From Candidatus Nanosyncoccus sp. (GTDB lineage: Bacteria; Patescibacteriota; Saccharimonadia; Saccharimonadales; Saccharimonadaceae), in assembly GCA_045649305.1 (NCBI GenBank), contig JAZRPR010000003.1, forward strand, positions 830-64,829: a stretch of 64,000 nucleotides of DNA, read 5' to 3'. This document shows positions 1-64,000 of this stretch, one piece after another; position 1 is the stretch's first letter, and each line of letters begins with the position of its first letter. Under the pieces are notes generated by a model that ran no database searches, had not been told where the DNA came from, and saw only the letters and a list, made by a program, of their open reading frames with translations. The position numbers and the translations under genes were made by a program.

Positions 1-1
1 C

Positions 2-742
2 TCAATTTCTCCAGATCTTCAGTATCTCCGCCAACAAATCGTACCGTCGCTGCTCGTTAAGGCCTACGATAACCTCAAAGCCAAACACCAGAGCTTCGCG
101 CTTTACGAAATGAACCAAGTATTCCTACGTTCGGATGGTGTTGATGAAGATGGTGTGCCAATCGCAAATAACAACCTCGCGATGGTCGTAGTCGATAACA
201 CAGAAGAAACGAAGTATTATCTTGCGAAAAAATATCTTGAAGAACTCGCCAAAAAACTTGGCATCAAGATTTCGCTCAAGAAGTTCGTACCGGCCGCCGA
301 AAAATTCGAAGCTTTCTACGAACCAAAGCGCAGTGCTAGCATCTATATTGGCGACAAAATTGTCGGCTGCATTGGCGAGATGAAATATGGTGTTTTGAAT
401 AAGTTCAAACTTCCACGTGGTGTGGCCGCCTTCGAGATTAGCCTCGAAGCGCTCACTGAGTTTGCTACCCTCAAAAAATCCGCTCCAGAAATCAGCGACT
501 ACCCAACTGTCTCACGCGACATTACTATTACCACTGATAAACCATACGAAGAAATCTTCGAAAAACTTCAGGCCAAACTCGCTGCTCGTGATCTCGTCTT
601 CAAGATTGTTCCAACTTCGATTTACCAGGCAGACGGCAAGGCGCCAAGCCTCAGCTTCCACCTTGATTTCGCCGACAAAAACAAGACTCTAGAATCGGCC
701 GAAATTCTCGATATTATGAGCGAGCTCGAAAAAATCGCTTAA
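2..742 (+). CDS. pheT: Phenylalanine--tRNA ligase beta subunit, C-terminal part (5'-truncated by window edge)
   Basis: Frame is open from base 2 (SISPDLQYLRQQIVPSLL, the PheT B5 LR.SL.PSLL motif). Ends in an FDX-ACB-like domain (YPTVSRDIT...SLSFHLDF). Confidence 0.9.
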   Translation, partial: SISPDLQYLRQQIVPSLLVKAYDNLKAKHQSFALYEMNQVFLRSDGVDEDGVPIANNNLAMVVVDNTEETKYYLAKKYLEELAKKLGIKISLKKFVPAAEKFEAFYEPKRSASIYIGDKIVGCIGEMKYGVLNKFKLPRGVAAFEISLEALTEFATLKKSAPEISDYPTVSRDITITTDKPYEEIFEKLQAKLAARDLVFKIVPTSIYQADGKAPSLSFHLDFADKNKTLESAEILDIMSELEKIA

Positions 743-790
743 AACGACACGGAATTTTTGAAATCATAATACTTATGTTATAATAGGCTT

Positions 791-1717
791 ATGATTTTGT
801 TTGATCGCGTCACGAAACTTTATCCTGGCGACGAACGCCCAGCGCTCGACGATGTTTCTTTACATATCGAGCCGAATGAGTTTGTCTTCTTGGTTGGCGT
901 CTCTGGCGCCGGCAAGTCTACCCTTATGAAAATGATCACCAAGGAGGAAACTCCGGATTCCGGTAAGATTATCATTGGCGGCATCGATCTTGATTTTGTG
1001 AAGAAGCGCCATATTCCAGAATATCGCCGCAGGCTCGGCGTAGTTTTCCAAGATTTCAAACTTTTGCCACGCCGCACCGTTTACGAAAACGTTGCTTTCG
1101 CGCTCGAAATTGCCGGCATGAGCAGCCGCGATATCGCCAAAACCGTGCCAAAGGTGCTTGAACTAGTTGGTCTGTCGGATCAAGCTAAGAAATTCCCGGA
1201 CCAGATTTCCGGTGGCCAGCGCCAGCGCGTTTCGATTGCCCGTTCAGTAGCCCGCCAACCAAAGATCTTGATTGCCGACGAGCCAACTGGCCAGCTCGAT
1301 AAACTCACCACCGAGGAAATTATCGACCTTCTTAAGAAGATTAATGATTTTGGCACCACAATTCTTGTTACTACCCACAACGAGGAGATTGTCAATAATT
1401 TGCAAAAACGTGTGATCACTTTGAAAGATGGCCGCATCGTCAATGACCAAAAGAACCATGGTATTTATAAGCTCGACGAAACGCCGGCACCAAAGCAGCC
1501 GACCAGAATCGTGCGCACTCCGGGCCACGCTTTGAGGACGAATCCAGCCGCTAAGCCAGCCCCAAGTCTCGTGCTTACCCCGACCCCAACCGTCCCGCCA
1601 GCTCCAGCCGCTAAGCCAGTTGCCAAACCGGCCGCTAAGCCTGCCGCCAATTCGGATCCTGTAGCAGCTAAACCAACCAAAGCCCCACGTGCTTCAAAAA
1701 CAAAGAAGGTAATCTAA
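791..1717 (+). CDS. ftsE: Cell division ATP-binding protein FtsE with Pro/Ala/Lys-rich C-terminal tail
   Basis: Walker A GVSGAGKS, VVFQDFKLL, signature ISGGQRQR, Walker B ILIADEPTG. Directly upstream of ftsX. Confidence 0.93.
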   Translation: MILFDRVTKLYPGDERPALDDVSLHIEPNEFVFLVGVSGAGKSTLMKMITKEETPDSGKIIIGGIDLDFVKKRHIPEYRRRLGVVFQDFKLLPRRTVYENVAFALEIAGMSSRDIAKTVPKVLELVGLSDQAKKFPDQISGGQRQRVSIARSVARQPKILIADEPTGQLDKLTTEEIIDLLKKINDFGTTILVTTHNEEIVNNLQKRVITLKDGRIVNDQKNHGIYKLDETPAPKQPTRIVRTPGHALRTNPAAKPAPSLVLTPTPTVPPAPAAKPVAKPAAKPAANSDPVAAKPTKAPRASKTKKVI

Positions 1718-2755
1718 ATGGTCAAAGAAGGAACTGTTAAAACCAAAAAATCTCTTAAGGGCGTTGCTAAAGAAAAACTCAAAACCATGAAGCGCAGCAG
1801 CGCCAAGCATCCGATGCGTGAAAAATCTCGCATTGTCAAATATGGTGCAATTGGTTTTACGCGCAACATTTGGCTTTCGACTGCCGCTACCGCCGTCATG
1901 ACTTTTACGCTATTCATTTTGTTTGTTACCGTGGTTGCAAGCGTGATTTTGTCTAATACCGCCGACGCTATGCGCGAGAAGATCGATATTACTGTCTATC
2001 TCAAGCCAGGCACTGCTATCGAAGTGCTCGATGAGCTCAAGGAAACCATGGCCGCCGATTCCAACGTAAAATCGGTGGAAGTGGCTACTTCGGAGGAAGA
2101 GTACGAGAAGTTTATCGGCGAGCATCAAGACAATGATGAGCTACTCAACGTAGTTAAAGACGAAGACATGAAAAAAGTCATGATTTCGCAAATGCAATCA
2201 ACCATGCGCATCAAGGCCCACGACGTAGATGACCTTACTAGCATTAAAAACATCGTCGAAAACGATGAAGATTTCCAGAAAAATCTCGACACCAAAAAAG
2301 CCCCAACCTACAATGTCAACCAGATTGAAATCGCGACCATCACTACCTGGGCACGCATCGCCAGAACCGGTGGTATCGTGCTTGGTATCGTATTCTTGGT
2401 CATCTCGGTGCTTATCATCTTTAGTACGATTCGCCTTTCGATCTTTAGCCGCCGCGAAGAAATCTACATGATGAAACTGGTCGGCGCTAGCAAGGGCTTT
2501 ACCCGTGGGCCATTCATTGTTGAGGCCGAAATCTGTGGCATTATTGCCGCGGTGTTTGCCGCCACGATTAGCTACTTCTTCTTTACGCTGCTTTCACCAA
2601 AGCTCGCCAGCTACGGTATCAACGTTGAGTCATTTGCTAAGATTCTTGAATCCAATAAATTGATCCTAGTCTATCTGGTATTTATCGCGGTCGGCGTGAT
2701 GATCGGCAGCGTTTCGGCTCGTCTGGCCGTCAAGAAATATCTCAACAAAGCGTAA
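1718..2755 (+). CDS. ftsX: Cell division permease FtsX
   Basis: Four TM helices with a large extracellular loop; RREEIYMMKLVGA..GF.RGPF motif; abuts ftsE. Confidence 0.92.
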   Translation: MVKEGTVKTKKSLKGVAKEKLKTMKRSSAKHPMREKSRIVKYGAIGFTRNIWLSTAATAVMTFTLFILFVTVVASVILSNTADAMREKIDITVYLKPGTAIEVLDELKETMAADSNVKSVEVATSEEEYEKFIGEHQDNDELLNVVKDEDMKKVMISQMQSTMRIKAHDVDDLTSIKNIVENDEDFQKNLDTKKAPTYNVNQIEIATITTWARIARTGGIVLGIVFLVISVLIIFSTIRLSIFSRREEIYMMKLVGASKGFTRGPFIVEAEICGIIAAVFAATISYFFFTLLSPKLASYGINVESFAKILESNKLILVYLVFIAVGVMIGSVSARLAVKKYLNKA

Positions 2756-2792
2756 GCTTTACAAAAGAGATCAAATATGCTATATATTAATT

Positions 2793-3959
2793 ATGGTAAT
2801 GCTTAAAGGCTCCAAACGATTACTGATGATTGCAGGCCTGGTGGTAGCGGCCACTTTGGCTGGTACTTTGGTTTTCTACAGTAATAGCCAGGGTTTGTCG
2901 AGAGCCTGCCGCAATAGCGCTGCCTGTATGGAGGCTGTCGCCCGTGAGGAGGCTGCCAATGCTAATGCTGCAAACGCTATTAATTCTGCAAACTTATACC
3001 AGATTAAAGTTAATGAACTTAGCGCTTCGATCGCTAGGAAAGAAGCCGAAATCGCCGAGACCGAAGCTAATATTGCTGAGCTTAAACAAAAAATTGCCGA
3101 CGCCGAAGCCGAGCTCGAAAAAAAGCGCGATGCCTTGGCTGAGCTTTTGATCGATATGCATTTTGAGGGCGACGCCGAGCCAATCACGATTTTGGCTGGT
3201 AGTAGCTCAATATCTGATCTCGCTGAGAAGCAGGCCCGCGAAGAAGTGGTTAAGCAAGAAGTTGCCGCCGCTGCTGAAGTCATCAAGCAAACCAAACTCC
3301 AGCTCGAAGAAGACAAAGCTAGAGTTGAGGAATTGCTCGCCGGTCAACAGGCCGCGAGGGAAGAACTCATTGCTACTAAGGCCGAGCAACAAGCTATTGT
3401 TTCGAAATACCAAAACGACGCCAACGCTTACGCTGCGGCCGCCGAGCAGGCCAAGGAAGAACGCCGTGCTGCCGAGAAAGCCGAGCAGGAAGCTCACCCA
3501 GAACTCTACCGTGGTAGCGCCTACACTGGCGACAACACCTACCCATGGCAGGGCGACTGTCCAGGCCGTCAGGATGATTATTCTACCTACATTAATGGCC
3601 GCGCCATCGGTGGCTTAGTCTGCGAATGCGTTAGCTACACTGGTTGGAAAGCCTACGAATATTACGGCGTTTACGCTTCCTGGGGCAATGCTTACTCATG
3701 GGATGACGTCGCTAGAAACCTCGGCTATCGTGTCGACCATACTCCAGCCGAAGGCACAATTGGTCAAACCGACAGCGGCTATTGGGGCCACGTCTTCTGG
3801 GTTGAGAGTGTTAATATGGACGGTTCCATCAACGTTACTGAATACAACAACTACTACGCTACCTACCTTTATTCTGGTCATTCGCACTACGGCGACTTCG
3901 GCGCCCGCCAGATCCCAGCCAGCGAAGTTTGGCGCTACAACTACATCCACTTCGAATAA
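2793..3959 (+). CDS. PcsB/CwlO-like coiled-coil + CHAP peptidoglycan hydrolase
   Basis: Signal peptide, long coiled coil, CHAP catalytic motifs (CECVSY, WGHVFWVE, EYN); follows ftsEX. Confidence 0.88.
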   Translation: MVMLKGSKRLLMIAGLVVAATLAGTLVFYSNSQGLSRACRNSAACMEAVAREEAANANAANAINSANLYQIKVNELSASIARKEAEIAETEANIAELKQKIADAEAELEKKRDALAELLIDMHFEGDAEPITILAGSSSISDLAEKQAREEVVKQEVAAAAEVIKQTKLQLEEDKARVEELLAGQQAAREELIATKAEQQAIVSKYQNDANAYAAAAEQAKEERRAAEKAEQEAHPELYRGSAYTGDNTYPWQGDCPGRQDDYSTYINGRAIGGLVCECVSYTGWKAYEYYGVYASWGNAYSWDDVARNLGYRVDHTPAEGTIGQTDSGYWGHVFWVESVNMDGSINVTEYNNYYATYLYSGHSHYGDFGARQIPASEVWRYNYIHFE

Positions 3960-4034
3960 ATTAAGTCACAATTTAGGGCGAAAACAAGCGTAAACTTTTT
4001 GTCGCCCAGCCTCAAATTATGCTAGAATTAGGTA

Positions 4035-5219
4035 ATGGACAATAAAGGAAAATGGGAAGAAAAACAAGTTAGCCTGAGCGCGGCGGTTGTCGTGGCGGCG
4101 GGCCTAACGATTATTGGTTTTATTTTGGGGCTTAAAGCACCGGATTGGTTGCCGTTTTTGGGCGGACGTGGTTCCGATATCAACTGGACGTCCGAGTTAA
4201 AACCAATCTATGACGACCTAACCAAATATTACGATGGCGAAATCTCTAGAAAAGACGTGATTGAAGGCGCCAAGAAAGGCCTCACGGCTGCCCTCGGCGA
4301 TCCATACACTGTCTACATGGACGCTGAAGAATCTAAGGAATTCCAAAACGACCTTCACGGCACCATCGAGCAAGCCGGTGTCGGCATCGAAATGGGGCTT
4401 CGTGATGGCTACGTACGCGTGCTGCGCACTTTGCCAGACAACCCAGCCCGCGCTGCTGGCGTCCTAGCAGGCGACATCATTTATAAAGTCGACGGCGAGG
4501 AAGTTTATGCGCTGTCGGTTGATGAAATTGCCAAAAAGGTCCGCGGCGACGTTGGCTCCGAAGTCACCATCACGGTTGTTCGCAACGGCAAAGAACTTTC
4601 CTTTACGATGAAGCGTGAAGCGATCAATAATGTCTCAACCTACACCGAATACGATGGCCAGACCGCTATCATTACCGTTACCCGCTTCGACAACGATACT
4701 GGCAAACTCGTCCAACAAGAAGTCCAACAGCACTTTAGCGAGCACAATGTCAATAAAGTGATTCTAGATTTGCGTGGCAACGGCGGTGGCTATGTTAGTG
4801 CAGCGCAAAGCCTACTCAGTCTCTGGATTGATGGCGAGACGGTCTTGATTCAGAAATCTAAGGGCATCAGCGATACGCCAAGCAAAGCCTCTCGTGGCCT
4901 GGCTGTTCTCAAAGATATGAAAACCATCGTGCTCGTAAATGGCTCTACTGCTTCGGCTTCCGAAATCGTGGCTGGCGCCTTGCAAGACTACGGTAAAGCC
5001 ACCATTCTTGGTGAAAAGACCTACGGCAAGGGTGTAGTGCAAAACCTCTTTAATCAAAGCGGTGGTGCAACCCTCAAGATTACAATTGCTAGCTGGTACA
5101 CGCCGCTCGGCCGCTCAATCAACAAAGAAGGCATCGAGCCAGATGTTAAAGTCGAACGTAGCTACGACGACATCAACAGCATGATCGATCCGCAGATGGA
5201 TGCTGCAAAAAATCTGTAA
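4035..5219 (+). CDS. S41 family C-terminal processing protease (CtpA/Prc-like, PDZ)
   Basis: N-terminal TM, DPYT motif, PDZ GVGIE, DLRGNGGG, TASASEI (catalytic Ser), KTYGKG (catalytic Lys). Confidence 0.92.
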   Translation: MDNKGKWEEKQVSLSAAVVVAAGLTIIGFILGLKAPDWLPFLGGRGSDINWTSELKPIYDDLTKYYDGEISRKDVIEGAKKGLTAALGDPYTVYMDAEESKEFQNDLHGTIEQAGVGIEMGLRDGYVRVLRTLPDNPARAAGVLAGDIIYKVDGEEVYALSVDEIAKKVRGDVGSEVTITVVRNGKELSFTMKREAINNVSTYTEYDGQTAIITVTRFDNDTGKLVQQEVQQHFSEHNVNKVILDLRGNGGGYVSAAQSLLSLWIDGETVLIQKSKGISDTPSKASRGLAVLKDMKTIVLVNGSTASASEIVAGALQDYGKATILGEKTYGKGVVQNLFNQSGGATLKITIASWYTPLGRSINKEGIEPDVKVERSYDDINSMIDPQMDAAKNL

Positions 5220-5222
5220 TAT

Positions 5223-5338
5223 AAGACTAGTCATCATTTTTTTGAGACGCCTACAAAACTCCAAAAGTAAAGGCCTAAAGGCCATTGACTTTTGGAGTTT
5301 TTCCGGGATATTGTCTCAAAAAAACAGTGACTAGTCTT
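5223..5338. repeat. 116-bp nested palindrome between convergent genes
   Basis: AAGACTAGTCA 5223-5233 / TGACTAGTCTT 5328-5338; T7GAGAC / GTCTCA7; AAAACTCCAAAAGT 5255-5268 / ACTTTTGGAGTTTT 5288-5301; apical GGCC-TAAA-GGCC. Confidence 0.85.
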
Positions 5339-6595
5339 TTATTCAATGCTTTTCTCGAGTACTTCTTGATAGATTTCTTCAAAGCGTTCGAGTGTACGGT
5401 TGATGTCGTGAGTTTTGGCGATCTCGAGGCTCTTTTTAGCGTAGGCTTCGCGGATTTCCGGCTTGCGAAGGATTTTAAGAATTCCTTTTGCGATGCCGTC
5501 TACATCTTTTGGCACACAAAGCTCGCCGTTTTTGCCATCCTGGCAGACTTCGCGCACGGCGCCTTTGTCGACGGCCACGAGTGGCAGGCCGGTAGCGGCC
5601 GCTTCGATTAATACGATGCCTTGGGTTTCGATTTCGGAAGCCGTCACAAATAGACCACCAACTTTGTAGAGCTCATATAAATCTGGCGGCATGACGCGGC
5701 CGAGGAAATAAACTGAATCGGCTATACCGGTCTTTTCGGCTTGCTTTTCGAGGTTAGCGCGGTCTACGCCATCGCCTACTACTACGAGAATCGCTTCCGG
5801 AAGTTTAACCAAAACTTTTTTAAACGCCTTCAGCACCACCCCAATCTGTTTCTCTGGGTCAACACGGCCAACATAAAGCGCCGTTGGGCAACCCTTCGGA
5901 ATGTGGTATTTTTCGTAAATCGCGGCTGGGGCTTTGCCCGGCTTAAAAGAAGACAAATCTACACCGTTCGATACGGCTTCAACCGGCACCTTAAAACTCT
6001 TTTTGCGCTTAAAAATCAAGTCTTCGATTGCGAGCTGGGTTGGCATGGTAACATAGTCGCTCTTTTTCTGACGGCCTACAAAATAGGCAGCGAGTACGGC
6101 ATCCACCGGTTTCTTTACGACTTTGGGAAGTTTCAAAGGATCCGTAATCACGTCTGGCAAATTATGTTCTGTGGTAACGAGCGGAATGTTGTGGCGATGC
6201 GCAAAGCGCACGGCGGCCAGGCCAACCGGGTCCGAAGCCTGGCAGTGAATCACGTCTGGGCGAAAGCGTGAAAGCGCGCGCTTAATCTCGTTGCCTGGCG
6301 TAGCAGAAACGTGAATACCATTTTTGTAATACATACGCGGCAATTCTTTGCCAAAAAGTTTTTTCTTTGGTGGAACTGGATTAATCTGGTCTGGATAAAC
6401 TGGAAGCTCAATTGATTTCAAGAAAACCGTACGAACGCCATCGACGACTTCGGTGTGGTTTTTGCCGTTTTGGCTCGGGCAGAGCACCATCACGTCGTGT
6501 CCACGGCGAGCTAGACCTACGGCTAGATTGTGTGAAAAAGTGGCGACGCCGTTAGTCATTGGATAATATACTGCAGTTGCAATGGCGATTTTCAT
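5339..6595 (-). CDS. Glycosyltransferase family 4 (GT-B), possibly diacylglycerol glycosyltransferase-like
   Basis: MKIAIAT..YYP..NGVA N-terminus, YVGRVDPEK, ETQGIVLIEA (EX7E) motif. Confidence 0.88.
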   Translation of the reverse strand: MKIAIATAVYYPMTNGVATFSHNLAVGLARRGHDVMVLCPSQNGKNHTEVVDGVRTVFLKSIELPVYPDQINPVPPKKKLFGKELPRMYYKNGIHVSATPGNEIKRALSRFRPDVIHCQASDPVGLAAVRFAHRHNIPLVTTEHNLPDVITDPLKLPKVVKKPVDAVLAAYFVGRQKKSDYVTMPTQLAIEDLIFKRKKSFKVPVEAVSNGVDLSSFKPGKAPAAIYEKYHIPKGCPTALYVGRVDPEKQIGVVLKAFKKVLVKLPEAILVVVGDGVDRANLEKQAEKTGIADSVYFLGRVMPPDLYELYKVGGLFVTASEIETQGIVLIEAAATGLPLVAVDKGAVREVCQDGKNGELCVPKDVDGIAKGILKILRKPEIREAYAKKSLEIAKTHDINRTLERFEEIYQEVLEKSIE

Positions 6596-7098
6596 AAGCT
6601 CATTATAGCATACATCGCGATGCCGGCTGCAACCGAGACGTTGAACGATTCTTTTTGTCCGCGCATTGGAATTTCCAGGAAAGTATCAATCAAATCATAT
6701 AGTTCTGGCTTAATTCCGTGTACTTCTTCGCCAAGAATTAATACTACTCGCTCGGACAAACATGCTTTTAAGTCTGGAGAGTTTACTTTTTTGAGCCTTT
6801 TATCGGAGATATTGTTTTCGAGCCCCACGATTTGCCAGCCGGCAGCTTTTAGATCGGTTAAAGTTGCGACAATATCATCTGAAGAAACAATATCTAGCAT
6901 ATCCTCGGCGCCGAGGGCGGTTTTGTGGATTTCTTTATCGAGTTTGGCGCGAAGATGCGGCAAAAGCGCTTGGTCGTGCACGCGTGGCGTGTAGCCAGAA
7001 AAAATCACGCGTGAAACGCCAAAACCTTCCGCCGTGCGCAAGATGGCGCCGACATTGTAGGCCGAGCGAATATTATCTAGAACCACGGTGATTTCCAT
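6592..7098 (-). CDS. SpoU/TrmH-family RNA 2'-O-methyltransferase
   Basis: LDNIRSAYNVGAILRTA, ILGEEVHG, IPMRGQKESFNVSVA (SPOUT knot). Start moved to ATG 7098, 6 nt after a TGGTATAAT box. Confidence 0.88.
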   Translation of the reverse strand: MEITVVLDNIRSAYNVGAILRTAEGFGVSRVIFSGYTPRVHDQALLPHLRAKLDKEIHKTALGAEDMLDIVSSDDIVATLTDLKAAGWQIVGLENNISDKRLKKVNSPDLKACLSERVVLILGEEVHGIKPELYDLIDTFLEIPMRGQKESFNVSVAAGIAMYAIMSL

Positions 7099-7104
7099 GC
7101 TGAA

Positions 7105-7127
7105 ATTATACCAGATTATGGTATAAT
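7105..7127. promoter_or_regulatory. Back-to-back extended -10 promoters for the TrmH-family gene and leuS
   Basis: Perfect inverted repeat ATTATACCA-gatta-TGGTATAAT; each TATAAT is 6 nt from an ATG (7098 minus, 7134 plus). Confidence 0.75.
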
Positions 7128-7133
7128 ATGGCC

Positions 7134-9518
7134 ATGGAAAGATATGACCCAATTAAAATCGAAGAAAAATGGCAAAAACGCTGGGAGGAAGAAAAGCCTT
7201 TCACCGCGGTAGAAAAAGAGGGAGTTCCAAAGATGTATCTTGCGGAAATGTTCCCGTATCCGTCTGGTGCCGGCCTTCACGTGGGTCACGTCCGAAACTT
7301 CACGATTGTGGACGTTTTAACTCGTTTTTATGCGCAGCAAAAAGTTAATGTGATGCGTCCGTTTGGCTACGATACCTTTGGTCTGCCAGCCGAAAACTAC
7401 GCCATCAAAACTGGTACCGCACCACAAGAAATTACTAAGATCAATATCGATAATTTCCGCAAACAAGCCAAGCGTCTCGGTTATGCCATTGACTGGGACC
7501 GCGAGGTTAACACTTCTGACCCAGAGTACTATAAATGGACTCAGTGGTGCTTCTTGCAACTATTCAAGAAAGGTCTTGCCTACCAAAAAGAGTCATATCA
7601 ATGGTGGTGTCCGGTTGATCAGACCGTGCTCGCAAACGAGCAAGTAGAGAACGGCTGCTGCTGGCGCTGTGGTCACGAAGTCGAAAAACGTAAGATGAAA
7701 CAGTGGTTCTTTAAAATCACTGCCTATGCTGATGAATTGCTCGACGAAATCGACGCTCTGGATTGGCCAGAAAAAATCAAGACCATGCAAAAGAACTGGA
7801 TTGGCCGTTCTGAAGGCGCTTTGGTAGACTTTGACGTGGAGGATTCCGAAGCCAAAATCAAAGTCTTTACTACTCGTGTTGATACGATTTTTGGCGTGAG
7901 CTTCCTTGCGCTGGCTCCAGAGCATCCGTTAGTTTCTAAAATTGTTACCGACGGCGCTAAAGAAAAAGTTGAAGAGTATTGCAAAAATGCTATCAAGAAA
8001 TCCGAAATCGAACGCCAAGAAAATCACGAAAAAACCGGCGTCTTTACTGGTGCGTATGCCATTAATCCACTCAACGGCGAGAAAGTGCCAATTTGGGTGG
8101 CTGACTACGTGCTTTCTGGCTACGGCGAAGGTGCCGTGATGGGCGTGCCGGCTCACGATGAGCGCGATTTTGAGTTTGCCGAAAAGTTTGATTTGCCAAT
8201 TCGCAAAGTAATTGAAAAACCAGAAGAATCTACCGACGACGACAAATGCTACCACGGCGAAGGTGTCTTGGTGAACTCCGGACAATTTAACGATACCAGA
8301 AGCGAAGATGCGCGTGAGCAGATTGCTGCTTGGCTCGAGGAGCGGGGAATTGGTAAACCGCAAGTGACCTACAAAATGCGCGACTGGCTCATTTCTCGTC
8401 AGCGCTATTGGGGCTGCCCAATTCCAATCGCCTACGATAAAGATGGCAACCCGCACGCTATCCCAGAAGATCAACTGCCGGTCATCATTCCGGAAGTTGA
8501 AGATTACAAACCAGACAACTCTGGCCGTTCTGCTTTGGCAAAATGCAAGGATTGGCTCAAAGTCACTATTGATGGCGAAGAGATGACGCGCGAGACTGAT
8601 ACGCTCGATGGCTACGCCTGCTCGAGCTGGTATCTCTGGCGCTATGTCTCGACTCACGACTCTGAGCACGCCTGGAATCCAGAAGCCATTAAGTACTGGG
8701 CTCCAACCGATGTCTATGTTGGCGCAGATCACGCCGTGGCACACCTCCTTTATGTGCGTTTCTGGTGCAAATTCTTTGCCGATGAAGGTTACTTGCCGTT
8801 CCGCGAACCAATTAAGAAGTTGATTTATCATGGCTACATCAATGCCCCAGATGGTAAGAAGATGAGCAAGAGTAAGGGCAACGTGATTGATCCGCTCGAT
8901 GTGATTAACGATGGCTATGGCGCCGACACGCTCCGTACTTACGAAATGTTCATCGGTCCAGTCGAGCTTGATGCCGCTTGGGATCCACGTTCAGTGGGTG
9001 GCGTCTATCGCTTCCTCGGTCGCTCGTGGAGCTTAGCTTTTGGCGAGCCAGCCAAAGCCGAGAAAGATGCCAACATTGTGCTACGCAACAAGACCATTAA
9101 ACGCGTTACCGATGATATCCATCGCTGCAGCTTTAACACTGCGGTGGCCGCGTTGATGGAATATGTGAACGAGCTTTACAAAGTTGGTGTCGAACCGGCC
9201 GATATCGAAACCTTGGCTAAACTTTTGAAACCATTTGCTCCGCACCTCGCCTGTGAAATGCTCGAGAAGATTGGTGTAGCGGATGATGAGTGGCCAGTTT
9301 GGGACAATAATTATTTGGTGGATGACGTGGTTGAAGTGGTCGTACAAGTTAACGGCAAACTCCGCGCTAAACTCAGCGTTGCTTTGGAAGAATTAGAGAA
9401 CGAAGACAAGATTAAGGAACTCGCGCTTGCCGATGAAAAAGTGAAGAAATTTGTTCCTGGCGAGCCAAAGAAAGTTATCTTTGTTAAAAAAGCCAAACTT
9501 GTAAATATTGTTGCCTAA
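7134..9518 (+). CDS. leuS: Leucine--tRNA ligase
   Basis: MFPYPSGAGLHVGH (HIGH), KMSKSKGN (KMSKS), DWLISRQRYWG. ATG 7134 preferred over 7128 (leaderless geometry). Confidence 0.97.
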   Translation: MERYDPIKIEEKWQKRWEEEKPFTAVEKEGVPKMYLAEMFPYPSGAGLHVGHVRNFTIVDVLTRFYAQQKVNVMRPFGYDTFGLPAENYAIKTGTAPQEITKINIDNFRKQAKRLGYAIDWDREVNTSDPEYYKWTQWCFLQLFKKGLAYQKESYQWWCPVDQTVLANEQVENGCCWRCGHEVEKRKMKQWFFKITAYADELLDEIDALDWPEKIKTMQKNWIGRSEGALVDFDVEDSEAKIKVFTTRVDTIFGVSFLALAPEHPLVSKIVTDGAKEKVEEYCKNAIKKSEIERQENHEKTGVFTGAYAINPLNGEKVPIWVADYVLSGYGEGAVMGVPAHDERDFEFAEKFDLPIRKVIEKPEESTDDDKCYHGEGVLVNSGQFNDTRSEDAREQIAAWLEERGIGKPQVTYKMRDWLISRQRYWGCPIPIAYDKDGNPHAIPEDQLPVIIPEVEDYKPDNSGRSALAKCKDWLKVTIDGEEMTRETDTLDGYACSSWYLWRYVSTHDSEHAWNPEAIKYWAPTDVYVGADHAVAHLLYVRFWCKFFADEGYLPFREPIKKLIYHGYINAPDGKKMSKSKGNVIDPLDVINDGYGADTLRTYEMFIGPVELDAAWDPRSVGGVYRFLGRSWSLAFGEPAKAEKDANIVLRNKTIKRVTDDIHRCSFNTAVAALMEYVNELYKVGVEPADIETLAKLLKPFAPHLACEMLEKIGVADDEWPVWDNNYLVDDVVEVVVQVNGKLRAKLSVALEELENEDKIKELALADEKVKKFVPGEPKKVIFVKKAKLVNIVA

Positions 9519-9765
9519 ATTATAAAGTACAAATAGATTATTTTTTAGAGACATCTTCTAAAATGTCAACCAAGACATTATAGTGCAATGGTTCTACATA
9601 CTGGTTCTTTTAGTCTCTAAAAAATAACTATTTGTACTTTTTTGTTAGGGGGAAATTGCCGGGATTAGGGGTTTTAGCGTTGTATTTTTTACAACATTTT
9701 TTGTTACACATACCATCGCGTTCATGCTAAAATTAACGTAAGTGTAATTGTAGAGTGAGGTATAA

Positions 9766-12432
9766 ATGAGACAAAAAACTAAGTATTTTCTGTTGGCACT
9801 AGCTTTTGCTGGTGTGTCAATAATTATTAGCAAAGCCACTCTGGCTGCGGGGAGCTTTGGGCTAGAAAGCGCCACTGTTTTAGATAAAGCTACGGATGTA
9901 GTGGCCGAAAACCCAATCGTTTCTGGCAACACTGCGACTTCGACAATTGTTTTTCACCTGCTAGATGACTTTGTCACATATAATCTTAGCCTCAAAAACT
10001 CAACCACCACCTCATTCAAGATTCTCGACATCACTGACAACAATACAAACGAGTTTGTAGAATACACTTACGACAATCATGCAGATGAAGTTGTTGATGC
10101 GGGCCAAGCACTTGACCTGGAAGTTACAATTACTTACATACAAGAACATTTAGACGATGATGATCGTACCCAAAACAACGATGTTACGTTTGTTATTTCG
10201 TATCAAGATCTTCATACCGGAGTAGTAGAAGAGGAAGAAGTCAAAATTATTCTAGTTCCTAATACTGGTGAGGCCGCCTCAGACTCAGTATCAGCAAACA
10301 TTGCATCAAATGTCTTGCTAATCGTCGCCATTATTACTGGCGCCGTTTTGGTGATTGTTATTTTGCGTAAGAAGAAGGGCGCTGCAACTATCCTAGCGTT
10401 AGTTATCACTGTTGTTGCCGCGAGCGTATTGGGCATTAGTGCGATCGCCGAAGAAAATGACGCATCGGATATGAACGTGAATATGAACAGCGAAATTAGG
10501 CTTCGCGACCAAATGTGTGGTGAAGTATATTGGAAAGACCCAGACACTGGCGCGGATGTTTATATGTCTCCAGATGATTTTGGTTGTGACGATTACGATC
10601 CGGACAATTTGGTCTACTTTGGAGATATTTTCAACCCTAGCTGGATTCCTGCACCTGATGGATTAATGGTTACTGGCTTTAGATTTACTGGCACGAATAC
10701 TGATGTGGACCTTGATGCTCTAATTTTGGATGACTACAGTGTGACACTTCTTTATGGTGAAAGAACCTATAGTATTACTTATGATTATAATGGTGGGACT
10801 GTGGCAACTGCCAATCCAACCACAGTTAAGAAAACTGACCAAGCATTTACGTTAAATAAGCCAACAAAAGATACAGCATACTTTAATTGTTGGCAAGGTT
10901 CTAATATTAGTTATGGCGAATGCTTAGAGGACGTAACTATCGATCCTTCTACCGTTAATGATGATTTGGAATACAAGGCCTTATTTCATCATGAAGTAAT
11001 CGTGAACGACCAGTACGGAAATGAACTCGTACATGACTTTATCCCAGAAGGTCACGATGGAATTACTTATTCAAAAACAATCTATCCAGAAGGCTATACC
11101 GTAAATAGTGGTTCTTGTACCAATGGGCAAAGGTTGAGAATCGTGACAAACCTTTACGAGGTGGACGGTTTGACAAACAATACTGTCTGTACAGTTAATA
11201 TTACACCTAAAACATATGATGTTGAACTAGTTGTAAATAATGGTTCTGGGTCCGCTACTAAGAGAATTAATCACGGTCAAGACGCGACATTCACAGGCAT
11301 AGCACCAAACACTGACTATACTTTAATTGAAAAAGTAAGTTGTACTAATGGGCAAACCGCAATCTATTCTAATGGGACTGTCACTGTAGAGAATGTGACT
11401 GGCAGTACTACTTGTACGATGAATGCTTTGCCTCCGACAATTCATACTATCACATACATGCAGGAAATGACTCCAGAGATTTGTGCTGCAACTACCACTC
11501 CAAGTAGCAGTCTCGAAACTGGCTCGCATATCGACTGGAATGGCTCACATTATGGCGACTCAAACTATACTCCGAGAACTGCACTCATCGATAATCGCGA
11601 TAACCAAAAATATCTCATAGAGAAACTCGCCGATGGTGAATGCTGGATGATGCAAAATTTGAGTCTTGCACTGTCTACAGAAAAAACATTTACAAGTGAA
11701 GATACCGATCTAAACACGATAAGTTCCTATACTCCTATTCGTAATACGGAAAACATAATAGTAAATGTCCAAAACCCTTACGGCGAAGACAAACAGGCAC
11801 TATATACGGCGCAACTTTCTTGGTACCCTGAATTCCCATATTTTGTGGGTACGGACGAATTCCCTTATAATGGCGTTACTCCATCAGATAGCCCTACGGA
11901 TGACTCGGATGAATATCTCTGGCAAAAGACGGGCAATCTCTATTCCGCTTCAGCGGTTACTGCGGGTACATACACGTTTGCTGCTGGCGCGGACTTCTAT
12001 ACTCAAGATACCATTTGTCCAAAAGGATGGACTTTGCCTGATAATGCCCTTATCGATCCTAATGGCACTAATCCTCCTAATGACAAATCGCTCTACAAGC
12101 TTATGTACACCTATTCACCTAATAATCAATCCACGGATTATTTGCATTTCGCCGAATCCGGTATCTTCTCGCAAACATTTGGTGGTTATTATCAAAGTCG
12201 CCAAGGTGCCGGTATGTCTGGCTTTTCAACTATGAACGGTGTCAAATATTATACTGAAGTAGCTTATTTGGGCGAATATTTTCGAGATGCCTATGGTACT
12301 GGTAGGAGTAATCCATTTATGCTCGCGTATGCAAGATTCTTGTTCCCAAATTATCCGTATGTGCAAATTCAGACTAGTAACTCAAACGTTCTAACATTTC
12401 ATGGTGCGTACGCACGTTGTATAGCTAGATAA
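9766..12432 (+). CDS. Surface protein: signal peptide, N-module, internal VPNTG-TM-RKKK, second signal-like segment, InlB B-type repeat, C-terminal FISUMP-like domain
   Basis: YSITYDYNGG...NKPTK repeat; IDNRDNQKY..KLADGECWMMQNL, GNLYS, ICPKGWTLP and terminal ARC match the Fibrobacter succinogenes major paralogous domain pattern. Confidence 0.75.
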   Translation: MRQKTKYFLLALAFAGVSIIISKATLAAGSFGLESATVLDKATDVVAENPIVSGNTATSTIVFHLLDDFVTYNLSLKNSTTTSFKILDITDNNTNEFVEYTYDNHADEVVDAGQALDLEVTITYIQEHLDDDDRTQNNDVTFVISYQDLHTGVVEEEEVKIILVPNTGEAASDSVSANIASNVLLIVAIITGAVLVIVILRKKKGAATILALVITVVAASVLGISAIAEENDASDMNVNMNSEIRLRDQMCGEVYWKDPDTGADVYMSPDDFGCDDYDPDNLVYFGDIFNPSWIPAPDGLMVTGFRFTGTNTDVDLDALILDDYSVTLLYGERTYSITYDYNGGTVATANPTTVKKTDQAFTLNKPTKDTAYFNCWQGSNISYGECLEDVTIDPSTVNDDLEYKALFHHEVIVNDQYGNELVHDFIPEGHDGITYSKTIYPEGYTVNSGSCTNGQRLRIVTNLYEVDGLTNNTVCTVNITPKTYDVELVVNNGSGSATKRINHGQDATFTGIAPNTDYTLIEKVSCTNGQTAIYSNGTVTVENVTGSTTCTMNALPPTIHTITYMQEMTPEICAATTTPSSSLETGSHIDWNGSHYGDSNYTPRTALIDNRDNQKYLIEKLADGECWMMQNLSLALSTEKTFTSEDTDLNTISSYTPIRNTENIIVNVQNPYGEDKQALYTAQLSWYPEFPYFVGTDEFPYNGVTPSDSPTDDSDEYLWQKTGNLYSASAVTAGTYTFAAGADFYTQDTICPKGWTLPDNALIDPNGTNPPNDKSLYKLMYTYSPNNQSTDYLHFAESGIFSQTFGGYYQSRQGAGMSGFSTMNGVKYYTEVAYLGEYFRDAYGTGRSNPFMLAYARFLFPNYPYVQIQTSNSNVLTFHGAYARCIAR

Positions 12433-12505
12433 ATAAATCTCACAAAAATCACAAAAATCAAGTGTTTATTTTAGCCACAACCGTGATAAAATAAACATAA
12501 GTAAA

Positions 12506-15500
12506 GTGGAGCAAAAATTGAAAAAGCGGGGTAGCATGATGTTGGGTACTGGTGCGCACGTAAGGAGGCGTAATTATTTCCCACTTATTATTACTGCGAT
12601 TTTCGTATTTGGTTTTGTTGCTTCACTTATTTCCACTCTTACTACTTCTGCAGCGGCAAATATTTTTAAGATTCAAAATGTCGAGCAGACGGGTATTTCT
12701 GCCTCTGCCGAGGGAACTATTACTGGTTTTGATGAGCAAACAATTTCGAGCGGCGTAGTATTCCACCACCTTAACGACTATGTTGAATATACTATTACTT
12801 TAAAGAATACTGATACGAGCGCGCATATCATTGAGGCTATTACGGATAATAATAACAACCCATATATAATATATGATTATTTAAACCACCAAAACGAACA
12901 AATAGGTGCCGGAAGTGATCTTGTCTTTGTAGTTACTGCTAGATATGTAAACCAAGCTGATATGAACGACCGTGTCAGTGTAAACAACGTCAAGTTTAAT
13001 ATTAAGTTTTTAGACATCGAAGAAGATGATGAAGTAATTGTCGTGCCAGACACTGGTGCGAGCACGAGCACTTCTGGTGGAGCTTCATTTAGCGCTATTT
13101 CACTCATTATTTCTGCGCTTGGCCTTATTCTAATTTGTGTTCTTGTCATGAAGAAACAAAAGAAAGTAAGCAGAGTGATTGTTGCTCTCATGATTTGTAT
13201 TTCTGCTATCACCTTCGCCACTACCGTAAAGGCTGAGGGAGCTTCTGTTAATGGGTTTACTTTCACTACGGGATTTGCCTTTAGGGATCGCTTGATTGTA
13301 ACTTATAAAGACGGAAACAATAACGAGCACCAAGAAATAATTAACTATGGTAGTTTATTAAACCTTGAAAACCCTGTAAAAAATGGATATCGCTTTGCCG
13401 GTTGGAAATATGCCGACGGATCTACATTTATTGCTTCTGACCCAATTACGGATGATATTTCGATTGAACCTGTGTTTACGATTGATACTTATATTATTTC
13501 TTATGACCTTGCTGGTGGTACTACTTCTGAACCAAACACTACTAACTACACCGTGAATGATATTGTGATTTTGCACGAACCAACCAAAGAACATTACGTG
13601 TTTGCTGGTTGGACTGGCACGGGTTTAGATGAACCAACAAAGAATGTTGTAATACCTGCGGGTAGTACTGGAGTCAGAAGCTACACGGCAACATATTCAC
13701 CAATTGATTATGATATTACGTATTCTAATATTACCTTAGAGGAGCTTGCACTTTTGAACGCCCCATTAACTTATAATATCGAGACAGCTCCATTTACTAT
13801 TGGTAAACCCGCAACTCGGCTTGACGATGACGAGGATCCAATTTATACATTTGTTGGCTGGAAAGAGGGAAGCACGATTTCTGAGACTATTACTCTTCCT
13901 GATGCAAATTCGATGGGGCCAAAAATCTATGAAGCACAGTGGGCTCCAGTTGATGCTACAACGTATACTATTTCTTATGAGTTAAATGGTGGCACGACTG
14001 CTACACCTAACAGAACTACTTTTACTAAGAATGATGAGACCTTCTCGATTATTAATCCTACAAAGACCGGCTATACATTTAAGGGCTGGTCTGGGACCGA
14101 TCTAACTGGTGATACCAACACAGATGTACAAGTCGTTTCTGGTACTAGAAAAAATCTTTCGTTTGAAGCTCACTACACTGCCAATACATACAAAGTCGTT
14201 TTTAATGCTAATGGTGGTACTGGCAATATGGCGGATCAAACTCTTACCTATGATACGGCCGCAAATCTAAATGCTAATACTTATACCAAAACTGGTTATA
14301 GTTTTGGTGGTTGGAACACTGCAGCTGGTGGTACGGGAACTGCTTATACCAATGGGGCCGAAGTAGAAAATTTAAAGACCGAGGGCGAAATAACACTCTA
14401 CGCTCAGTGGACGGCAAACAGCTACTTGGTCGCCTTTGATTGCAATCATGTTGGTTGCGAAGGTACTATGGAAAACCTCCCAATGGTTTATGACGTAGAA
14501 AAAGCCTTACCACTCAATGTGTTTAGTGTTCCTGGTTATGCCTTTACTGGCTGGGGCACTGAGGCGGCAGGTGACGGCGATAGCTATGGCAATGGCGCCG
14601 AGGTAAACAACCTCGCCGCTACTGGTGCAATTACGCTCTATGCTCAGTGGACCACCGTAGATTACGACATATCCTACGAACTAAATGGCGGCACTGCCGA
14701 AAACCCAGCTACCTACACTACAGAGCAGACCATTACGCTAAACAACCCAACCAAAACCGGCTACAACTTCACCGGTTGGAGCGGTACAGATCTTGATGGC
14801 GAGGACGATATGGAAGTCACTATCCCAGCTGGCAGTACTGGTAACCGCAACTACACCGCCAACTGGTCTGACCCAATTAACTACAGTATTGAATACACCG
14901 GTCTAGATGCTCTCACCGAAGAAGAACTTGCCGCATTCACCAACCCTACCACCTACACCATAGAAAGTAGCTTTACGCTTTCGAATCCAGCTCACCTTGG
15001 TTACCAATTCGTCGGCTGGACCGGTAGCAATGGCGACACGCTACAGACGACTGTAAATGTTGCGGCTGGCACCACAGGAAGTCTTAGCTATCACGCTAAC
15101 TTCGCCGCCAACACCTACACCGTGGTCTTTGAGAAAAACCCAGGCACACATAATATTGGTGGCGACATGGACGCACAAGCCTTTATCTATGACACCGAAC
15201 AAGCTCTTACTGACAATGCCTTTACTATCGACGAACCAGGCTTCAAATATGGTGGTTGGAACACCGAAGCTGATGGCTCTGGCACGCACTACGACGATAA
15301 ACAGACGGTAGAGAATCTCACCGCTGAAAACGAAGGCACCGTAACGCTCTATGCTGAATGGGGCAGGACACCATATACGATCGCTTTCGACAAAAACAAC
15401 GAAAACGCAACTGGCGAAATGCTTCCTATCGAGAATATTACCTACGGTGAACATATTACCTTGCCACAAGTAGGTTTCGTTTATAACGACCACAAAATCG

Positions 15501-18379
15501 CAAGCTGGAATACTGAGCCAGATGGTTCTGGTCGTAGCTATGGAGATCAAGCTGACGTCGTAAACGTCGCTATCGATGGCACAGTTACGCTTTATGCGCA
15601 GTGGCGCGATACAGAAGCCGTATTCTTGGGTGGCACCAGACCAAAAATGAAATGGATTGCACTAGCTGGTGGCAACCAAGCGAACATTACGGCGATTAGG
15701 CAATATGCTGGTACGCCGGACGTAACGACCTTTACGGATGACAACATCGTTTCAGAAGAAACTTCTCCAGACCCAATTTATACATGGTATGATAACGGAA
15801 CAATCTACTACTGGAGCGAGGATAATCATCCTGCACTTAGTGCATTCTCAAGAGAGATGTTTGATGGACTTACGAAGGCAGAAGTAATTGAGGTCAAAAA
15901 CCTAGACACGTCAAATGTGACCAATATGATTTACATGTTTAGGAACTGTTCAAGCTTAAAGAGCCTAGATCTGAGTAATTTCGACACAAGTAAAGTAACG
16001 ACTATGCATCAGATGTTTAATGGTTGCAGTAGCTTAGCCGAGTTAGATGTATCTACGTTTGATACTAAAAACGTAACAGATATGCACGGGATGTTCGCTA
16101 ATTGTAGCGGATTGACAGAGTTAGATGTAAGTAATTTCGATACAAGTAATGTGACTACCATGACGGGTATGTTCCAGAACGACAGTGGCTTAACTGAGAT
16201 AGATATTACTGGATTTAATACGGAGAATGCAAAAAGCATTAGCGGCATGTTCATGGGCTGTACTCGTTTGACCGAAATCGATTTAAGTCACATGAACACC
16301 CAAAAAATTACGGATATGTCAAATCTATTCAGAGGATGTACAAATCTTGAAAATGTGATATTTGGCGAGGACTTTAAAGCAGAAGAAGTAACTACGATGC
16401 GAAATATGTTTATGGGTTGTACGAGTCTAAAAGTACTAGATTTGAGTACTTTCGAAGCAACAAAGGTAACAAATGTTTACCAAATGTTCCTATATGACAA
16501 CCAGCTCGAAACGATATATGTCACAAATCCAGAAGCATTCTCAAACATAACCGATTCTCAGGATATGTTCCATAGTTGTGGCTCGCTAGTGGGCGGAATG
16601 GGCACGGTGCAAAGTCAAATTTATAGATCCGGTGAGCGTGCGTTTATAGACTTGGGTCCTGATAGGCCAGGTTACTTCACGGACAAAACCAAACTCAATG
16701 TATTTTACTATCCAAATGATAACGAAGCCACCGGCACAATGGAAGACCAGCTCGGGGTTGTAGTCGGTGAAGGCGTGCGACTGAATGCAAACCAGTATAA
16801 AAAGACCGGATTTAAATTTGGTGGCTGGAATACAGAACCAGATGGCTCTGGCGACCACTATGATGACGAACAAATAGTCACAAAGAATGGTTTCCTGAAA
16901 CTCTATGCTCAATGGGGTGAGAGCCCATACACGGTGATCTTTGATAAAAACGCTGACGATGCACAGGGTAACATGGAGAGCATCAGTAAAATTTATGGCG
17001 AACACTTTGATCTTCCGGCCAGTACATTCACAAGACAAAGTTATATATTCCAAGGATGGAACACTGAAGCAGACGGCTCTGGTAAACACTATGACGACCA
17101 AGAAAACGTCATCAACCTAGATACAGATGGCGAAGTTACGCTCTACGCTGAATGGCTTGAATCAACCGCAATCATTGCAGACCATGGTCCAAACACGGGT
17201 TTTAGCCTAAACATTAAATCGCTCGTTGGTAACAACGGTAGCACTCCGTCTCATGCCAACTATACCGTTAAGAAGATTGTCCGTTCAGACACTGAACCAA
17301 CTGATGAGCAAAAAGCACATCCAAGAAGCAACGTTGCGGCTACGAATTCAAATTTTCCAGTATATATATGGTTCGATGAGCCAACTGGCACCATTTATTG
17401 GTGGAGCGAAGCTGAAACAGTCTTTATGGCGAAGCGTGCTGATTATATGTTTGCAAACTTTAAGGCTCTCGAAAGCGTTGATGTCGAGGATTTTGACACT
17501 TCGCTAACAACCAGCATGGCCGGTTTGTTCAACGGTGATGAGGCGCTTGCGTCAATCGATCTTTCGAATTTCGATACTGATGGCGTAACGGACATGCATC
17601 AAATGTTTAGCGGATGTTCTGCGCTTAACTCGCTAGACGTATCTGGGTTTGACACTGATGACGTAACTAATATGTCATCTATGTTCTCAGGTCTAGCTAA
17701 TGTCTCTAGTCTCAATGTGACGAGCTTTAATACCGAAAATGTCGAGAATTTCAGCGGTATGTTTAGAGGCATGAAAAATCTCACTAGTCTTGACGTTTCT
17801 GGGTTTAATACTGGTAAAGCCACTCTCATGAACGAAATGTTTAGGGATTGTGAAAAGCTTGAAATCATCAATGTAAGCAGATTTAATACAGCAAAGGTTA
17901 CTTCATTTGAGGGTATGTTTAGGGGTTGTAAAGCCGTAGAAGAACTTGACGTCTCTGGATTTGTCACGAGTAGCGCCCAGAACATTTCCGCCATGTTCTA
18001 TGGTTGTAGTAGCATTACGGAGCTCGACCTTCATAACTTTAACACGAGCAATGTTATTTCAATGAATCATACCTTCCTTGGACTAACCAATGTAGAAGTA
18101 CTTGACCTTAGCACTTTTGACACCAAAAATGTTACAGGAATGCAGTATACTTTCTCAAGCGACGTAAACCTAAAAACAATTTATGTAACAGATAAATTCG
18201 TAACCAGCGCGATTCCTGAAAACTCGGCTAGCTCCCAACTCATGTTCTATCAATGTGGCAAACTCGTTGGTGGGCTTGGAACGAAATTCAGTGGCCAATT
18301 CATCAACCACGTCCGTGCTCATATCGATGGCGGTCCAGACAATCCGGGTTACTTCACCGATATTGCAGATAAACCGTAG
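12506..18379 (+). CDS. 1957-aa surface protein: N-module, internal VPDTG-TM-KKQKK, second signal-like segment, many InlB B-type repeats, two BspA/DUF285-type LRR arrays
   Basis: Repeats Y.V.F..NGG.G.M..Q...Y......L..N.Y.K.GY.F.GWNT...G.G..Y; ~25-aa repeats LD(L/V)S.F(D/N)T.(N/K)VT.M..MF. Start GTG 12506 or a nearby ATG. Confidence 0.8.
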   Translation: MEQKLKKRGSMMLGTGAHVRRRNYFPLIITAIFVFGFVASLISTLTTSAAANIFKIQNVEQTGISASAEGTITGFDEQTISSGVVFHHLNDYVEYTITLKNTDTSAHIIEAITDNNNNPYIIYDYLNHQNEQIGAGSDLVFVVTARYVNQADMNDRVSVNNVKFNIKFLDIEEDDEVIVVPDTGASTSTSGGASFSAISLIISALGLILICVLVMKKQKKVSRVIVALMICISAITFATTVKAEGASVNGFTFTTGFAFRDRLIVTYKDGNNNEHQEIINYGSLLNLENPVKNGYRFAGWKYADGSTFIASDPITDDISIEPVFTIDTYIISYDLAGGTTSEPNTTNYTVNDIVILHEPTKEHYVFAGWTGTGLDEPTKNVVIPAGSTGVRSYTATYSPIDYDITYSNITLEELALLNAPLTYNIETAPFTIGKPATRLDDDEDPIYTFVGWKEGSTISETITLPDANSMGPKIYEAQWAPVDATTYTISYELNGGTTATPNRTTFTKNDETFSIINPTKTGYTFKGWSGTDLTGDTNTDVQVVSGTRKNLSFEAHYTANTYKVVFNANGGTGNMADQTLTYDTAANLNANTYTKTGYSFGGWNTAAGGTGTAYTNGAEVENLKTEGEITLYAQWTANSYLVAFDCNHVGCEGTMENLPMVYDVEKALPLNVFSVPGYAFTGWGTEAAGDGDSYGNGAEVNNLAATGAITLYAQWTTVDYDISYELNGGTAENPATYTTEQTITLNNPTKTGYNFTGWSGTDLDGEDDMEVTIPAGSTGNRNYTANWSDPINYSIEYTGLDALTEEELAAFTNPTTYTIESSFTLSNPAHLGYQFVGWTGSNGDTLQTTVNVAAGTTGSLSYHANFAANTYTVVFEKNPGTHNIGGDMDAQAFIYDTEQALTDNAFTIDEPGFKYGGWNTEADGSGTHYDDKQTVENLTAENEGTVTLYAEWGRTPYTIAFDKNNENATGEMLPIENITYGEHITLPQVGFVYNDHKIASWNTEPDGSGRSYGDQADVVNVAIDGTVTLYAQWRDTEAVFLGGTRPKMKWIALAGGNQANITAIRQYAGTPDVTTFTDDNIVSEETSPDPIYTWYDNGTIYYWSEDNHPALSAFSREMFDGLTKAEVIEVKNLDTSNVTNMIYMFRNCSSLKSLDLSNFDTSKVTTMHQMFNGCSSLAELDVSTFDTKNVTDMHGMFANCSGLTELDVSNFDTSNVTTMTGMFQNDSGLTEIDITGFNTENAKSISGMFMGCTRLTEIDLSHMNTQKITDMSNLFRGCTNLENVIFGEDFKAEEVTTMRNMFMGCTSLKVLDLSTFEATKVTNVYQMFLYDNQLETIYVTNPEAFSNITDSQDMFHSCGSLVGGMGTVQSQIYRSGERAFIDLGPDRPGYFTDKTKLNVFYYPNDNEATGTMEDQLGVVVGEGVRLNANQYKKTGFKFGGWNTEPDGSGDHYDDEQIVTKNGFLKLYAQWGESPYTVIFDKNADDAQGNMESISKIYGEHFDLPASTFTRQSYIFQGWNTEADGSGKHYDDQENVINLDTDGEVTLYAEWLESTAIIADHGPNTGFSLNIKSLVGNNGSTPSHANYTVKKIVRSDTEPTDEQKAHPRSNVAATNSNFPVYIWFDEPTGTIYWWSEAETVFMAKRADYMFANFKALESVDVEDFDTSLTTSMAGLFNGDEALASIDLSNFDTDGVTDMHQMFSGCSALNSLDVSGFDTDDVTNMSSMFSGLANVSSLNVTSFNTENVENFSGMFRGMKNLTSLDVSGFNTGKATLMNEMFRDCEKLEIINVSRFNTAKVTSFEGMFRGCKAVEELDVSGFVTSSAQNISAMFYGCSSITELDLHNFNTSNVISMNHTFLGLTNVEVLDLSTFDTKNVTGMQYTFSSDVNLKTIYVTDKFVTSAIPENSASSQLMFYQCGKLVGGLGTKFSGQFINHVRAHIDGGPDNPGYFTDIADKP

Positions 18380-18404
18380 GCTCGTTTTGAAAAATAGTTT
18401 TCAC

Positions 18405-18433
18405 TTGCATCATACGAAAAATAGTGGTAAAAT
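18405..18433 (+). promoter_or_regulatory. Sigma-70-type promoter of rpmF-nusB-NUDIX-rnc operon
   Basis: TTGCAT-17 bp-TGgTAAAAT. Confidence 0.65.
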
Positions 18434-18474
18434 AACTTAAATTATCTATTTATAACAACACTAAGGAGCATTAA

Positions 18475-18678
18475 ATGCCTGAACCTAAAAAGCAAAGCAG
18501 CCCAAGAAAAACTGGTCTTCGCCGCTCGCACCTTCGCCTCAAATTGGCTCGTGCGGTCAACGCAAAATCCCCAGTTAAGGCTTTTGAAACTGCTAAAAAG
18601 ACCCCAAACCTTAAGGTCAAAACCGTTAAAGCTGCTAAAAAAGCAGAAACTAAAAAAACCACTAAAAAATCTAAGTAA
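18475..18678 (+). CDS. rpmF: 50S ribosomal protein L32 (cysteine-free form)
   Basis: [20 protein letters not shown]-terminus; SD AAGGAG; upstream of nusB. Confidence 0.85.
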
Positions 18679-18692
18679 TTTATAGGAATATT

Positions 18693-19202
18693 ATGGCTAG
18701 TAATCGACATTTAGGTAGAGTAATCGTTTTACAAGGTTTGTATGAATATGAACTAAGAACTCTGGCGGGCGACCAAGAAGTCGATTTGGATACTGTCATC
18801 GCCAAAAATATTGAGCCTTACGAAAAGGCACTTGGCGACACCGAATTTGTTTATAGATTAGCGCACGGTGTTATCGAGCACGTGACCGAGCTCGATGAGG
18901 CTTTGCAACCAATGGCCCCAGAATGGCCAATTTCGTCTATTTCTGCGATCGACCGCAACGTCCTTCGCATGGGTCTTTATGAACTTTCGGAATGCCGCGA
19001 CTCTATCCCACCAAAAGTTGCTATCAATGAAGCCGTAGAGCTTGCCAAAGCTTTCGGCTCAGACAATTCCTCGAAATTCATCAATGGCGTGCTCGGCACG
19101 GCCTACAAAGAACTTCACATTGATGAAGAGGAAGCGTCGAAAGGAAAACATGAATCAGTCAATAAAACCGTCGACGGAACCGACAGCGAGGAGAACGCTT
19201 AA
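18693..19202 (+). CDS. nusB: Transcription antitermination factor NusB
   Basis: [45 protein letters not shown]. Confidence 0.95.
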
Positions 19203-19731
19203 AGTCCCAGAGGCCTTGCCGACTGAGACCATCAAAGAATCTCCTCTTGAAAAACTTAAATCAGCCGTTTTTCGTAAGAAGCCGGCCATTCAAGAGATTG
19301 TGCGCGAACCAACCTCCGGTGGTATCATTTTTCGTTTGTCCGAAGATCAAAAGGACATCGAAATTCTTTTGATCCAAGACTCCAAAGAGCGTTGGACTAT
19401 TCCGAAGGGCCACATTGAGCCGGGCGAAACTGCCAAAATGACCGCGCGCCGTGAAATCGAAGAGGAAACTGGTCTCAAAAACGTTTCCATCCTTTCTTGG
19501 CTTGGCAAAATCCATTTTAAATATCGCCGCCTAGATAAATTAGTTTTAATGACTACCCAAGTTTATCTTGTTCAGGCTCTCGATAAGAACGAAATGCCAA
19601 TGAAAGAAAAATGGATGAAGGGCATTCAATGGTTTAAGTTCCCAGATGCTATCGATGCGATCGAATATGAAGATATCGAAAAGTTAATGTTGATCGCCAA
19701 GAAAAAGATTCGTTCCGGCGATTTTAAATAA
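19150..19731 (+). CDS. NUDIX hydrolase
   Basis: Nudix box [22 protein letters not shown]. Start ATG 19150 after AAGGAAAAC; overlaps the nusB 3' end by 53 bp. Confidence 0.85.
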
Positions 19732-19743
19732 ATAGGAGGCAAA

Positions 19744-20463
19744 ATGGATAAAACCCCATATCAGGAGTTCGCGAAAGCCAAATTAGGCTTCGAGTTTAAG
19801 GATATTGATCTACTCGTCACCGCGCTGACCCACCGCAGCTACGTCAACGAGCACAAAGCCAGCGTGCACGATCATAATGAGCGCCTAGAGTTTCTCGGCG
19901 ACGCCATTCTAGAGATGGTTTCTTCGGATTTTTTGTATCGCAATTACAATGAGCCCGAAGGTATCATGACCTCTTGGCGTGCCGCTTTGGTGCGCACCGA
20001 ATCCATCGGCGCCGCCGGCAAAGAGCTCGGCTACGAGCCACTCGTGCGCCTCTCCAAAGGGGAAAAGCACGGCTCCGAGCGCGCTCACGACGTGATTCTC
20101 GCAGACTGTTTTGAAGCCGTGATTGGCGCAATTTACCTAGACCAAGGTTACGAAACCGCCAAAGACTTCATCTACAAGCATATTTTAAATAAGATCGACG
20201 AAATTCTCGAGGACGAATCCTGGCGCGATCCAAAATCATACTTCCAAGAGCTCGCCCAAAAGAACGCCGGCGTCACCCCTGTTTATCGCACGCTCAAAGA
20301 AGAGGGCCCAGACCACGACAAAAGCTTTACTGTGGGCGTTTACGTTGGCGAAGAATTGAAGGGTGTAGGTGTAGGCCATTCTAAACAAGAGGCACAAACC
20401 GCCGCTGCTAAAGAGGGTGTCAAGAATTACAAAGCTGCTGAAAAAGTCGCCAAAAACGCTTAA
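19744..20463 (+). CDS. rnc: Ribonuclease III
   Basis: ALTHRSY, NERLEFLGDAIL signature, DPKSYFQE dsRBD. Confidence 0.97.
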   Translation: MDKTPYQEFAKAKLGFEFKDIDLLVTALTHRSYVNEHKASVHDHNERLEFLGDAILEMVSSDFLYRNYNEPEGIMTSWRAALVRTESIGAAGKELGYEPLVRLSKGEKHGSERAHDVILADCFEAVIGAIYLDQGYETAKDFIYKHILNKIDEILEDESWRDPKSYFQELAQKNAGVTPVYRTLKEEGPDHDKSFTVGVYVGEELKGVGVGHSKQEAQTAAAKEGVKNYKAAEKVAKNA

Positions 20464-20470
20464 AAATATC

Positions 20471-20501
20471 AAAATGACCCCAGTTGTCTGTGGGTCATTT
20501 T
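20471..20501 (+). terminator. Intrinsic terminator after rnc
   Basis: AAAATGACCC / GGGTCATTTT stem followed by T-run. Confidence 0.7.
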
Positions 20502-20506
20502 TGTGC

Positions 20507-20535
20507 TTGCCAAAACCCCTAAAAAGTATTATAAT
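20507..20535 (+). promoter_or_regulatory. Sigma-70-type promoter not followed by a plausible CDS
   Basis: TTGCCA (20507-12), 17 bp, TATAAT (20530-35). Confidence 0.7.
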
Positions 20536-20541
20536 GAGCCC

Positions 20542-20857
20542 AGCGTTAGGGAGTGACGTGGTTTTGATTTCGGGCCCTCCCATTTCAAAATTTTCACCTC
20601 ACCCTCTAACGTTACCAGTACCTTACACAACTTAATCAATGCTCTGCTAGCGCGACATCAATGCCAAGTCAACACATAGAATTCTTCAAACCGCCGGACC
20701 TGCTCTTCGGAGCAACCGCTTCTTGGAATCGCTGCACTGATTAAGTTTCGCCCATGGGTTGCTATTCCGGCAGAGAATAACAACCACTACCTTACCCCCC
20801 AGCCCCCTTTATGGGCTGGGGGCTCCTAAGTTTTAAGGGGTAGTGACCCCTCTTTTT
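20542..20857 (+). ncRNA. Candidate ~315-nt structured non-coding RNA, family not recognised
   Basis: Follows a consensus promoter, has five or more stems including C(UUCG)G, and ends in AGGGG-tagtga-CCCCT + T-run. Strand not fully certain. Confidence 0.5.
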
Positions 20858-20858
20858 G

Positions 20859-20887
20859 TTGACTAAACATAAGAAATATGATATAAT
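20859..20887 (+). promoter_or_regulatory. Sigma-70-type promoter of orphan ORF
   Basis: TTGACT-17 bp-TGaTATAAT. Confidence 0.7.
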
Positions 20888-20921
20888 TAAAGAGTATGCT
20901 ATGAGAAGGGAGGTGTTCTAT

Positions 20922-21455
20922 GTGGCATATCGTGAAAACCCATTCGGGTTTGAAGAGCGCGACGATCCGCGCACGTGGGGCCAAGCTGTTGTCCTTAGTG
21001 ATGACGAAGTGATCTGGGATATCCCAGACCTCAGTTCAAAATCCGAGATACAGCAGCTGGCTGGCGAGGAGCTAAAGCAACATTATGCGTGGCTACTCGA
21101 CATGATGTGCAATGCGGCAACTATCTGCTACATTCAGCGGGCACTTGATTACCGCTACTGCAGCTGGGCACAGGAGTCTCTTCAAAGGCGCTACCTTGCC
21201 AAAAGTTCTCGTGAGCGAGTGGACGAAATTACACTCGCGTACAAAGAGATCGAGGGCCGCAGAGAGAAGCTAGCCATTGGCGCAGCTAAATTCACTAACA
21301 AGTACAAACTGTACTTAGGCGAAGGAAGGCTAACCGCCAAATGGCTCATCAACCACAGTAAAGAGGAACATCTCAAGTTTTTCCGCGAAATGCAGAAAAA
21401 AGGAGAATGGTTTCTCTTTAGCGAGTATGATTTGCTCGCCGAATTCTACGAATAG
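20922..21455 (+). CDS. Hypothetical cytoplasmic protein (177 aa)
   Basis: GTG start 8 nt after GGAGG; own promoter and downstream hairpin; no motif recognised. Confidence 0.7.
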   Translation: MAYRENPFGFEERDDPRTWGQAVVLSDDEVIWDIPDLSSKSEIQQLAGEELKQHYAWLLDMMCNAATICYIQRALDYRYCSWAQESLQRRYLAKSSRERVDEITLAYKEIEGRREKLAIGAAKFTNKYKLYLGEGRLTAKWLINHSKEEHLKFFREMQKKGEWFLFSEYDLLAEFYE

Positions 21456-21535
21456 AGCCTCGGGATAATCTCGGGGCCTTATTTTTTCTAAAGAATAGTG
21501 TATAATAGGGCAATACTAAATTTAAAGGAGAAATC

Positions 21536-22000
21536 ATGCTCGCGATTCGCATGCAACGTAATGGCCGTGCACATCTTCCGATGTACAGGATAGTCGTCCA
21601 AGAAGCGCAGCGTCACCCTCTTTCAGGTCGTGTCGTTGCTGAGGTCGGCAATTACAACCCAGCAACCAAAAAAGTAGTCCTCGACTCTGAAAAGGTCGAA
21701 TTCTACCTTAAGAATGGTGCTAAACCATCTTCTCGCGTCGCCTTCGTCTTCAAGAAGAATGGCGTCAAGCTCCCGGATTGGTACAAAGAAGCTCCTGCTA
21801 AGTCTGCCAAGGGCAAACACCACGACAAACTTCGCAAGAACCAACCAAAGGAAGAGCCAGTAGAAGAAGCTCCAGTTGAAGCCGCTGAGGCTCCAGCCGA
21901 GGAAGCTCCTGTTGAAGCCGCCGAAGCCCCTGCAGAAGAGGCTCCAGCTGCTGAAGAAGCTCCAGCCGAAGAAGCACCAGCTGAAACACCTGCTGAGTAA
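21536..22000 (+). CDS. rpsP: 30S ribosomal protein S16 with acidic Ala/Pro repeat tail
   Basis: MLAIRMQRNGR.H.P.YRIVV, EVGNYNP, YLKNGAKPS.RV. Confidence 0.95.
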   Translation: MLAIRMQRNGRAHLPMYRIVVQEAQRHPLSGRVVAEVGNYNPATKKVVLDSEKVEFYLKNGAKPSSRVAFVFKKNGVKLPDWYKEAPAKSAKGKHHDKLRKNQPKEEPVEEAPVEAAEAPAEEAPVEAAEAPAEEAPAAEEAPAEEAPAETPAE

Positions 22001-22006
22001 TTAATC

Positions 22007-22037
22007 AAAATAGCCCCCTTAAAAGGGGCTATTTTTT
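22007..22037. terminator. Bidirectional-type terminator after rpsP
   Basis: AAAATAGCCCC / GGGGCTATTTT. Confidence 0.75.
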
Positions 22038-22086
22038 GTGCTATACTGTGCGTGTTGGCGATCAAAACCAAAAGGGGGTGATTAAA

Positions 22087-22926
22087 ATGAAGAAAACGCC
22101 AAAGCATCATTACAAGGATTCGCACGTGCATACAAAAATCAGCCATGATGGCGAAGCATCGTTTATCGAATATCTCGAGTACGCCAAGGAGCGCAACGTC
22201 GATGAGGTTACCTTTACGGAGCATTACGACATCTACGACGGCGTCGACTCTAAACTCACGACTCTGAATATTCCGCGCTACTGGCAAGCGTATCTCACTG
22301 AGACTATGCGCTCCAACATCCGGACGAATTTTGGTATCGAAATCGGCCTGCGCCCAGAGTGCGCGCAAAAGATTAAACGAATGACTGCCGAATATCGGTT
22401 CGACTTTATCATCGGCTCCTCGCATATTACGAGAGGTAAGGATATGTCAATGGACCCGAGTTTCTTTAGCGGCCTCACCATGAAGGAGGCTTACGACGAG
22501 TATTTTAAAGAGATCCGCGAAAATATCGATATCTTTGACGATTTCGATGTTTACGGTCATCTCGACTACGTCGTTCGCTACGGTGGCTATGGCTGTGAGC
22601 GCATTAACTACGAAGATTTTGCTAAGATTTTGGACGATATCCTGACGGCATTAATCAAGAAAGGCAAAGGTCTTGAAATTAATACCTCTGGCTATCGCTA
22701 TGGACTGAGCTATGCTCATCCAAACGCTGAAATTTTGCAGCGTTACCACGATCTGGGTGGCAAAATCATCACACTCGGTTCCGATGCGCACGAGAGCAAG
22801 TATCTGGCGAGTCATTTCGACGACGCCTATGAACTGCTCGAAAAAATCGGCTTTAAGGAGATTGCTGTATTCCATCGTCGCGATCCTGTATTCTACGAAA
22901 TCGCAACATTAAAAAATCACGCTTGA
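22087..22926 (+). CDS. PHP-family phosphatase (HisJ/HisK histidinol-phosphatase-like)
   Basis: DSHVHT..SHDG, FTEHYD, IIGSSH, YGHLDY, LEINTSG, TLGSDAH. Start ATG 22087 after GGGGGTG. Confidence 0.85.
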   Translation: MKKTPKHHYKDSHVHTKISHDGEASFIEYLEYAKERNVDEVTFTEHYDIYDGVDSKLTTLNIPRYWQAYLTETMRSNIRTNFGIEIGLRPECAQKIKRMTAEYRFDFIIGSSHITRGKDMSMDPSFFSGLTMKEAYDEYFKEIRENIDIFDDFDVYGHLDYVVRYGGYGCERINYEDFAKILDDILTALIKKGKGLEINTSGYRYGLSYAHPNAEILQRYHDLGGKIITLGSDAHESKYLASHFDDAYELLEKIGFKEIAVFHRRDPVFYEIATLKNHA

Positions 22927-22986
22927 TGGCGTGGTTTTTTAATTGTATAATAAAATCATTAACAATTTAACGGAGAAAACCCCGCA

Positions 22987-23418
22987 ATGGCAACCATTGA
23001 CCAACAATTCGTAGAATATATCGTAAAAACCCTCGTAAACAATCCCGACAAAGTTTCCGTTGATCGCATCATTGATGAAAAAGGCGTATTACTATCTCTT
23101 ACCGTCGACCCAGAAGATATCGGTCGCGTAATCGGCAAACGCGGTGCTACCGCCCAGTCACTTCGCACCCTGCTTCGCGCCCTTGGTACCAAGAATGACG
23201 CTCGTTACAACCTCAAGATTGTCAACTCAGACGAAGAAGGTGGTGCTAAGCCAGCCGCTAAAGCCGAAAAACCAGCTGAAGCTGCCGAAGCTCCAGCAGA
23301 AGCTCCAGTCGAAGATGATATCATCGACGACGAACCAGAAGAAGAAGCCGAAGAGTCATCCGCTCTTGCCGAAAAAACTCGTGCCGAGCTTGCTGATCTC
23401 GACGACCTCGACATCTAA
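22987..23418 (+). CDS. khpA: KH-domain RNA-binding protein KhpA with acidic tail
   Basis: FVEYIVKTLVNNPDKV, DIGRVIGKRGATA (GxxG). Confidence 0.88.
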   Translation: MATIDQQFVEYIVKTLVNNPDKVSVDRIIDEKGVLLSLTVDPEDIGRVIGKRGATAQSLRTLLRALGTKNDARYNLKIVNSDEEGGAKPAAKAEKPAEAAEAPAEAPVEDDIIDDEPEEEAEESSALAEKTRAELADLDDLDI

Positions 23419-23471
23419 TTAAAGAAACAGAAAGCAGGGCCAAAAGCCCTGTTTTTTGTTGAAAAAAGTCC

Positions 23472-23602
23472 TTGACTCACCGCATTATATAGGATAAAAT
23501 AAGCATAAGCTAACTAACTGCGAGTTAACTTACACAGATTGCACAATCGTTGAGAGCTTATCTATGTCTAGAAATCCACCTTTTACCCTAAGGTGGTTTT
23601 TT
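23472..23602 (+). ncRNA. Candidate ~95-nt small RNA (promoter 23472-23500, transcript ~23507-23602)
   Basis: TTGACT-17-TAAAAT; internal short stems; terminator AAATCCACCTT/AAGGTGGTTTT + T-run; no ORF. Confidence 0.35.
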
Positions 23603-23638
23603 GGGCCAAAAAATGCTGCAAAAACTCCTTAAAAACCC

Positions 23639-23824
23639 TTGTCAAAAAACCAAAAAAGGAGTAAACTAATTCTAAGAAGTATAGTGTGACATATTTTTGG
23701 TTGTCATCCGAACCGGCAATTCGGTTGATAAAATATGTCAGTAATCTTCGGCGCTGAGATTCTTGTTCATCTAAGTAACAGGGGTCAAAAAAGATTATTA
23801 AACTAAAAACAAGAAGGGTATCTA
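23639..23824 (+). promoter_or_regulatory. rpoB promoter and ~150-nt structured 5' leader
   Basis: TTGTCA-17-TAAACT; 11-bp stem TGACATATTTT 23687-97 / AAAATATGTCA 23730-40 enclosing CCGAA/TTCGG; further AATCT/AGATT hairpin. Confidence 0.55.
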
Positions 23825-26800
23825 GTGAGTACTAAACCGAAAAACGGTGAACGTATGTTTTTCACCGAAGGTGACCAAGCACTCCCAATTCCTGATTTGA
23901 TTGCACATCAAAAGGATTCTTGGGAAGACTTTGTCAAAAACGGACTCCGCGAGATTTTTACCGAGCTTAATCCAATCGACGATTACACCGGCCAAAAACT
24001 CTCTCTCCGTTTCAAAGATTATTATTTTAAAGAGCCGAAGCAAACCGAGCGCGATGCGAAATACAACCTCGCCACCTACGAGGCGCCTCTCCATGTCTTG
24101 GTTGAGCTAGAAAACAAGGTAACCGGCACCAAAAAAGAGCAAGACATCTACTTTGGTGACTATCCTTGGATGACCGACCGTGCCACCTTTATCATCAATG
24201 GCACCGAGCGCGTGATCGTCTCCCAGTTGATTCGTTCTGCTGGCGTGTTCTTTACCGCTGACCACGTTGGTCTTCGCAACTACTACGGCGCTAAGGTGAT
24301 TCCTGGCCGTGGTGCTTGGCTCGAATTCGAGACCGCTGCAAACGGTTCTATCAACGTCAAGATCGACCGCCGTCGCAAAGTCCCAGTCACGACTTTCATG
24401 CGCGCACTTGGCATGACCAAATCCGAAATCAAGAGCAAATTCGAACAAGTCGATACCGGCGAAATCAATTACATTGATTCTACTTTCGAAAAAGACACCA
24501 CCTCTACTCAAGGTGAAGCCTTGCTCGAAGTCTACCGCCGTCTTCGCCCAGGCGATCTCGCTACGGTCGAGAACGCTAAATCAATGATTGAACGCACTTT
24601 CTTCGATCCAAAGCGTTACGACTACAGCAATGTTGGTCGCTTTAAGATCAATAGCCGTCTTGGCTTTGATACGCCAAACGATTCTGCGCATCGCACCCTC
24701 CAAATGGAAGATTTGATCGCAATCGTTGCTGAAATCATTCGCCTCAACAACACCCAAGAGCCAGCCGATGATATCGACTCTCTTGCTAACCGCCGTGTTA
24801 AATTGGTTGGTGAACTTGTCCAACGTCAATTCCGTCTTGGTATGCTTCGCCTCCAGCGCAACATCCTCGACCGTATGTCGATGGCTAACCCAGAAGAAGT
24901 TACCCCATCACAACTCCTTAACTCCCGCCCAGTCGTGGCTGCTGTTAAAGAGTTCTTCGCTAGCTCACAGCTCAGCCAGTTGATGGATGAAACCAACCCA
25001 TTCTCTGAGCTCGCTCACAAGCGTCGTCTAAGCTCGATGGGTCCTGGTGGTCTTACCCGTGAACGTGCCGGCTTCGATGTCCGTGACGCCCACCCAACCC
25101 ACTACGGCCGCATCTGTACCGTTGAAACCCCAGAAGGTGGTAACGTCGGTCTCGTGCTTAACCTTGCTACTTATGCTCGCATCAACGAGTATGGCTTCAT
25201 CGAAGCGCCATACCGCGTCGTTAAAAACGGCAAAGTTACCGATGAGGTTGTCTACGTTGACGCTGCTGCTGAAAACGATATGATTATCGCTGACGCATCT
25301 GTTAAATTGAATAAAGATGGTAAATTCGTTGAGGAATGGGTTTCTGCTCGTGTCCACGGCGCGCCAGCCCAGGTCGAGTCGAAAAACGTTACTCATATCG
25401 ATGCTGCCCACAAGGAAATTCTTGGTGTTTCAGCTAGCTTGATTCCATTCGTCGAGAAAAACCGTGTCGACCGCTCCCTCATGGCCTGCGCCATGCAGAA
25501 ACAGGCAGTCCCACTACTTAAGACCGATAATCCAATCGTTGGTACCGGTATCGAGAGTGAAGTCGCTAAGAACACTTCACAGGTTGTCTTTGCCGAAGGC
25601 GCCGGTGTCGTGAAAAAAGCCGATGGCGAATCTGTTGTCATCACCTACGATAAGGGTGGCGACAAAGAATACAAACTCGTCCACTTCGAGAAAACCAATG
25701 ATGACCGCTGCTACAACCAACACTGCCGCGTCGCTCGTGGCCAAAAGGTTAAAAAAGGCGACATCATTATCGAAGGTGCTTCTATCAACAATGGCGAACT
25801 CGCCCTCGGTCGCGACCTTCTCGTCGCCTTCATGCCATGGCGTGGTTACAACATGGATGATGCTATCGTCATCTCCAACCGTCTCGTCGAAGACGATACT
25901 TTGACCTCTATCAACATCAAAGACTTCGACGTAGAAGTTCGTGAAACTAAACTTGGTCCAGAACAAGTTACCCGTGATATTCCAAACGTTTCCGAACACT
26001 CTCTCCGCCACCTTGGCGAAGATGGTATCGTAACCGTTGGTTCCGAAGTTGCTCCTGGCGACATCCTCGTTGGTAAAATTACGCCAAAGGGTGAGCAAGA
26101 GCTCAGCTCTGAGGAACGCCTCCTTCGCGCTATCTTCGGTGAAAAAGCCAAAGACGTCCGCGATACTTCAGTTCGTATGAACGGCTCTTCAACTGGTAAA
26201 GTTGTCGACGTTCGTGTTTACACTCGTGAACAAGGCCACGAACTCAAGGCCGGTGTGCTTATGCAAATTAAAATCTTCGTCGCTGAAATGCGCAAAATCG
26301 GCGTCGGTGATAAGCTTGCAGGTCGCCACGGTAACAAGGGTGTGGTCTCCCGTGTTCTCCCAGTAGAAGATATGCCATTCATGGCTGACGGTACTCCAAT
26401 CGATGTAGTGCTTTCGCCAATGGGTGTGCCTTCTCGTATGAACCTCGGTCAGCTCTTCGAAACTCACCTTGGTATGGCTGCTCGCGCTCTTGGTTACAAG
26501 GTCGCAACCCCATCCTTCAACGGTGTCCCAGATGAAAAAATCAGTGACGAGCTCGAAAAAGCCGGCTTCGACCGCGATGGTCGTGTCCAACTCTTCGACG
26601 GTCTCACTGGTGAACCATTCGAAGAACGCACCTCGGTTGGTGTGATGCACATGCTCAAACTTCACCACATGGTCGAAGATAAGATTCACGCCCGTTCAAC
26701 TGGTCCTTACACCATGGTTACCCAACAGCCACTCGGTGGTAAAGCCCAGAACGGTGGTCAGCGCTTCGGTGAAATGGAGGTGTGGGCCCTTGAAGCTTAC

Positions 26801-27199
26801 GGTGCTGCTACCACGCTTCAGGAAATGCTCACCATCAAATCTGATGACGTCTACGGTCGTGCTAAGGCCTATGAGTCGATCATCAAACGTGAACCAATCG
26901 AAGGTCCAAAGCTTCCAGAAGGCTTTAACGTGCTCGTGAAAGAGCTTCAAGGTCTCGGCCTCAAAGTCGACCTCCTTGATCACGGCGAAGCTACGGATGC
27001 TGGCGACGTAATCGAAAAGACCTCACGCGAGATTGAACGCACCAAAGATGACCAATCGATTTACGATCAACACAAGAAAGATACCGAACCAGAAATCATC
27101 GACCTTGACGCCGAGGAAGAAGCTGCTCTGGATGATGAAGGTATGGAAATAATAGAAGAAGAGGACGACGGCACAGTCGACCTCGGAGAGGAGTTCTAA
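23825..27199 (+). CDS. rpoB: DNA-directed RNA polymerase beta subunit
   Basis: FIINGTERVIVSQL, GDKLAGRHGNKG, GGQRFGEME.WAL motifs. Confidence 0.99.
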   Translation: MSTKPKNGERMFFTEGDQALPIPDLIAHQKDSWEDFVKNGLREIFTELNPIDDYTGQKLSLRFKDYYFKEPKQTERDAKYNLATYEAPLHVLVELENKVTGTKKEQDIYFGDYPWMTDRATFIINGTERVIVSQLIRSAGVFFTADHVGLRNYYGAKVIPGRGAWLEFETAANGSINVKIDRRRKVPVTTFMRALGMTKSEIKSKFEQVDTGEINYIDSTFEKDTTSTQGEALLEVYRRLRPGDLATVENAKSMIERTFFDPKRYDYSNVGRFKINSRLGFDTPNDSAHRTLQMEDLIAIVAEIIRLNNTQEPADDIDSLANRRVKLVGELVQRQFRLGMLRLQRNILDRMSMANPEEVTPSQLLNSRPVVAAVKEFFASSQLSQLMDETNPFSELAHKRRLSSMGPGGLTRERAGFDVRDAHPTHYGRICTVETPEGGNVGLVLNLATYARINEYGFIEAPYRVVKNGKVTDEVVYVDAAAENDMIIADASVKLNKDGKFVEEWVSARVHGAPAQVESKNVTHIDAAHKEILGVSASLIPFVEKNRVDRSLMACAMQKQAVPLLKTDNPIVGTGIESEVAKNTSQVVFAEGAGVVKKADGESVVITYDKGGDKEYKLVHFEKTNDDRCYNQHCRVARGQKVKKGDIIIEGASINNGELALGRDLLVAFMPWRGYNMDDAIVISNRLVEDDTLTSINIKDFDVEVRETKLGPEQVTRDIPNVSEHSLRHLGEDGIVTVGSEVAPGDILVGKITPKGEQELSSEERLLRAIFGEKAKDVRDTSVRMNGSSTGKVVDVRVYTREQGHELKAGVLMQIKIFVAEMRKIGVGDKLAGRHGNKGVVSRVLPVEDMPFMADGTPIDVVLSPMGVPSRMNLGQLFETHLGMAARALGYKVATPSFNGVPDEKISDELEKAGFDRDGRVQLFDGLTGEPFEERTSVGVMHMLKLHHMVEDKIHARSTGPYTMVTQQPLGGKAQNGGQRFGEMEVWALEAYGAATTLQEMLTIKSDDVYGRAKAYESIIKREPIEGPKLPEGFNVLVKELQGLGLKVDLLDHGEATDAGDVIEKTSREIERTKDDQSIYDQHKKDTEPEIIDLDAEEEAALDDEGMEIIEEEDDGTVDLGEEF

Positions 27200-27200
27200 T

Positions 27201-30200
27201 ATGGCTTGGATGGATAATTTTATCAGCGCCTCTGACTTTGATTCAATCCGTCTAACAGTGGCCAATGCGGACGACATCTTAAACTGGAGCTATGGCGAAG
27301 TTACCAAACCAGAAACCATTAACTACCGCACCCAAAAACCGGAACGTGATGGTCTCTTCTGCGAACGTATCTTCGGTCCAACCAAAGATATCAATCCACA
27401 TGATTCAAAACTAAAAGGCGTACGCTCTCGTGAAGCTGCCGTCGATAAGGAAGGTAACCTCGTTACCAAGTCTATCGCCCGCCGCGAACGTATGGGTCAT
27501 ATCTCTCTCGCTGCACCAGTGGCTCACATCTGGTTCATGCGTGGTACGCCATCTGCAATTAGCTTGCTCCTTGACATTACTGTCAAGAACATCGAAAAAG
27601 TTGTTTACTTTGCAACCTATTTGATTACAGAAGCTAAGGACGATGAGATTGCTAAGACTCTCGAATCTCTCGAGAATCAAACCATTGCCGGTCGCGAAGC
27701 AATTCGCCTCCGCTACGAGAAAGAAGCCAAAGATGGCGACGTGAAGGCTCTTGCCGAAGCTCAGACCAAAGAGCTCGCCGAGCTTGAAAGCGATTATCAA
27801 GCTAAGAAATCGATGCTCGAATCATTCAAGAAAGGTGGCACGATCACCGAAGTTGAATATCGCAACTTGCCAGAAGAATATGAAGATTTGATTACCGTTG
27901 AGATGGGCGCAACCGCCATCAAGAAAATGCTCGACGAAATCGATCTCGACCAATTGATCGAAGAACTTCATAAAGAAGTTGCCGAAGCTAAAGGCCAAAA
28001 AGAGAAGAAGATTCAAAAACGTCTTAAAACTCTCGAAGGCATGCAAGCTGCCGGTATCAAACCAACTGATCTTGTGCTCACTGTTATCCCAGTAATCCCA
28101 CCAGATCTACGCCCAATGATCGCTCTTCCTGGTGGCCGCTTCGCTACTTCAGATTTGAACGATCTTTATCGCCGTGTTATTAACCGTAACAACCGTTTGC
28201 GCAAACTTCTCGACCTCAACGCTCCAGAAGTAATCTGCCGCAACGAGATGCGCATGCTTCAGGAAGCCGTCGATGCTCTTATCGACAACTCTGCTTCCCA
28301 CGCTGCCAGCTCAAGCAACGGTCGCCGCAAACTTAAATCACTTTCCGACCTCCTCAAAGGTAAACAGGGTCGCTTCCGCCAGAACCTTCTCGGTAAGCGT
28401 GTCGACTACTCTGGTCGTTCAGTGATTGTGGTTGGTCCAGAACTTCGTCTCAACGAATGTGGTTTGCCAAAACAAATGGCACTTGAACTCTTCAAACCAT
28501 TCGTCATTTCTTGGCTTATCGCTAACGAACACGCCAACAACATCCGTTCGGCTTCTCGCTTGATCGAAGCTAAAGAAACTGTCGTTTGGGATGCTTTGGA
28601 CGAGGTGATTAAGGGCAAATATGTGCTCCTCAACCGTGCACCATCCCTTCACCGTTTGTCTGTTCAGGCCTTCCAGCCACGCCTTATCGATGGTAAAGCT
28701 ATCAAACTTCATCCACTCGTAGCATCTGGCTTCAACGCCGACTACGATGGTGACCAGATGGCTGTTCACCTACCACTTTCTGACGCTGCTCAGGCTGAGG
28801 CTCGTGAGCTCATGGCTGCCGACAAGAACCTCTTGAAACCAGCTGATGGCGCTCCAGTGCTCGCTATTTATCAGGACGTCGTGCTTGGTGCATATTATCT
28901 TACCTACGATAAGCCAGGTACCGACCAAGGCGATCCAAAGGCCTTCTCTTCGGTCTACGAAGCAGAACTCGCCTACGACCAGGGAATCATTCACCTTCAA
29001 ACTCCAATTCGCGTGTTTGCTAAGCGTGAAATTCGTGATACTACCCTCGGCCGTGTGATCTTCAACGAAATCTTGCCAAAAGATTACCCATACGATAACG
29101 CCGTCCAGACCAAGAAACACCTTTCTAAGGTCATGGCTAATATCTTTGATATGTACGGTGCTGACGTGACGGTTAAAACCGCTGACGCTCTCAAGGATCT
29201 TGCCTTCGAGTATGAAACTATCGCTTCTATCTCGACCGCTAAAGATGATTACCCAACCTACGACGAAATCGATGACTTCCTCGCCGAAGGTGACGCCAAG
29301 ACAGCTCTCATTCAGGAGCAATTCAACGAAGGTCTCGTTACTGAAGAAGAGCGCTATAAGCTTACTATTGCCAACTGGCGTGATATCGATAAGAAGATTT
29401 CTGACTTCCTCCAGAGCAAACTTGCTGAGATGGATACCGACATCGCTGTGATGGTTAACTCCGGCGCCCGTGGTAACATTTCCAACATTAAGCTTGCTTC
29501 TGCTGAGATTGGTATCATGGTGGATATTAACAACAACGAAATCGAGCTCCCAGTTAAATCGAGCTACAAGAAAGGTCTCAACACCCTCGAATCCTTCATC
29601 GCCACTCGTGGTGCACGCCAAGGTCAGGTGTCTACCGCTCTTCGTACCGCTGACTCTGGTTACCTCACCCGTCGTCTCGTTGACGTCTCTCAGGATGTCT
29701 TCACCACCGACGAAGAGGCCGAAGACCCAGGCTACACCGTCAATCGTTCGGATTCCGAGCAATCTGGTGTGCCATTCAAGGCTTGGATCGCTGGTCGCTA
29801 CGCCGCCGAAGCTGTCCCGGGCTATGTCGAAGCTGATGAACTCATCACCAACGACATTGCTGCCCAAATCGACGAAGATGAGAATATCCAATCTGTTAAG
29901 ATTCAATCTGTGCTTTCAACCACTGCTGTTAACGGCATCCCACGCAAGTCTTACGGTGTCGACATGTCTACCCGTGAACTCGTGGCCGCTAACCAGCCAG
30001 TCGGTGTAATCGCCGCTCAATCCCTTGGTGAACCAGGTACCCAGCTTACCCTCGATACCAAACACGGTTCTGGTGTGGCAGGTTCTGGTGCAATCGCCCG
30101 TGGTCTTCCTCGTGTTGAAGAGCTTCTCGAAGCCCGCAGCCCGAAAGGCCAAGCTTACATTGCTACCATCGACGGTACAGTTGAAGCTTGGGAAGATGGC

Positions 30201-31022
30201 AACCACTATGTGGTTCAAATCACCCCACAATCTGGCGAAGTTGCTCGCTTCGAACTCGAAGGTCGCAAGCCAGAGGTCAAGGATGGCCAAAGCGTCAAAG
30301 CTGGTACTACCCTTGTTAAGAAAGACGGCAAGAAGGCTGCCATCAAGGCTAAATTCGACGGCATCGTCGAACTCGTCAAAGACGGCATCGTTCTCGTGGC
30401 TGCTGCTACCGCTCCAGTCCGCGTCGAAATCCCTGGCGATGCTGAACTTCTCGTTAAATCTGGCGATACGGTTGCCGCTGGCGATCGCCTCACCACCGGT
30501 TCTTTGAACCTCCAAGATTTGATGAAGTTTAAGGGCATTGAAGCTGCTGAACGCTACATCATGAACGATGTTCTTAACGTTTACGCCGCTCAGGGCCACG
30601 AAATCTCACCGAAACACCTTGAGATTCTCGTCCGTCAAATGTTCTCACGTGTTCAGATTAACGAACCAGGTGATTCTACCTTCGTCTCTGGCGACATTGT
30701 CTCCAAGGCCGCTGCTATCACCGAGAATAAGAGGCTCGAAGCTGCCGGCAAGACCCCAGCTACCTGGACCAACTTGCTCCTCGGTATCACCAAGGTCTCT
30801 ATCTTCTCTGATTCGTTCTTGTCTGCCGCATCCTTCCAGGATACGACCCGCGTTCTCATTAACGCTGCTATCAACGGCCGCGTCGACCACCTCAATGGTC
30901 TCAAAGAGAACGTCATCATCGGTCGCAAGATCCCTGTAGGTACTGGCGTCAAGCCAATCGAGACCGAAGAGCTCGTCTCTGAAGGCGAACCAACCGAAGA
31001 GGAAATCGCCGACATCGCCTAA
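27201..31022 (+). CDS. rpoC: DNA-directed RNA polymerase beta' subunit (divergent motifs, see findings)
   Basis: KPETINYRT.KPERDGLFCERIFGP, GKRVDYSGRSVI, NADYDGDQMAVH, SAASFQDTTRVL, GLKENVIIG. Confidence 0.99.
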   Translation: MAWMDNFISASDFDSIRLTVANADDILNWSYGEVTKPETINYRTQKPERDGLFCERIFGPTKDINPHDSKLKGVRSREAAVDKEGNLVTKSIARRERMGHISLAAPVAHIWFMRGTPSAISLLLDITVKNIEKVVYFATYLITEAKDDEIAKTLESLENQTIAGREAIRLRYEKEAKDGDVKALAEAQTKELAELESDYQAKKSMLESFKKGGTITEVEYRNLPEEYEDLITVEMGATAIKKMLDEIDLDQLIEELHKEVAEAKGQKEKKIQKRLKTLEGMQAAGIKPTDLVLTVIPVIPPDLRPMIALPGGRFATSDLNDLYRRVINRNNRLRKLLDLNAPEVICRNEMRMLQEAVDALIDNSASHAASSSNGRRKLKSLSDLLKGKQGRFRQNLLGKRVDYSGRSVIVVGPELRLNECGLPKQMALELFKPFVISWLIANEHANNIRSASRLIEAKETVVWDALDEVIKGKYVLLNRAPSLHRLSVQAFQPRLIDGKAIKLHPLVASGFNADYDGDQMAVHLPLSDAAQAEARELMAADKNLLKPADGAPVLAIYQDVVLGAYYLTYDKPGTDQGDPKAFSSVYEAELAYDQGIIHLQTPIRVFAKREIRDTTLGRVIFNEILPKDYPYDNAVQTKKHLSKVMANIFDMYGADVTVKTADALKDLAFEYETIASISTAKDDYPTYDEIDDFLAEGDAKTALIQEQFNEGLVTEEERYKLTIANWRDIDKKISDFLQSKLAEMDTDIAVMVNSGARGNISNIKLASAEIGIMVDINNNEIELPVKSSYKKGLNTLESFIATRGARQGQVSTALRTADSGYLTRRLVDVSQDVFTTDEEAEDPGYTVNRSDSEQSGVPFKAWIAGRYAAEAVPGYVEADELITNDIAAQIDEDENIQSVKIQSVLSTTAVNGIPRKSYGVDMSTRELVAANQPVGVIAAQSLGEPGTQLTLDTKHGSGVAGSGAIARGLPRVEELLEARSPKGQAYIATIDGTVEAWEDGNHYVVQITPQSGEVARFELEGRKPEVKDGQSVKAGTTLVKKDGKKAAIKAKFDGIVELVKDGIVLVAAATAPVRVEIPGDAELLVKSGDTVAAGDRLTTGSLNLQDLMKFKGIEAAERYIMNDVLNVYAAQGHEISPKHLEILVRQMFSRVQINEPGDSTFVSGDIVSKAAAITENKRLEAAGKTPATWTNLLLGITKVSIFSDSFLSAASFQDTTRVLINAAINGRVDHLNGLKENVIIGRKIPVGTGVKPIETEELVSEGEPTEEEIADIA

Positions 31023-31033
31023 GCATAAAGGCA

Positions 31034-31116
31034 CAAAAAATCCACCCCGCACTGGGGTGGATTTTTGTTGGTGGTTGTTGCGGTAGAAAAAACGGCCCCA
31101 TAATGGGGCCGTTTCT
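31034..31116. terminator. Two tandem terminator hairpins between convergent rpoC and pyrF
   Basis: AAAAATCCACCCC/GGGGTGGATTTTT (31034-67) and AAACGGCCCCA/TGGGGCCGTTT (31085-116). Confidence 0.8.
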
Positions 31117-31141
31117 CCTTTCGGATAATAATCTGCACTTC

Positions 31142-31894
31142 TTATTCTTCGAGACTAGCCAAAATCTTGGCATAGTTCTTTTTTACGCGCTCGACAATGG
31201 AACCGTCTTCGGGGCTACCGGTCAGATCGCGACCGATCACCAGACGATCGGAGCCATTTTTCAGGGCGTTAAGCGGTGTTGCGATTCTTGCCTGGTCATT
31301 GGCGTCACTAGTAGGGAGACGCACGCCGGGCGTGTTGATCGACAGTTCGTCATAGGCACCGATAGACCGGATCTTTCTTGCTTCTTGCGGAGAACAAACG
31401 ATATCGGTCAACCCGCACTCGCACATCAGATCTACGTAGTGCAGAACCTGGTCTATAGGCTTAGCGCCAAATTCAAGCTCGCACGTCTCGGCCGTCTTGC
31501 TTGTCAATACGGTAACGGCGCAACTCTTGGTCCCGACCTCGGCGCAAGCGTCGGCGAAACGCTTCAGGGCGTCGATTTTCTTTGGATTTTCATCCTCGAT
31601 CGCCCTTGTGCTGCAAATACCAGCCATGACGTTCAGCATCCAGGGCTTATAATCAAGATAAGTCTTTGTGATGCCAATAACTTTATCCGGGATCTCTACA
31701 ATCTTGGCGTCTGCGAAAACCGGGTATCCGTGCTCCTGGCAGTAGGTGATATCGTCCTTGCCGTATTTCTCGAAATGGAGTCGGTCGAGTTTGATGACTG
31801 TGCCAAGCGGCAGTGCCTTTGCTTCAATTACTTCTCTGAGTTCTCCTGAAGTGACATCCGCACTCCAGATAATCTGTTCTGGTTTAATGTTCAT
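31142..31894 (-). CDS. pyrF: Orotidine-5'-phosphate decarboxylase
   Basis: VIKLD, FADAKIVEIP (DxKxxD variant), TPGVR, DQARIATP, LVIGR; SD AAGGAGG; adjacent to pyrE. Confidence 0.8.
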   Translation of the reverse strand: MNIKPEQIIWSADVTSGELREVIEAKALPLGTVIKLDRLHFEKYGKDDITYCQEHGYPVFADAKIVEIPDKVIGITKTYLDYKPWMLNVMAGICSTRAIEDENPKKIDALKRFADACAEVGTKSCAVTVLTSKTAETCELEFGAKPIDQVLHYVDLMCECGLTDIVCSPQEARKIRSIGAYDELSINTPGVRLPTSDANDQARIATPLNALKNGSDRLVIGRDLTGSPEDGSIVERVKKNYAKILASLEE

Positions 31895-31896
31895 AC

Positions 31897-32577
31897 CTAT
31901 TCCTCCTTGGGTCCATACTGATCATAATACTTGCCGATTGCCACCAAAGTGTCTGTATCGAGCAGATTTTTTGAGACCATATAATCTATGGTCTCGGGCA
32001 TAGTGACGATTGCCGATGCCGGGAAACCATAAAGATCGGTGATTTCCTGAAGCGCAGTCTTCTTGCCACCATTGCCGACTTCGTGTCTGTCCAGAGATAC
32101 CATCGACCCAACTATCTCAATCTTCGCGTTCTGAGCGCGCAGGATCGGGACGGTTTCTTCCATGGATTTTCCAGACGTAGTTACATCTTCGACGATTACG
32201 ATGCGATCGCCATCTTTCAGCTTTGCGCCGATCAGGGCGCCGCCCTCGCCATGGTCTTTAACCTCTTTACGATTTGAGCAATACCGAACATTCATTCCGT
32301 AATTGATTTCAAACACCATAGCGACAGCTACGCTCAGGGGAATGCCTTTATAGGCCGGCCCAAAAACTACGTTGAAATCCGTGCCATACTGGTCACAGAT
32401 TGCTTCTGCGTAGAATTCCGCCAGCTTAAAGAGCTGCTCCCCACTGCTAAATATCCCCAAATTCATAAAAAATGGGGATATTCTGCCAGACTTAAGCTCG
32501 GTCTCTTTGAAAATCAAAGCCTCGCTATCCAGCATAAACTGAATGAATTCTTCTTTCATCTGCTGTTTTTTTCTCAC
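31897..32577 (-). CDS. pyrE: Orotate phosphoribosyltransferase
   Basis: LKSGRISPFF, FGPAYKGIP, RKEVKDHGEGG, IVEDVTTSG (PRPP loop). GTG 32577 chosen from SD spacing. Confidence 0.93.
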   Translation of the reverse strand: MRKKQQMKEEFIQFMLDSEALIFKETELKSGRISPFFMNLGIFSSGEQLFKLAEFYAEAICDQYGTDFNVVFGPAYKGIPLSVAVAMVFEINYGMNVRYCSNRKEVKDHGEGGALIGAKLKDGDRIVIVEDVTTSGKSMEETVPILRAQNAKIEIVGSMVSLDRHEVGNGGKKTALQEITDLYGFPASAIVTMPETIDYMVSKNLLDTDTLVAIGKYYDQYGPKEE

Positions 32578-32708
32578 AAAACTCAACCTCCTTTATACGT
32601 GCAGATTTTTAAGACTCAAAAAAGCATTAAAGATGCTTTTTCGATAATATTTTAACATAAAACTCTATATCGAGCAAGACGAACAGGGGTGGCAAAGGGG
32701 TCCGTATC

Positions 32709-32737
32709 TTGACAAATTAAAGCGCTTATGCTATAAT
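32709..32737 (+). promoter_or_regulatory. Perfect consensus promoter
   Basis: TTGACA-17 bp-TGcTATAAT. Confidence 0.8.
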
Positions 32738-32824
32738 AGAAGAATCTAGTAGAAAAACTCACACATTGCCAAGATGTTTAGGGTGAACCTAATTTTTTGG
32801 GGAGGGCGAGAAGAGGAGGTTCAT

Positions 32825-33266
32825 ATGAAACAGTACAGTAGAAGTGACTATGCGACAATAGTCGCCATCAGTCTGATAGTCGCAATTCTTTTCGGATCAG
32901 TGATCTTGGTGACAAGAGGATTCAGAAAAAGAATTGGTTGAGGCCCCGGCTTCAACCACGGAAGAAACGACAGCAGAGACGACGACAGAGGTAACGGAGA
33001 CAACAGCGGAGACGACAGAGACGACGGAGGTAGTGACGGCAGTTGCCGAAGCGATTGCTCCGGTAGAGAACATGGCTCCCGCCTCAGAGAGGGCGATTGC
33101 CAAACTCGGGAACAAGGTCCTTGTTAGGGCCAAGTTATGGTCGATGCCGACAGTCACTCCGACGCCGGCGCCACCATATCCGTTTCTGGAGCCCAATCCG
33201 GCACCAGCCGAACCGATGCCCGTGCCGCCAACGCCGGAACCCAGTCCGTCGTGGCACCGTGGCTGA
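32825..33266 (+). pseudogene. Frameshifted membrane-anchored Thr/Glu- and Pro-rich protein (two frames)
   Basis: SD GGAGG + ATG 32825 gives MKQYSRSDY-TM-RGFRKRIG* (stop 32939-41). The +1 frame continues ELVEAPASTTEETT...PSPSWHRG* with no start of its own; junction at the A5 run 32926-30. Confidence 0.6.
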
Positions 33267-33361
33267 ACATCGAACCCCGACTTTACCACACCACCAGTGT
33301 GGATAGAGCCGGGGCTCTTTTTGTGCCAAAAAACAAAAAAAACGACCCGAGGTCGTCTTAC

Positions 33362-33438
33362 TGGTGGGGATATCAGGACTTGAACCTGAGACCTCGTCAT
33401 TATCAGTGACGCGCTCTAACCAGCTGAGCTATATCCCC
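33362..33438 (-). tRNA. tRNA-Ile(GAT)
   Basis: GGGGATA/TATCCCC acceptor, CGTCA-CTGATAA-TGACG anticodon arm, encoded CCA. Confidence 0.97.
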
Positions 33439-33443
33439 AGACT

Positions 33444-33520
33444 TGGTGGAGTAACAGGGATTCAAACCCTGGACCTCTGCCTTGCAAAGGCAGCGCTCTA
33501 ATCAGCTGAGCTATTACCCC
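33444..33520 (-). tRNA. tRNA-Ala(TGC), A19/U56 variant
   Basis: G3:U70, CTGCC-TTTGCAA-GGCAG, encoded CCA. Promoter TTGACT-16-TATAAT at 33558-33531. Confidence 0.96.
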
Positions 33521-33625
33521 AGTGCTCTCTATTATACGGCAATTTGCTGAAAAGTCAAACAAAAAAGTTCCCCATAAAACAAAATTCTATGATATGATAG
33601 ATACAGTTAAATTGTAGAGGTATCC

Positions 33626-35059
33626 ATGCATTTCAAGACTATTTTCAAATCTCTCAAGAATAAAGACATGCTTCGCCGTGTTTTCATTATTCTTGGTATC
33701 CTGGTGGCCTATCGTCTGCTTGCCCACATTCCAGTGCCGATGGGAAACGCTTCAACCTTTAAAGAAGCCGTCTCAAACCTGCTCGAGAAATCCGATTTCT
33801 CCAGCTTCCTTAACCTGATTTCTGGTGGTGGATTAGCCTCATTTAGTATTATTTTGGTTGGTCTTTCTCCATACATCACCGGCTCAATTATCATTCAGCT
33901 CTTAACCAAGGCCATCCCATCTCTTGAGGAGCTTTCTCAAGATGGTGAAGTCGGTCGCCGCAAGATTAATCAGTGGACCCGCATGCTTACCATTCCTCTA
34001 GCAATTGTCCAATCTGTTGCCTATATCTTTATCCTTTATCAATCAACCGTCTCGGCTAACGTCGCAGCGGAGTTCCAGCCAACCATGGGTGACTGGATCC
34101 TCTCTGTTACGGCTATGACCGCTGGCTCTGTTATCTTGATGTGGCTCGGCGAGCTCATTACCGAGCAGGGCATTGGCAACGGTATTTCAATGATTATTTT
34201 CGCTTCTATCATTTCCCAACTCCCAACCACTCTTGCCAACCTCGGCTCCGAGCTATTTAACACTACCAATGGTTCACTCGACCTCTTTGGCTGGGTTCAG
34301 CTTCCGGTCAACCCAACCGTCTTCTGGATCATCCTAGGCTTCGGTATTGCTATGTTAATAGTGATATTCTTCCTGGTCAAGCTCAACGAGGCGCAGCGGG
34401 TAATTACGATTAATTACGCCAAGCGCGTCCACGGTAATACCAGCTACGGTGGCATCAAATCTATCTTGCCAATCAAGCTGATTGCCGCCGGCGTTATCCC
34501 AGTGATTTTCGCAACCGCATTCTTGTCGCTTCCAGCCCTAGTTGGCCAAGTGATTACTTCGATGAATCCAGGCAACGAGCTCGGTAGCACACTTACGTCG
34601 CTCTTCACCGCACCGTCCGCTAACAACTTCCAGGCAATGTATCCAAACGGCATCACTGCCCAATGGTTCCTCTATCCAGCACTTTACTTTATCCTAGTGA
34701 TTCTCTTTACCTACTTCTACACCTCGATCATTTTCAACACCAACGAAATTGCCGACAACCTCCAGAAGCAAGGTGGCTTTATCGAAGGTGTTCGCCCAGG
34801 CGTTACTACGGCCAAATACCTTGGTAAAGTTGTCAACCGCCTCAACCTCTTTGGTGCTTTGGCGCTCGGCCTTATCGCAATGCTTCCATTCATTACCGAT
34901 TACATCTTCATCGTCCTAGTTGGCTATCCAATCGGTCTCTCTATCTCTGGTACTGGTCTTCTCATCGTGGTCACCGTCGCTCTCGAAAACCTCCGCTCTC
35001 TCGACTCTCGCGCGCTAATGGTAACATATGACGATTTCAGCAATGAATCTCAAGACTAG
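33626..35059 (+). CDS. secY: Protein translocase subunit SecY
   Basis: GLSPYITGSIIIQLL, LGELITEQGIGNGISMIIF, GGFIEGVRPG..T..YL, GTGLLIVV. Confidence 0.97.
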   Translation: MHFKTIFKSLKNKDMLRRVFIILGILVAYRLLAHIPVPMGNASTFKEAVSNLLEKSDFSSFLNLISGGGLASFSIILVGLSPYITGSIIIQLLTKAIPSLEELSQDGEVGRRKINQWTRMLTIPLAIVQSVAYIFILYQSTVSANVAAEFQPTMGDWILSVTAMTAGSVILMWLGELITEQGIGNGISMIIFASIISQLPTTLANLGSELFNTTNGSLDLFGWVQLPVNPTVFWIILGFGIAMLIVIFFLVKLNEAQRVITINYAKRVHGNTSYGGIKSILPIKLIAAGVIPVIFATAFLSLPALVGQVITSMNPGNELGSTLTSLFTAPSANNFQAMYPNGITAQWFLYPALYFILVILFTYFYTSIIFNTNEIADNLQKQGGFIEGVRPGVTTAKYLGKVVNRLNLFGALALGLIAMLPFITDYIFIVLVGYPIGLSISGTGLLIVVTVALENLRSLDSRALMVTYDDFSNESQD

Positions 35060-35717
35060 ACACTGGGGCAAAATCATCTCTTGTATCCTGGGTGGGATTG
35101 CAGTAATTTTGATTCTAATCTTCTTTATCCGTGTTGCCACCTGGGAACACAACTATTACAACGAAAAAGAGGGTTCCGACCGTGCTGAGCCAGTCGTGAC
35201 CGAATCGGATGCCGTCGATGAAACCCCAATCACCGAGGAGCAAATCCTCGAGTACACGGTCCCGGCAGACTATCCACGCTATCTTACGATTAGTAAACTC
35301 GGCAAGAGGGCCCGCGTTATTGTAGTGGGCACGCTCAAAAACGGCGAAGTTGGCACCCCTACCAATGTTCACGACGTGGGATGGTATAACGGCTCCAGCC
35401 GTCCAGGCTTTGGTGGCAAAATCCTGATTGATGGCCACAATGGTGGCCCAAGCGTAGCTGGCGTCTTCAAGAGGCTTCCGGAGCTCGTCCCAGGCGATAT
35501 CGTCACTATCGAGCGCGGCGACGGCGCTACTTTTGACTACCGCGTCACCGAAAGCTACGCCAGGGAAATCGTCCAGGCCAACAACGAAATGCGCAAAGTC
35601 TTCCAGACCACCGAAACCGAAACTCTCGTCCTAATCACCTGTACCGGGGAATGGGACAATGCAAACGAGACCTACAACTCTCGTCAATTCGTCTACGCCG
35701 AACTAGTCCAAGAATAG
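35043..35717 (+). CDS. Class F sortase
   Basis: N-terminal TM; DVGWY, LIDGH (His), TLVLITCTG (Cys), distal R (NSRQFVYA). ATG 35043 overlaps the secY stop. Confidence 0.85.
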   Translation: MNLKTRHWGKIISCILGGIAVILILIFFIRVATWEHNYYNEKEGSDRAEPVVTESDAVDETPITEEQILEYTVPADYPRYLTISKLGKRARVIVVGTLKNGEVGTPTNVHDVGWYNGSSRPGFGGKILIDGHNGGPSVAGVFKRLPELVPGDIVTIERGDGATFDYRVTESYAREIVQANNEMRKVFQTTETETLVLITCTGEWDNANETYNSRQFVYAELVQE

Positions 35718-35793
35718 CCTAAAAATAGTCCAAAAATCAGTGAAAATACCCTTTACTTTTGCTCCCTTTTGTGCTACAATGAGCGAGTAATTT

Positions 35794-36018
35794 ATGGCTA
35801 GTCAAAAAGAAGTGATTAAACTCACGGGTAAAGTCGTTGAGTCTTTGCCTAATACCCAATTTCGGGTTGAACTCGAGAATGGCCATATTATTGTTGCTCA
35901 TATGAGCGGACGTATGCGTAAGAACTACATCCGTCTCGTGCCGGGCGACAGAGTCGAGGTTGAGTTAACCCCTTACGATCTTACAAAGGGCAGAATCAGC
36001 TTTCGTCTCAAAGATTAA
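35794..36018 (+). CDS. infA: Translation initiation factor IF-1
   Basis: [47 protein letters not shown]. Confidence 0.98.
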
Positions 36019-36026
36019 TATTAACC

Positions 36027-36140
36027 GTTACAGTTTTCATAACACATTTTCGCGAAGTGTTACGAGAATTTTAGCGATTAAAAGTCTAAATGGGTCTTTC
36101 TGTGCCCATGGGATATTTTACGCTAGAACATCACTGTAAC
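36027..36140 (+). promoter_or_regulatory. Structured intergenic leader upstream of rpmJ-rpsM-rpsK-rpsD-rpoA-rplQ
   Basis: P1 GTTACAGT/ACTGTAAC closes a junction with P2 (36035-45/36057-67) and P3 (36069-76/36121-28, extended inward). Confidence 0.55.
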
Positions 36141-36165
36141 ATAAAAAGAAAGGATATTTTAACAC

Positions 36166-36282
36166 ATGAAAGTACGTGCAAGTGTTAAAAAAATCTCCCC
36201 AGATGACATCATCGTTCGCCGCAAAGGTGTTCTTCGTGTCATCAACAAGAAAAAACCTAAAAATAAGCAAAGGCAGGGTTAA
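36166..36282 (+). CDS. rpmJ: 50S ribosomal protein L36 (cysteine-free; below ORF-track cutoff)
   Basis: [38 protein letters not shown], between infA and rpsM. Confidence 0.95.
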
Positions 36283-36287
36283 AATAT

Positions 36288-36674
36288 ATGGCTAGAATTG
36301 CTAGCGTTGTTATTCCTTCCGACAAACAGGTCTGGATTGCATTGACCTATGTTTACGGTATTGGTAGAACAACATCCAAAGCCATCCTTGCGGAGGCTAA
36401 AATCGAGCCTACCACTCGGGTGAAAGATCTCACCGAGGCTGAAGAACAGAAAATCAACGACATTATTTCCGCGAAATATCATGTTGAAGGTGATCTACGT
36501 CGTCTCGTGAGCAACAATATCAAACGCTTAAAGGATATCAACTCTTATAAAGGTATCCGCCACAAGGCCAAATTACCAGTCAACGGCCAACGTACTCGTA
36601 CGAACGCACGTACACGTAAGGGTAAGGCGATCGCGGTCGGTGGTGCACAACCAAAAGCAGCAAGTAAAACTTAG
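36288..36674 (+). CDS. rpsM: 30S ribosomal protein S13
   Basis: [40 protein letters not shown]. Confidence 0.98.
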
Positions 36675-36689
36675 AAAGGAGAATGAAAA

Positions 36690-37139
36690 ATGGCAGAAGA
36701 AGAAATTAAAACTACAACTGTCGCAGCTGAGCCAGAAGTCGAAGCTGAAAAAGCTCCTAAAGCTAAGTCTGCGAAAAAAGCTAAACGCGTTGTTACGGCT
36801 GGACAACTTCATATCCAAGCTACCTTTAACAACACCATCGTAAGCATTACCGATAAAAATGGTGGCATCCTCACCTCTTCATCCGCTGGCGCCAACGGCT
36901 TCCGCGGTTCCAAGAAGGGTACGGCTTATGCCGCTCAAATTGCCGCTGAAAAAGCACTTGAAAAAGCTAAGAAAGACTTTTCGCTCAATTCCGTTGACGT
37001 TTTCGTCAAAGGTATTGGCCTTGGTCGCGACAGCGCCATCCGCGCCGTCTCCAGCTTCGGCATTAAAATCGATAGCATTACTGATGTAACCCCTATCGCG
37101 CACGGTGGTGTGCGTCCTAAGGGAGAAAGGAAGCAATAA
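36690..37139 (+). CDS. rpsK: 30S ribosomal protein S11
   Basis: HIQATFNNTIV, GFRGSKKGT.YAAQ, DVTPIAHGG.RP. Confidence 0.98.
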   Translation: MAEEEIKTTTVAAEPEVEAEKAPKAKSAKKAKRVVTAGQLHIQATFNNTIVSITDKNGGILTSSSAGANGFRGSKKGTAYAAQIAAEKALEKAKKDFSLNSVDVFVKGIGLGRDSAIRAVSSFGIKIDSITDVTPIAHGGVRPKGERKQ

Positions 37140-37756
37140 TGGCTCGTGATCATTCCCCAATCGTAAAACAGAGCCGTCGTGAAGGTTTTGCTCTCGCTCC
37201 AAAAGCACATAAAGTTATGGCTAAGAAATCTGGTATTCCAGGTGAGCATGGCGATATGCGCGTACGTGGCGGTAGCCTCTACCTCACTCAGCTCCGCGAA
37301 AAGCAAAAAGTACGCCGTCTCTACGGTCTACTCGAAAAACAATTTGCAAATTTGATGAAAGAAGCCCAGAAGGCCGACGGCATGACCGGCGAGAAGCTCC
37401 TCGAACTCTTGGAGCGCCGTGCTGATAACGCTGTCTTCCGTGCAGGTTTCGCGACTACTCGTCGCCAAGCTCGCCAATTGGTTTCTCATGGACATTTCCT
37501 CCTGAACGGTCGTCGTATCGACATCCCTTCAATTCGTTTGAATCCAGGTGATGTGCTCGAAGTTCGTTCTCACTCCGCTAAAACTGAATACTTCAAGAAT
37601 ATTAATGACGTAATCAGTGCTTCCGGAGCTACTCCACTTTCATGGTTGAAAGCTGACGGGAAGAAATTGAAAATTGAAATCACCGGTTTACCGAAGCGCG
37701 AAGAAGCTGAGGTGGGCATTAATGAGCAATTAATCGTTGAGTATTACTCACGCTAA
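37139..37756 (+). CDS. rpsD: 30S ribosomal protein S4
   Basis: QLREKQKVRRLYG..EKQF, LERRADN.VFRAG, ARQLVSHGH. Confidence 0.98.
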   Translation: MARDHSPIVKQSRREGFALAPKAHKVMAKKSGIPGEHGDMRVRGGSLYLTQLREKQKVRRLYGLLEKQFANLMKEAQKADGMTGEKLLELLERRADNAVFRAGFATTRRQARQLVSHGHFLLNGRRIDIPSIRLNPGDVLEVRSHSAKTEYFKNINDVISASGATPLSWLKADGKKLKIEITGLPKREEAEVGINEQLIVEYYSR

Positions 37757-37771
37757 GGAGAAAACTAGAAT

Positions 37772-38722
37772 ATGACAACAAAAGTTATTCACGAAGCAAC
37801 ATTAGCTGGTGTCAAAGAGCTCGGAGAAAACAGTGCCGAATTTACCATCAAGCCACTTTACTATGGCTATGGCAATACTCTCGGTAACTCTCTTCGCCGC
37901 GTTCTCCTTTCAAGCGTGAAGGGTGCCGCTATCACGGCTTTCTCAATCGAAGGTTCGACTCATGAATTCGCAGCCATCAAAGGCATCCGCGAAGACATCG
38001 TCGATATCATGCTCAACTTGAAGAACATCCGTTTCAAATGCCACAACGACAATCCAGTCGAATTGACGCTTGAAATCAGGGGTGACAAACAATCAGAAAA
38101 AGATGGCGACAAGCGTGTTGTTGCTGGTGACATCAAACTCCCAGCCGACATTGAAGTCGCCAACCCAAATCAGGTCATCTGCCACATCGACGATCCAAAA
38201 TTCGTGCTCAAGATGCACTTTGTCGTCGAAACCGGCCGCGGCTACCTCACTATCGAGAAATCTGGTGAAGAACGCGTCCACGGCGATATGATCGCTCTTG
38301 ATGCTGTGTTTACTCCGGTTCTTCGTGTTCGCTACAAAGTTGAGAATACTCGTGTCGGCCAAGATACGAATTTGCAACAGCTTACTTTGACCATCGATAC
38401 CGACGGCACCATCACTCCAAAAGAAGCTTTTGAAGAAGCTGCCGCTATCTTGGTTAACCAATATACCGCCCTCGCTGGTAGCACCACTGTCGAATCTGCT
38501 CCAGCTCCAGGCCTTCAGTCTGAAGAAGATGATTCTAACCTCATGCTTCCAATTGAGGATTTGGATCTCTCCGCTAGGACCGCTAATGCACTTCTTAACA
38601 ACGATATCAAAACCGTTCGTGATCTCGTCATGCTCTCTGAGAATGATTTGAAAGATCTCAAAGGTTTTGGTACGAAGGCATTAGACGAAGTTAAAGAAAA
38701 ATTAACGGAGTTAAAATTCTAA
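37772..38722 (+). CDS. rpoA: RNA polymerase alpha subunit
   Basis: GNTLGNSLRRVLLSS, THEF..I.GIRED, alpha-CTD LDLSART.NAL..GFGTKALDEV. Confidence 0.98.
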   Translation: MTTKVIHEATLAGVKELGENSAEFTIKPLYYGYGNTLGNSLRRVLLSSVKGAAITAFSIEGSTHEFAAIKGIREDIVDIMLNLKNIRFKCHNDNPVELTLEIRGDKQSEKDGDKRVVAGDIKLPADIEVANPNQVICHIDDPKFVLKMHFVVETGRGYLTIEKSGEERVHGDMIALDAVFTPVLRVRYKVENTRVGQDTNLQQLTLTIDTDGTITPKEAFEEAAAILVNQYTALAGSTTVESAPAPGLQSEEDDSNLMLPIEDLDLSARTANALLNNDIKTVRDLVMLSENDLKDLKGFGTKALDEVKEKLTELKF

Positions 38723-38723
38723 T

Positions 38724-39107
38724 ATGCATCGCCACGGATACAAAGGCCGCAAGTTCGGCCGTGAAACCGACCAGAGGTTGGCACTCCGCCGCGGGCTGAT
38801 GTGCTCTCTGATTAAATATCAATCTATAACAACTACTCTTGCTAAGGCTAAAGAGATTCGCCGTGACGCCGAGAAGCTTGTTACCATCGCCAAAAAAGGT
38901 GGTCTTGCTAATCGCCGTCTCGTGATTGCTCGCCTTAACGACATCGAGGTCGCTGATCTTTTGGTTGACGTTATCGCCCCACAGATCAAACGCGATTCTG
39001 GCTACCTCAGAATTGAGCGTGCCGGCACCCGCAAGGGCGACAACTCTGAAATGGCTACCATTTCCTTTGTCGACGAGATTAGCCTTGAGAAAAAGGAGGC
39101 TAAATAA
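38724..39107 (+). CDS. rplQ: 50S ribosomal protein L17
   Basis: MHRH...RKFGR, ITTTLAKAKE, GYLRI, R.GDNSEMA.I. Confidence 0.97.
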   Translation: MHRHGYKGRKFGRETDQRLALRRGLMCSLIKYQSITTTLAKAKEIRRDAEKLVTIAKKGGLANRRLVIARLNDIEVADLLVDVIAPQIKRDSGYLRIERAGTRKGDNSEMATISFVDEISLEKKEAK

Positions 39108-39532
39108 TGAAAACCTATTCCCAAAAAGGTTCAGAAGTTAGCCGCGACTGGTGGGTAATTGATGCTTCGACTTTGCCACTAGGCAAACTCGCTGTCGTCA
39201 TTGCCGACAAATTGATGGGTAAATCCAAAGTAACCTACACCCCACATATCGATAACGGTGACTACGTCGTCGTTACCAACGCCAAGCACCTCGTCGTGAC
39301 TGGCAACAAAATGGTCGATAAAAAATATTATCGCCACAGTGGATTCCCAGGTGGTTTGACTGAGCTTAAACTCGAGGAAGTTCTTGAAAAAGATCCTACC
39401 CTCGCTATCAAAGCCGCAGTCAAAGGAATGCTCCCGAAGAACAAACTTGCAGCTGATCGTATGGCTCGTCTTCGCGTCTTCGAAGGCGCCGAGCACGCTC
39501 ACACTGCTCAAAATCCAAAGGAGATTAAATAA
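39107..39532 (+). CDS. rplM: 50S ribosomal protein L13
   Basis: WWVIDA...LGKLA, YTPHIDNGDYVVV.NA, YYRHSGFPGGL, GMLPKN. Confidence 0.98.
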   Translation: MKTYSQKGSEVSRDWWVIDASTLPLGKLAVVIADKLMGKSKVTYTPHIDNGDYVVVTNAKHLVVTGNKMVDKKYYRHSGFPGGLTELKLEEVLEKDPTLAIKAAVKGMLPKNKLAADRMARLRVFEGAEHAHTAQNPKEIK

Positions 39533-39936
39533 TGGCTACTGCTAAATCAACTTATACCTATGGCCTTGGCCGCCGCAAAGCTGCGACCGCTACCGCCCGC
39601 CTTTACAAAGGCAAAGGTAACATTACCATCAACGACAAGCCAGCACTCGAATATCTCTCTGGTAACAAAACTTACCTTGCTGAGATTACCGATCCACTAG
39701 CTCTCGTTAGCAAGCAAAAAGACTACGACATCACTATCCTTGTTAAAGGTGGTGGTCTCGCTGGTCAAGTTGACGCTATTAAACTCGCTATTTCCAAAGC
39801 TCTTACTGTCGAAGCTGCTGATCTTCGCCCAGTCCTTAAGAAAGCTGGATTCATCAAACGTGATCCACGCGAAAAGGAACGCAAGAAATACGGTCTTCGC
39901 TCTGCTCGTAAGAAAGAACAGTTCAGCAAGCGTTAA
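39532..39936 (+). CDS. rpsI: 30S ribosomal protein S9
   Basis: GLGRRK.ATA, VKGGGLAGQ, RDPREKERKKYGL.SARK.EQFSKR. Confidence 0.98.
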   Translation: MATAKSTYTYGLGRRKAATATARLYKGKGNITINDKPALEYLSGNKTYLAEITDPLALVSKQKDYDITILVKGGGLAGQVDAIKLAISKALTVEAADLRPVLKKAGFIKRDPREKERKKYGLRSARKKEQFSKR

Positions 39937-39941
39937 TAAGC

Positions 39942-40056
39942 AATCAAAACAAGTACCAATTCGGGGGATTCCGGAGCGCGGCAGCGCGAGGATTAGCGCC
40001 GGCCACCCATGCCGATGGGCCGGCCGGACGCGACCCCGATTGGTGCTTTTTTGATT
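39942..40056. repeat. 115-bp long-stem element with GC-rich branched core after rpsI
   Basis: AATCAAAA..AAGTACCAAT-CGGGG pairs with CCCCG-ATTGGTGCTT..TTTTGATT; internal TCCGG/CCGGA, CGCG/CGCG, GCCGG/CCGGC, CCCAT/ATGGG. Confidence 0.7.
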
Positions 40057-40089
40057 GTTGTCTTCACTGTATGCTATAATGTTCTCTAT

Positions 40090-40165
40090 GGGGCGTTAGC
40101 TCAGCTGATAGAGCGCGGCATTCGCATTGCCGAGGTCAGGAGTTTGATTCTCCTACGCTCCACCA
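40090..40165 (+). tRNA. tRNA-Ala(CGC), A19/U56 variant
   Basis: GGGGCGT/ACGCTCC with G3:U70, CGGCA-TTCGCAT-TGCCG, encoded CCA; TGcTATAAT box just upstream. Confidence 0.95.
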
Positions 40166-40199
40166 TTTTTTTGCGCCAAAACTCCTGGAACTTCGTAAA

Positions 40200-40228
40200 C
40201 AGGAGTTTGATTCTCCTACGCTCCACCA
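40200..40228 (+). repeat. Exact 29-bp duplication of the tRNA-Ala(CGC) 3' end
   Basis: CAGGAGTTTGATTCTCCTACGCTCCACCA at 40137-40165 and 40200-40228. Confidence 0.95.
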
Positions 40229-40244
40229 TAATAAGAATTCAACA

Positions 40245-40275
40245 CAAAAAATAAGCCCCGTAGGGCTTATTTTTG
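40245..40275. terminator. Bidirectional terminator between tRNA-Ala and glyA
   Basis: AAAAATAAGCCC-cgta-GGGCTTATTTTT. Confidence 0.8.
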
Positions 40276-41676
40276 TTAGATAGCAGGCACAGGGAAGCGG
40301 ACCGCAAGCTCGCGGACTTCTTCGCGGATACCGTTAAGTTCATCCAAGTAATTCGCCAGATTTTCCTCAGTTTCAGCTTTCTTACAGATTTTAGCAACCT
40401 TGTCCATCCAGCCGGCCAAGATTTTCATTTCTTCCACGCCGAGACCACGGGTCGTGATAGCCGGAGTGCCTAAACGAACGCCAGATGGGCGGAAGGCACC
40501 ACCTTTATCGGAGGCCACGGCATTGGCGTTAAGAGTAAGACCAACCATATCGAGCGCACGCTCGTAGATTTTGCCATCAAAGCCAAAGCTCTTCTTGACA
40601 TCGGCCAAAATCAGGTGGTTTTCGGTGCCATCGCCTTGCAGGATGAACCCGTAACCCTTGAGCTCTTCGGCCAAAGTCTTGGCATTTTTAACGATGTTAG
40701 CAGCGTATTCCTTAAACTCTGGCTGTAAATCCTCGCCAAAGGCCACAGCCTTGGCGGCAATTACGTGCTCGAGTGGACCACCCTGGGTGCCAGGGAAGAC
40801 CGCGCGGTCAATCAAGATAGGAATATTGGCCAAAGTCTTTTCTGGTTTCTTGAGCGGGGAAGCAACGTTGCCTTTTGATAGGATGATACCGCCGCGTGGA
40901 CCACGCAAGGTCTTGTGGGTCGTAGTAGTCATCACGTCGAAGCCATGCTCCAAAGGATTTGGGTGCACGCCACCGGCAATCAGGCCTGCTACGTGGGCCA
41001 TATCGGCCATTAAGAGAATCTCATGGCCAAACTTCTCTTCGGCTTTCTTGCGGATTTCAGCTACGCGGTCGAAATCAGGGATTTTCATAAAGGCAGAATA
41101 GCCAACCAGGATGATCTTTGGATCGCGCTCAAGAGCCTTCTGCTCAATATCGGCATAATCAAGATCGCCATTCTCGGCTACGCCATAGCCTACGAAATTA
41201 TAGACGTGGGCAGACAGGGTTACTGGAGCGCCGTGGGTTAAGTGACCACCGGCTGGCAAAGACATGCCGAGTACGGTGTCGCCTGGCTCGAGCCAAGCAA
41301 AGTAAACGGCGGTATTGGCCTGGGCACCAGAATGTGGCTGCACGTTGGCATGATCAGCCTTAAACAAGCGGCAAGCGCGGTCGATTGCGATGCGTTCGAC
41401 GCGGTCGATATTCTCTTGGCCACCATAGTAGCGATAGTTTGGTAAAACTTCGTCAGCGATGCGGCTTTCGCCCCATTCTTCAAAGTTCGGGTCATCAGCG
41501 CGGCCACAACCGACGCCATCAAAATGTGGGTAGCCCTCGGAATATTTATTAGTTAAAACTGAGCCCATTGCTTCGAGTACGGCAGCCGAGACGTAGTTTT
41601 CGCTCGGAATTAGCTCTAGGCCTTCGCTTTGCCTCTTTTTCTCACCCTCAATTAAATCAAATATCGGATCTTTCAT
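40276..41676 (-). CDS. glyA: Serine hydroxymethyltransferase
   Basis: LELIPSENY, NVQPHSGAQAN, GGHLTHG, TTTTHKTLRGPRGG (PLP Lys), PSGVRLGTPA.TTRG. Confidence 0.97.
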   Translation of the reverse strand: MKDPIFDLIEGEKKRQSEGLELIPSENYVSAAVLEAMGSVLTNKYSEGYPHFDGVGCGRADDPNFEEWGESRIADEVLPNYRYYGGQENIDRVERIAIDRACRLFKADHANVQPHSGAQANTAVYFAWLEPGDTVLGMSLPAGGHLTHGAPVTLSAHVYNFVGYGVAENGDLDYADIEQKALERDPKIILVGYSAFMKIPDFDRVAEIRKKAEEKFGHEILLMADMAHVAGLIAGGVHPNPLEHGFDVMTTTTHKTLRGPRGGIILSKGNVASPLKKPEKTLANIPILIDRAVFPGTQGGPLEHVIAAKAVAFGEDLQPEFKEYAANIVKNAKTLAEELKGYGFILQGDGTENHLILADVKKSFGFDGKIYERALDMVGLTLNANAVASDKGGAFRPSGVRLGTPAITTRGLGVEEMKILAGWMDKVAKICKKAETEENLANYLDELNGIREEVRELAVRFPVPAI

Positions 41677-41685
41677 AGTAACTCC

Positions 41686-42165
41686 TTAATTAATTTTGGT
41701 ATATTTGGCAAAAGCGTAGGTTAAATCATCGCTTGTCCCTCTCTTTGTTATAGTTTTATTATATAGGGTTTTATCAAATTCTGGGAAAAATACGTCCGCG
41801 TCAGCGGCGGCATCGATCTCGGTAAGATAAAGAGTGGTTGCATATGGCAATAATTGTGCATATACGCTAGCGCCACCAATTACAAACACCTCTTCATTAG
41901 TATCGAGGTTGTCCTTGATAAACTTCTCGAGATCGGTGACTGGCGTAACATCTTCTGGCAAGCTTTCTGGGTTACGAGTTAATACGTAATTTTTGCGGCC
42001 TGGCAGGGCGCGACCAATACTTTCAAAAGTCGTTAGCCCCATCAAAACCGGATGACCCATCGTGGTCTCCTTGAAGAATTTCATATCCTCTTTGATATTA
42101 AAAACCAGACCGCCTTTTTTGCCGAGCTCATTGTTTTTGCCAACTGCTGCGATAATCGAAAACAT
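41686..42165 (-). CDS. folA: Dihydrofolate reductase
   Basis: IAAVGKNNELG, DMKFFKETTMGHPVLMG..TFESIGRALPGRKN.VL, FVIGGA.VY, DVFFPE. Confidence 0.96.
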   Translation of the reverse strand: MFSIIAAVGKNNELGKKGGLVFNIKEDMKFFKETTMGHPVLMGLTTFESIGRALPGRKNYVLTRNPESLPEDVTPVTDLEKFIKDNLDTNEEVFVIGGASVYAQLLPYATTLYLTEIDAAADADVFFPEFDKTLYNKTITKRGTSDDLTYAFAKYTKIN

Positions 42166-42166
42166 A

Positions 42167-43105
42167 TTACTCCGTTACCGGCATCGAGATTTTGCCTTGA
42201 TGCTCATAATTTTCTAGTTTAATATCTTTGAGCTCTTTGGAGTTATCAAACTTAAAGAAGTCCTTAATTTCTGGGTTGATCCAGAGTTTTGGCGCATCAA
42301 ACAATTTGCCGTCCTTCTTTAGCTTTTCATCGCGGCGGGCGAGCTGTTCTTTGATGCCGTCGATTTGGTTTTCGTAAATATGGGCATTATTAATCACATA
42401 GGTAAACTGACCAGGTTTGAGGCCGGTAGCTTGGGCGATCAAATGGCAGAGCACAGCGTATTGGGCGACGTTAAATGGCATGCCTAGTGGCACGTCATTG
42501 GAGCGTACGGTTACCATCATATTGAGGCGGTCGCCGGTGACGTTCCATTGTGAGTTCCAAACGCAGGATGGCAAAGCGGCGGTTGGTAACCATTCGTTTT
42601 GCCAGAGCGACATAATCATACGGCGGTTAGCCGGGTCGGTTTTGAGAGTTTCAATAAGCGATGGTGTGAGCTGATATTTATTAACAATCCAACCGTAGGC
42701 AGTGCCGATGGTGTGGGCAAATTCTTTGCCGAAATGCTTGCCCATGTAGTCGCCATTTTCATCAATCTCCCATTCGTCCCAAATTTTAATGCCACGGTCG
42801 TGTAGCCAGCGGACATCGTTGCTCATAGCTTGATAAATCCAGAGCATCTCGAGCACGGCGGTCTTAAACGCGACGAACTTAGTGGTCAGAATCGGGAATT
42901 CTTCCTGCAGGTCAAATTGTAAAACCTGATGAGGTAGCGAATAAGTGGTTGTCGGTTTAGCGGTCTGGGCAACGTGAGTTGGCATATTGGTGCCAGTCGA
43001 AGCGGCCGTTTTCTTGCTTAAGACTTTTGGGTCAGTGGTAACTTTCTCGCCATATTTTAAGATTCTCTCGCAGAGATCCAGATACGACTCATCAAATTTG
43101 CTCAT
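42167..43105 (-). CDS. thyA: Thymidylate synthase
   Basis: FPILTTK, IWDEW, ALPSC (catalytic Cys), RSND.PLG.PFN.AQY, HIYENQ. Confidence 0.96.
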   Translation of the reverse strand: MSKFDESYLDLCERILKYGEKVTTDPKVLSKKTAASTGTNMPTHVAQTAKPTTTYSLPHQVLQFDLQEEFPILTTKFVAFKTAVLEMLWIYQAMSNDVRWLHDRGIKIWDEWEIDENGDYMGKHFGKEFAHTIGTAYGWIVNKYQLTPSLIETLKTDPANRRMIMSLWQNEWLPTAALPSCVWNSQWNVTGDRLNMMVTVRSNDVPLGMPFNVAQYAVLCHLIAQATGLKPGQFTYVINNAHIYENQIDGIKEQLARRDEKLKKDGKLFDAPKLWINPEIKDFFKFDNSKELKDIKLENYEHQGKISMPVTE

Positions 43106-43177
43106 AAAACCTCCTTTAATAATATTATTTTAGCATAAAAAAGGCCTAGACAATCATGGTTTGTCTAGGCCAAAAGG

Positions 43178-44179
43178 TTACGTGTGGGTGTTCTTCTTGG
43201 CATTTCTCCGCCGAGAAGAACTTTCCTGTTTGTTCTTCTGCTCTTTTTCCAGATCATTGATGAATCCCGGCAGCCAGCCCATCACGACTGCACCAGTATC
43301 CTTATCGAGGACCTGGCCCTCGGCATCTCTTACGAAATTACCATTCTGATCTCTCTGTCCGCGAACTTCTTCCGCGAAAGACAACGTAATTTCCAAGAAG
43401 ATACGAGTGTGCTCGCCGAGCACCAGCTTGGGATTGTTGATAAATGCGTTGCAGAGCCAAATGTCGGCATTGCGCCAGTCGCCAGTAATCCTGAACGCGG
43501 CCTGATCCTGATCGGTGACTTTCGTCTTGATGTTTGCCCAACCGGTCCGGCCGGAAGCTTCGAGCTCGAGATTGTAATAAACGGCGTCGAACTTGTCGAC
43601 CGAGAAACCGAGTATGCCAACTGCAGAAGATTTATCCTGCATTTCTTTGAACATCCTCGTGACGACTTCTTTCCAATGTGCTGAGCAATTGCTCTTCGTC
43701 AGGATGTCATCGACCTCAGCAAGTTCTTCTTTGTCCTTAGCCTTCTCGTCCCTAGTGCCATCCGAGGGAATGTCGCCAGAATTGCCCTCGCCAACTTCGT
43801 GCCAAGTTACCAATGTACTCAGAAGCAGATACATATTATCTTCGCCGTTGTAGCGTTTCTTCTCCTGGGGCGTAAAGAAATGATCGAAAACCTCCGGATA
43901 ATGCATCATCAGGAGATTTACAACATTTTTACAGCCGTCACAGTGCTCCTGGTCGGACTGACCACGGTTCTTGAAGAATCTGCCTTCTAAGTTAGCGTCG
44001 TATTCAGCCTGCTCGGCTTTGCCGTAGCAACCGGAAATATAGAATCCGGCCCGCTTTACATTGCATAAATTATTCAACTTTCTATACGAATATACAAAAC
44101 CCCTACCTCTTCTTGTTGCACGGATATCCAAAAATATCACCACCTTCTTAAAGTTCTCCCACACAACCTTTTGGGCCAT
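43178..44179 (-). CDS. HD-domain phosphohydrolase (YfbR/HDDC2-like pattern); start uncertain
   Basis: QSDQEH...WHEVGEGNSGDIP...KEELAE...DKFDA spacing resembles H..HD..E..GD..D. The track ATG overlaps a TATAAT box, so the true start is probably downstream. Confidence 0.55.
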   Translation of the reverse strand: MAQKVVWENFKKVVIFLDIRATRRGRGFVYSYRKLNNLCNVKRAGFYISGCYGKAEQAEYDANLEGRFFKNRGQSDQEHCDGCKNVVNLLMMHYPEVFDHFFTPQEKKRYNGEDNMYLLLSTLVTWHEVGEGNSGDIPSDGTRDEKAKDKEELAEVDDILTKSNCSAHWKEVVTRMFKEMQDKSSAVGILGFSVDKFDAVYYNLELEASGRTGWANIKTKVTDQDQAAFRITGDWRNADIWLCNAFINNPKLVLGEHTRIFLEITLSFAEEVRGQRDQNGNFVRDAEGQVLDKDTGAVVMGWLPGFINDLEKEQKNKQESSSRRRNAKKNTHT

Positions 44180-44216
44180 TATAGCATACCGAAAATTTTT
44201 ATGCTAAAATTAAATT

Positions 44217-45494
44217 ATGGATAGGGAAAAGAGTGTTTTTAATATCAAAGAACCCATCATCATTCTTGTGGGGACAATTTTAATCTGCGTTGGGGCCATT
44301 TTGGCGTTTCTGACATTTGGTAATCGCACCGAAACTAACAACAAAGAAATACCAACATTTAATATTTCTTTGAACGGATTTACTATTGAAGAATTCCAGC
44401 AAGGTGGTAAAAAAACCAAGCATCCGGGTAACACCGTTGCGGTAACTAGTGCTGGCGAAACCACCACTTACGAAAACGTCGAAATGCGCGGTCGCGGTAA
44501 CCACACCTGGACTTTGCCAAAACCACCATTCCAGCTAAAATTCTCTGATTCGATCGACTTCTTTGGCCTCGGCGAATCCAAAACCTGGGTCCTACTCGCC
44601 AATTATGAAGACGCATCCAACCTCAGAAACGACATCGCCTTTAAACTAGCGGATATGCTAGACGAAAAATACGCCGTCCAAGGCGAATTCGTGAAGGTGA
44701 TAGCAGATGATGGCTATCTCGGCGTTTATTACCTTACGCACAAGATGGAGACGAAAAAGAACTCAGTTGGCCTTAAAGATAAATATGGTGTTCTGATGGA
44801 AGTCGACAACATCCATCGCGTCAACGAGGACTGTATTGTCACTAGCCACAATACCTGCATGACCATCAAAGACACGGTTGCTGACGAAGATGAGGAAGCG
44901 GAAATCCGTGCTGCTGCCGTCCAGGCCTTTATGGATGATTACAATAGATACGAAACCGCCATCGACGCCAAAGATTACGCGGCCGCAGCTGAAATTGTCG
45001 ATATGGAATCCTTCGCGCAGTACTTCTTGATTAGCGAATTCTCGGTCAACCCGGATGCCTACGCCTCAAGCTTCTACTTCTACAAGGATGGCCTAGACGA
45101 CAAACTTCACGTTGGTCCAATCTGGGACTTCGACTTTGCCTTCGCTAATCCAAACTGGGTTTGGAACACCGGTGACAGCGTCTATTCGCCATACGTCACG
45201 ACGGCCCTCAGAGATGCCCCAGATCCAGACCATAACAGTACTCGCGAAATCTATGCACTCCTAGATACGCCTGAGTTTATGGCTGAAATCAAGCGCGTGT
45301 TCAAGGATAAACTCTCCGGCAAGGGCGAAGAATTGGTGTCATATGTTGAAGATCGTGCTGCCCTAATTAAAGAGGACACTATAGCTAATGCTGACCGCTG
45401 GACATTAAATGATGCGATGGGGAATACCGACGACCTAATCGACTGGGTACGCCGTCGCTTCGATTACTTTGAGTTTACTTACGGACGAGACTAA
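44217..45494 (+). CDS. CotH-family kinase-fold extracellular protein
   Basis: N-terminal TM; RGRGN.TW..PK.PFQLK, WVLLANY.D.S.LRN, YLGVY.LT, N.D, GPIWDFDFAF. Confidence 0.85.
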   Translation: MDREKSVFNIKEPIIILVGTILICVGAILAFLTFGNRTETNNKEIPTFNISLNGFTIEEFQQGGKKTKHPGNTVAVTSAGETTTYENVEMRGRGNHTWTLPKPPFQLKFSDSIDFFGLGESKTWVLLANYEDASNLRNDIAFKLADMLDEKYAVQGEFVKVIADDGYLGVYYLTHKMETKKNSVGLKDKYGVLMEVDNIHRVNEDCIVTSHNTCMTIKDTVADEDEEAEIRAAAVQAFMDDYNRYETAIDAKDYAAAAEIVDMESFAQYFLISEFSVNPDAYASSFYFYKDGLDDKLHVGPIWDFDFAFANPNWVWNTGDSVYSPYVTTALRDAPDPDHNSTREIYALLDTPEFMAEIKRVFKDKLSGKGEELVSYVEDRAALIKEDTIANADRWTLNDAMGNTDDLIDWVRRRFDYFEFTYGRD

Positions 45495-45550
45495 ATTTTT
45501 GGAATAAAAAATGGTCTATCCGCTACGCGGAAGACCACAGGGCGTCACTT

Positions 45551-45581
45551 CAAAAAATCACAAGCAAGCTTGTGATTTTTG
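45551..45581. terminator. Palindromic hairpin between CotH gene and tRNA-Ala(GGC)
   Basis: CAAAAAATCACAAGC-AA-GCTTGTGATTTTTG near-perfect inverted repeat. Confidence 0.65.
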
Positions 45582-45595
45582 TTCAGTTCCTACTG

Positions 45596-45671
45596 TGGTG
45601 GAGCATAGGAGATTCGAACTCCTCACCTCTTCCATGCCATGGAAGCGCTCTACCAAATGAGCTAATGCCCC
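45596..45671 (-). tRNA. tRNA-Ala(GGC)
   Basis: GGGGCAT/ATGCTCC, CTTCC-ATGGCAT-GGAAG, canonical GG D-loop and TTCGA T-loop, encoded CCA. Confidence 0.97.
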
Positions 45672-45731
45672 ATCAGGACCTTTCTATTATAGCACGGAGT
45701 TGTGATATAATCAAATACGAAAGGAGCAAAT

Positions 45732-46742
45732 ATGCAAACAATACTCACCGGTATCCGGTCAAACAGCGTACTAACTTTAGGCAACTACCTTGGCGCCCTT
45801 CTTCCGATGGTCCGCCTTGCCAACGAGTACAGCAAAGACTGGCAAGTGAACATTTTTGTTCCAGATCTTCATTCGATTATTTCTGACGTTGACGGCAGTC
45901 TCAAAGAGAACTCCATCCGCACCCTCAAATATTATCTTGCGGCGGGGCTCGAAATCAACGAGAATGTCCACATTTATCGTCAATCGTATGTACCGGCTCA
46001 TTCTGAGCTTTGCTGGATTTTGAACTGTGTCGCCACCATGGGCGAGACTTCGCGCATGATTCAGTTTAAAGAAAAATCTAAAGGTCAGGAATCCTGCAAC
46101 GTCGGCATTTTCGACTATCCAATTTTGATGGCTGCGGACATCTTGCTTTATGATGCGACTTTCATTCCGCTCGGAGAGGACCAATTCCAGCACATTGAGC
46201 TTACTCGCAACCTTGCGATGCGCTTCAACAACCGTTTTGGTGAAATCTTTACCGTGCCGGCTAAAACCGCTGACCAGGTTAAATTTATGCACATGGATGA
46301 AGGCCTTCGTATTCGCGATCTCTTGAACCCGGAAAAGAAAATGAGCAAATCGACCGCTGCCGAAAACTCCAAGATTATGCTAGACGACGATCCGGAAAGA
46401 GCCGCCAAGAAAATCATGTCCGCCACTACCGACTCGCTCGGCAAGATTAAATACGACATGTTCAACCAACCAGGTATTTCGAATCTCTTGCAGATTGAGG
46501 CACTCGTTACCAATGTGCCTCTCCAGGACGTAATCTCTACCTGGGCTGGCGAAACCCACTACGGTGATCTTAAGCAAAAAGTCGCTTCATCTGTCTCCGC
46601 CATGCTTACCGATTTCCAGGCTAAAATGGCCGAAATCAAAGACGAAGACGTCTTGGCCCTGCTCGAAAAAGGCGAAAAGTATGCCAACGAAGTAGCAAAC
46701 AAGAAGCTCTACGAAGTTCAAAAAGCCTTCAACTTGCGATAA
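45732..46742 (+). CDS. trpS: Tryptophan--tRNA ligase
   Basis: LTGIRS...TLGNYLG (HIGH variant), YPILMAADIL, GEDQ.QHIEL, KMSKS. Confidence 0.96.
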   Translation: MQTILTGIRSNSVLTLGNYLGALLPMVRLANEYSKDWQVNIFVPDLHSIISDVDGSLKENSIRTLKYYLAAGLEINENVHIYRQSYVPAHSELCWILNCVATMGETSRMIQFKEKSKGQESCNVGIFDYPILMAADILLYDATFIPLGEDQFQHIELTRNLAMRFNNRFGEIFTVPAKTADQVKFMHMDEGLRIRDLLNPEKKMSKSTAAENSKIMLDDDPERAAKKIMSATTDSLGKIKYDMFNQPGISNLLQIEALVTNVPLQDVISTWAGETHYGDLKQKVASSVSAMLTDFQAKMAEIKDEDVLALLEKGEKYANEVANKKLYEVQKAFNLR

Positions 46743-46767
46743 ACGCAAAATATGTTATAATATAGTT

Positions 46768-47655
46768 ATGATTATCACTGGCAAAAAATTTAGCAAACCA
46801 GACATGTCGCGCGTCATTAACGGCGACACTATCCTGGCTGAGGAACCAGAGCAAGCGCCAAAGTTCCGCCTGGATTTATTGTTGGTGGAAAAATATCAGA
46901 GTTATAACCGCGCTACGTTACAAAAATTTATTGAGGCTGGCTACGTCAAGGTAGACGGCAAAGTTGTGACTAAATCTAACTCTAAGTTTGAAAAAGACGT
47001 CAAGTTGGAGTTGAATGTTCCGACCGAACTCAAAAATTCCGACCTCGTTCCGGCCAAGATTTATGAAGACAAGAACGTCGTCGTGCTAAATAAGCCAGCT
47101 GGCTTGCTCAGCATGGCTAAAGGCGAATATTGCCCAGAAAAAACTCTCGAAGATTACGGTCTCTTGGTGCACCGCCTAGACCGTGATACTTCGGGCGTGG
47201 TAATTTTAGCTAAAAATGCAGAAGTTCAGAGCTTTTTGCGCAAACAATTCCAGGATCGCAAGACCCACAAGACCTACTATGCCGTAGTTGCAGGACATCC
47301 GAAGCTCGCCGAAGCCAATATTGATTTGCCAATCGCTCGCGACCTCAAGCATAAGACCACCTTCCGTGTCGACGCTAATGGCCGCCCGTCCGAAACCTAT
47401 TACAAAGTCATCGACCAAGGCGACAGAACTAGCCTGGTTGAATTGAAGCCAAAAACCGGTCGTACCCACCAACTGCGCGTACATATGAAATACCTTGGTA
47501 CGCCAATTCTTGGTGACCGTGTTTATAGCGAAGATGGCGAAAAATATCCACGCCTATTCTTGCATGCCCACTCGCTAGAAATTACCTTGCCGGGCGGCAA
47601 ACGCGAAACTTTTACGGCCGAGCTGCCGGAAGAATTTAAAAATGTTCTTCGATAA
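46768..47655 (+). CDS. RluA/RluD-family pseudouridine synthase with S4 domain
   Basis: RLD..L S4 domain, NKPAGL, HRLDRDTSG (catalytic Asp), TGRTHQLRVH, LFLHA. Confidence 0.93.
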   Translation: MIITGKKFSKPDMSRVINGDTILAEEPEQAPKFRLDLLLVEKYQSYNRATLQKFIEAGYVKVDGKVVTKSNSKFEKDVKLELNVPTELKNSDLVPAKIYEDKNVVVLNKPAGLLSMAKGEYCPEKTLEDYGLLVHRLDRDTSGVVILAKNAEVQSFLRKQFQDRKTHKTYYAVVAGHPKLAEANIDLPIARDLKHKTTFRVDANGRPSETYYKVIDQGDRTSLVELKPKTGRTHQLRVHMKYLGTPILGDRVYSEDGEKYPRLFLHAHSLEITLPGGKRETFTAELPEEFKNVLR

Positions 47656-48301
47656 TCTCACCGATATCGAAAAACTCGCCAGCAAGGTGAACTGTGCAAT
47701 TTTTGTCATCCCGAACGGAGCTGAAATTGCCATTAAAAACGCTGAAATTATCGAAAAAGATAAAACTACAATATCGATTGAACAAATCCGCAATTTAATT
47801 GCCAAAACCAGGGCCAAGCAGACTACGCCGCGCTTCGTGGTAATTAAAGAGGCTGAGAAGATGACGGCCGAGGCCTGCAATGCCTTCTTAAAGAGCTTTG
47901 AGGAGCCAAACGAAAACTACCATTTTGTTTTGCAAACCGAGAATCTTTCGAGTATTCTCCCGACCATTCTCAGCCGCGCTGAAGTCTTCATTCTAAGGAT
48001 CAATAACCCGCTAGACCAGGCGCCAGCCGCCTCGGAAGAGGCTAAGAACTTGGCCAAGAAGATGATTGTCGCCAAGGATAAAGACTACATTGCCATCATG
48101 AACGAAATCGCCAAGAAAAAAGACGGTGCCCGCGAGCTGGCGCTTGAGGTTCTGAGCGCCGCTATTGAAATGTCTTATAAGTCTTATTTCAAGACTGGCA
48201 ACAAACTCTTTTTGAAGAAGATTCCAAACCTCATTACTGCGCACGAGAATATTGCCGCGAACGGCAACTTAAAACTGCATCTCGTTGCGGATATGCTATA
48301 A
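47642..48301 (+). CDS. holB: DNA polymerase III delta' (HolB)-like, N-terminally shortened
   Basis: ISIEQIRNL, AEKMT.EACNAFLKSFEEP, ILPTILSR; no Walker A or zinc module. Confidence 0.75.
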   Translation: MFFDNLTDIEKLASKVNCAIFVIPNGAEIAIKNAEIIEKDKTTISIEQIRNLIAKTRAKQTTPRFVVIKEAEKMTAEACNAFLKSFEEPNENYHFVLQTENLSSILPTILSRAEVFILRINNPLDQAPAASEEAKNLAKKMIVAKDKDYIAIMNEIAKKKDGARELALEVLSAAIEMSYKSYFKTGNKLFLKKIPNLITAHENIAANGNLKLHLVADML

Positions 48302-48308
48302 TAAAAGC

Positions 48309-49103
48309 ATGATTGCTGTTTTTGTCATCATAATTTTTACTGTGTTTCTTATCTTTTTCTTCCCAATTCAGATCAAGAGAAAGAAGGAAGAAGAAAAATC
48401 CCCGAAGTATACTGCGCAGATGAAAAAACTCTGGCAAATTGCGCAGACTTCGATGAAAGAGCGAAAGCCCTTACGTGCCGAAAAGGCCCTGCTCACGATC
48501 TTGAAATTCGACGAAAAACACGCCGCGGCCTACAACCGCCTCGGTATTTTGTATGCTAAGTCTAAAAAATACGATGAGGCTGTAGAGTGTTTTGAGATTG
48601 CCCAGTCCCTCGACAATAACCCGTCCTCCATTCACAACGCTGGCTTAATTTATCTTGAAACTGGCGAATATGAGAAAGCCGCTATGGCCTTTGAGCAGGC
48701 AATTGCGCTCGAGGGTGATGTACCGGCTCGTTTTATTGCTCTCGCTAAAGCCGAGGAAAAACTTGGCGATTATAAGAAATCCATTCAGGCGCTAGAGAGT
48801 GCTTACGAACTCGATTTTAAGGTCTCTACTTTGCGACAGATGCTAGCGATTTACGAAATCACCGGTGACGAAGAAATGAAAGCCGAAGTAACCGCCCGTA
48901 TCGAGGCGCAAGTTGCCAAAGACAATGCCGCTAAGGCGCCAAAGAAGCGCTTAATGATGCGCCGCCCAAAGACGCCAAAAGCTCCAAAGCCAACCAAAGC
49001 CCCGAAACCAGTCAAAGCGCCAAAGCCACAGCGCACTACCAAAAAAGTCATCGTCAAGAAACCAATCTCTATTAAACCTCGCATCGGCAAGAAGCGTATT
49101 TAA
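48309..49103 (+). CDS. Membrane-anchored TPR protein with Lys/Pro-rich tail
   Basis: N-terminal TM; TPR units (AAYNRLGILY..YDEAVECFE.A, HNAGLIY..YEKA..AFEQA). ATG 48309 is 6 nt after TGcTATAAT. Confidence 0.8.
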   Translation: MIAVFVIIIFTVFLIFFFPIQIKRKKEEEKSPKYTAQMKKLWQIAQTSMKERKPLRAEKALLTILKFDEKHAAAYNRLGILYAKSKKYDEAVECFEIAQSLDNNPSSIHNAGLIYLETGEYEKAAMAFEQAIALEGDVPARFIALAKAEEKLGDYKKSIQALESAYELDFKVSTLRQMLAIYEITGDEEMKAEVTARIEAQVAKDNAAKAPKKRLMMRRPKTPKAPKPTKAPKPVKAPKPQRTTKKVIVKKPISIKPRIGKKRI

Positions 49104-49118
49104 TGCTATAATATCCTT

Positions 49119-50234
49119 ATGGATATATTGTTAGTAATTTTGGGAGCCGTGATTATTGTTTTGCTCCTAGTTTTGATTCTTAGAAAACCTAAACTTAGTC
49201 TCGGCAAAGAGTTCGACCAGATGAACGAACGCATTATTCGTGTCGAGGGTGAGATTAATAAATTAAACCCAGCTATCGATCGCAACTTCCGCGAAAACCG
49301 TAAGGAAATCGCCGAAAATCTCGAACGCTTACAGAGTGGCAACGAGAAAAAGCTCGAAGAAATGCGTGAAACCGTAGATGAAAAGCTCAAAGCTTCGGTT
49401 GAAAAGCGTTTTAATGAGAGTTTTAAATCGATTTCGACCCAGCTTACCCAGGTTTACCAAGGTCTCGGCGAGATGAAGAATATGGCCAATGAAGTTGGCG
49501 ACCTTAAGAAGGTTATGGAAGGCGTCAAAACTCGCGGTATTTATGGCGAGGTGCAACTCGGCGCCATCATCGAGGACATGCTCAATAAATCACAATACGA
49601 AGAAAATATTATTACCAAGCCAGGCTCAAACGATCGCGTTGAGTTTGCGATTAAGATGCCAGGCAAAGAAGATAATGTCTTTTTGCCGATCGACTCCAAG
49701 TTCCCAGTGGAGAACTATTCCAGGCTGATTGCCGCCTATGACGCTGGCAACAAGGCGGACATTGCTACTTATCAAAAGGCTTTGGCAGGCGACGTTAAGG
49801 AACAAGCCAAAAAGATCTCAACCAAATATCTTGAGCCGCCAATGACCACGGACTTTGGTATCATGTTTGTCCCAACCGAATCACTTTATGCCGAGATTAT
49901 CCGTATTCCTGGTCTCTCGGATGAAATTCGCAAAAAATTTAGCGTAGCAATCGCTTCGCCGTCTACCTTGCCAGTGATGCTAAATGGCCTAGTGATGGGC
50001 TTCCGCACGCTCGCTATTGAAAAACGTTCAGCCGATGTTTGGAATACGCTTGGTGCCGTCAAGACGCAGTTTGGCAAGTTTGGTGATCTGCTTGAGGGAG
50101 TACAAAAGAAACTTCAGGAATCCGCTAACAAGATTGAGTCAGCACGCACTACTTCGCGCCAAATTGAGAGAAAATTGAAAGACGTTGAAGAGCTGCCAGA
50201 GGCAGAATCAGTTAAATTAATTGGTGAAGTTTAG
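49119..50234 (+). CDS. rmuC: DNA recombination protein RmuC
   Basis: N-terminal TM and coiled coil; KTRG.YGE.QL, LPIDSKFP.E.Y, DFGIMFVPTESLY. Confidence 0.93.
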   Translation: MDILLVILGAVIIVLLLVLILRKPKLSLGKEFDQMNERIIRVEGEINKLNPAIDRNFRENRKEIAENLERLQSGNEKKLEEMRETVDEKLKASVEKRFNESFKSISTQLTQVYQGLGEMKNMANEVGDLKKVMEGVKTRGIYGEVQLGAIIEDMLNKSQYEENIITKPGSNDRVEFAIKMPGKEDNVFLPIDSKFPVENYSRLIAAYDAGNKADIATYQKALAGDVKEQAKKISTKYLEPPMTTDFGIMFVPTESLYAEIIRIPGLSDEIRKKFSVAIASPSTLPVMLNGLVMGFRTLAIEKRSADVWNTLGAVKTQFGKFGDLLEGVQKKLQESANKIESARTTSRQIERKLKDVEELPEAESVKLIGEV

Positions 50235-50866
50235 AACCCGCGAATCTTATCGAACGGGAATAATCTAAATAGAACTGGGCCCATAATGCGGCAGTATGGA
50301 ATCGTGCCGAGGCCGCTGCGAGAATCTTTAGACCAGCTGCCTTCGCGGTTGTCGCCAGAGACGAACAATTCGCCTTCCGGAACGATCATATCGATGTTGC
50401 CCGAGGTGTGGGCTTTTGGCCCTACGTTGTCGTCTTCACGCCATTCTTCGTCGTAGACGTAGCCTTCTGGATGCTCTTCGTTGTAAATCGTCATCACGCC
50501 ATCTTTCACCACGACGCGCTCGCCAGGGAAGGCTACGACACGTTTAATGATATATTGGTCGTCTACGTTGTCTGGGGCGTTGCAAGTGAGCTTGCCAGAG
50601 GCGTTGCCGTTGGCAAAGACAATAATTTGGCCACGTTCTGGCACGTATTCTTCACCCTTAAAATGTGCCCAAGAAACCGCCAAACGGTTAACGATTACAC
50701 GGTCGCCGTTTACCATAGTATTTTCCATGCTTGGACCAACCACGTTGTAAGAACGATAAATGTAAGTATTCAAGAAAATGGTACCGAGCACCACGATTGC
50801 TACAAAACTAACCAAGCTAAGAATGTCTTTTAAAAGCGGATGCTTCTGAAAAAAAGTCGGTTCCAT
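50231..50866 (-). CDS. lepB: Signal peptidase I
   Basis: VVGPSM..T (Ser), IIKRVVA.PGE (Lys), GDNR..S.DSR. Confidence 0.93.
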   Translation of the reverse strand: MEPTFFQKHPLLKDILSLVSFVAIVVLGTIFLNTYIYRSYNVVGPSMENTMVNGDRVIVNRLAVSWAHFKGEEYVPERGQIIVFANGNASGKLTCNAPDNVDDQYIIKRVVAFPGERVVVKDGVMTIYNEEHPEGYVYDEEWREDDNVGPKAHTSGNIDMIVPEGELFVSGDNREGSWSKDSRSGLGTIPYCRIMGPVLFRLFPFDKIRGF

Positions 50867-50872
50867 ATTAAT

Positions 50873-50899
50873 ACATTATAGCACACCATGTTATAATGT
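50873..50899. promoter_or_regulatory. Back-to-back extended -10 promoters for lepB and the 50904 gene
   Basis: ACATTATA-gcacaccatgt-TATAATGT; TGnTATAAT on both strands, 8 and 6 nt from the ATGs. Confidence 0.7.
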
Positions 50900-50903
50900 A
50901 CTT

Positions 50904-51698
50904 ATGGCAGATTATATTCTGGTCCGTAAAACCCGCAACGCGGCTAGCTCAGCCGTGCATATTCTTTTGAATGTCTTATTCGGTATTGGCTCAGTGATGA
51001 TTACCGCTCTCACCGGTAGTCCAATCCTGGGTTTGATCTTGGTTGCGCTTTCGAAATGGCGCGTTTTTGCGGTACGCCCACGCTATATCTGGACTAATTT
51101 CAAGGCTAACCTCACCGACTTCATCGTTGGTGTCAGCGTTGTGCTCTTGGTTTACTTCTTCGGTCTTGGCTCGAACGATATCCTAGTTGTTGACATTATC
51201 TTGGCCGCTTTCTACTGTGCTTGGCTGCTTTTCATCAAGCCGCAAACTGGCGAAATTGCCACCTTAGCTCAGGCTATGATTGCTGTATTTCTCGGCTCCT
51301 CTGCCGCCTCGATCGCTTCGGCCAGCGCCGATCCTATCGTGCTCGTAGCCGCTTCGTTTATTGTTGGCTATAGCGCTAGTCGCCACATTCTGGTGCAGCA
51401 GAACGAAGAGGAAACTACCTTCTCTACGCTAGTGATGGGCCTAATCTTTGCCGAAATCGCCTGGCTTTGCCACACTTGGATGATCATTTATTCGTATTCC
51501 TTCCTTGGCGTGCGCATCCCACAGCTCGCAATTATCCTCACGATCTTTACTTTTATCTTTAGCGCCGTACGTCAGGCTATTTTCCGTCGCGAAGAAGAAT
51601 TCAAGTTCTCCGATGTTGCCGCCCCAATCCTCTTTGGTGTGGCTGTGATTGCCGTGATTTTGATTTGGTGCAGCAACCCAATCTTCAATATTAACTAA
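50904..51698 (+). CDS. Polytopic membrane protein of unknown function
   Basis: About 8 hydrophobic segments; conserved-looking SKWRVFAVRPRY..N.KAN..D loop. Confidence 0.75.
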   Translation: MADYILVRKTRNAASSAVHILLNVLFGIGSVMITALTGSPILGLILVALSKWRVFAVRPRYIWTNFKANLTDFIVGVSVVLLVYFFGLGSNDILVVDIILAAFYCAWLLFIKPQTGEIATLAQAMIAVFLGSSAASIASASADPIVLVAASFIVGYSASRHILVQQNEEETTFSTLVMGLIFAEIAWLCHTWMIIYSYSFLGVRIPQLAIILTIFTFIFSAVRQAIFRREEEFKFSDVAAPILFGVAVIAVILIWCSNPIFNIN

Positions 51699-52474
51699 CG
51701 CTTGAAGACCGTGATTAATCCCGCGGTTTTTTGATGCTCAAAACCCTGCGGCTTAGCGGCGTCAATAATTGCCGGCTGCTGAGAGATATCAGATTCTAGA
51801 AGCAGATAACCATGATGGTCTTTGGCGGACAGTTCACCAAGCAACCTTTTGATGAGGCTAAGGCCATTGTCGTCGGCATAGAGAGCAAGGCTAGGCTCTT
51901 TTTTGATTTCTGGGCTTAAGAAATCCCAATCCGGATTTACGTAGGGAAGATTAGCGATAATTAAATCGACGCCGCCAAGATCAATATTGTTTGTGAGATC
52001 AGAAATTACCAGCTCATCTAGGTCGACGCCTAGCCTGGCGGCATTCTGACTGACCACCTCAAGAGCCGCTTCACTGACATCGACGGCGCGCACCTTCGCT
52101 TCTGGCAGCTCAGACTTAACGGTAATTGCAATGCAGCCAGAACCGGTGCCAATGTCGAGCACTTCGCGCGGTTTTAACTCTTTGACGATGTCGATAATTC
52201 CCTCGGTTTCGGGGCGGGGAATTAAAACATTTGAGTTAACGATAAAGTCTCGGCCATAAAATTCTTTGTGGCCAGTAAGATAGGCAAGCGGTACATGCTC
52301 GGCGCGCTGCTTTAATAATTCATCAGCCTCGGCAAGCTGGGCCGGAGTTAACTCGTCATCATCGTGCGCCACCAAAAACACTCGGTCTTGGCCTAGCACA
52401 TGGGCCAAAATTAATTCTGCATCAAGCGAGCCAATCGAAGCTTTACTTTTCTTCAGCCATGAGCGAACGTTCAT
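51695..52474 (-). CDS. prmC: Release factor glutamine methyltransferase
   Basis: [35 protein letters not shown]; downstream of prfA. Confidence 0.94.
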
Positions 52475-53489
52475 GCTTGGTCAGCTCCGTCACTAAATCA
52501 TCAATGTCGCCATCCATCGCCGCTGGCACGTTGGAACGGGAGTAATGGATGCGATGGTCGGTGATGCGGTCTTGCGGGAAGTTGTAAGTACGAATTTTTT
52601 CAGAGCGATCGCCGCTGCCAATCAGAGATTTACGAGCCTCAGAAGCATTCTTCTGCTCCTCGGCTTTTTTGCGCTCTAAGAGTCTCGAACGGAGAATATT
52701 CATTGCCTTCACGCGGTTTTGTTGCTGAGAACGCTCATCCTGCATTGCTACCACGAGGCCAGTCGGAAGGTGGGTGATACGCACAGCAGAGTCGGTCGTA
52801 TTAACGCCCTGACCGCCATGGCCACCAGAACGGTAAATATCAATACGGAGATCTTCCGGCTTAATCTCAAGGTCAGTTTCCGAAGCTTCTGGGAGTACAG
52901 CGACGGTCGCAGTGGAAGTATGAATGCGGCCCTGAGATTCGGTAACTGGCACGCGTTGTACGCGGTGCACGCCACCTTCAAACTTGAGTTGGCCGTAGGC
53001 ACGGTCGCCCGAAACTTTAAAAATCACTTCTTTCATGCCGCCGGCCTCGTTTTCGTTTTGCGAAATCAATTCAACCTTTAATCCATGACCCTCGGCATAT
53101 TTCACATACATACGATAAAGCTCACCAGCAAATAATGAAGCCTCGTCGCCACCGGCACCGGCGCGGATTTCGAGGATAGCCGGTTTGTCATCGGCTGGAT
53201 CGTGCGGTAGTAACATTTCTTCGAGTTTGGCTTCGAGCTCCGGAATCTTAGAAGTCAATTGCTCGACGTCGGCACGGGCCAATTCGCCAAGCTCCGGATC
53301 GCTCGCGAGTGCTTTAGCTTCTTCTAGATTTGCACGAGCATTCGTTAGTTCTTCGTTAGTATCCAAAATTGCACGAATTTCGGCGGCTCTACGACCCCTG
53401 TTGGCGAAGTCTGGGTCCGAAAAAGCATCCGGCCTAGCCAAAAAAGCTTCCAGTTCATCAAGTTCAGTATGTAATTTTGTCAAATCCAT
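52443..53489 (-). CDS. prfA: Peptide chain release factor 1
   Basis: [29 protein letters not shown] (PVT motif), [10 protein letters not shown] (GGQ), RTYNFPQ.R.TDHR. Confidence 0.98.
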
Positions 53490-53504
53490 GAGTATATTAT
53501 ATAG

Positions 53505-53993
53505 CTACTTAAGGTTTTTCACAAACTTCACGCCACTATTGTCGAGATTCTCAAATAATTCTACTGTCTCATAGTTTTTCATCTCATCCTCCGAGACCGA
53601 TTCTAGACGCTTGAACATCGCCTCCATCTCGTCTTCTGGAATTTTACGAGCGCGCGCACGATTGTTCTGGAGGCAGAGCTCTTTTTTGGCGCGTACGATA
53701 ATCAAATGGAAGGTGTAATCCGGGAAGCGTTCGATAAACCAATCGCGATCGGCGCGAGATGGAGAATTAGTGTCGACCAAAATGTCGGCTCCGTCCTCCA
53801 TGGCGGTGCGAATGGCGATTGCAAAAGCCTCCCAAACCCGTTCACGATGTTTGTGAATTAGGTCGGAACCAAAAAATACAGCATAAAAATCTTCAATCGA
53901 AAGATGGCGCAAATTACGCTCCCTTGCAAGCCTTGTCGCGAGCGTCGTCTTGCCGGCCCCACACGGTCCAGTCATCAAAAACAAGTTTGCCAT
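53505..53993 (-). CDS. P-loop kinase (AAA_33 / polynucleotide-kinase-like)
   Basis: GPCGAGKTT, DTNSP.RADR, RN.AR.R.IPED.M lid pattern. Confidence 0.75.
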   Translation of the reverse strand: MANLFLMTGPCGAGKTTLATRLARERNLRHLSIEDFYAVFFGSDLIHKHRERVWEAFAIAIRTAMEDGADILVDTNSPSRADRDWFIERFPDYTFHLIIVRAKKELCLQNNRARARKIPEDEMEAMFKRLESVSEDEMKNYETVELFENLDNSGVKFVKNLK

Positions 53994-54031
53994 ACCTATA
54001 TTATACTAAAAATGTGTTATAATAGTGCCAT

Positions 54032-54108
54032 GGATCTTTAGCTCAGTTGGCTAGAGCGTACGATTCACATTCGTAAGGTCACTGGTTCGAGCCCAGTAAG
54101 ATCCACCA
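54032..54108 (+). tRNA. tRNA-Val(CAC)
   Basis: GGATCTT/AAGATCC acceptor, TACGA-TTCACAT-TCGTA, encoded CCA; terminator AATCGGC/GCCGATT at 54120-39. Confidence 0.96.
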
Positions 54109-54232
54109 AATTATAAATGAATCGGCATTTTGGCCGATTTTTTATGGGAAACTTTCTGTTGAGCATCCAAAAAACTATTTGTGCCGATGCTACAATGGAC
54201 GATGAATAAGAAATATGATATAATCTTACCTA

Positions 54233-55315
54233 ATGGAGAAGAAGCCACAGGTTATCAACGTCGGCGATGTATTAGTCGAGTTTAAAAGACCGGTTTCTGA
54301 ACCCCCTTTTAAAAAGATCACCATTAAATACCCTTCTAGGCTGGATGCCGCTTGTACCGATCCTGGAAAATTATATAGTATAAAACCAAAAGATAATATT
54401 TTTCCAACAGGACAGATTAATTTTTGTGTTAATATATGCAAAAAAATTACCGTAGAGCCAAGAGAAGATGATGCTATTATTGTTACCGGCAATTATGGTC
54501 GAACAGTTTTGGTCAAGCATGCTGCTATGCTAATGCAGAAAGCCCTAAACATAACTACTGGTTTTTCCATTAATATAGACGCGAGCCTGGATCTAAGGCA
54601 TTGCGGCCTAGGTTCGAGCGCGTCAGCTATACAGGGCGTAGGTGCTGCGATTAATGAATTATACAATAACCCGATAAAGCCAATGGACTTGATTAGATAC
54701 CTTGCCGGCAATCATGCCGAAGAAATAGATGGGGATAACGAGCATCTTGTGTTCGTACAATCGGTTGGTGGTTCTGGAGTCTGCGGGCATTATGCTGGTG
54801 GACTAATCATTATGACTGGTAGAGCAGTACCCATAGTAAGGGTAGATTTGCCAAAAGATTTAAAAATCGTTTTCGGCATCCCAAATCAATATTTGCACCC
54901 TGACGCTAACACATTGATCACAGATGAAATTATGACATCAGAAAGTTTTAAGAAAGCCAGTATGGATTACTCAAAAGAAATTGCATATAGACTCTTGAAC
55001 GACGCTATCCCAGAGTTAGTGGATGGAAATTTCAAACCGATGAAGGAATTTATTTTTGACTATCGCTGGGATATGGGTAGTATAAAAAACTGTTCTTATG
55101 CATATCCTGGCATCGTCGATTTAGCGGAAAAGATGAGGCCACTAAGAAACGATAACGATATAGACTTTATTTTTCTCTCTACGGCAGGTCCTGGATTTTG
55201 CATAATCACCAAAGATATAAACAAAGCCGAAAATATTTTCAGGAGACTAGATATGAAAACTTTTGTCACAGATATTCATAACGGTAAATATCAAATTATT
55301 GAAAAAGTTAAATAA
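54233..55315 (+). CDS. GHMP-superfamily protein, beta-RFAP-synthase-like
   Basis: HCGLGSSASA (GHMP motif), N-terminal YPSRLD (cf. PSRLH), C-terminal STAGPG loop. Subfamily call is inference. Confidence 0.7.
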   Translation: MEKKPQVINVGDVLVEFKRPVSEPPFKKITIKYPSRLDAACTDPGKLYSIKPKDNIFPTGQINFCVNICKKITVEPREDDAIIVTGNYGRTVLVKHAAMLMQKALNITTGFSINIDASLDLRHCGLGSSASAIQGVGAAINELYNNPIKPMDLIRYLAGNHAEEIDGDNEHLVFVQSVGGSGVCGHYAGGLIIMTGRAVPIVRVDLPKDLKIVFGIPNQYLHPDANTLITDEIMTSESFKKASMDYSKEIAYRLLNDAIPELVDGNFKPMKEFIFDYRWDMGSIKNCSYAYPGIVDLAEKMRPLRNDNDIDFIFLSTAGPGFCIITKDINKAENIFRRLDMKTFVTDIHNGKYQIIEKVK

Positions 55316-55328
55316 AGAAAGGAGCAAG

Positions 55329-55895
55329 ATGATTTATTTGACGTCAAATCCAGACAAAATGCGAGAAGCTAAGGAGTTCTTCGGGAAAAAATATGGTCTT
55401 GAGGTCGAAATACTAAATCCGGATTTCGAACCGGTGGAAATACAAGCCTCAACGTGCGCCGAAGTGGTCGCTTATACGGTTAAGGATGCCGCAAATCGAT
55501 TAGGAAAAGCGGTTGTAAAATCTGATGCCGGATTTTACGCCGATGCGCTCGGTGGGCTACCTGGCCCATATAGCAAGTTCTTTGATAGGCAGATTGGCGT
55601 AGAAAAATTTCTACATATGCTCAAAGATGAAACTAACCGTAAGGCAAAGATTGAGCATTGTTGGGCCTATTGTGAACCAGGTAAGGAACCAAAAGTATTT
55701 ATTGGCGGCAGCGAAGGCACGATTGCTATGGAAGAGTCTGGCAAAAGTAGTCGCTGGGTAGATAAATTCTTTATTCCCGATGGCGAGTCTAGGACAATTA
55801 GTGCCATTCGTGATGAAAATTATGAAGAGTCCAACAAATACTGGGGCAATGCAAAACAACAATTAGTCGATTATTTATTAAATAAGGAAAAGTAA
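55329..55895 (+). CDS. Ham1/ITPase-fold NTP pyrophosphatase, divergent
   Basis: TSNPDKMRE, VEIQ, SDAGF..DALGGLPGPYSK, F.G..EG.I. Start ATG 55329 after AAGGAG. Confidence 0.85.
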   Translation: MIYLTSNPDKMREAKEFFGKKYGLEVEILNPDFEPVEIQASTCAEVVAYTVKDAANRLGKAVVKSDAGFYADALGGLPGPYSKFFDRQIGVEKFLHMLKDETNRKAKIEHCWAYCEPGKEPKVFIGGSEGTIAMEESGKSSRWVDKFFIPDGESRTISAIRDENYEESNKYWGNAKQQLVDYLLNKEK

Positions 55896-55897
55896 GG

Positions 55898-57112
55898 ATG
55901 AAATATTCAATAAAAGACTATCCAGACAAAGATGGGTTTTATGGCAAATATGGGGGCAGATTTCTTTCTCCAGAAATGGATGAGGAATTTAAAAGAATAA
56001 ATGATTTTTATCAAAAAATAAGAAACGATGCTGAATTTATCAATGAACTAAAATATATAAGAAAACATTATCAGGGCCGCCCAACGCCAATTACGTATGC
56101 TAAGAATCTTAGTGATAAACTCGGCGGAGCTGCCATTTATTTAAAGCGCGAAGACCTTAACCACACTGGCGCCCATAAATTAAACCACGCTATGGCGTAT
56201 GCTTTAGTAGCCAAAAAGATGGGCAAAACAAAAATTATCGCTGACACCGGCGCTGGTCAACATGGTGTCGCAATGGCCGCCGCCGCAGCATACTTTGGCA
56301 TGGAATGTGATATTTATATGGGCAAAGTTGATGCGGAAAAAGAGGCACCAAACGTTGATCGTATGAAAATAATGGGCACGAATGTTATTGTGGTCGAAGA
56401 TGGAGCTGGCAAATTAATAGATGCCGCAGCCGCGTCTTTTGCGGCGTACGAAAAGGACTACAAGCGATGTTTTTATCCAATTGGTTCTGCACTCGGGCCA
56501 GCTCCAATTCCCCAAATGGTTAGAGATTTTCAGTCTATTGTCGGAATAGAAGCCAAAGAACAGTTTAAGGAAATGACTAATAATAGTCTGCCCGACAAAG
56601 TAATAGCTGTAGTCGGCGGCGGTTCTAACGCTATGGGGCTATTCAGCGGTTTTCTTGAAGAGGAAGATGTCGAACTTGTTGCAGCCGAGGCATTAGGCAG
56701 AATGAAGAACGGGGAAGAAGAGCGGGTAGGGGAACATGCGGCAACGGCCACATATGGCGAGTACCGTACGATGAGTGGGTTTAAAAGTTTAGCTTTGGCC
56801 AACGAAGATGGAACTCCGCACCCTGCATACTCTGTTGCATCCGGCCTTGACTACCCGGGCCTTGGGCCAGAATTGGCATACCTTAAAGAATTGGGCAAAG
56901 TCCATTTTGAAACAATAAATGACGAGGAAGCGATTGGTGCATTCTACCAACTGTCAAAAACCGAAGGAATAATCCCTGCTTTAGAGTCTTCTCATGCGCT
57001 AGCGCTAGCTATGAAAATGGCCCCAAGCCATCCAGGAGAAGCATTCCTAGTAAATCTTTCCGGACGTGGCGACAAGGATATAGACTTCGTATTAAACGAA
57101 TACCGTCAATAA
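55898..57112 (+). CDS. trpB: Tryptophan synthase beta-subunit homologue (TrpB1-type), Asp at the Glu109 position
   Basis: LKREDLNHTGAHKLN (PLP Lys94), ADTGAGQHG, GGGSNA, GLDYPG.GPE, IPALESSHA, NLSGRGDKD. Confidence 0.9.
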   Translation: MKYSIKDYPDKDGFYGKYGGRFLSPEMDEEFKRINDFYQKIRNDAEFINELKYIRKHYQGRPTPITYAKNLSDKLGGAAIYLKREDLNHTGAHKLNHAMAYALVAKKMGKTKIIADTGAGQHGVAMAAAAAYFGMECDIYMGKVDAEKEAPNVDRMKIMGTNVIVVEDGAGKLIDAAAASFAAYEKDYKRCFYPIGSALGPAPIPQMVRDFQSIVGIEAKEQFKEMTNNSLPDKVIAVVGGGSNAMGLFSGFLEEEDVELVAAEALGRMKNGEEERVGEHAATATYGEYRTMSGFKSLALANEDGTPHPAYSVASGLDYPGLGPELAYLKELGKVHFETINDEEAIGAFYQLSKTEGIIPALESSHALALAMKMAPSHPGEAFLVNLSGRGDKDIDFVLNEYRQ

Positions 57113-57274
57113 TCAAGAATATAGTTAATTGGTTGCAGCAAACGACAAGTTAATTATTTTGATGACTATGAGCATGTTTGTGAAAACTTGCAAAATATGC
57201 TATAATATAGGACATAGGATTGGCATTCTGGCAATTTAGCAACGAGATTACGTTAAGGGGAGGTGACGCTATCT

Positions 57275-57862
57275 ATGTCCAGAGAACGAAAGAGGGTGCC
57301 CGAGGGGATTGTATTTTTCTCAGGGTATCATGGTGTCGGAAAGACATATACCGCAACTGCCATGCTCGAAAGTTTTAACGCCAGAATTATAGATTGTGGA
57401 CCACTTATACGGACTCTCTTTAATGAAAGTGGCTTTAATTCTTTCGAAGGCTGGGCGCAGAATATGAAACTAAGACTCGGCTGTAAATGGGACGACGAGC
57501 TACTACTTACGGCCATCAAAGACCGTATTTCTTCAGAAGAGTTACTGTTCATAGTGGGCAACAGAGACATCGAAACTATTCTGTTTCTGTCAGAAAGATT
57601 GCCGCACAAGAATCCGTCGTTGATTCTTTATCTAGAGAAGCCAGTTCCAGTAATAAAAGGTGGGTATGAGCTACGTACAAAAGCGACCTTGACGGATAAA
57701 GAATTTGAAAAAATCTTGCATTCTGGACCGGACAAAAAACTTGGCTTAGTTAGGCAATATGTTGTCGAACATCCAGAGCACTGTAGGCTTATCTACGAGG
57801 AAACTTACGGCAACAATTCGATTGCAGAGGCTATAGCCTTTGTAAAGGAAAAATATCAGTGA
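57275..57862 (+). CDS. P-loop nucleoside/nucleotide-kinase-like protein
   Basis: FFSGYHGVGKT, then IIDCGPLIR. Own TGcTATAAT promoter and GGGGAGG SD; ATG 57275 preferred. Confidence 0.65.
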   Translation: MSRERKRVPEGIVFFSGYHGVGKTYTATAMLESFNARIIDCGPLIRTLFNESGFNSFEGWAQNMKLRLGCKWDDELLLTAIKDRISSEELLFIVGNRDIETILFLSERLPHKNPSLILYLEKPVPVIKGGYELRTKATLTDKEFEKILHSGPDKKLGLVRQYVVEHPEHCRLIYEETYGNNSIAEAIAFVKEKYQ

Positions 57863-57873
57863 ATGCCATTCTC

Positions 57874-57902
57874 AACACGGGAGACTTCTCCCGTGTTTTT
57901 TT
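57874..57902 (+). terminator. Intrinsic terminator
   Basis: AACACGGGAG-actt-CTCCCGTGTT + T-run. Confidence 0.8.
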
Positions 57903-57992
57903 ATCTACTAAAAATTGTATTTATTTCTTAAAAAATCTTTGTGCTTATGATATAATCAAAACATAAACAATAATACTCCTGGTGTGGAGTAA

Positions 57993-58574
57993 GTGGAGGA
58001 AAAAATGAATAAAAAGAAACGCGCGCTCGTCGCGGCGCTTGTCGTAAGCGGTATCGCCGTAGTTGGTTTGGCTGCCGTAGTTTACGCAAAATATATCTCG
58101 TCGATCACCAAGACCGGTACGGCTACGGTTGCAAAGTGGGCGTTCACGACAGATAACACGGATGGCGGTGTTGTTACCTGCGACCCTACGCAGACGTACA
58201 CCGCGGCCACTCTCGATAATGGCAAGATCGCACCTGGCACATCTGGTGAATGTCAGATTTCGGTTTCTAATGCGACTTCCGAGGTTGGCATTAGATACGA
58301 AATTACACCGTCCGCTACAGGCAAACCAACACACCTAAAACTATGTGCGGATTCGAGTTGTAATACTGAGGTTGATAGCACTCATCCAGTAACGGGCACT
58401 TTGGCTCCGAAGGCAGCCGCTACGCCCGTTACGATCTACTGGGTCTGGCCTTACGAAGACAATCCGAGCACTGCGGCATACGACGCTATCGATACGACGG
58501 ATGGCACAGCTGGCAGTACTATGACTATCACTTTTGATATAACCGGCATTCAACTTCAGCCAGTTGCTCAGTAG
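57993..58574 (+). CDS. TasA/camelysin-like secreted subunit with SipW-type leader
   Basis: Basic-hydrophobic leader ending VYAKY; TGTATVAKW; KIAPG; WVWPYE...DT.DG. Confidence 0.6.
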   Translation: MEEKMNKKKRALVAALVVSGIAVVGLAAVVYAKYISSITKTGTATVAKWAFTTDNTDGGVVTCDPTQTYTAATLDNGKIAPGTSGECQISVSNATSEVGIRYEITPSATGKPTHLKLCADSSCNTEVDSTHPVTGTLAPKAAATPVTIYWVWPYEDNPSTAAYDAIDTTDGTAGSTMTITFDITGIQLQPVAQ

Positions 58575-58660
58575 TTATTTTGTGGAGACTTTTAGCCTCC
58601 ACATGGGTAATGAATTGTATTGATTTTCCATGTGGGGGCTAAAGAAAGATTAGTGGAGTA

Positions 58661-59392
58661 ATGGAGAGACAAAAGCGAAGGAATAATAATAGAATTCTGC
58701 TCACGGCCGTAATCTTATTATTGATAACGGTCGGCGTTTTGTTGTGGCTCCTCTTAAAACCAAGCAAGATCCCAACGGGTCACGTCGACGTGTTCGACAT
58801 TCGAATTGGCATTATTTGCCGAAATTGGAACGGCTCAAGCTGTTATGATGATGAGGACGACTTCATCCCACATGTTACGCCTGGCAGAAGAAAAGCGGAC
58901 AACAGTGAAGAGAAGAAAATTAACGGCGATACCGACACCGACGTCGAGCGAGAGGGGATCGTTTACGTCGACGATAAAAACGGCCGCTATACCTATCAAA
59001 AGACTCTGAAAATCTTCGAAAATGCCACCTTTGAATACACGAACAAGATTGCGCCTGGCGTATCTAATTCTTATGATTTCAAGGTACACAATGAGACGGA
59101 AAATACGATTCGCTACAACATCGAATTCACAGAAGATTCGGAGTATGCCATCAACATGCGCTACCGCCTCAAGCGTGCCGGTAATTATATCGTCGGTAAC
59201 GATTTCACATGGGTCAGCGCAAGCGAACTCGCTTCGGCATTCAAAGAACTTGCGATGGACGGCGTAGACAGCTACACCCTAGATTGGGAATGGCCATACG
59301 AAAGCGGCCGCGATGCGCTAGACACGGAGATCGGCGAAAAAATGGCGTCCGAATATAGCTTAGAAATTAAAATAAACTTCGAGGAGGTGTAG
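58661..59392 (+). CDS. Membrane-anchored paralogue of the 57993 protein
   Basis: Uncleaved-looking TM; shares KIAPG.S..Y...V.N, RY.I and W.WPYE...DT..G with 57993. Confidence 0.6.
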   Translation: MERQKRRNNNRILLTAVILLLITVGVLLWLLLKPSKIPTGHVDVFDIRIGIICRNWNGSSCYDDEDDFIPHVTPGRRKADNSEEKKINGDTDTDVEREGIVYVDDKNGRYTYQKTLKIFENATFEYTNKIAPGVSNSYDFKVHNETENTIRYNIEFTEDSEYAINMRYRLKRAGNYIVGNDFTWVSASELASAFKELAMDGVDSYTLDWEWPYESGRDALDTEIGEKMASEYSLEIKINFEEV

Positions 59393-59393
59393 G

Positions 59394-59906
59394 ATGAGGA
59401 AGCGCAGAATTCTTAAACCACTACACCGCCGCGCTATCCCAGTTGCTTTCGTATGTTGTTTAATGATTGTCGGGGTGAGTTCGGCCAAGATGTCGACCGA
59501 TACTCCAATTTCTAGAACCGGCGAAGCGCATATCGCCGAATGGGATGTTGCCCTCTCTTCATCCGGCAGTGGCAGTATGACGCTAGACGCCGGCGGCCTT
59601 TCACAGTCTTACTCCCTCACGGTAACGAATAATTCAGAGGTATCAAGTACATATAGCATCAAAGTATCCAATATCCCAGCTGACGTCAAAATCGGCCTAG
59701 ACATCTCGTCCGCTAGCGACATGGTAACACCAGTCAGCGGCGAGGTTATCTTCACAAATACTGGCGCGGCCCTAGATTATAGTTCACCAGGCAATACCAG
59801 GGTACATACATTAACCCTAGCAGCGGAGCCAACGGCAAACGTCACCCAGAGCAGTGTCAGCATGTCGATTGAAGTGGTATTCACGCAGGAGGACCCACGA
59901 CTATGA
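59394..59906 (+). CDS. Secreted TasA-like minor subunit
   Basis: Basic-hydrophobic leader ending SSAKM; TGEAHIAEW parallels TGTATVAKW; VTNNSEV...Y.I. Confidence 0.55.
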   Translation: MRKRRILKPLHRRAIPVAFVCCLMIVGVSSAKMSTDTPISRTGEAHIAEWDVALSSSGSGSMTLDAGGLSQSYSLTVTNNSEVSSTYSIKVSNIPADVKIGLDISSASDMVTPVSGEVIFTNTGAALDYSSPGNTRVHTLTLAAEPTANVTQSSVSMSIEVVFTQEDPRL

Positions 59907-61885
59907 TCAGAAGGCGCCGCCTCATATCTGGAACTCTAGCAGCAGTACTAGGCTTTTTGTGTGTTGGCGCCGTTCAAGCTAAATATATCGAGAGTAAAAC
60001 CTTGACGGTATCACTAGATATCGAAAAACACTACCAAGTCGCCTTTGATGCAAACGGCGGCACTGGCTCAATGGCAAACCAACAATTTACATCTGGCGTC
60101 TCCCAAGCACTAACAACAAACACATATACCTATATGGGGTATTACTTTAATGGCTGGAATACTAGTGCAGACGGTAACGGCACATCTTATGCGGACGAAG
60201 AATTGATTTCTACAGATCTCACAAATGTTGGTGGTAGCGTTGTTATGCTCTACGCTCAATGGACAGAAGATGCCATGCAAAATGTATTCAGGATTGACGG
60301 CACCTGTGTATTCCATGGCTACGACATTCAGCAGGGTACTGGCGATGGCTATATTACCGGCACCAATTGTGTAGCGGGCGGTACTGACTGGGCAGATGGC
60401 ACGCACAAATATATCGATACCGGCTACAAACTCTACGACTCCACGAATTATGAAAAGGATTTTGAAGTTGGGTTCACCATTACAGCCTACGACTCAGACC
60501 ACCAATATAAAGGAACGGATACTTCCTCTCAAGCAACCTTCTTTAATTCTAAATTAGAAAATGAAAGCAGACACTGGCCTGGCATAGTAGTTCGTAAGAG
60601 CGGAAATAAAATCGAAATCACAGAAACCATCACCGCAAATGGTACTAGCGACAAGAAAGCTGCCAGCTTCGCGAACACGACGCCAGTAAAGGTCGTAGTC
60701 ACGAGAGTAGACGGCATAATCTACTATTCGGTCAATGGCGGAGCGTTTACCTTGTTGCAGGACATCAATGGCACTTCAGACTATTTCGACGTAAACGCTT
60801 GGTTTGGCGCCGCTGCCAAAGACGACGGGACACCAATGCGTTATATTGACGCCACTATGACGGATATCTACATTAAAGTCGGTGACACTGGCGCAAATAA
60901 ACATACCGTCAGCTTTGACGCTAGAGGCGTCGTTTCGGATCCATCAGATGTTACGGTCATTAGCTCCAGCAAGCTTGGCGATAAACTGCCAAGTATGCCG
61001 AACCATGTAGATACGCAAGACGGTCGCTTGTACTTCATTGGCTGGTATAGCGGTGTCGATGGTACGGGCGAGAAATATGATGAAAACATCATAATTAACC
61101 GCGATATCACACTTTATGCCTATTGGAATGACGAGTTGATTCTATGTAGTATTAATAATGGCAATACACACGGCGACCTGCAGGATTGTATCGATGAAGC
61201 TAACACGGGAGACACAATCACTCTACTTGATAATACTAAGGGACATGACATATTAGTAGATAGCAACAAAGACATCACGCTTGATTTGAACGGCTTCACG
61301 CTTAGCAACGATGTCACAACCAGCAGACCAGTCATCGTGAACCGCGGCAAATTAACAGTGATAAACGGTACAGTTTCATCTGCCGCCAGCGCCGGTGTAT
61401 TTAACAACGAAGACGTCGGCGAGCTCACAATCGGAAATGGCGCACGCATCATAGCGACGGGCACAAGGCAAGGTATTTACAATGACGGCGCCAAACTAGT
61501 GATTAGTGATGGTGCATACATCAGCGCAACGGCCAGCGCTCGTGCTACGGTGCAAAACCACGGTAACGGCCAATTGATAATCACGGGCGGCACTATTATC
61601 TCAACCCGTCAAGAAGCAGTCAAAGTTGAGGGTGGTACGGCGGTAATCGGCGTCGAAGACGGTGTAGCGGATAGAACTACCCCAATCCTCCAAGGTGCGA
61701 CCTACGGCCTCAATACCAGTGTCAACGTCTCGATGTTTGATGGTACGTTAAGAGGCGGCACGGCCGCAGTCAACAACGCCAGCCACATCACCGCAACCGA
61801 ATCTGGCGCCACATCGGTCGGTATCGACTCGGTAGTCACCGAAGTAATCGACGGCGTAACCTACGAGATAATTTATTATCAATAA
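59903..61885 (+). CDS. Secreted adhesin-like protein with InlB B-type repeats and beta-rich C-terminus
   Basis: Leader ending VQAKY; YQVAFDANGGTGSM...GYYFNGWNT..DG.G repeat; second repeat at HTVSFDA; overlaps the previous stop. Confidence 0.65.
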   Translation: MIRRRRLISGTLAAVLGFLCVGAVQAKYIESKTLTVSLDIEKHYQVAFDANGGTGSMANQQFTSGVSQALTTNTYTYMGYYFNGWNTSADGNGTSYADEELISTDLTNVGGSVVMLYAQWTEDAMQNVFRIDGTCVFHGYDIQQGTGDGYITGTNCVAGGTDWADGTHKYIDTGYKLYDSTNYEKDFEVGFTITAYDSDHQYKGTDTSSQATFFNSKLENESRHWPGIVVRKSGNKIEITETITANGTSDKKAASFANTTPVKVVVTRVDGIIYYSVNGGAFTLLQDINGTSDYFDVNAWFGAAAKDDGTPMRYIDATMTDIYIKVGDTGANKHTVSFDARGVVSDPSDVTVISSSKLGDKLPSMPNHVDTQDGRLYFIGWYSGVDGTGEKYDENIIINRDITLYAYWNDELILCSINNGNTHGDLQDCIDEANTGDTITLLDNTKGHDILVDSNKDITLDLNGFTLSNDVTTSRPVIVNRGKLTVINGTVSSAASAGVFNNEDVGELTIGNGARIIATGTRQGIYNDGAKLVISDGAYISATASARATVQNHGNGQLIITGGTIISTRQEAVKVEGGTAVIGVEDGVADRTTPILQGATYGLNTSVNVSMFDGTLRGGTAAVNNASHITATESGATSVGIDSVVTEVIDGVTYEIIYYQ

Positions 61886-62536
61886 TTATTGACCAAGTAT
61901 TTTTTGGTCGCCTCCATCTATGACGACAGCTGCTCTTTGGTTTAGCAGCAAAGCCTTAAGGCCGGCCTTTTCGATACGTTCTTGATAGAGCTTGGTCGCT
62001 TCGGCATGGTCCGGGATATCAGCGTGAGCGATAATATATTGGTCGATTAGTCCAAGCCCACTATATATAGGGTCTACCCCATAGATTTCCGGTACCGCTT
62101 CTGGCATAAGATGATCGTGGCCATAATATTTCAAAGTGTCGGCTGCCAACATGGCTCCGGCGCTGTTGCCTCCGTAGACATATTTGTCCTGTTTTAAATC
62201 ATTTCGAACAATCTCATCAAAACCACTCAAATGGCAAGCCGCCGCCAAAAGAAACACATTCCCACCAATCGCAAAAATCAAATCCGGCTGGTAAGAATCG
62301 ACAAATGCGGCTAGTTCATCTTGCTTGCCAAAATATGCCCTAAGATCCAGCTCTTTTGCCTCGATACCCGCTTGCATCATCACTGCTAATTTGCTAGACA
62401 CATCGGACGCTCTTTTTTCGTCCGGATAATAATCGCGAGCATTTGTGATAATTAGCGCTTTACGCCCTGAGCCCATTAAGCTAAGTAATTCATTTTGATA
62501 GTCGCCAAAGTCGTGGCTAGTTAGAAATAGTCTCAT
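61886..62536 (-). CDS. Peptidase S51 (dipeptidase E-like)
   Basis: MRLFLTS, IGGNVFLL, YGGNSAGA (nucleophile), GLGL, HAD. ATG 62536 is 6 nt after TGtTACAAT. Confidence 0.85.
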   Translation of the reverse strand: MRLFLTSHDFGDYQNELLSLMGSGRKALIITNARDYYPDEKRASDVSSKLAVMMQAGIEAKELDLRAYFGKQDELAAFVDSYQPDLIFAIGGNVFLLAAACHLSGFDEIVRNDLKQDKYVYGGNSAGAMLAADTLKYYGHDHLMPEAVPEIYGVDPIYSGLGLIDQYIIAHADIPDHAEATKLYQERIEKAGLKALLLNQRAAVVIDGGDQKILGQ

Positions 62537-62668
62537 ACGACGATTGTAACACACAGAAAAAAGCCCCTGCAAACTGCAGGAGCTTTTAGGTTTAGAGTAA
62601 GTAACTTCATTATATTGAAGTTTTTTCCGCTCCTATGTTAAAATAAAGCCATAAGGAGTATTTTTTAA

Positions 62669-63436
62669 ATGAACGAAACCTCAGAAAACAAATCCGAAAC
62701 GCTCGAAGACAAAATTCAAGCCGTCAGCGCTCCGGTAACTGCGAGCGAAACCAAAGTTAAGTGTGGCACCGGATGGAAAATCGCTACCATTGTCCTCGCT
62801 ATTTTTGCCATCATTGGCTGTGGCGGCCTCTGCTACCTATTCTTTGTAGATGGCTCGACCAGCCTACTTGGCCGCACGATCACTTCCGGCAAAACCACCA
62901 AAGAAGAACCAAAGGATGAGCCAAAAAAGGACGAGCCAAAGAAAGATGAGCCAAAATATGATGGCAAAATCTCTTTCTCGCAAGATCCTAACAATGATAC
63001 TTGGTATTTCCTCTTCGAAGAACTGTTTATCCGTCTCGATGGCTGGGGCGGTAGAGTCACAGACTACGAATATACAGAAGGCTACGGCGGCCTCCGCAGG
63101 CTCCGTCTCTGGTATCATACTTGTCTAGAAGGCGATGACTGCGACGATACTCCAAGCTTCGCCACCAAAGAAGGCAACGAATACGGTCTTGCCGAAATTG
63201 AAATCTTCGATGGCCTCGAAAATGTCCCAGAAGATGCTACAAATCGCAAATATGTTGGCACTGTAAACGGGGACAAAGAAATTTATGTTCAAGTCTTCGA
63301 CAAAGAATGGCATGAGCGACACGATATTACGGTTCCTGGCGATGACGCATACGAGCAAAGATGGCTCAATGACGACGCCAAACAACTAGGAGAGATCTTG
63401 GGCAATATCCAAAACTACACCGGCACCGACTACTAA
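62669..63436 (+). CDS. Single-pass membrane protein with (K)DEPK repeats, unknown function
   Basis: TM WKIATIVLAIFAIIGCGGLCYLFF; tandem EPK(K)D; acidic ectodomain. Confidence 0.7.
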   Translation: MNETSENKSETLEDKIQAVSAPVTASETKVKCGTGWKIATIVLAIFAIIGCGGLCYLFFVDGSTSLLGRTITSGKTTKEEPKDEPKKDEPKKDEPKYDGKISFSQDPNNDTWYFLFEELFIRLDGWGGRVTDYEYTEGYGGLRRLRLWYHTCLEGDDCDDTPSFATKEGNEYGLAEIEIFDGLENVPEDATNRKYVGTVNGDKEIYVQVFDKEWHERHDITVPGDDAYEQRWLNDDAKQLGEILGNIQNYTGTDY

Positions 63437-63442
63437 AGTCTT

Positions 63443-63474
63443 AAAAACCGGCCCTTTTAAGGGGCCGGTTTTTT
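63443..63474 (+). terminator. Intrinsic terminator
   Basis: AAAAACCGGCCC / GGGCCGGTTTTT + T-run. Confidence 0.8.
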
Positions 63475-63523
63475 GTTAAAATCATACTTCCGTGCAAAAA
63501 AAGTTATGCTAAAATAAAAATAT

Positions 63524-64000
63524 ATGAAGGGAAGTGCGTCGGGAATTCTTTATTTCTACATCCATTTCGTCACCGAAGTGCTTTGCTTCTATTTTCTTTA
63601 TTCCTACATCGGCGACAGTATTCTGGCCTGGACGATCCCGTTTGTCTATGACGCGTTTGCATTTGTACCGCAATCCCTAATTGGCCACCTTAGCGACAAG
63701 TTCGATAAAATTCCGTTCGGGATAATCGGCATGCTGACAATGATGGTTGGCCTAGCTATTTTTGCGCTTTTGCCGCAGCTCTCAATATTCCTACCGCTCA
63801 TACTCATCTGCTTTGGTAATGCTTGTATGCACGTAGCAGGCGCCGAAGTCACCTTGCGCTCATCGAACGGCAAAATTGCCCCTAGCGCTATCTTTGTGGC
63901 TGGCGGTTCGTTCGGCGTCATTACTGGTAGATTGCTTGGTAACTTCGCCCCATTCTGGGTCATTCTAACTCTCGCAGCTACCGCCATTCCATTCATCCAT
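63524..64000 (+). CDS. Polytopic membrane protein, MFS-like (3'-truncated by window edge; absent from ORF track)
   Basis: MKGSASGILYFYIHFVTEVLCFY...YDAFAFVPQSLIGHLSDKF (G.L.D loop)...GNACMHVAG...SAIFVAGGSFG; frame open to the window end. Confidence 0.7.
   Translation, partial: MKGSASGILYFYIHFVTEVLCFYFLYSYIGDSILAWTIPFVYDAFAFVPQSLIGHLSDKFDKIPFGIIGMLTMMVGLAIFALLPQLSIFLPLILICFGNACMHVAGAEVTLRSSNGKIAPSAIFVAGGSFGVITGRLLGNFAPFWVILTLAATAIPFIH

Follow-up and report, generated by a model that had tools for sequence, protein, structure and literature searches.

Does a tryptophan synthase beta subunit (TrpB) whose catalytic glutamate has been replaced by aspartate still join indole to serine, or has it been turned to another nucleophile? 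TrpB is among the enzymes most heavily engineered for non-canonical amino acids, and the residue concerned, Glu109 in the Salmonella typhimurium enzyme (St) and Glu104 in that of P. furiosus (Pf), is a known switch of nucleophile preference in engineered variants. The question is raised here by a natural gene in a stretch of 64,000 nucleotides from Candidatus Nanosyncoccus sp. (the window), with the following features:

55898..57112, forward strand: gene of the Asp-type TrpB, 404 aa (TIGR00263, 472 bits; TrpB matches in the PDB, E 1e-120)
56177..56179, forward strand: codon of the PLP-binding Lys94 (St K87, Pf K82), Lys in 43 of 43 clade members
56243..56245, forward strand: GAC codon of Asp116, at the position of the catalytic Glu109 (St) or Glu104 (Pf)

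The preliminary description of this locus, made from the sequence alone, had placed an Asp at the Glu109 position, and this is borne out: positions 56240-56248 read gct gac acc, that is A115-D116-T117, inside KIIADTGAGQHG, and HMMER aligns D116 with Pf E104. The PLP lysine, K94 in the motif HTGAHK, precedes D116 by 22 residues, the claimed spacing and that of K87-E109 in Salmonella and K82-E104 in P. furiosus. When the codon was checked against GAA or GAG, contigs from three independent ruminant-gut metagenome runs (X1, X2, X7) were found to cover it, all reading GAC and with no alternative base. Sixteen related loci have GAT where the window has GAC, and neighbouring codons likewise vary synonymously; this variation, together with the agreement of the contigs, indicates that the Asp is not a sequencing error and is under purifying selection. 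One protein cluster (P0008, 94% identical) reads Glu and differs from P0003 only at residues 111, 113, 115 and 116; it is an exception that probably reflects a chimeric contig or local gene conversion. Although this pair shows that assemblies can disagree at the motif, it is scarcely credible that the Asp is a sequencing or assembly artefact or that the gene is decaying, since independent metagenome contigs agree on GAC, intact frames of 400-410 aa with Asp make up over 40 protein clusters drawn from numerous samples and a number of CPR lineages, and the catalytic PLP residues are invariant; sequencing error in particular is ruled out by the independent-run contigs and dozens of homologues.

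The search for other TrpBs of this kind, suggested in the preliminary description, yielded 43 full-length members, all with Asp, which form one clade comprising Saccharibacteria, Microgenomates and one Oscillospiraceae MAG. Glu is found in 73/73 other close homologues, in all 25 other Patescibacteria TrpBs with a readable motif and in 73/73 GTDB loci outside the clade. Among 118 diverse representatives of 50% clusters, 115 have Glu and none has Asp, the three exceptions being non-Asp; clustering at 50% merges the Asp clade into Glu-type clusters, so that these representatives are to be read as a diverse sample of the Glu109 position. No natural Asp variant was found in the literature on E109D, E104D or TrpB in Saccharibacteria. 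In the phylogeny, the Asp clade is recovered as monophyletic (SH-aLRT 100, stem 0.30) and falls within the Glu-type solo TrpBs of CPR, which argues for a single origin of the Asp. With respect to family, the window protein scores above the TrpB1 cut-off (TIGR00263, 472.2 bits against 392.45), and membership of TrpB2 is rejected (TIGR01415, 168.5 against 518.85 bits; NF009057, 170.7 against 366 bits).

The preliminary description had also stressed the lack of a TrpA partner. The absence itself is real: neither TrpA (PF00290) nor IGPS (PF00218) was found in the 0.72-Mb, 94%-complete genome, which carries a single TrpB (472 bits in a search of its own genome), and in the five other Asp-type genomes TrpA was found in none of four and gave a sub-threshold 19-bit match in the fifth. 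As a distinguishing trait, however, it has to be abandoned, because the closest Glu-type relatives are likewise solo TrpBs in TrpA-less genomes, among them those of Catonella morbi, Eubacterium yurii and Peptoanaerobacter stomatis; Glu-type copies also occur in Saccharibacteria. These solo enzymes (P0046-P0051; Catonella, Peptoanaerobacter) stand directly next to the Asp type in the phylogeny, at 56-64% identity, and share with it R141K, S190, the G-x-P segment and gut or oral habitats, besides the missing TrpA. Unlike the Asp type, they retain Glu109, K167, V170, H195, F197 and H280. The ancestral role of this solo subfamily was probably indole salvage.

Residue positions were mapped by alignment and from the literature. 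H86, K87, the T110-H115 loop, GGGSN, D305, F306(Y), E350 and S377 are kept in 42-43 of the 43 clade members, and the window protein has the carboxylate loop, the phosphate loop GGGSN, the PLP lysine, D305, E350 and S377, so that, as judged from sequence, the Asp-type TrpB keeps every residue for PLP binding and for the conversion of L-serine to aminoacrylate. It also retains H115, L166 and F306(Y) of the indole sub-site. Changes specific to the clade are T165K, K167I, C170(V) to A, H195A, Y197(F) to I, F280(H) to S and, at position 297, V to A; basic residues are gained at Pf272 (R) and Pf290 (R/K/H) in addition to T165K, and the alterations in the indole tunnel and helix H6 are mostly toward smaller side chains. 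C170, Y279/F280, K167 and P194 have been located in the tunnel or at the alpha-beta interface (PMC5573416; PMC8187860; PMC9512447), and Glu109 serves to activate N1 of indole (PMC9512447). Of the two altered segments noted near the indole channel, LHG to MSG holds as a feature of the clade in its His-to-Ser replacement (Ser in 43/43, against His in 72/73 others), whereas GQI to GTP does not, its Pro being common to all Glu-type solo relatives. Loss of TrpA is ruled out as the cause of the tunnel changes, since the Glu-type solo TrpBs keep canonical residues there. The 'Res6' stand-alone residues of LBCA (PMC11917138) match at E, T and S and differ elsewhere, and are uninformative on the Asp.

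The genomic surroundings of the gene comprise three further coding sequences and several landmarks:

54032..54108, forward strand: tRNA-Val (CAC), found by ARAGORN, directly upstream of the cassette
54196..54224, forward strand: promoter-like site with extended -10, by consensus match only, just upstream of the GHMP-like gene
54233..55315, forward strand: GHMP-fold protein, 360 aa, ForT/beta-RFAP-synthase-like (PF00288)
55329..55895, forward strand: Ham1/ITPase-fold protein, 188 aa (PF01725, 96 bits against a cut-off of 22.5)
57263..57862, forward strand: P-loop protein, 199 aa, nucleoside-monophosphate-kinase fold, fourth member of the cassette
57874..57897, forward strand: terminator-like hairpin, 10 bp with 6 GC, then a T-run, after the P-loop gene and closing the unit

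The Ham1-like gene begins 13 bp after the GHMP-like gene and ends 2 bp before trpB, and trpB is not separated from the P-loop gene by any terminator-like site. Promoter-like sites in the region are no more numerous than in shuffled sequence, and in metatranscriptomes two short contigs of a relative span the Ham1-trpB junction, which is too weak for a claim of co-transcription. The neighbours of the other Asp-type genes in CPR proved to be this same cassette, complete in all 11 loci with enough flank; the identities of its four genes fall in parallel across these loci, and the P-loop gene changes position, lying in Microgenomates between the GHMP-like and Ham1-like genes. In CPR, the Asp-type trpB is thus co-inherited as one unit with the GHMP-like, P-loop and Ham1-like genes, to which the solo Glu-type TrpBs are unlinked. 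The distribution of the cassette is patchy and the unit is mobile: it is carried by 1 of 401 sampled Patescibacteria species and is missing from other genomes in that genus and family, its GC content is 41.4% against 46.5% for the window, and at two loci (L006 and L007) the cassette adjoins an integrase and phage genes. The tRNA-Val is a possible integration landmark. A 392-aa TrpB neighbour seemingly shared by two loci (L002 and L011) was discarded, the two proteins being unrelated. Around the basal Asp-type copy, in the Oscillospiraceae MAG, the 8 kb on each side contain no cassette, which means that the Asp arose, or persists, without it. In other CPR genomes, the same triad is paired with PrnB/IDO-like (109 bits) or U32-like enzymes and with SAM methyltransferases. 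Racemase-like proteins are also seen among its partners there.

The three partner genes are of nucleotide type. The Ham1-like protein stays below the equivalog cut-offs (TIGR00042, 101.5 against 145; PRK14821, 125 against 203), and its best PDB match by sequence is the archaeal Mj0226 (1b78). The P-loop protein combines the fold of an NMP kinase with a Walker A motif and the NMP-site motif Gxx(x)R; its AF2 model (pLDDT 90) is closest by Foldseek to AK5, AK1 and UMP/CMP kinases, Pfam ADK gives no match above cut-off for the window protein, and homologues present in every cassette variant share an invariant GxHxxGK[TS], GPxxR, GNR and R138. The GHMP-like protein is a candidate PRPP-dependent glycoside synthase, the alternative being a role as a kinase. 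Its AF2 model (pLDDT 93.6) finds ForT as best PDB match (8aoz/6yqq, E 1e-15, TM 0.67/0.74), followed by homoserine kinase, ForT being only slightly ahead of the kinases. R36 (in YPSRL) and H123 (in RHCGLGSS) are invariant among the homologues and match, by strand and turn register only, the positions of R19 and H99 of ForT, which bind PRPP (PMC8183095). At the profile level, the protein reaches 16.8 bits against the cut-off of 328 for the RFAP synthase equivalog NF040726, and its own profile finds ForT only at E 0.1-0.15, while homoserine kinase is best at E 2e-7; thrB matches are obtained in NCBIfam, and homologues carry the JGI name 'predicted sugar kinase'. Moreover, a canonical PRPP synthetase was not found in the cassette-bearing Saccharibacteria genomes, which weakens the PRPP-dependent reading in these hosts.

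These kinase affinities lend themselves to an explanation in which not the nucleophile but the first half-reaction, or the direction of catalysis, has changed: the GHMP protein would be a kinase supplying O-phospho-serine, or another amino acid activated in a like manner, to the TrpB, which would use it as TrpB2 does, or the TrpB would act as a lyase releasing an indole-type base. The pairing of a GHMP kinase with a fold-type-II PLP enzyme follows the logic of ThrB and ThrC and accords with the homoserine-kinase profile and the thrB matches; the basic residues T165K, Pf272 R and Pf290 R/K/H could bind the phosphate, and the want of a canonical PRPP synthetase in the Saccharibacteria hosts also speaks for it. 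Nevertheless, we consider this explanation very unlikely, because the TrpB2 score falls far short of its cut-off (168 against 519 bits), the serine-binding residues including D305 are unchanged, and the structure of the GHMP-like protein is nearest to ForT, with an Arg and a His placed like the PRPP ligands of the latter. A serine kinase would also fail in those cassettes in which the triad occurs without a PLP enzyme, next to PrnB-like, U32-like and methyltransferase genes.

Ordinary indole salvage is a serious, if less likely, alternative. Here, gut indole or a simple substituted indole would be joined to serine, supplying tryptophan for the proteins of a symbiont that cannot make amino acids, or for the neighbouring genes, and the Glu-to-Asp and tunnel changes would be tolerated drift or fine-tuning to work without TrpA. 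Such a role is consistent with the nearest relatives being solo Glu-type TrpBs in TrpA-less genomes, with the abundance of indole in the habitat, the gut of ruminants and primates, with the retention of all PLP and serine residues and of the indole-flanking H115 and F306(Y), and with the copy standing alone in the Oscillospiraceae MAG. Furthermore, the cassettes with PrnB/IDO-like enzymes may consume tryptophan, in which case a dedicated supplier would make sense. However, Glu hardly varies elsewhere and persists in solo relatives with the same presumed job; drift leaves unexplained a fixed Asp with synonymous codon turnover, a long stem branch and coordinated changes in the tunnel, and salvage does not account for why, in distant lineages of CPR, the gene is strictly inherited along with three others of nucleotide type.

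The reading we prefer, to which we would give about an even chance, is that the Asp-type TrpB has been neofunctionalised as a TrpA-independent enzyme that makes aminoacrylate from serine and adds to it a non-indole, likely bulkier or anionic nucleophile in an uncharacterised nucleotide-analogue pathway. The non-indole nucleophile proposed in the preliminary description is favoured indirectly by the fixation of Asp in a monophyletic clade on a long stem, by the clade-specific tunnel and helix-H6 changes that go with it, by the intact PLP and serine residues, by the co-inheritance with the three partner genes, and by the pairing of these genes elsewhere with PrnB/IDO-like or U32-like enzymes. 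On the residues it conserves, the enzyme would still perform beta-substitution on serine. Its physiological nucleophile would not be free indole but a bulkier, possibly anionic (hetero)aromatic compound made or used by the cassette, for instance a ribotide of aryl or indole type or the corresponding base, and the product would be a beta-substituted alanine within an uncharacterised nucleotide analogue. The pairing of the triad with PrnB/IDO-like, U32-like, racemase-like or methyltransferase proteins points to an aromatic or tryptophan-related substrate. The shorter side chain of Asp would place the carboxylate farther from the site of the nucleophile, which would suit an N-substituted or N-nucleophilic partner that needs no activation of N1-H. 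Even so, indole could still be used, given that H115, L166 and F306(Y) are kept and that the E109D enzyme which Brzovic and co-workers are said to have described in 1992 was reportedly slowed with indole, not dead.

A more specific version, which is tentative and on balance unlikely, would make the Asp-type TrpB a natural synthase of non-canonical amino acids that alkylates a ribotide. The ForT-like enzyme would produce a C- or N-ribonucleotide of aryl or indole type, the ribose-phosphate tail of which would enter a tunnel made wider and more basic by the remodelling; the withdrawn Asp carboxylate would fit a nucleophile devoid of a free N1-H. The product would be a hybrid of amino acid and nucleotide, a 'tryptophan-like ribonucleotide', the phosphorylation state of which might be set by the kinase-fold and Ham1-like partners, and the cassettes of PrnB/IDO and U32 type would arrive at related products from imported tryptophan.

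Should a non-indole function prove right, a natural lineage with a fixed Asp and a rebuilt tunnel would show how evolution retunes TrpB chemistry and would offer a ready-made scaffold for new nucleophiles; if indole salvage proves right instead, Asp can stand in in vivo for a supposedly essential Glu. In addition, an easily assayed PLP enzyme gives a handle on an uncharacterised cassette of ultrasmall symbiotic bacteria, which may make a nucleotide-like metabolite not yet described.

When set against known systems, the Asp-type TrpB shares fold and family with the TrpB1 enzymes of S. typhimurium, P. furiosus and LBCA (E 1e-120 to LBCA-TrpB, 1e-116 to PfTrpB), as well as a similar length, the COMM domain and the carboxylate loop TGAGQHG. 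It departs from them in having Asp116 for the catalytic Glu109, in the replacement of all of the canonical T165, K167, C170, H195, Y197 and F280, and in its context, which is a nucleotide-type cassette in a genome with no other trp gene instead of a trp operon. TrpB2, which depends on O-phospho-serine, is likewise a stand-alone PLP enzyme of the TrpB family that works without TrpA. The engineered variants, namely StTrpB E109D and PfTrpB/TmTrpB E104G/E105G for non-indole nucleophiles, are altered at the same catalytic position; the change in the Asp type differs from these in being natural, in yielding Asp where E104G/E105G have Gly, and in having become fixed throughout a clade along with other natural changes. 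Among the PDB matches of the window protein is 8egy, the tyrosine synthase TmTyrS1, an example of the E104G/E105G type. As for the putative partner, the systems to compare are ForT, PyfQ and the beta-RFAP (RHP) synthases; the first long strand of the GHMP-like protein carries an Arg, and a His precedes its GLGS turn, in positions that by register would correspond to the PRPP ligands of ForT. We know of no C-nucleoside cluster that holds a TrpB; the logic of the cassette would nonetheless match that of the C-nucleotide pathways typified by ForT, with an aromatic base, a ribose phosphate and nucleotide-handling enzymes.

The Asp-type TrpB of the window is encoded within a four-gene cassette, and this gene neighbourhood is the strongest clue to the role of the enzyme. 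The elements of this stretch, in order, are:

tRNA-Val: first element, 5' of the GHMP-fold gene
54233-55315: GHMP-fold gene, downstream of tRNA-Val
55329-55895: Ham1-fold gene, 13-bp gap after the GHMP-fold gene and 2-bp gap before trpB
55898..57112, + strand: trpB, ORF of the Asp-type TrpB (404 aa; TIGR00263)
57263-57862: P-loop gene, 150-bp gap after trpB
Strong terminator-like hairpin: 3' of the P-loop gene, end of the cassette

The 404-aa protein passes the cut-off of the curated TrpB equivalog TIGR00263 (472 bits, cut-off 392), and the solved structures closest to it are LBCA-TrpB (E 2.5e-120) and Pyrococcus furiosus (Pf) TrpB (2e-116); TrpB2 membership was ruled out, as the protein fails the TrpB2 models. 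Nucleotides 56240-56248 read gct gac acc and encode A115-D116-T117, inside KIIADTGAGQHG. D116 pairs in the HMMER alignment with Pf Glu104, which corresponds to Glu109 of Salmonella typhimurium (St), and lies 22 residues after the PLP lysine, K94 (HTGAHK). Codon, alignment and spacing thus agree, and the preliminary description, which had placed an Asp at the Glu109 position (56243-56245) with this same offset, was correct to the base. The codon is confirmed by the assembled contigs of three independent ruminant-gut runs, in which no alternative base occurs. It is GAT in 16 related loci and GAC in the window, with synonymous variation also in the neighbouring codons for Ile, Ala, Thr and Gly, a pattern that would be expected under purifying selection on Asp. 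An artefact can for practical purposes be dismissed.

Among the 120 closest protein clusters, all full-length sequences of at least 66% identity carry Asp and all those of at most 64% carry Glu, with the sole exception of P0008. This cluster differs from the Asp-type cluster P0003 at residues 111, 113, 115 and 116 only (T111S, I113V, A115G and D116E, all within six residues) and is otherwise identical, and probably arose either by chimeric assembly with a Glu-type TrpB or by local gene conversion over this strongly conserved motif. Across 401 sampled Patescibacteria species, all 25 other TrpBs whose motif is readable have Glu, as do 73/73 GTDB loci outside the Asp clade and 115 of 118 diverse 50%-identity representatives; the remaining three have Gly, Ala or a fragmentary sequence, and Asp does not occur among them. 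Two TrpB-domain proteins lacking the catalytic Glu, P0208 (593 aa; Gly, CGTGAGQHG; N-terminal extension of ~230 aa) and P0306 (1378 aa; Ala, ATGAGQHG; additional Na/Ca-exchanger domains), could each be a gene-model fusion or a further case of a TrpB with a naturally switched nucleophile. In the maximum-likelihood tree, the Asp sequences form one clade (SH-aLRT 100, stem length 0.30) nested among Glu-type solo TrpBs from CPR bacteria, a group with good support; this single nested clade indicates that Asp arose once and was then conserved.

The window genome (0.72 Mb, 42 contigs, 94% complete) encodes a single TrpB and neither TrpA nor IGPS. Of five other Asp-type genomes searched, four have no TrpA and the fifth gives only a sub-threshold 19-bit match. 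The lack of a TrpA partner, to which the preliminary description had drawn attention, therefore stands for the window genome but is no special mark of the Asp type, since TrpA is also missing in a number of the nearest Glu-type genomes (Catonella morbi, Eubacterium yurii, Peptoanaerobacter stomatis and a Christensenellales MAG). The Glu-type Saccharibacteria copy is likewise solitary, and thus the whole subfamily looks like a set of TrpA-independent enzymes, most simply indole salvagers.

The residues of the PLP and serine half-reaction (H86, K87, T110-H115, GGGSN, D305, F306(Y), E350 and S377) are conserved in 42-43 of the 43 clade members, and the enzyme, predicted to bind PLP, should form the aminoacrylate from serine. 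Other positions are replaced in a clade-specific manner: in St numbering E109D, T165K, K167I, C170(V) to Ala, H195 to Ala, Y197(F) to Ile, F280(H) to Ser and Val to Ala at position 297, and in Pf numbering Gly to Arg/Ala at 272, a change to Ala at 281 and Ala to Arg/Lys/His at 290. C170 is part of the tunnel wall, Y279 and F280 delimit the hydrophobic tunnel, K167 contacts Y279, and P194 belongs to the alpha-beta interface (PMC5573416, PMC8187860, PMC9512447); judged by these published positions, several of the replacements fall on the indole path. Because the Glu-type solo relatives, unlike the Asp clade, keep K167, V170, H195, F197 and H280, this remodelling goes with the Asp clade rather than with the loss of TrpA. 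Most of the changes introduce smaller side chains and several bring positive charge, which would make the access path wider and more basic. With regard to the two altered segments noted earlier near the indole channel, the His to Ser change in 'MSG' is indeed clade-specific, whereas the Pro in 'GTP' is common to all solo Glu-type relatives.

All four cassette genes are present in 11/11 CPR Asp-type loci with enough flank, including Saccharibacteria from sheep and chimpanzee samples and Candidatus Nanosyncoccus alces, a Shapirobacteria MAG, and two MAGs of CPR size that bear the labels Bulleidia sp. and Gammaproteobacteria. The latter two (L043 and L046) carry the CPR cassette and measure only 0.6 and 0.9 Mb, and the taxonomy given for them in public records is probably mistaken. 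Across loci, identity declines in parallel for TrpB (95 to 74%), the Ham1-like (95 to 64%), GHMP-like (92 to 64%) and P-loop (86 to 46%) proteins, and the P-loop gene shifts from 3' of trpB in Saccharibacteria to a place in Microgenomates where the GHMP-like and Ham1-like genes flank it; together these patterns indicate that linkage is selected rather than a frozen accident. trpB is linked in function to enzymes of the nucleotide type. The basal Asp-type copy belongs to an Oscillospiraceae MAG, and the 8 kb on each side of this copy contain none of the cassette genes. The cassette has the character of a mobile accessory element: of the 401 sampled Patescibacteria species one carries it, while genomes from the genus and family of that species lack it, its GC content is 41.4% vs 46.5% in the surroundings, and in one lineage it adjoins integrase and phage genes. 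In that lineage, chimpanzee-associated Saccharibacteria (L006 and L007, 2922-3788 and 9094-13224), a phage-type integrase and a phage block with N6/N4 methyltransferase, SAM-synthetase N-terminal domain, terminase and portal genes flank the cassette, which suggests carriage on or beside a prophage.

Two bovine-gut metatranscriptome contigs from a relative 92-96% identical span the Ham1-like gene into trpB (window 55304-56094), a weak hint that this junction is transcribed across, DNA carry-over being also possible. Immediately 5' of tRNA-Val and outside the conserved cassette lies a 162-aa AAA_33 P-loop kinase (53505-53993, - strand), whose top NCBIfam match, the L-seryl-tRNA(Sec) kinase family, is far under the cut-off.

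More distant GHMP-like relatives keep the triad of GHMP-like, P-loop (NMP-kinase-fold) and Ham1-like genes and swap the fourth enzyme (L121:4950-10568, L122:4956-9012, L123:4266-8332, L124:4241-8238, L125:2549-7654). Two soil CPR contigs add a PrnB/IDO-superfamily haem enzyme (PF08933, 109 and 108 bits) and 1-3 SAM methyltransferases, and three further contigs a peptidase-U32-family protein together with a methyltransferase, an Asp/Glu-racemase-family protein or both. Triad and variable partner look like a modular, uncharacterised cassette. Since the U32 family includes oxygen-independent ring hydroxylases and tryptophan is the substrate of PrnB and IDO, the variable slot holds enzymes of aromatic/tryptophan chemistry, among them, in the gut CPR lineage, the Asp-type TrpB. 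PrnB-like and U32-like genes were not found in the window genome, the former absence being weakly supported, as control genomes also gave no match.

The GHMP-like family is small and tight (72 clusters, named either not at all or as 'predicted sugar kinase'), and its AF2 model (pLDDT 93.6) is closest to ForT (E 1e-15, TM 0.67/0.74), the PRPP-dependent C-glycoside synthase of formycin biosynthesis, with homoserine kinase and other GHMP kinases close behind. An Arg midway along the first long strand (YPSRL) and a His preceding the GLGS turn are invariant, in places that appear equivalent to those of R19 and H99, with which ForT binds PRPP (PMC8183095). The sequence profile is nearer to homoserine kinase than to ForT, and the RFAP-synthase equivalog scores 16.8 bits only. 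Canonical PRPP synthetase is present in both Microgenomates-type genomes that carry the cassette; the cassette-bearing Saccharibacteria (the window's own genome, G401, G402 and G405) lack it and give only weak phosphoribosyltransferase-type-domain matches, which weakens the PRPP-dependent reading. All cassette variants encode homologues of the P-loop protein, in which GxHxxGK[TS], GPxxR, GNR and a later Arg are invariant; the model of this protein is closest to short adenylate kinases and UMP/CMP kinases. The Ham1-like protein best matches archaeal Mj0226 and scores below the ITPase equivalog cut-offs.

We consider the chances about even that the second substrate of the Asp-type TrpB is no longer free indole, the aminoacrylate instead being attacked by a larger aromatic or heteroaromatic nucleophile, perhaps anionic, that is related to the metabolite of the cassette, to yield a beta-substituted alanine. 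A more specific and rather doubtful version has the ForT-like enzyme supply this nucleophile as a ribotide. Indole salvage is plausible, if less probable than a changed nucleophile: it was probably the original role, indole is abundant in the habitat, indole-flanking residues are kept, and a solitary Asp-type copy exists. A changed electrophile (O-phospho-serine from a true GHMP kinase) or reaction direction, while possible, is improbable and fits poorly with the cassette variants devoid of any PLP enzyme.

Neither a natural Asp-type TrpB nor this four-gene cassette was found described in the searchable literature; the enzyme thus appears to be a so far undescribed TrpB variant in an uncharacterised cassette, amenable to direct testing by standard enzyme assays. 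The engineered E109D enzyme (Brzovic et al. 1992) reportedly is impaired in the indole reaction and shifts its preference toward indoline-type N-nucleophiles, as the preliminary description also states. In the canonical enzyme, Glu109 forms a hydrogen bond to indole N1-H and stabilises the developing positive charge (PMC9512447). The Asp side chain is one methylene shorter than this indole-activating Glu, and a carboxylate so withdrawn would suit a nucleophile attacking via nitrogen or bearing an N1 substituent.
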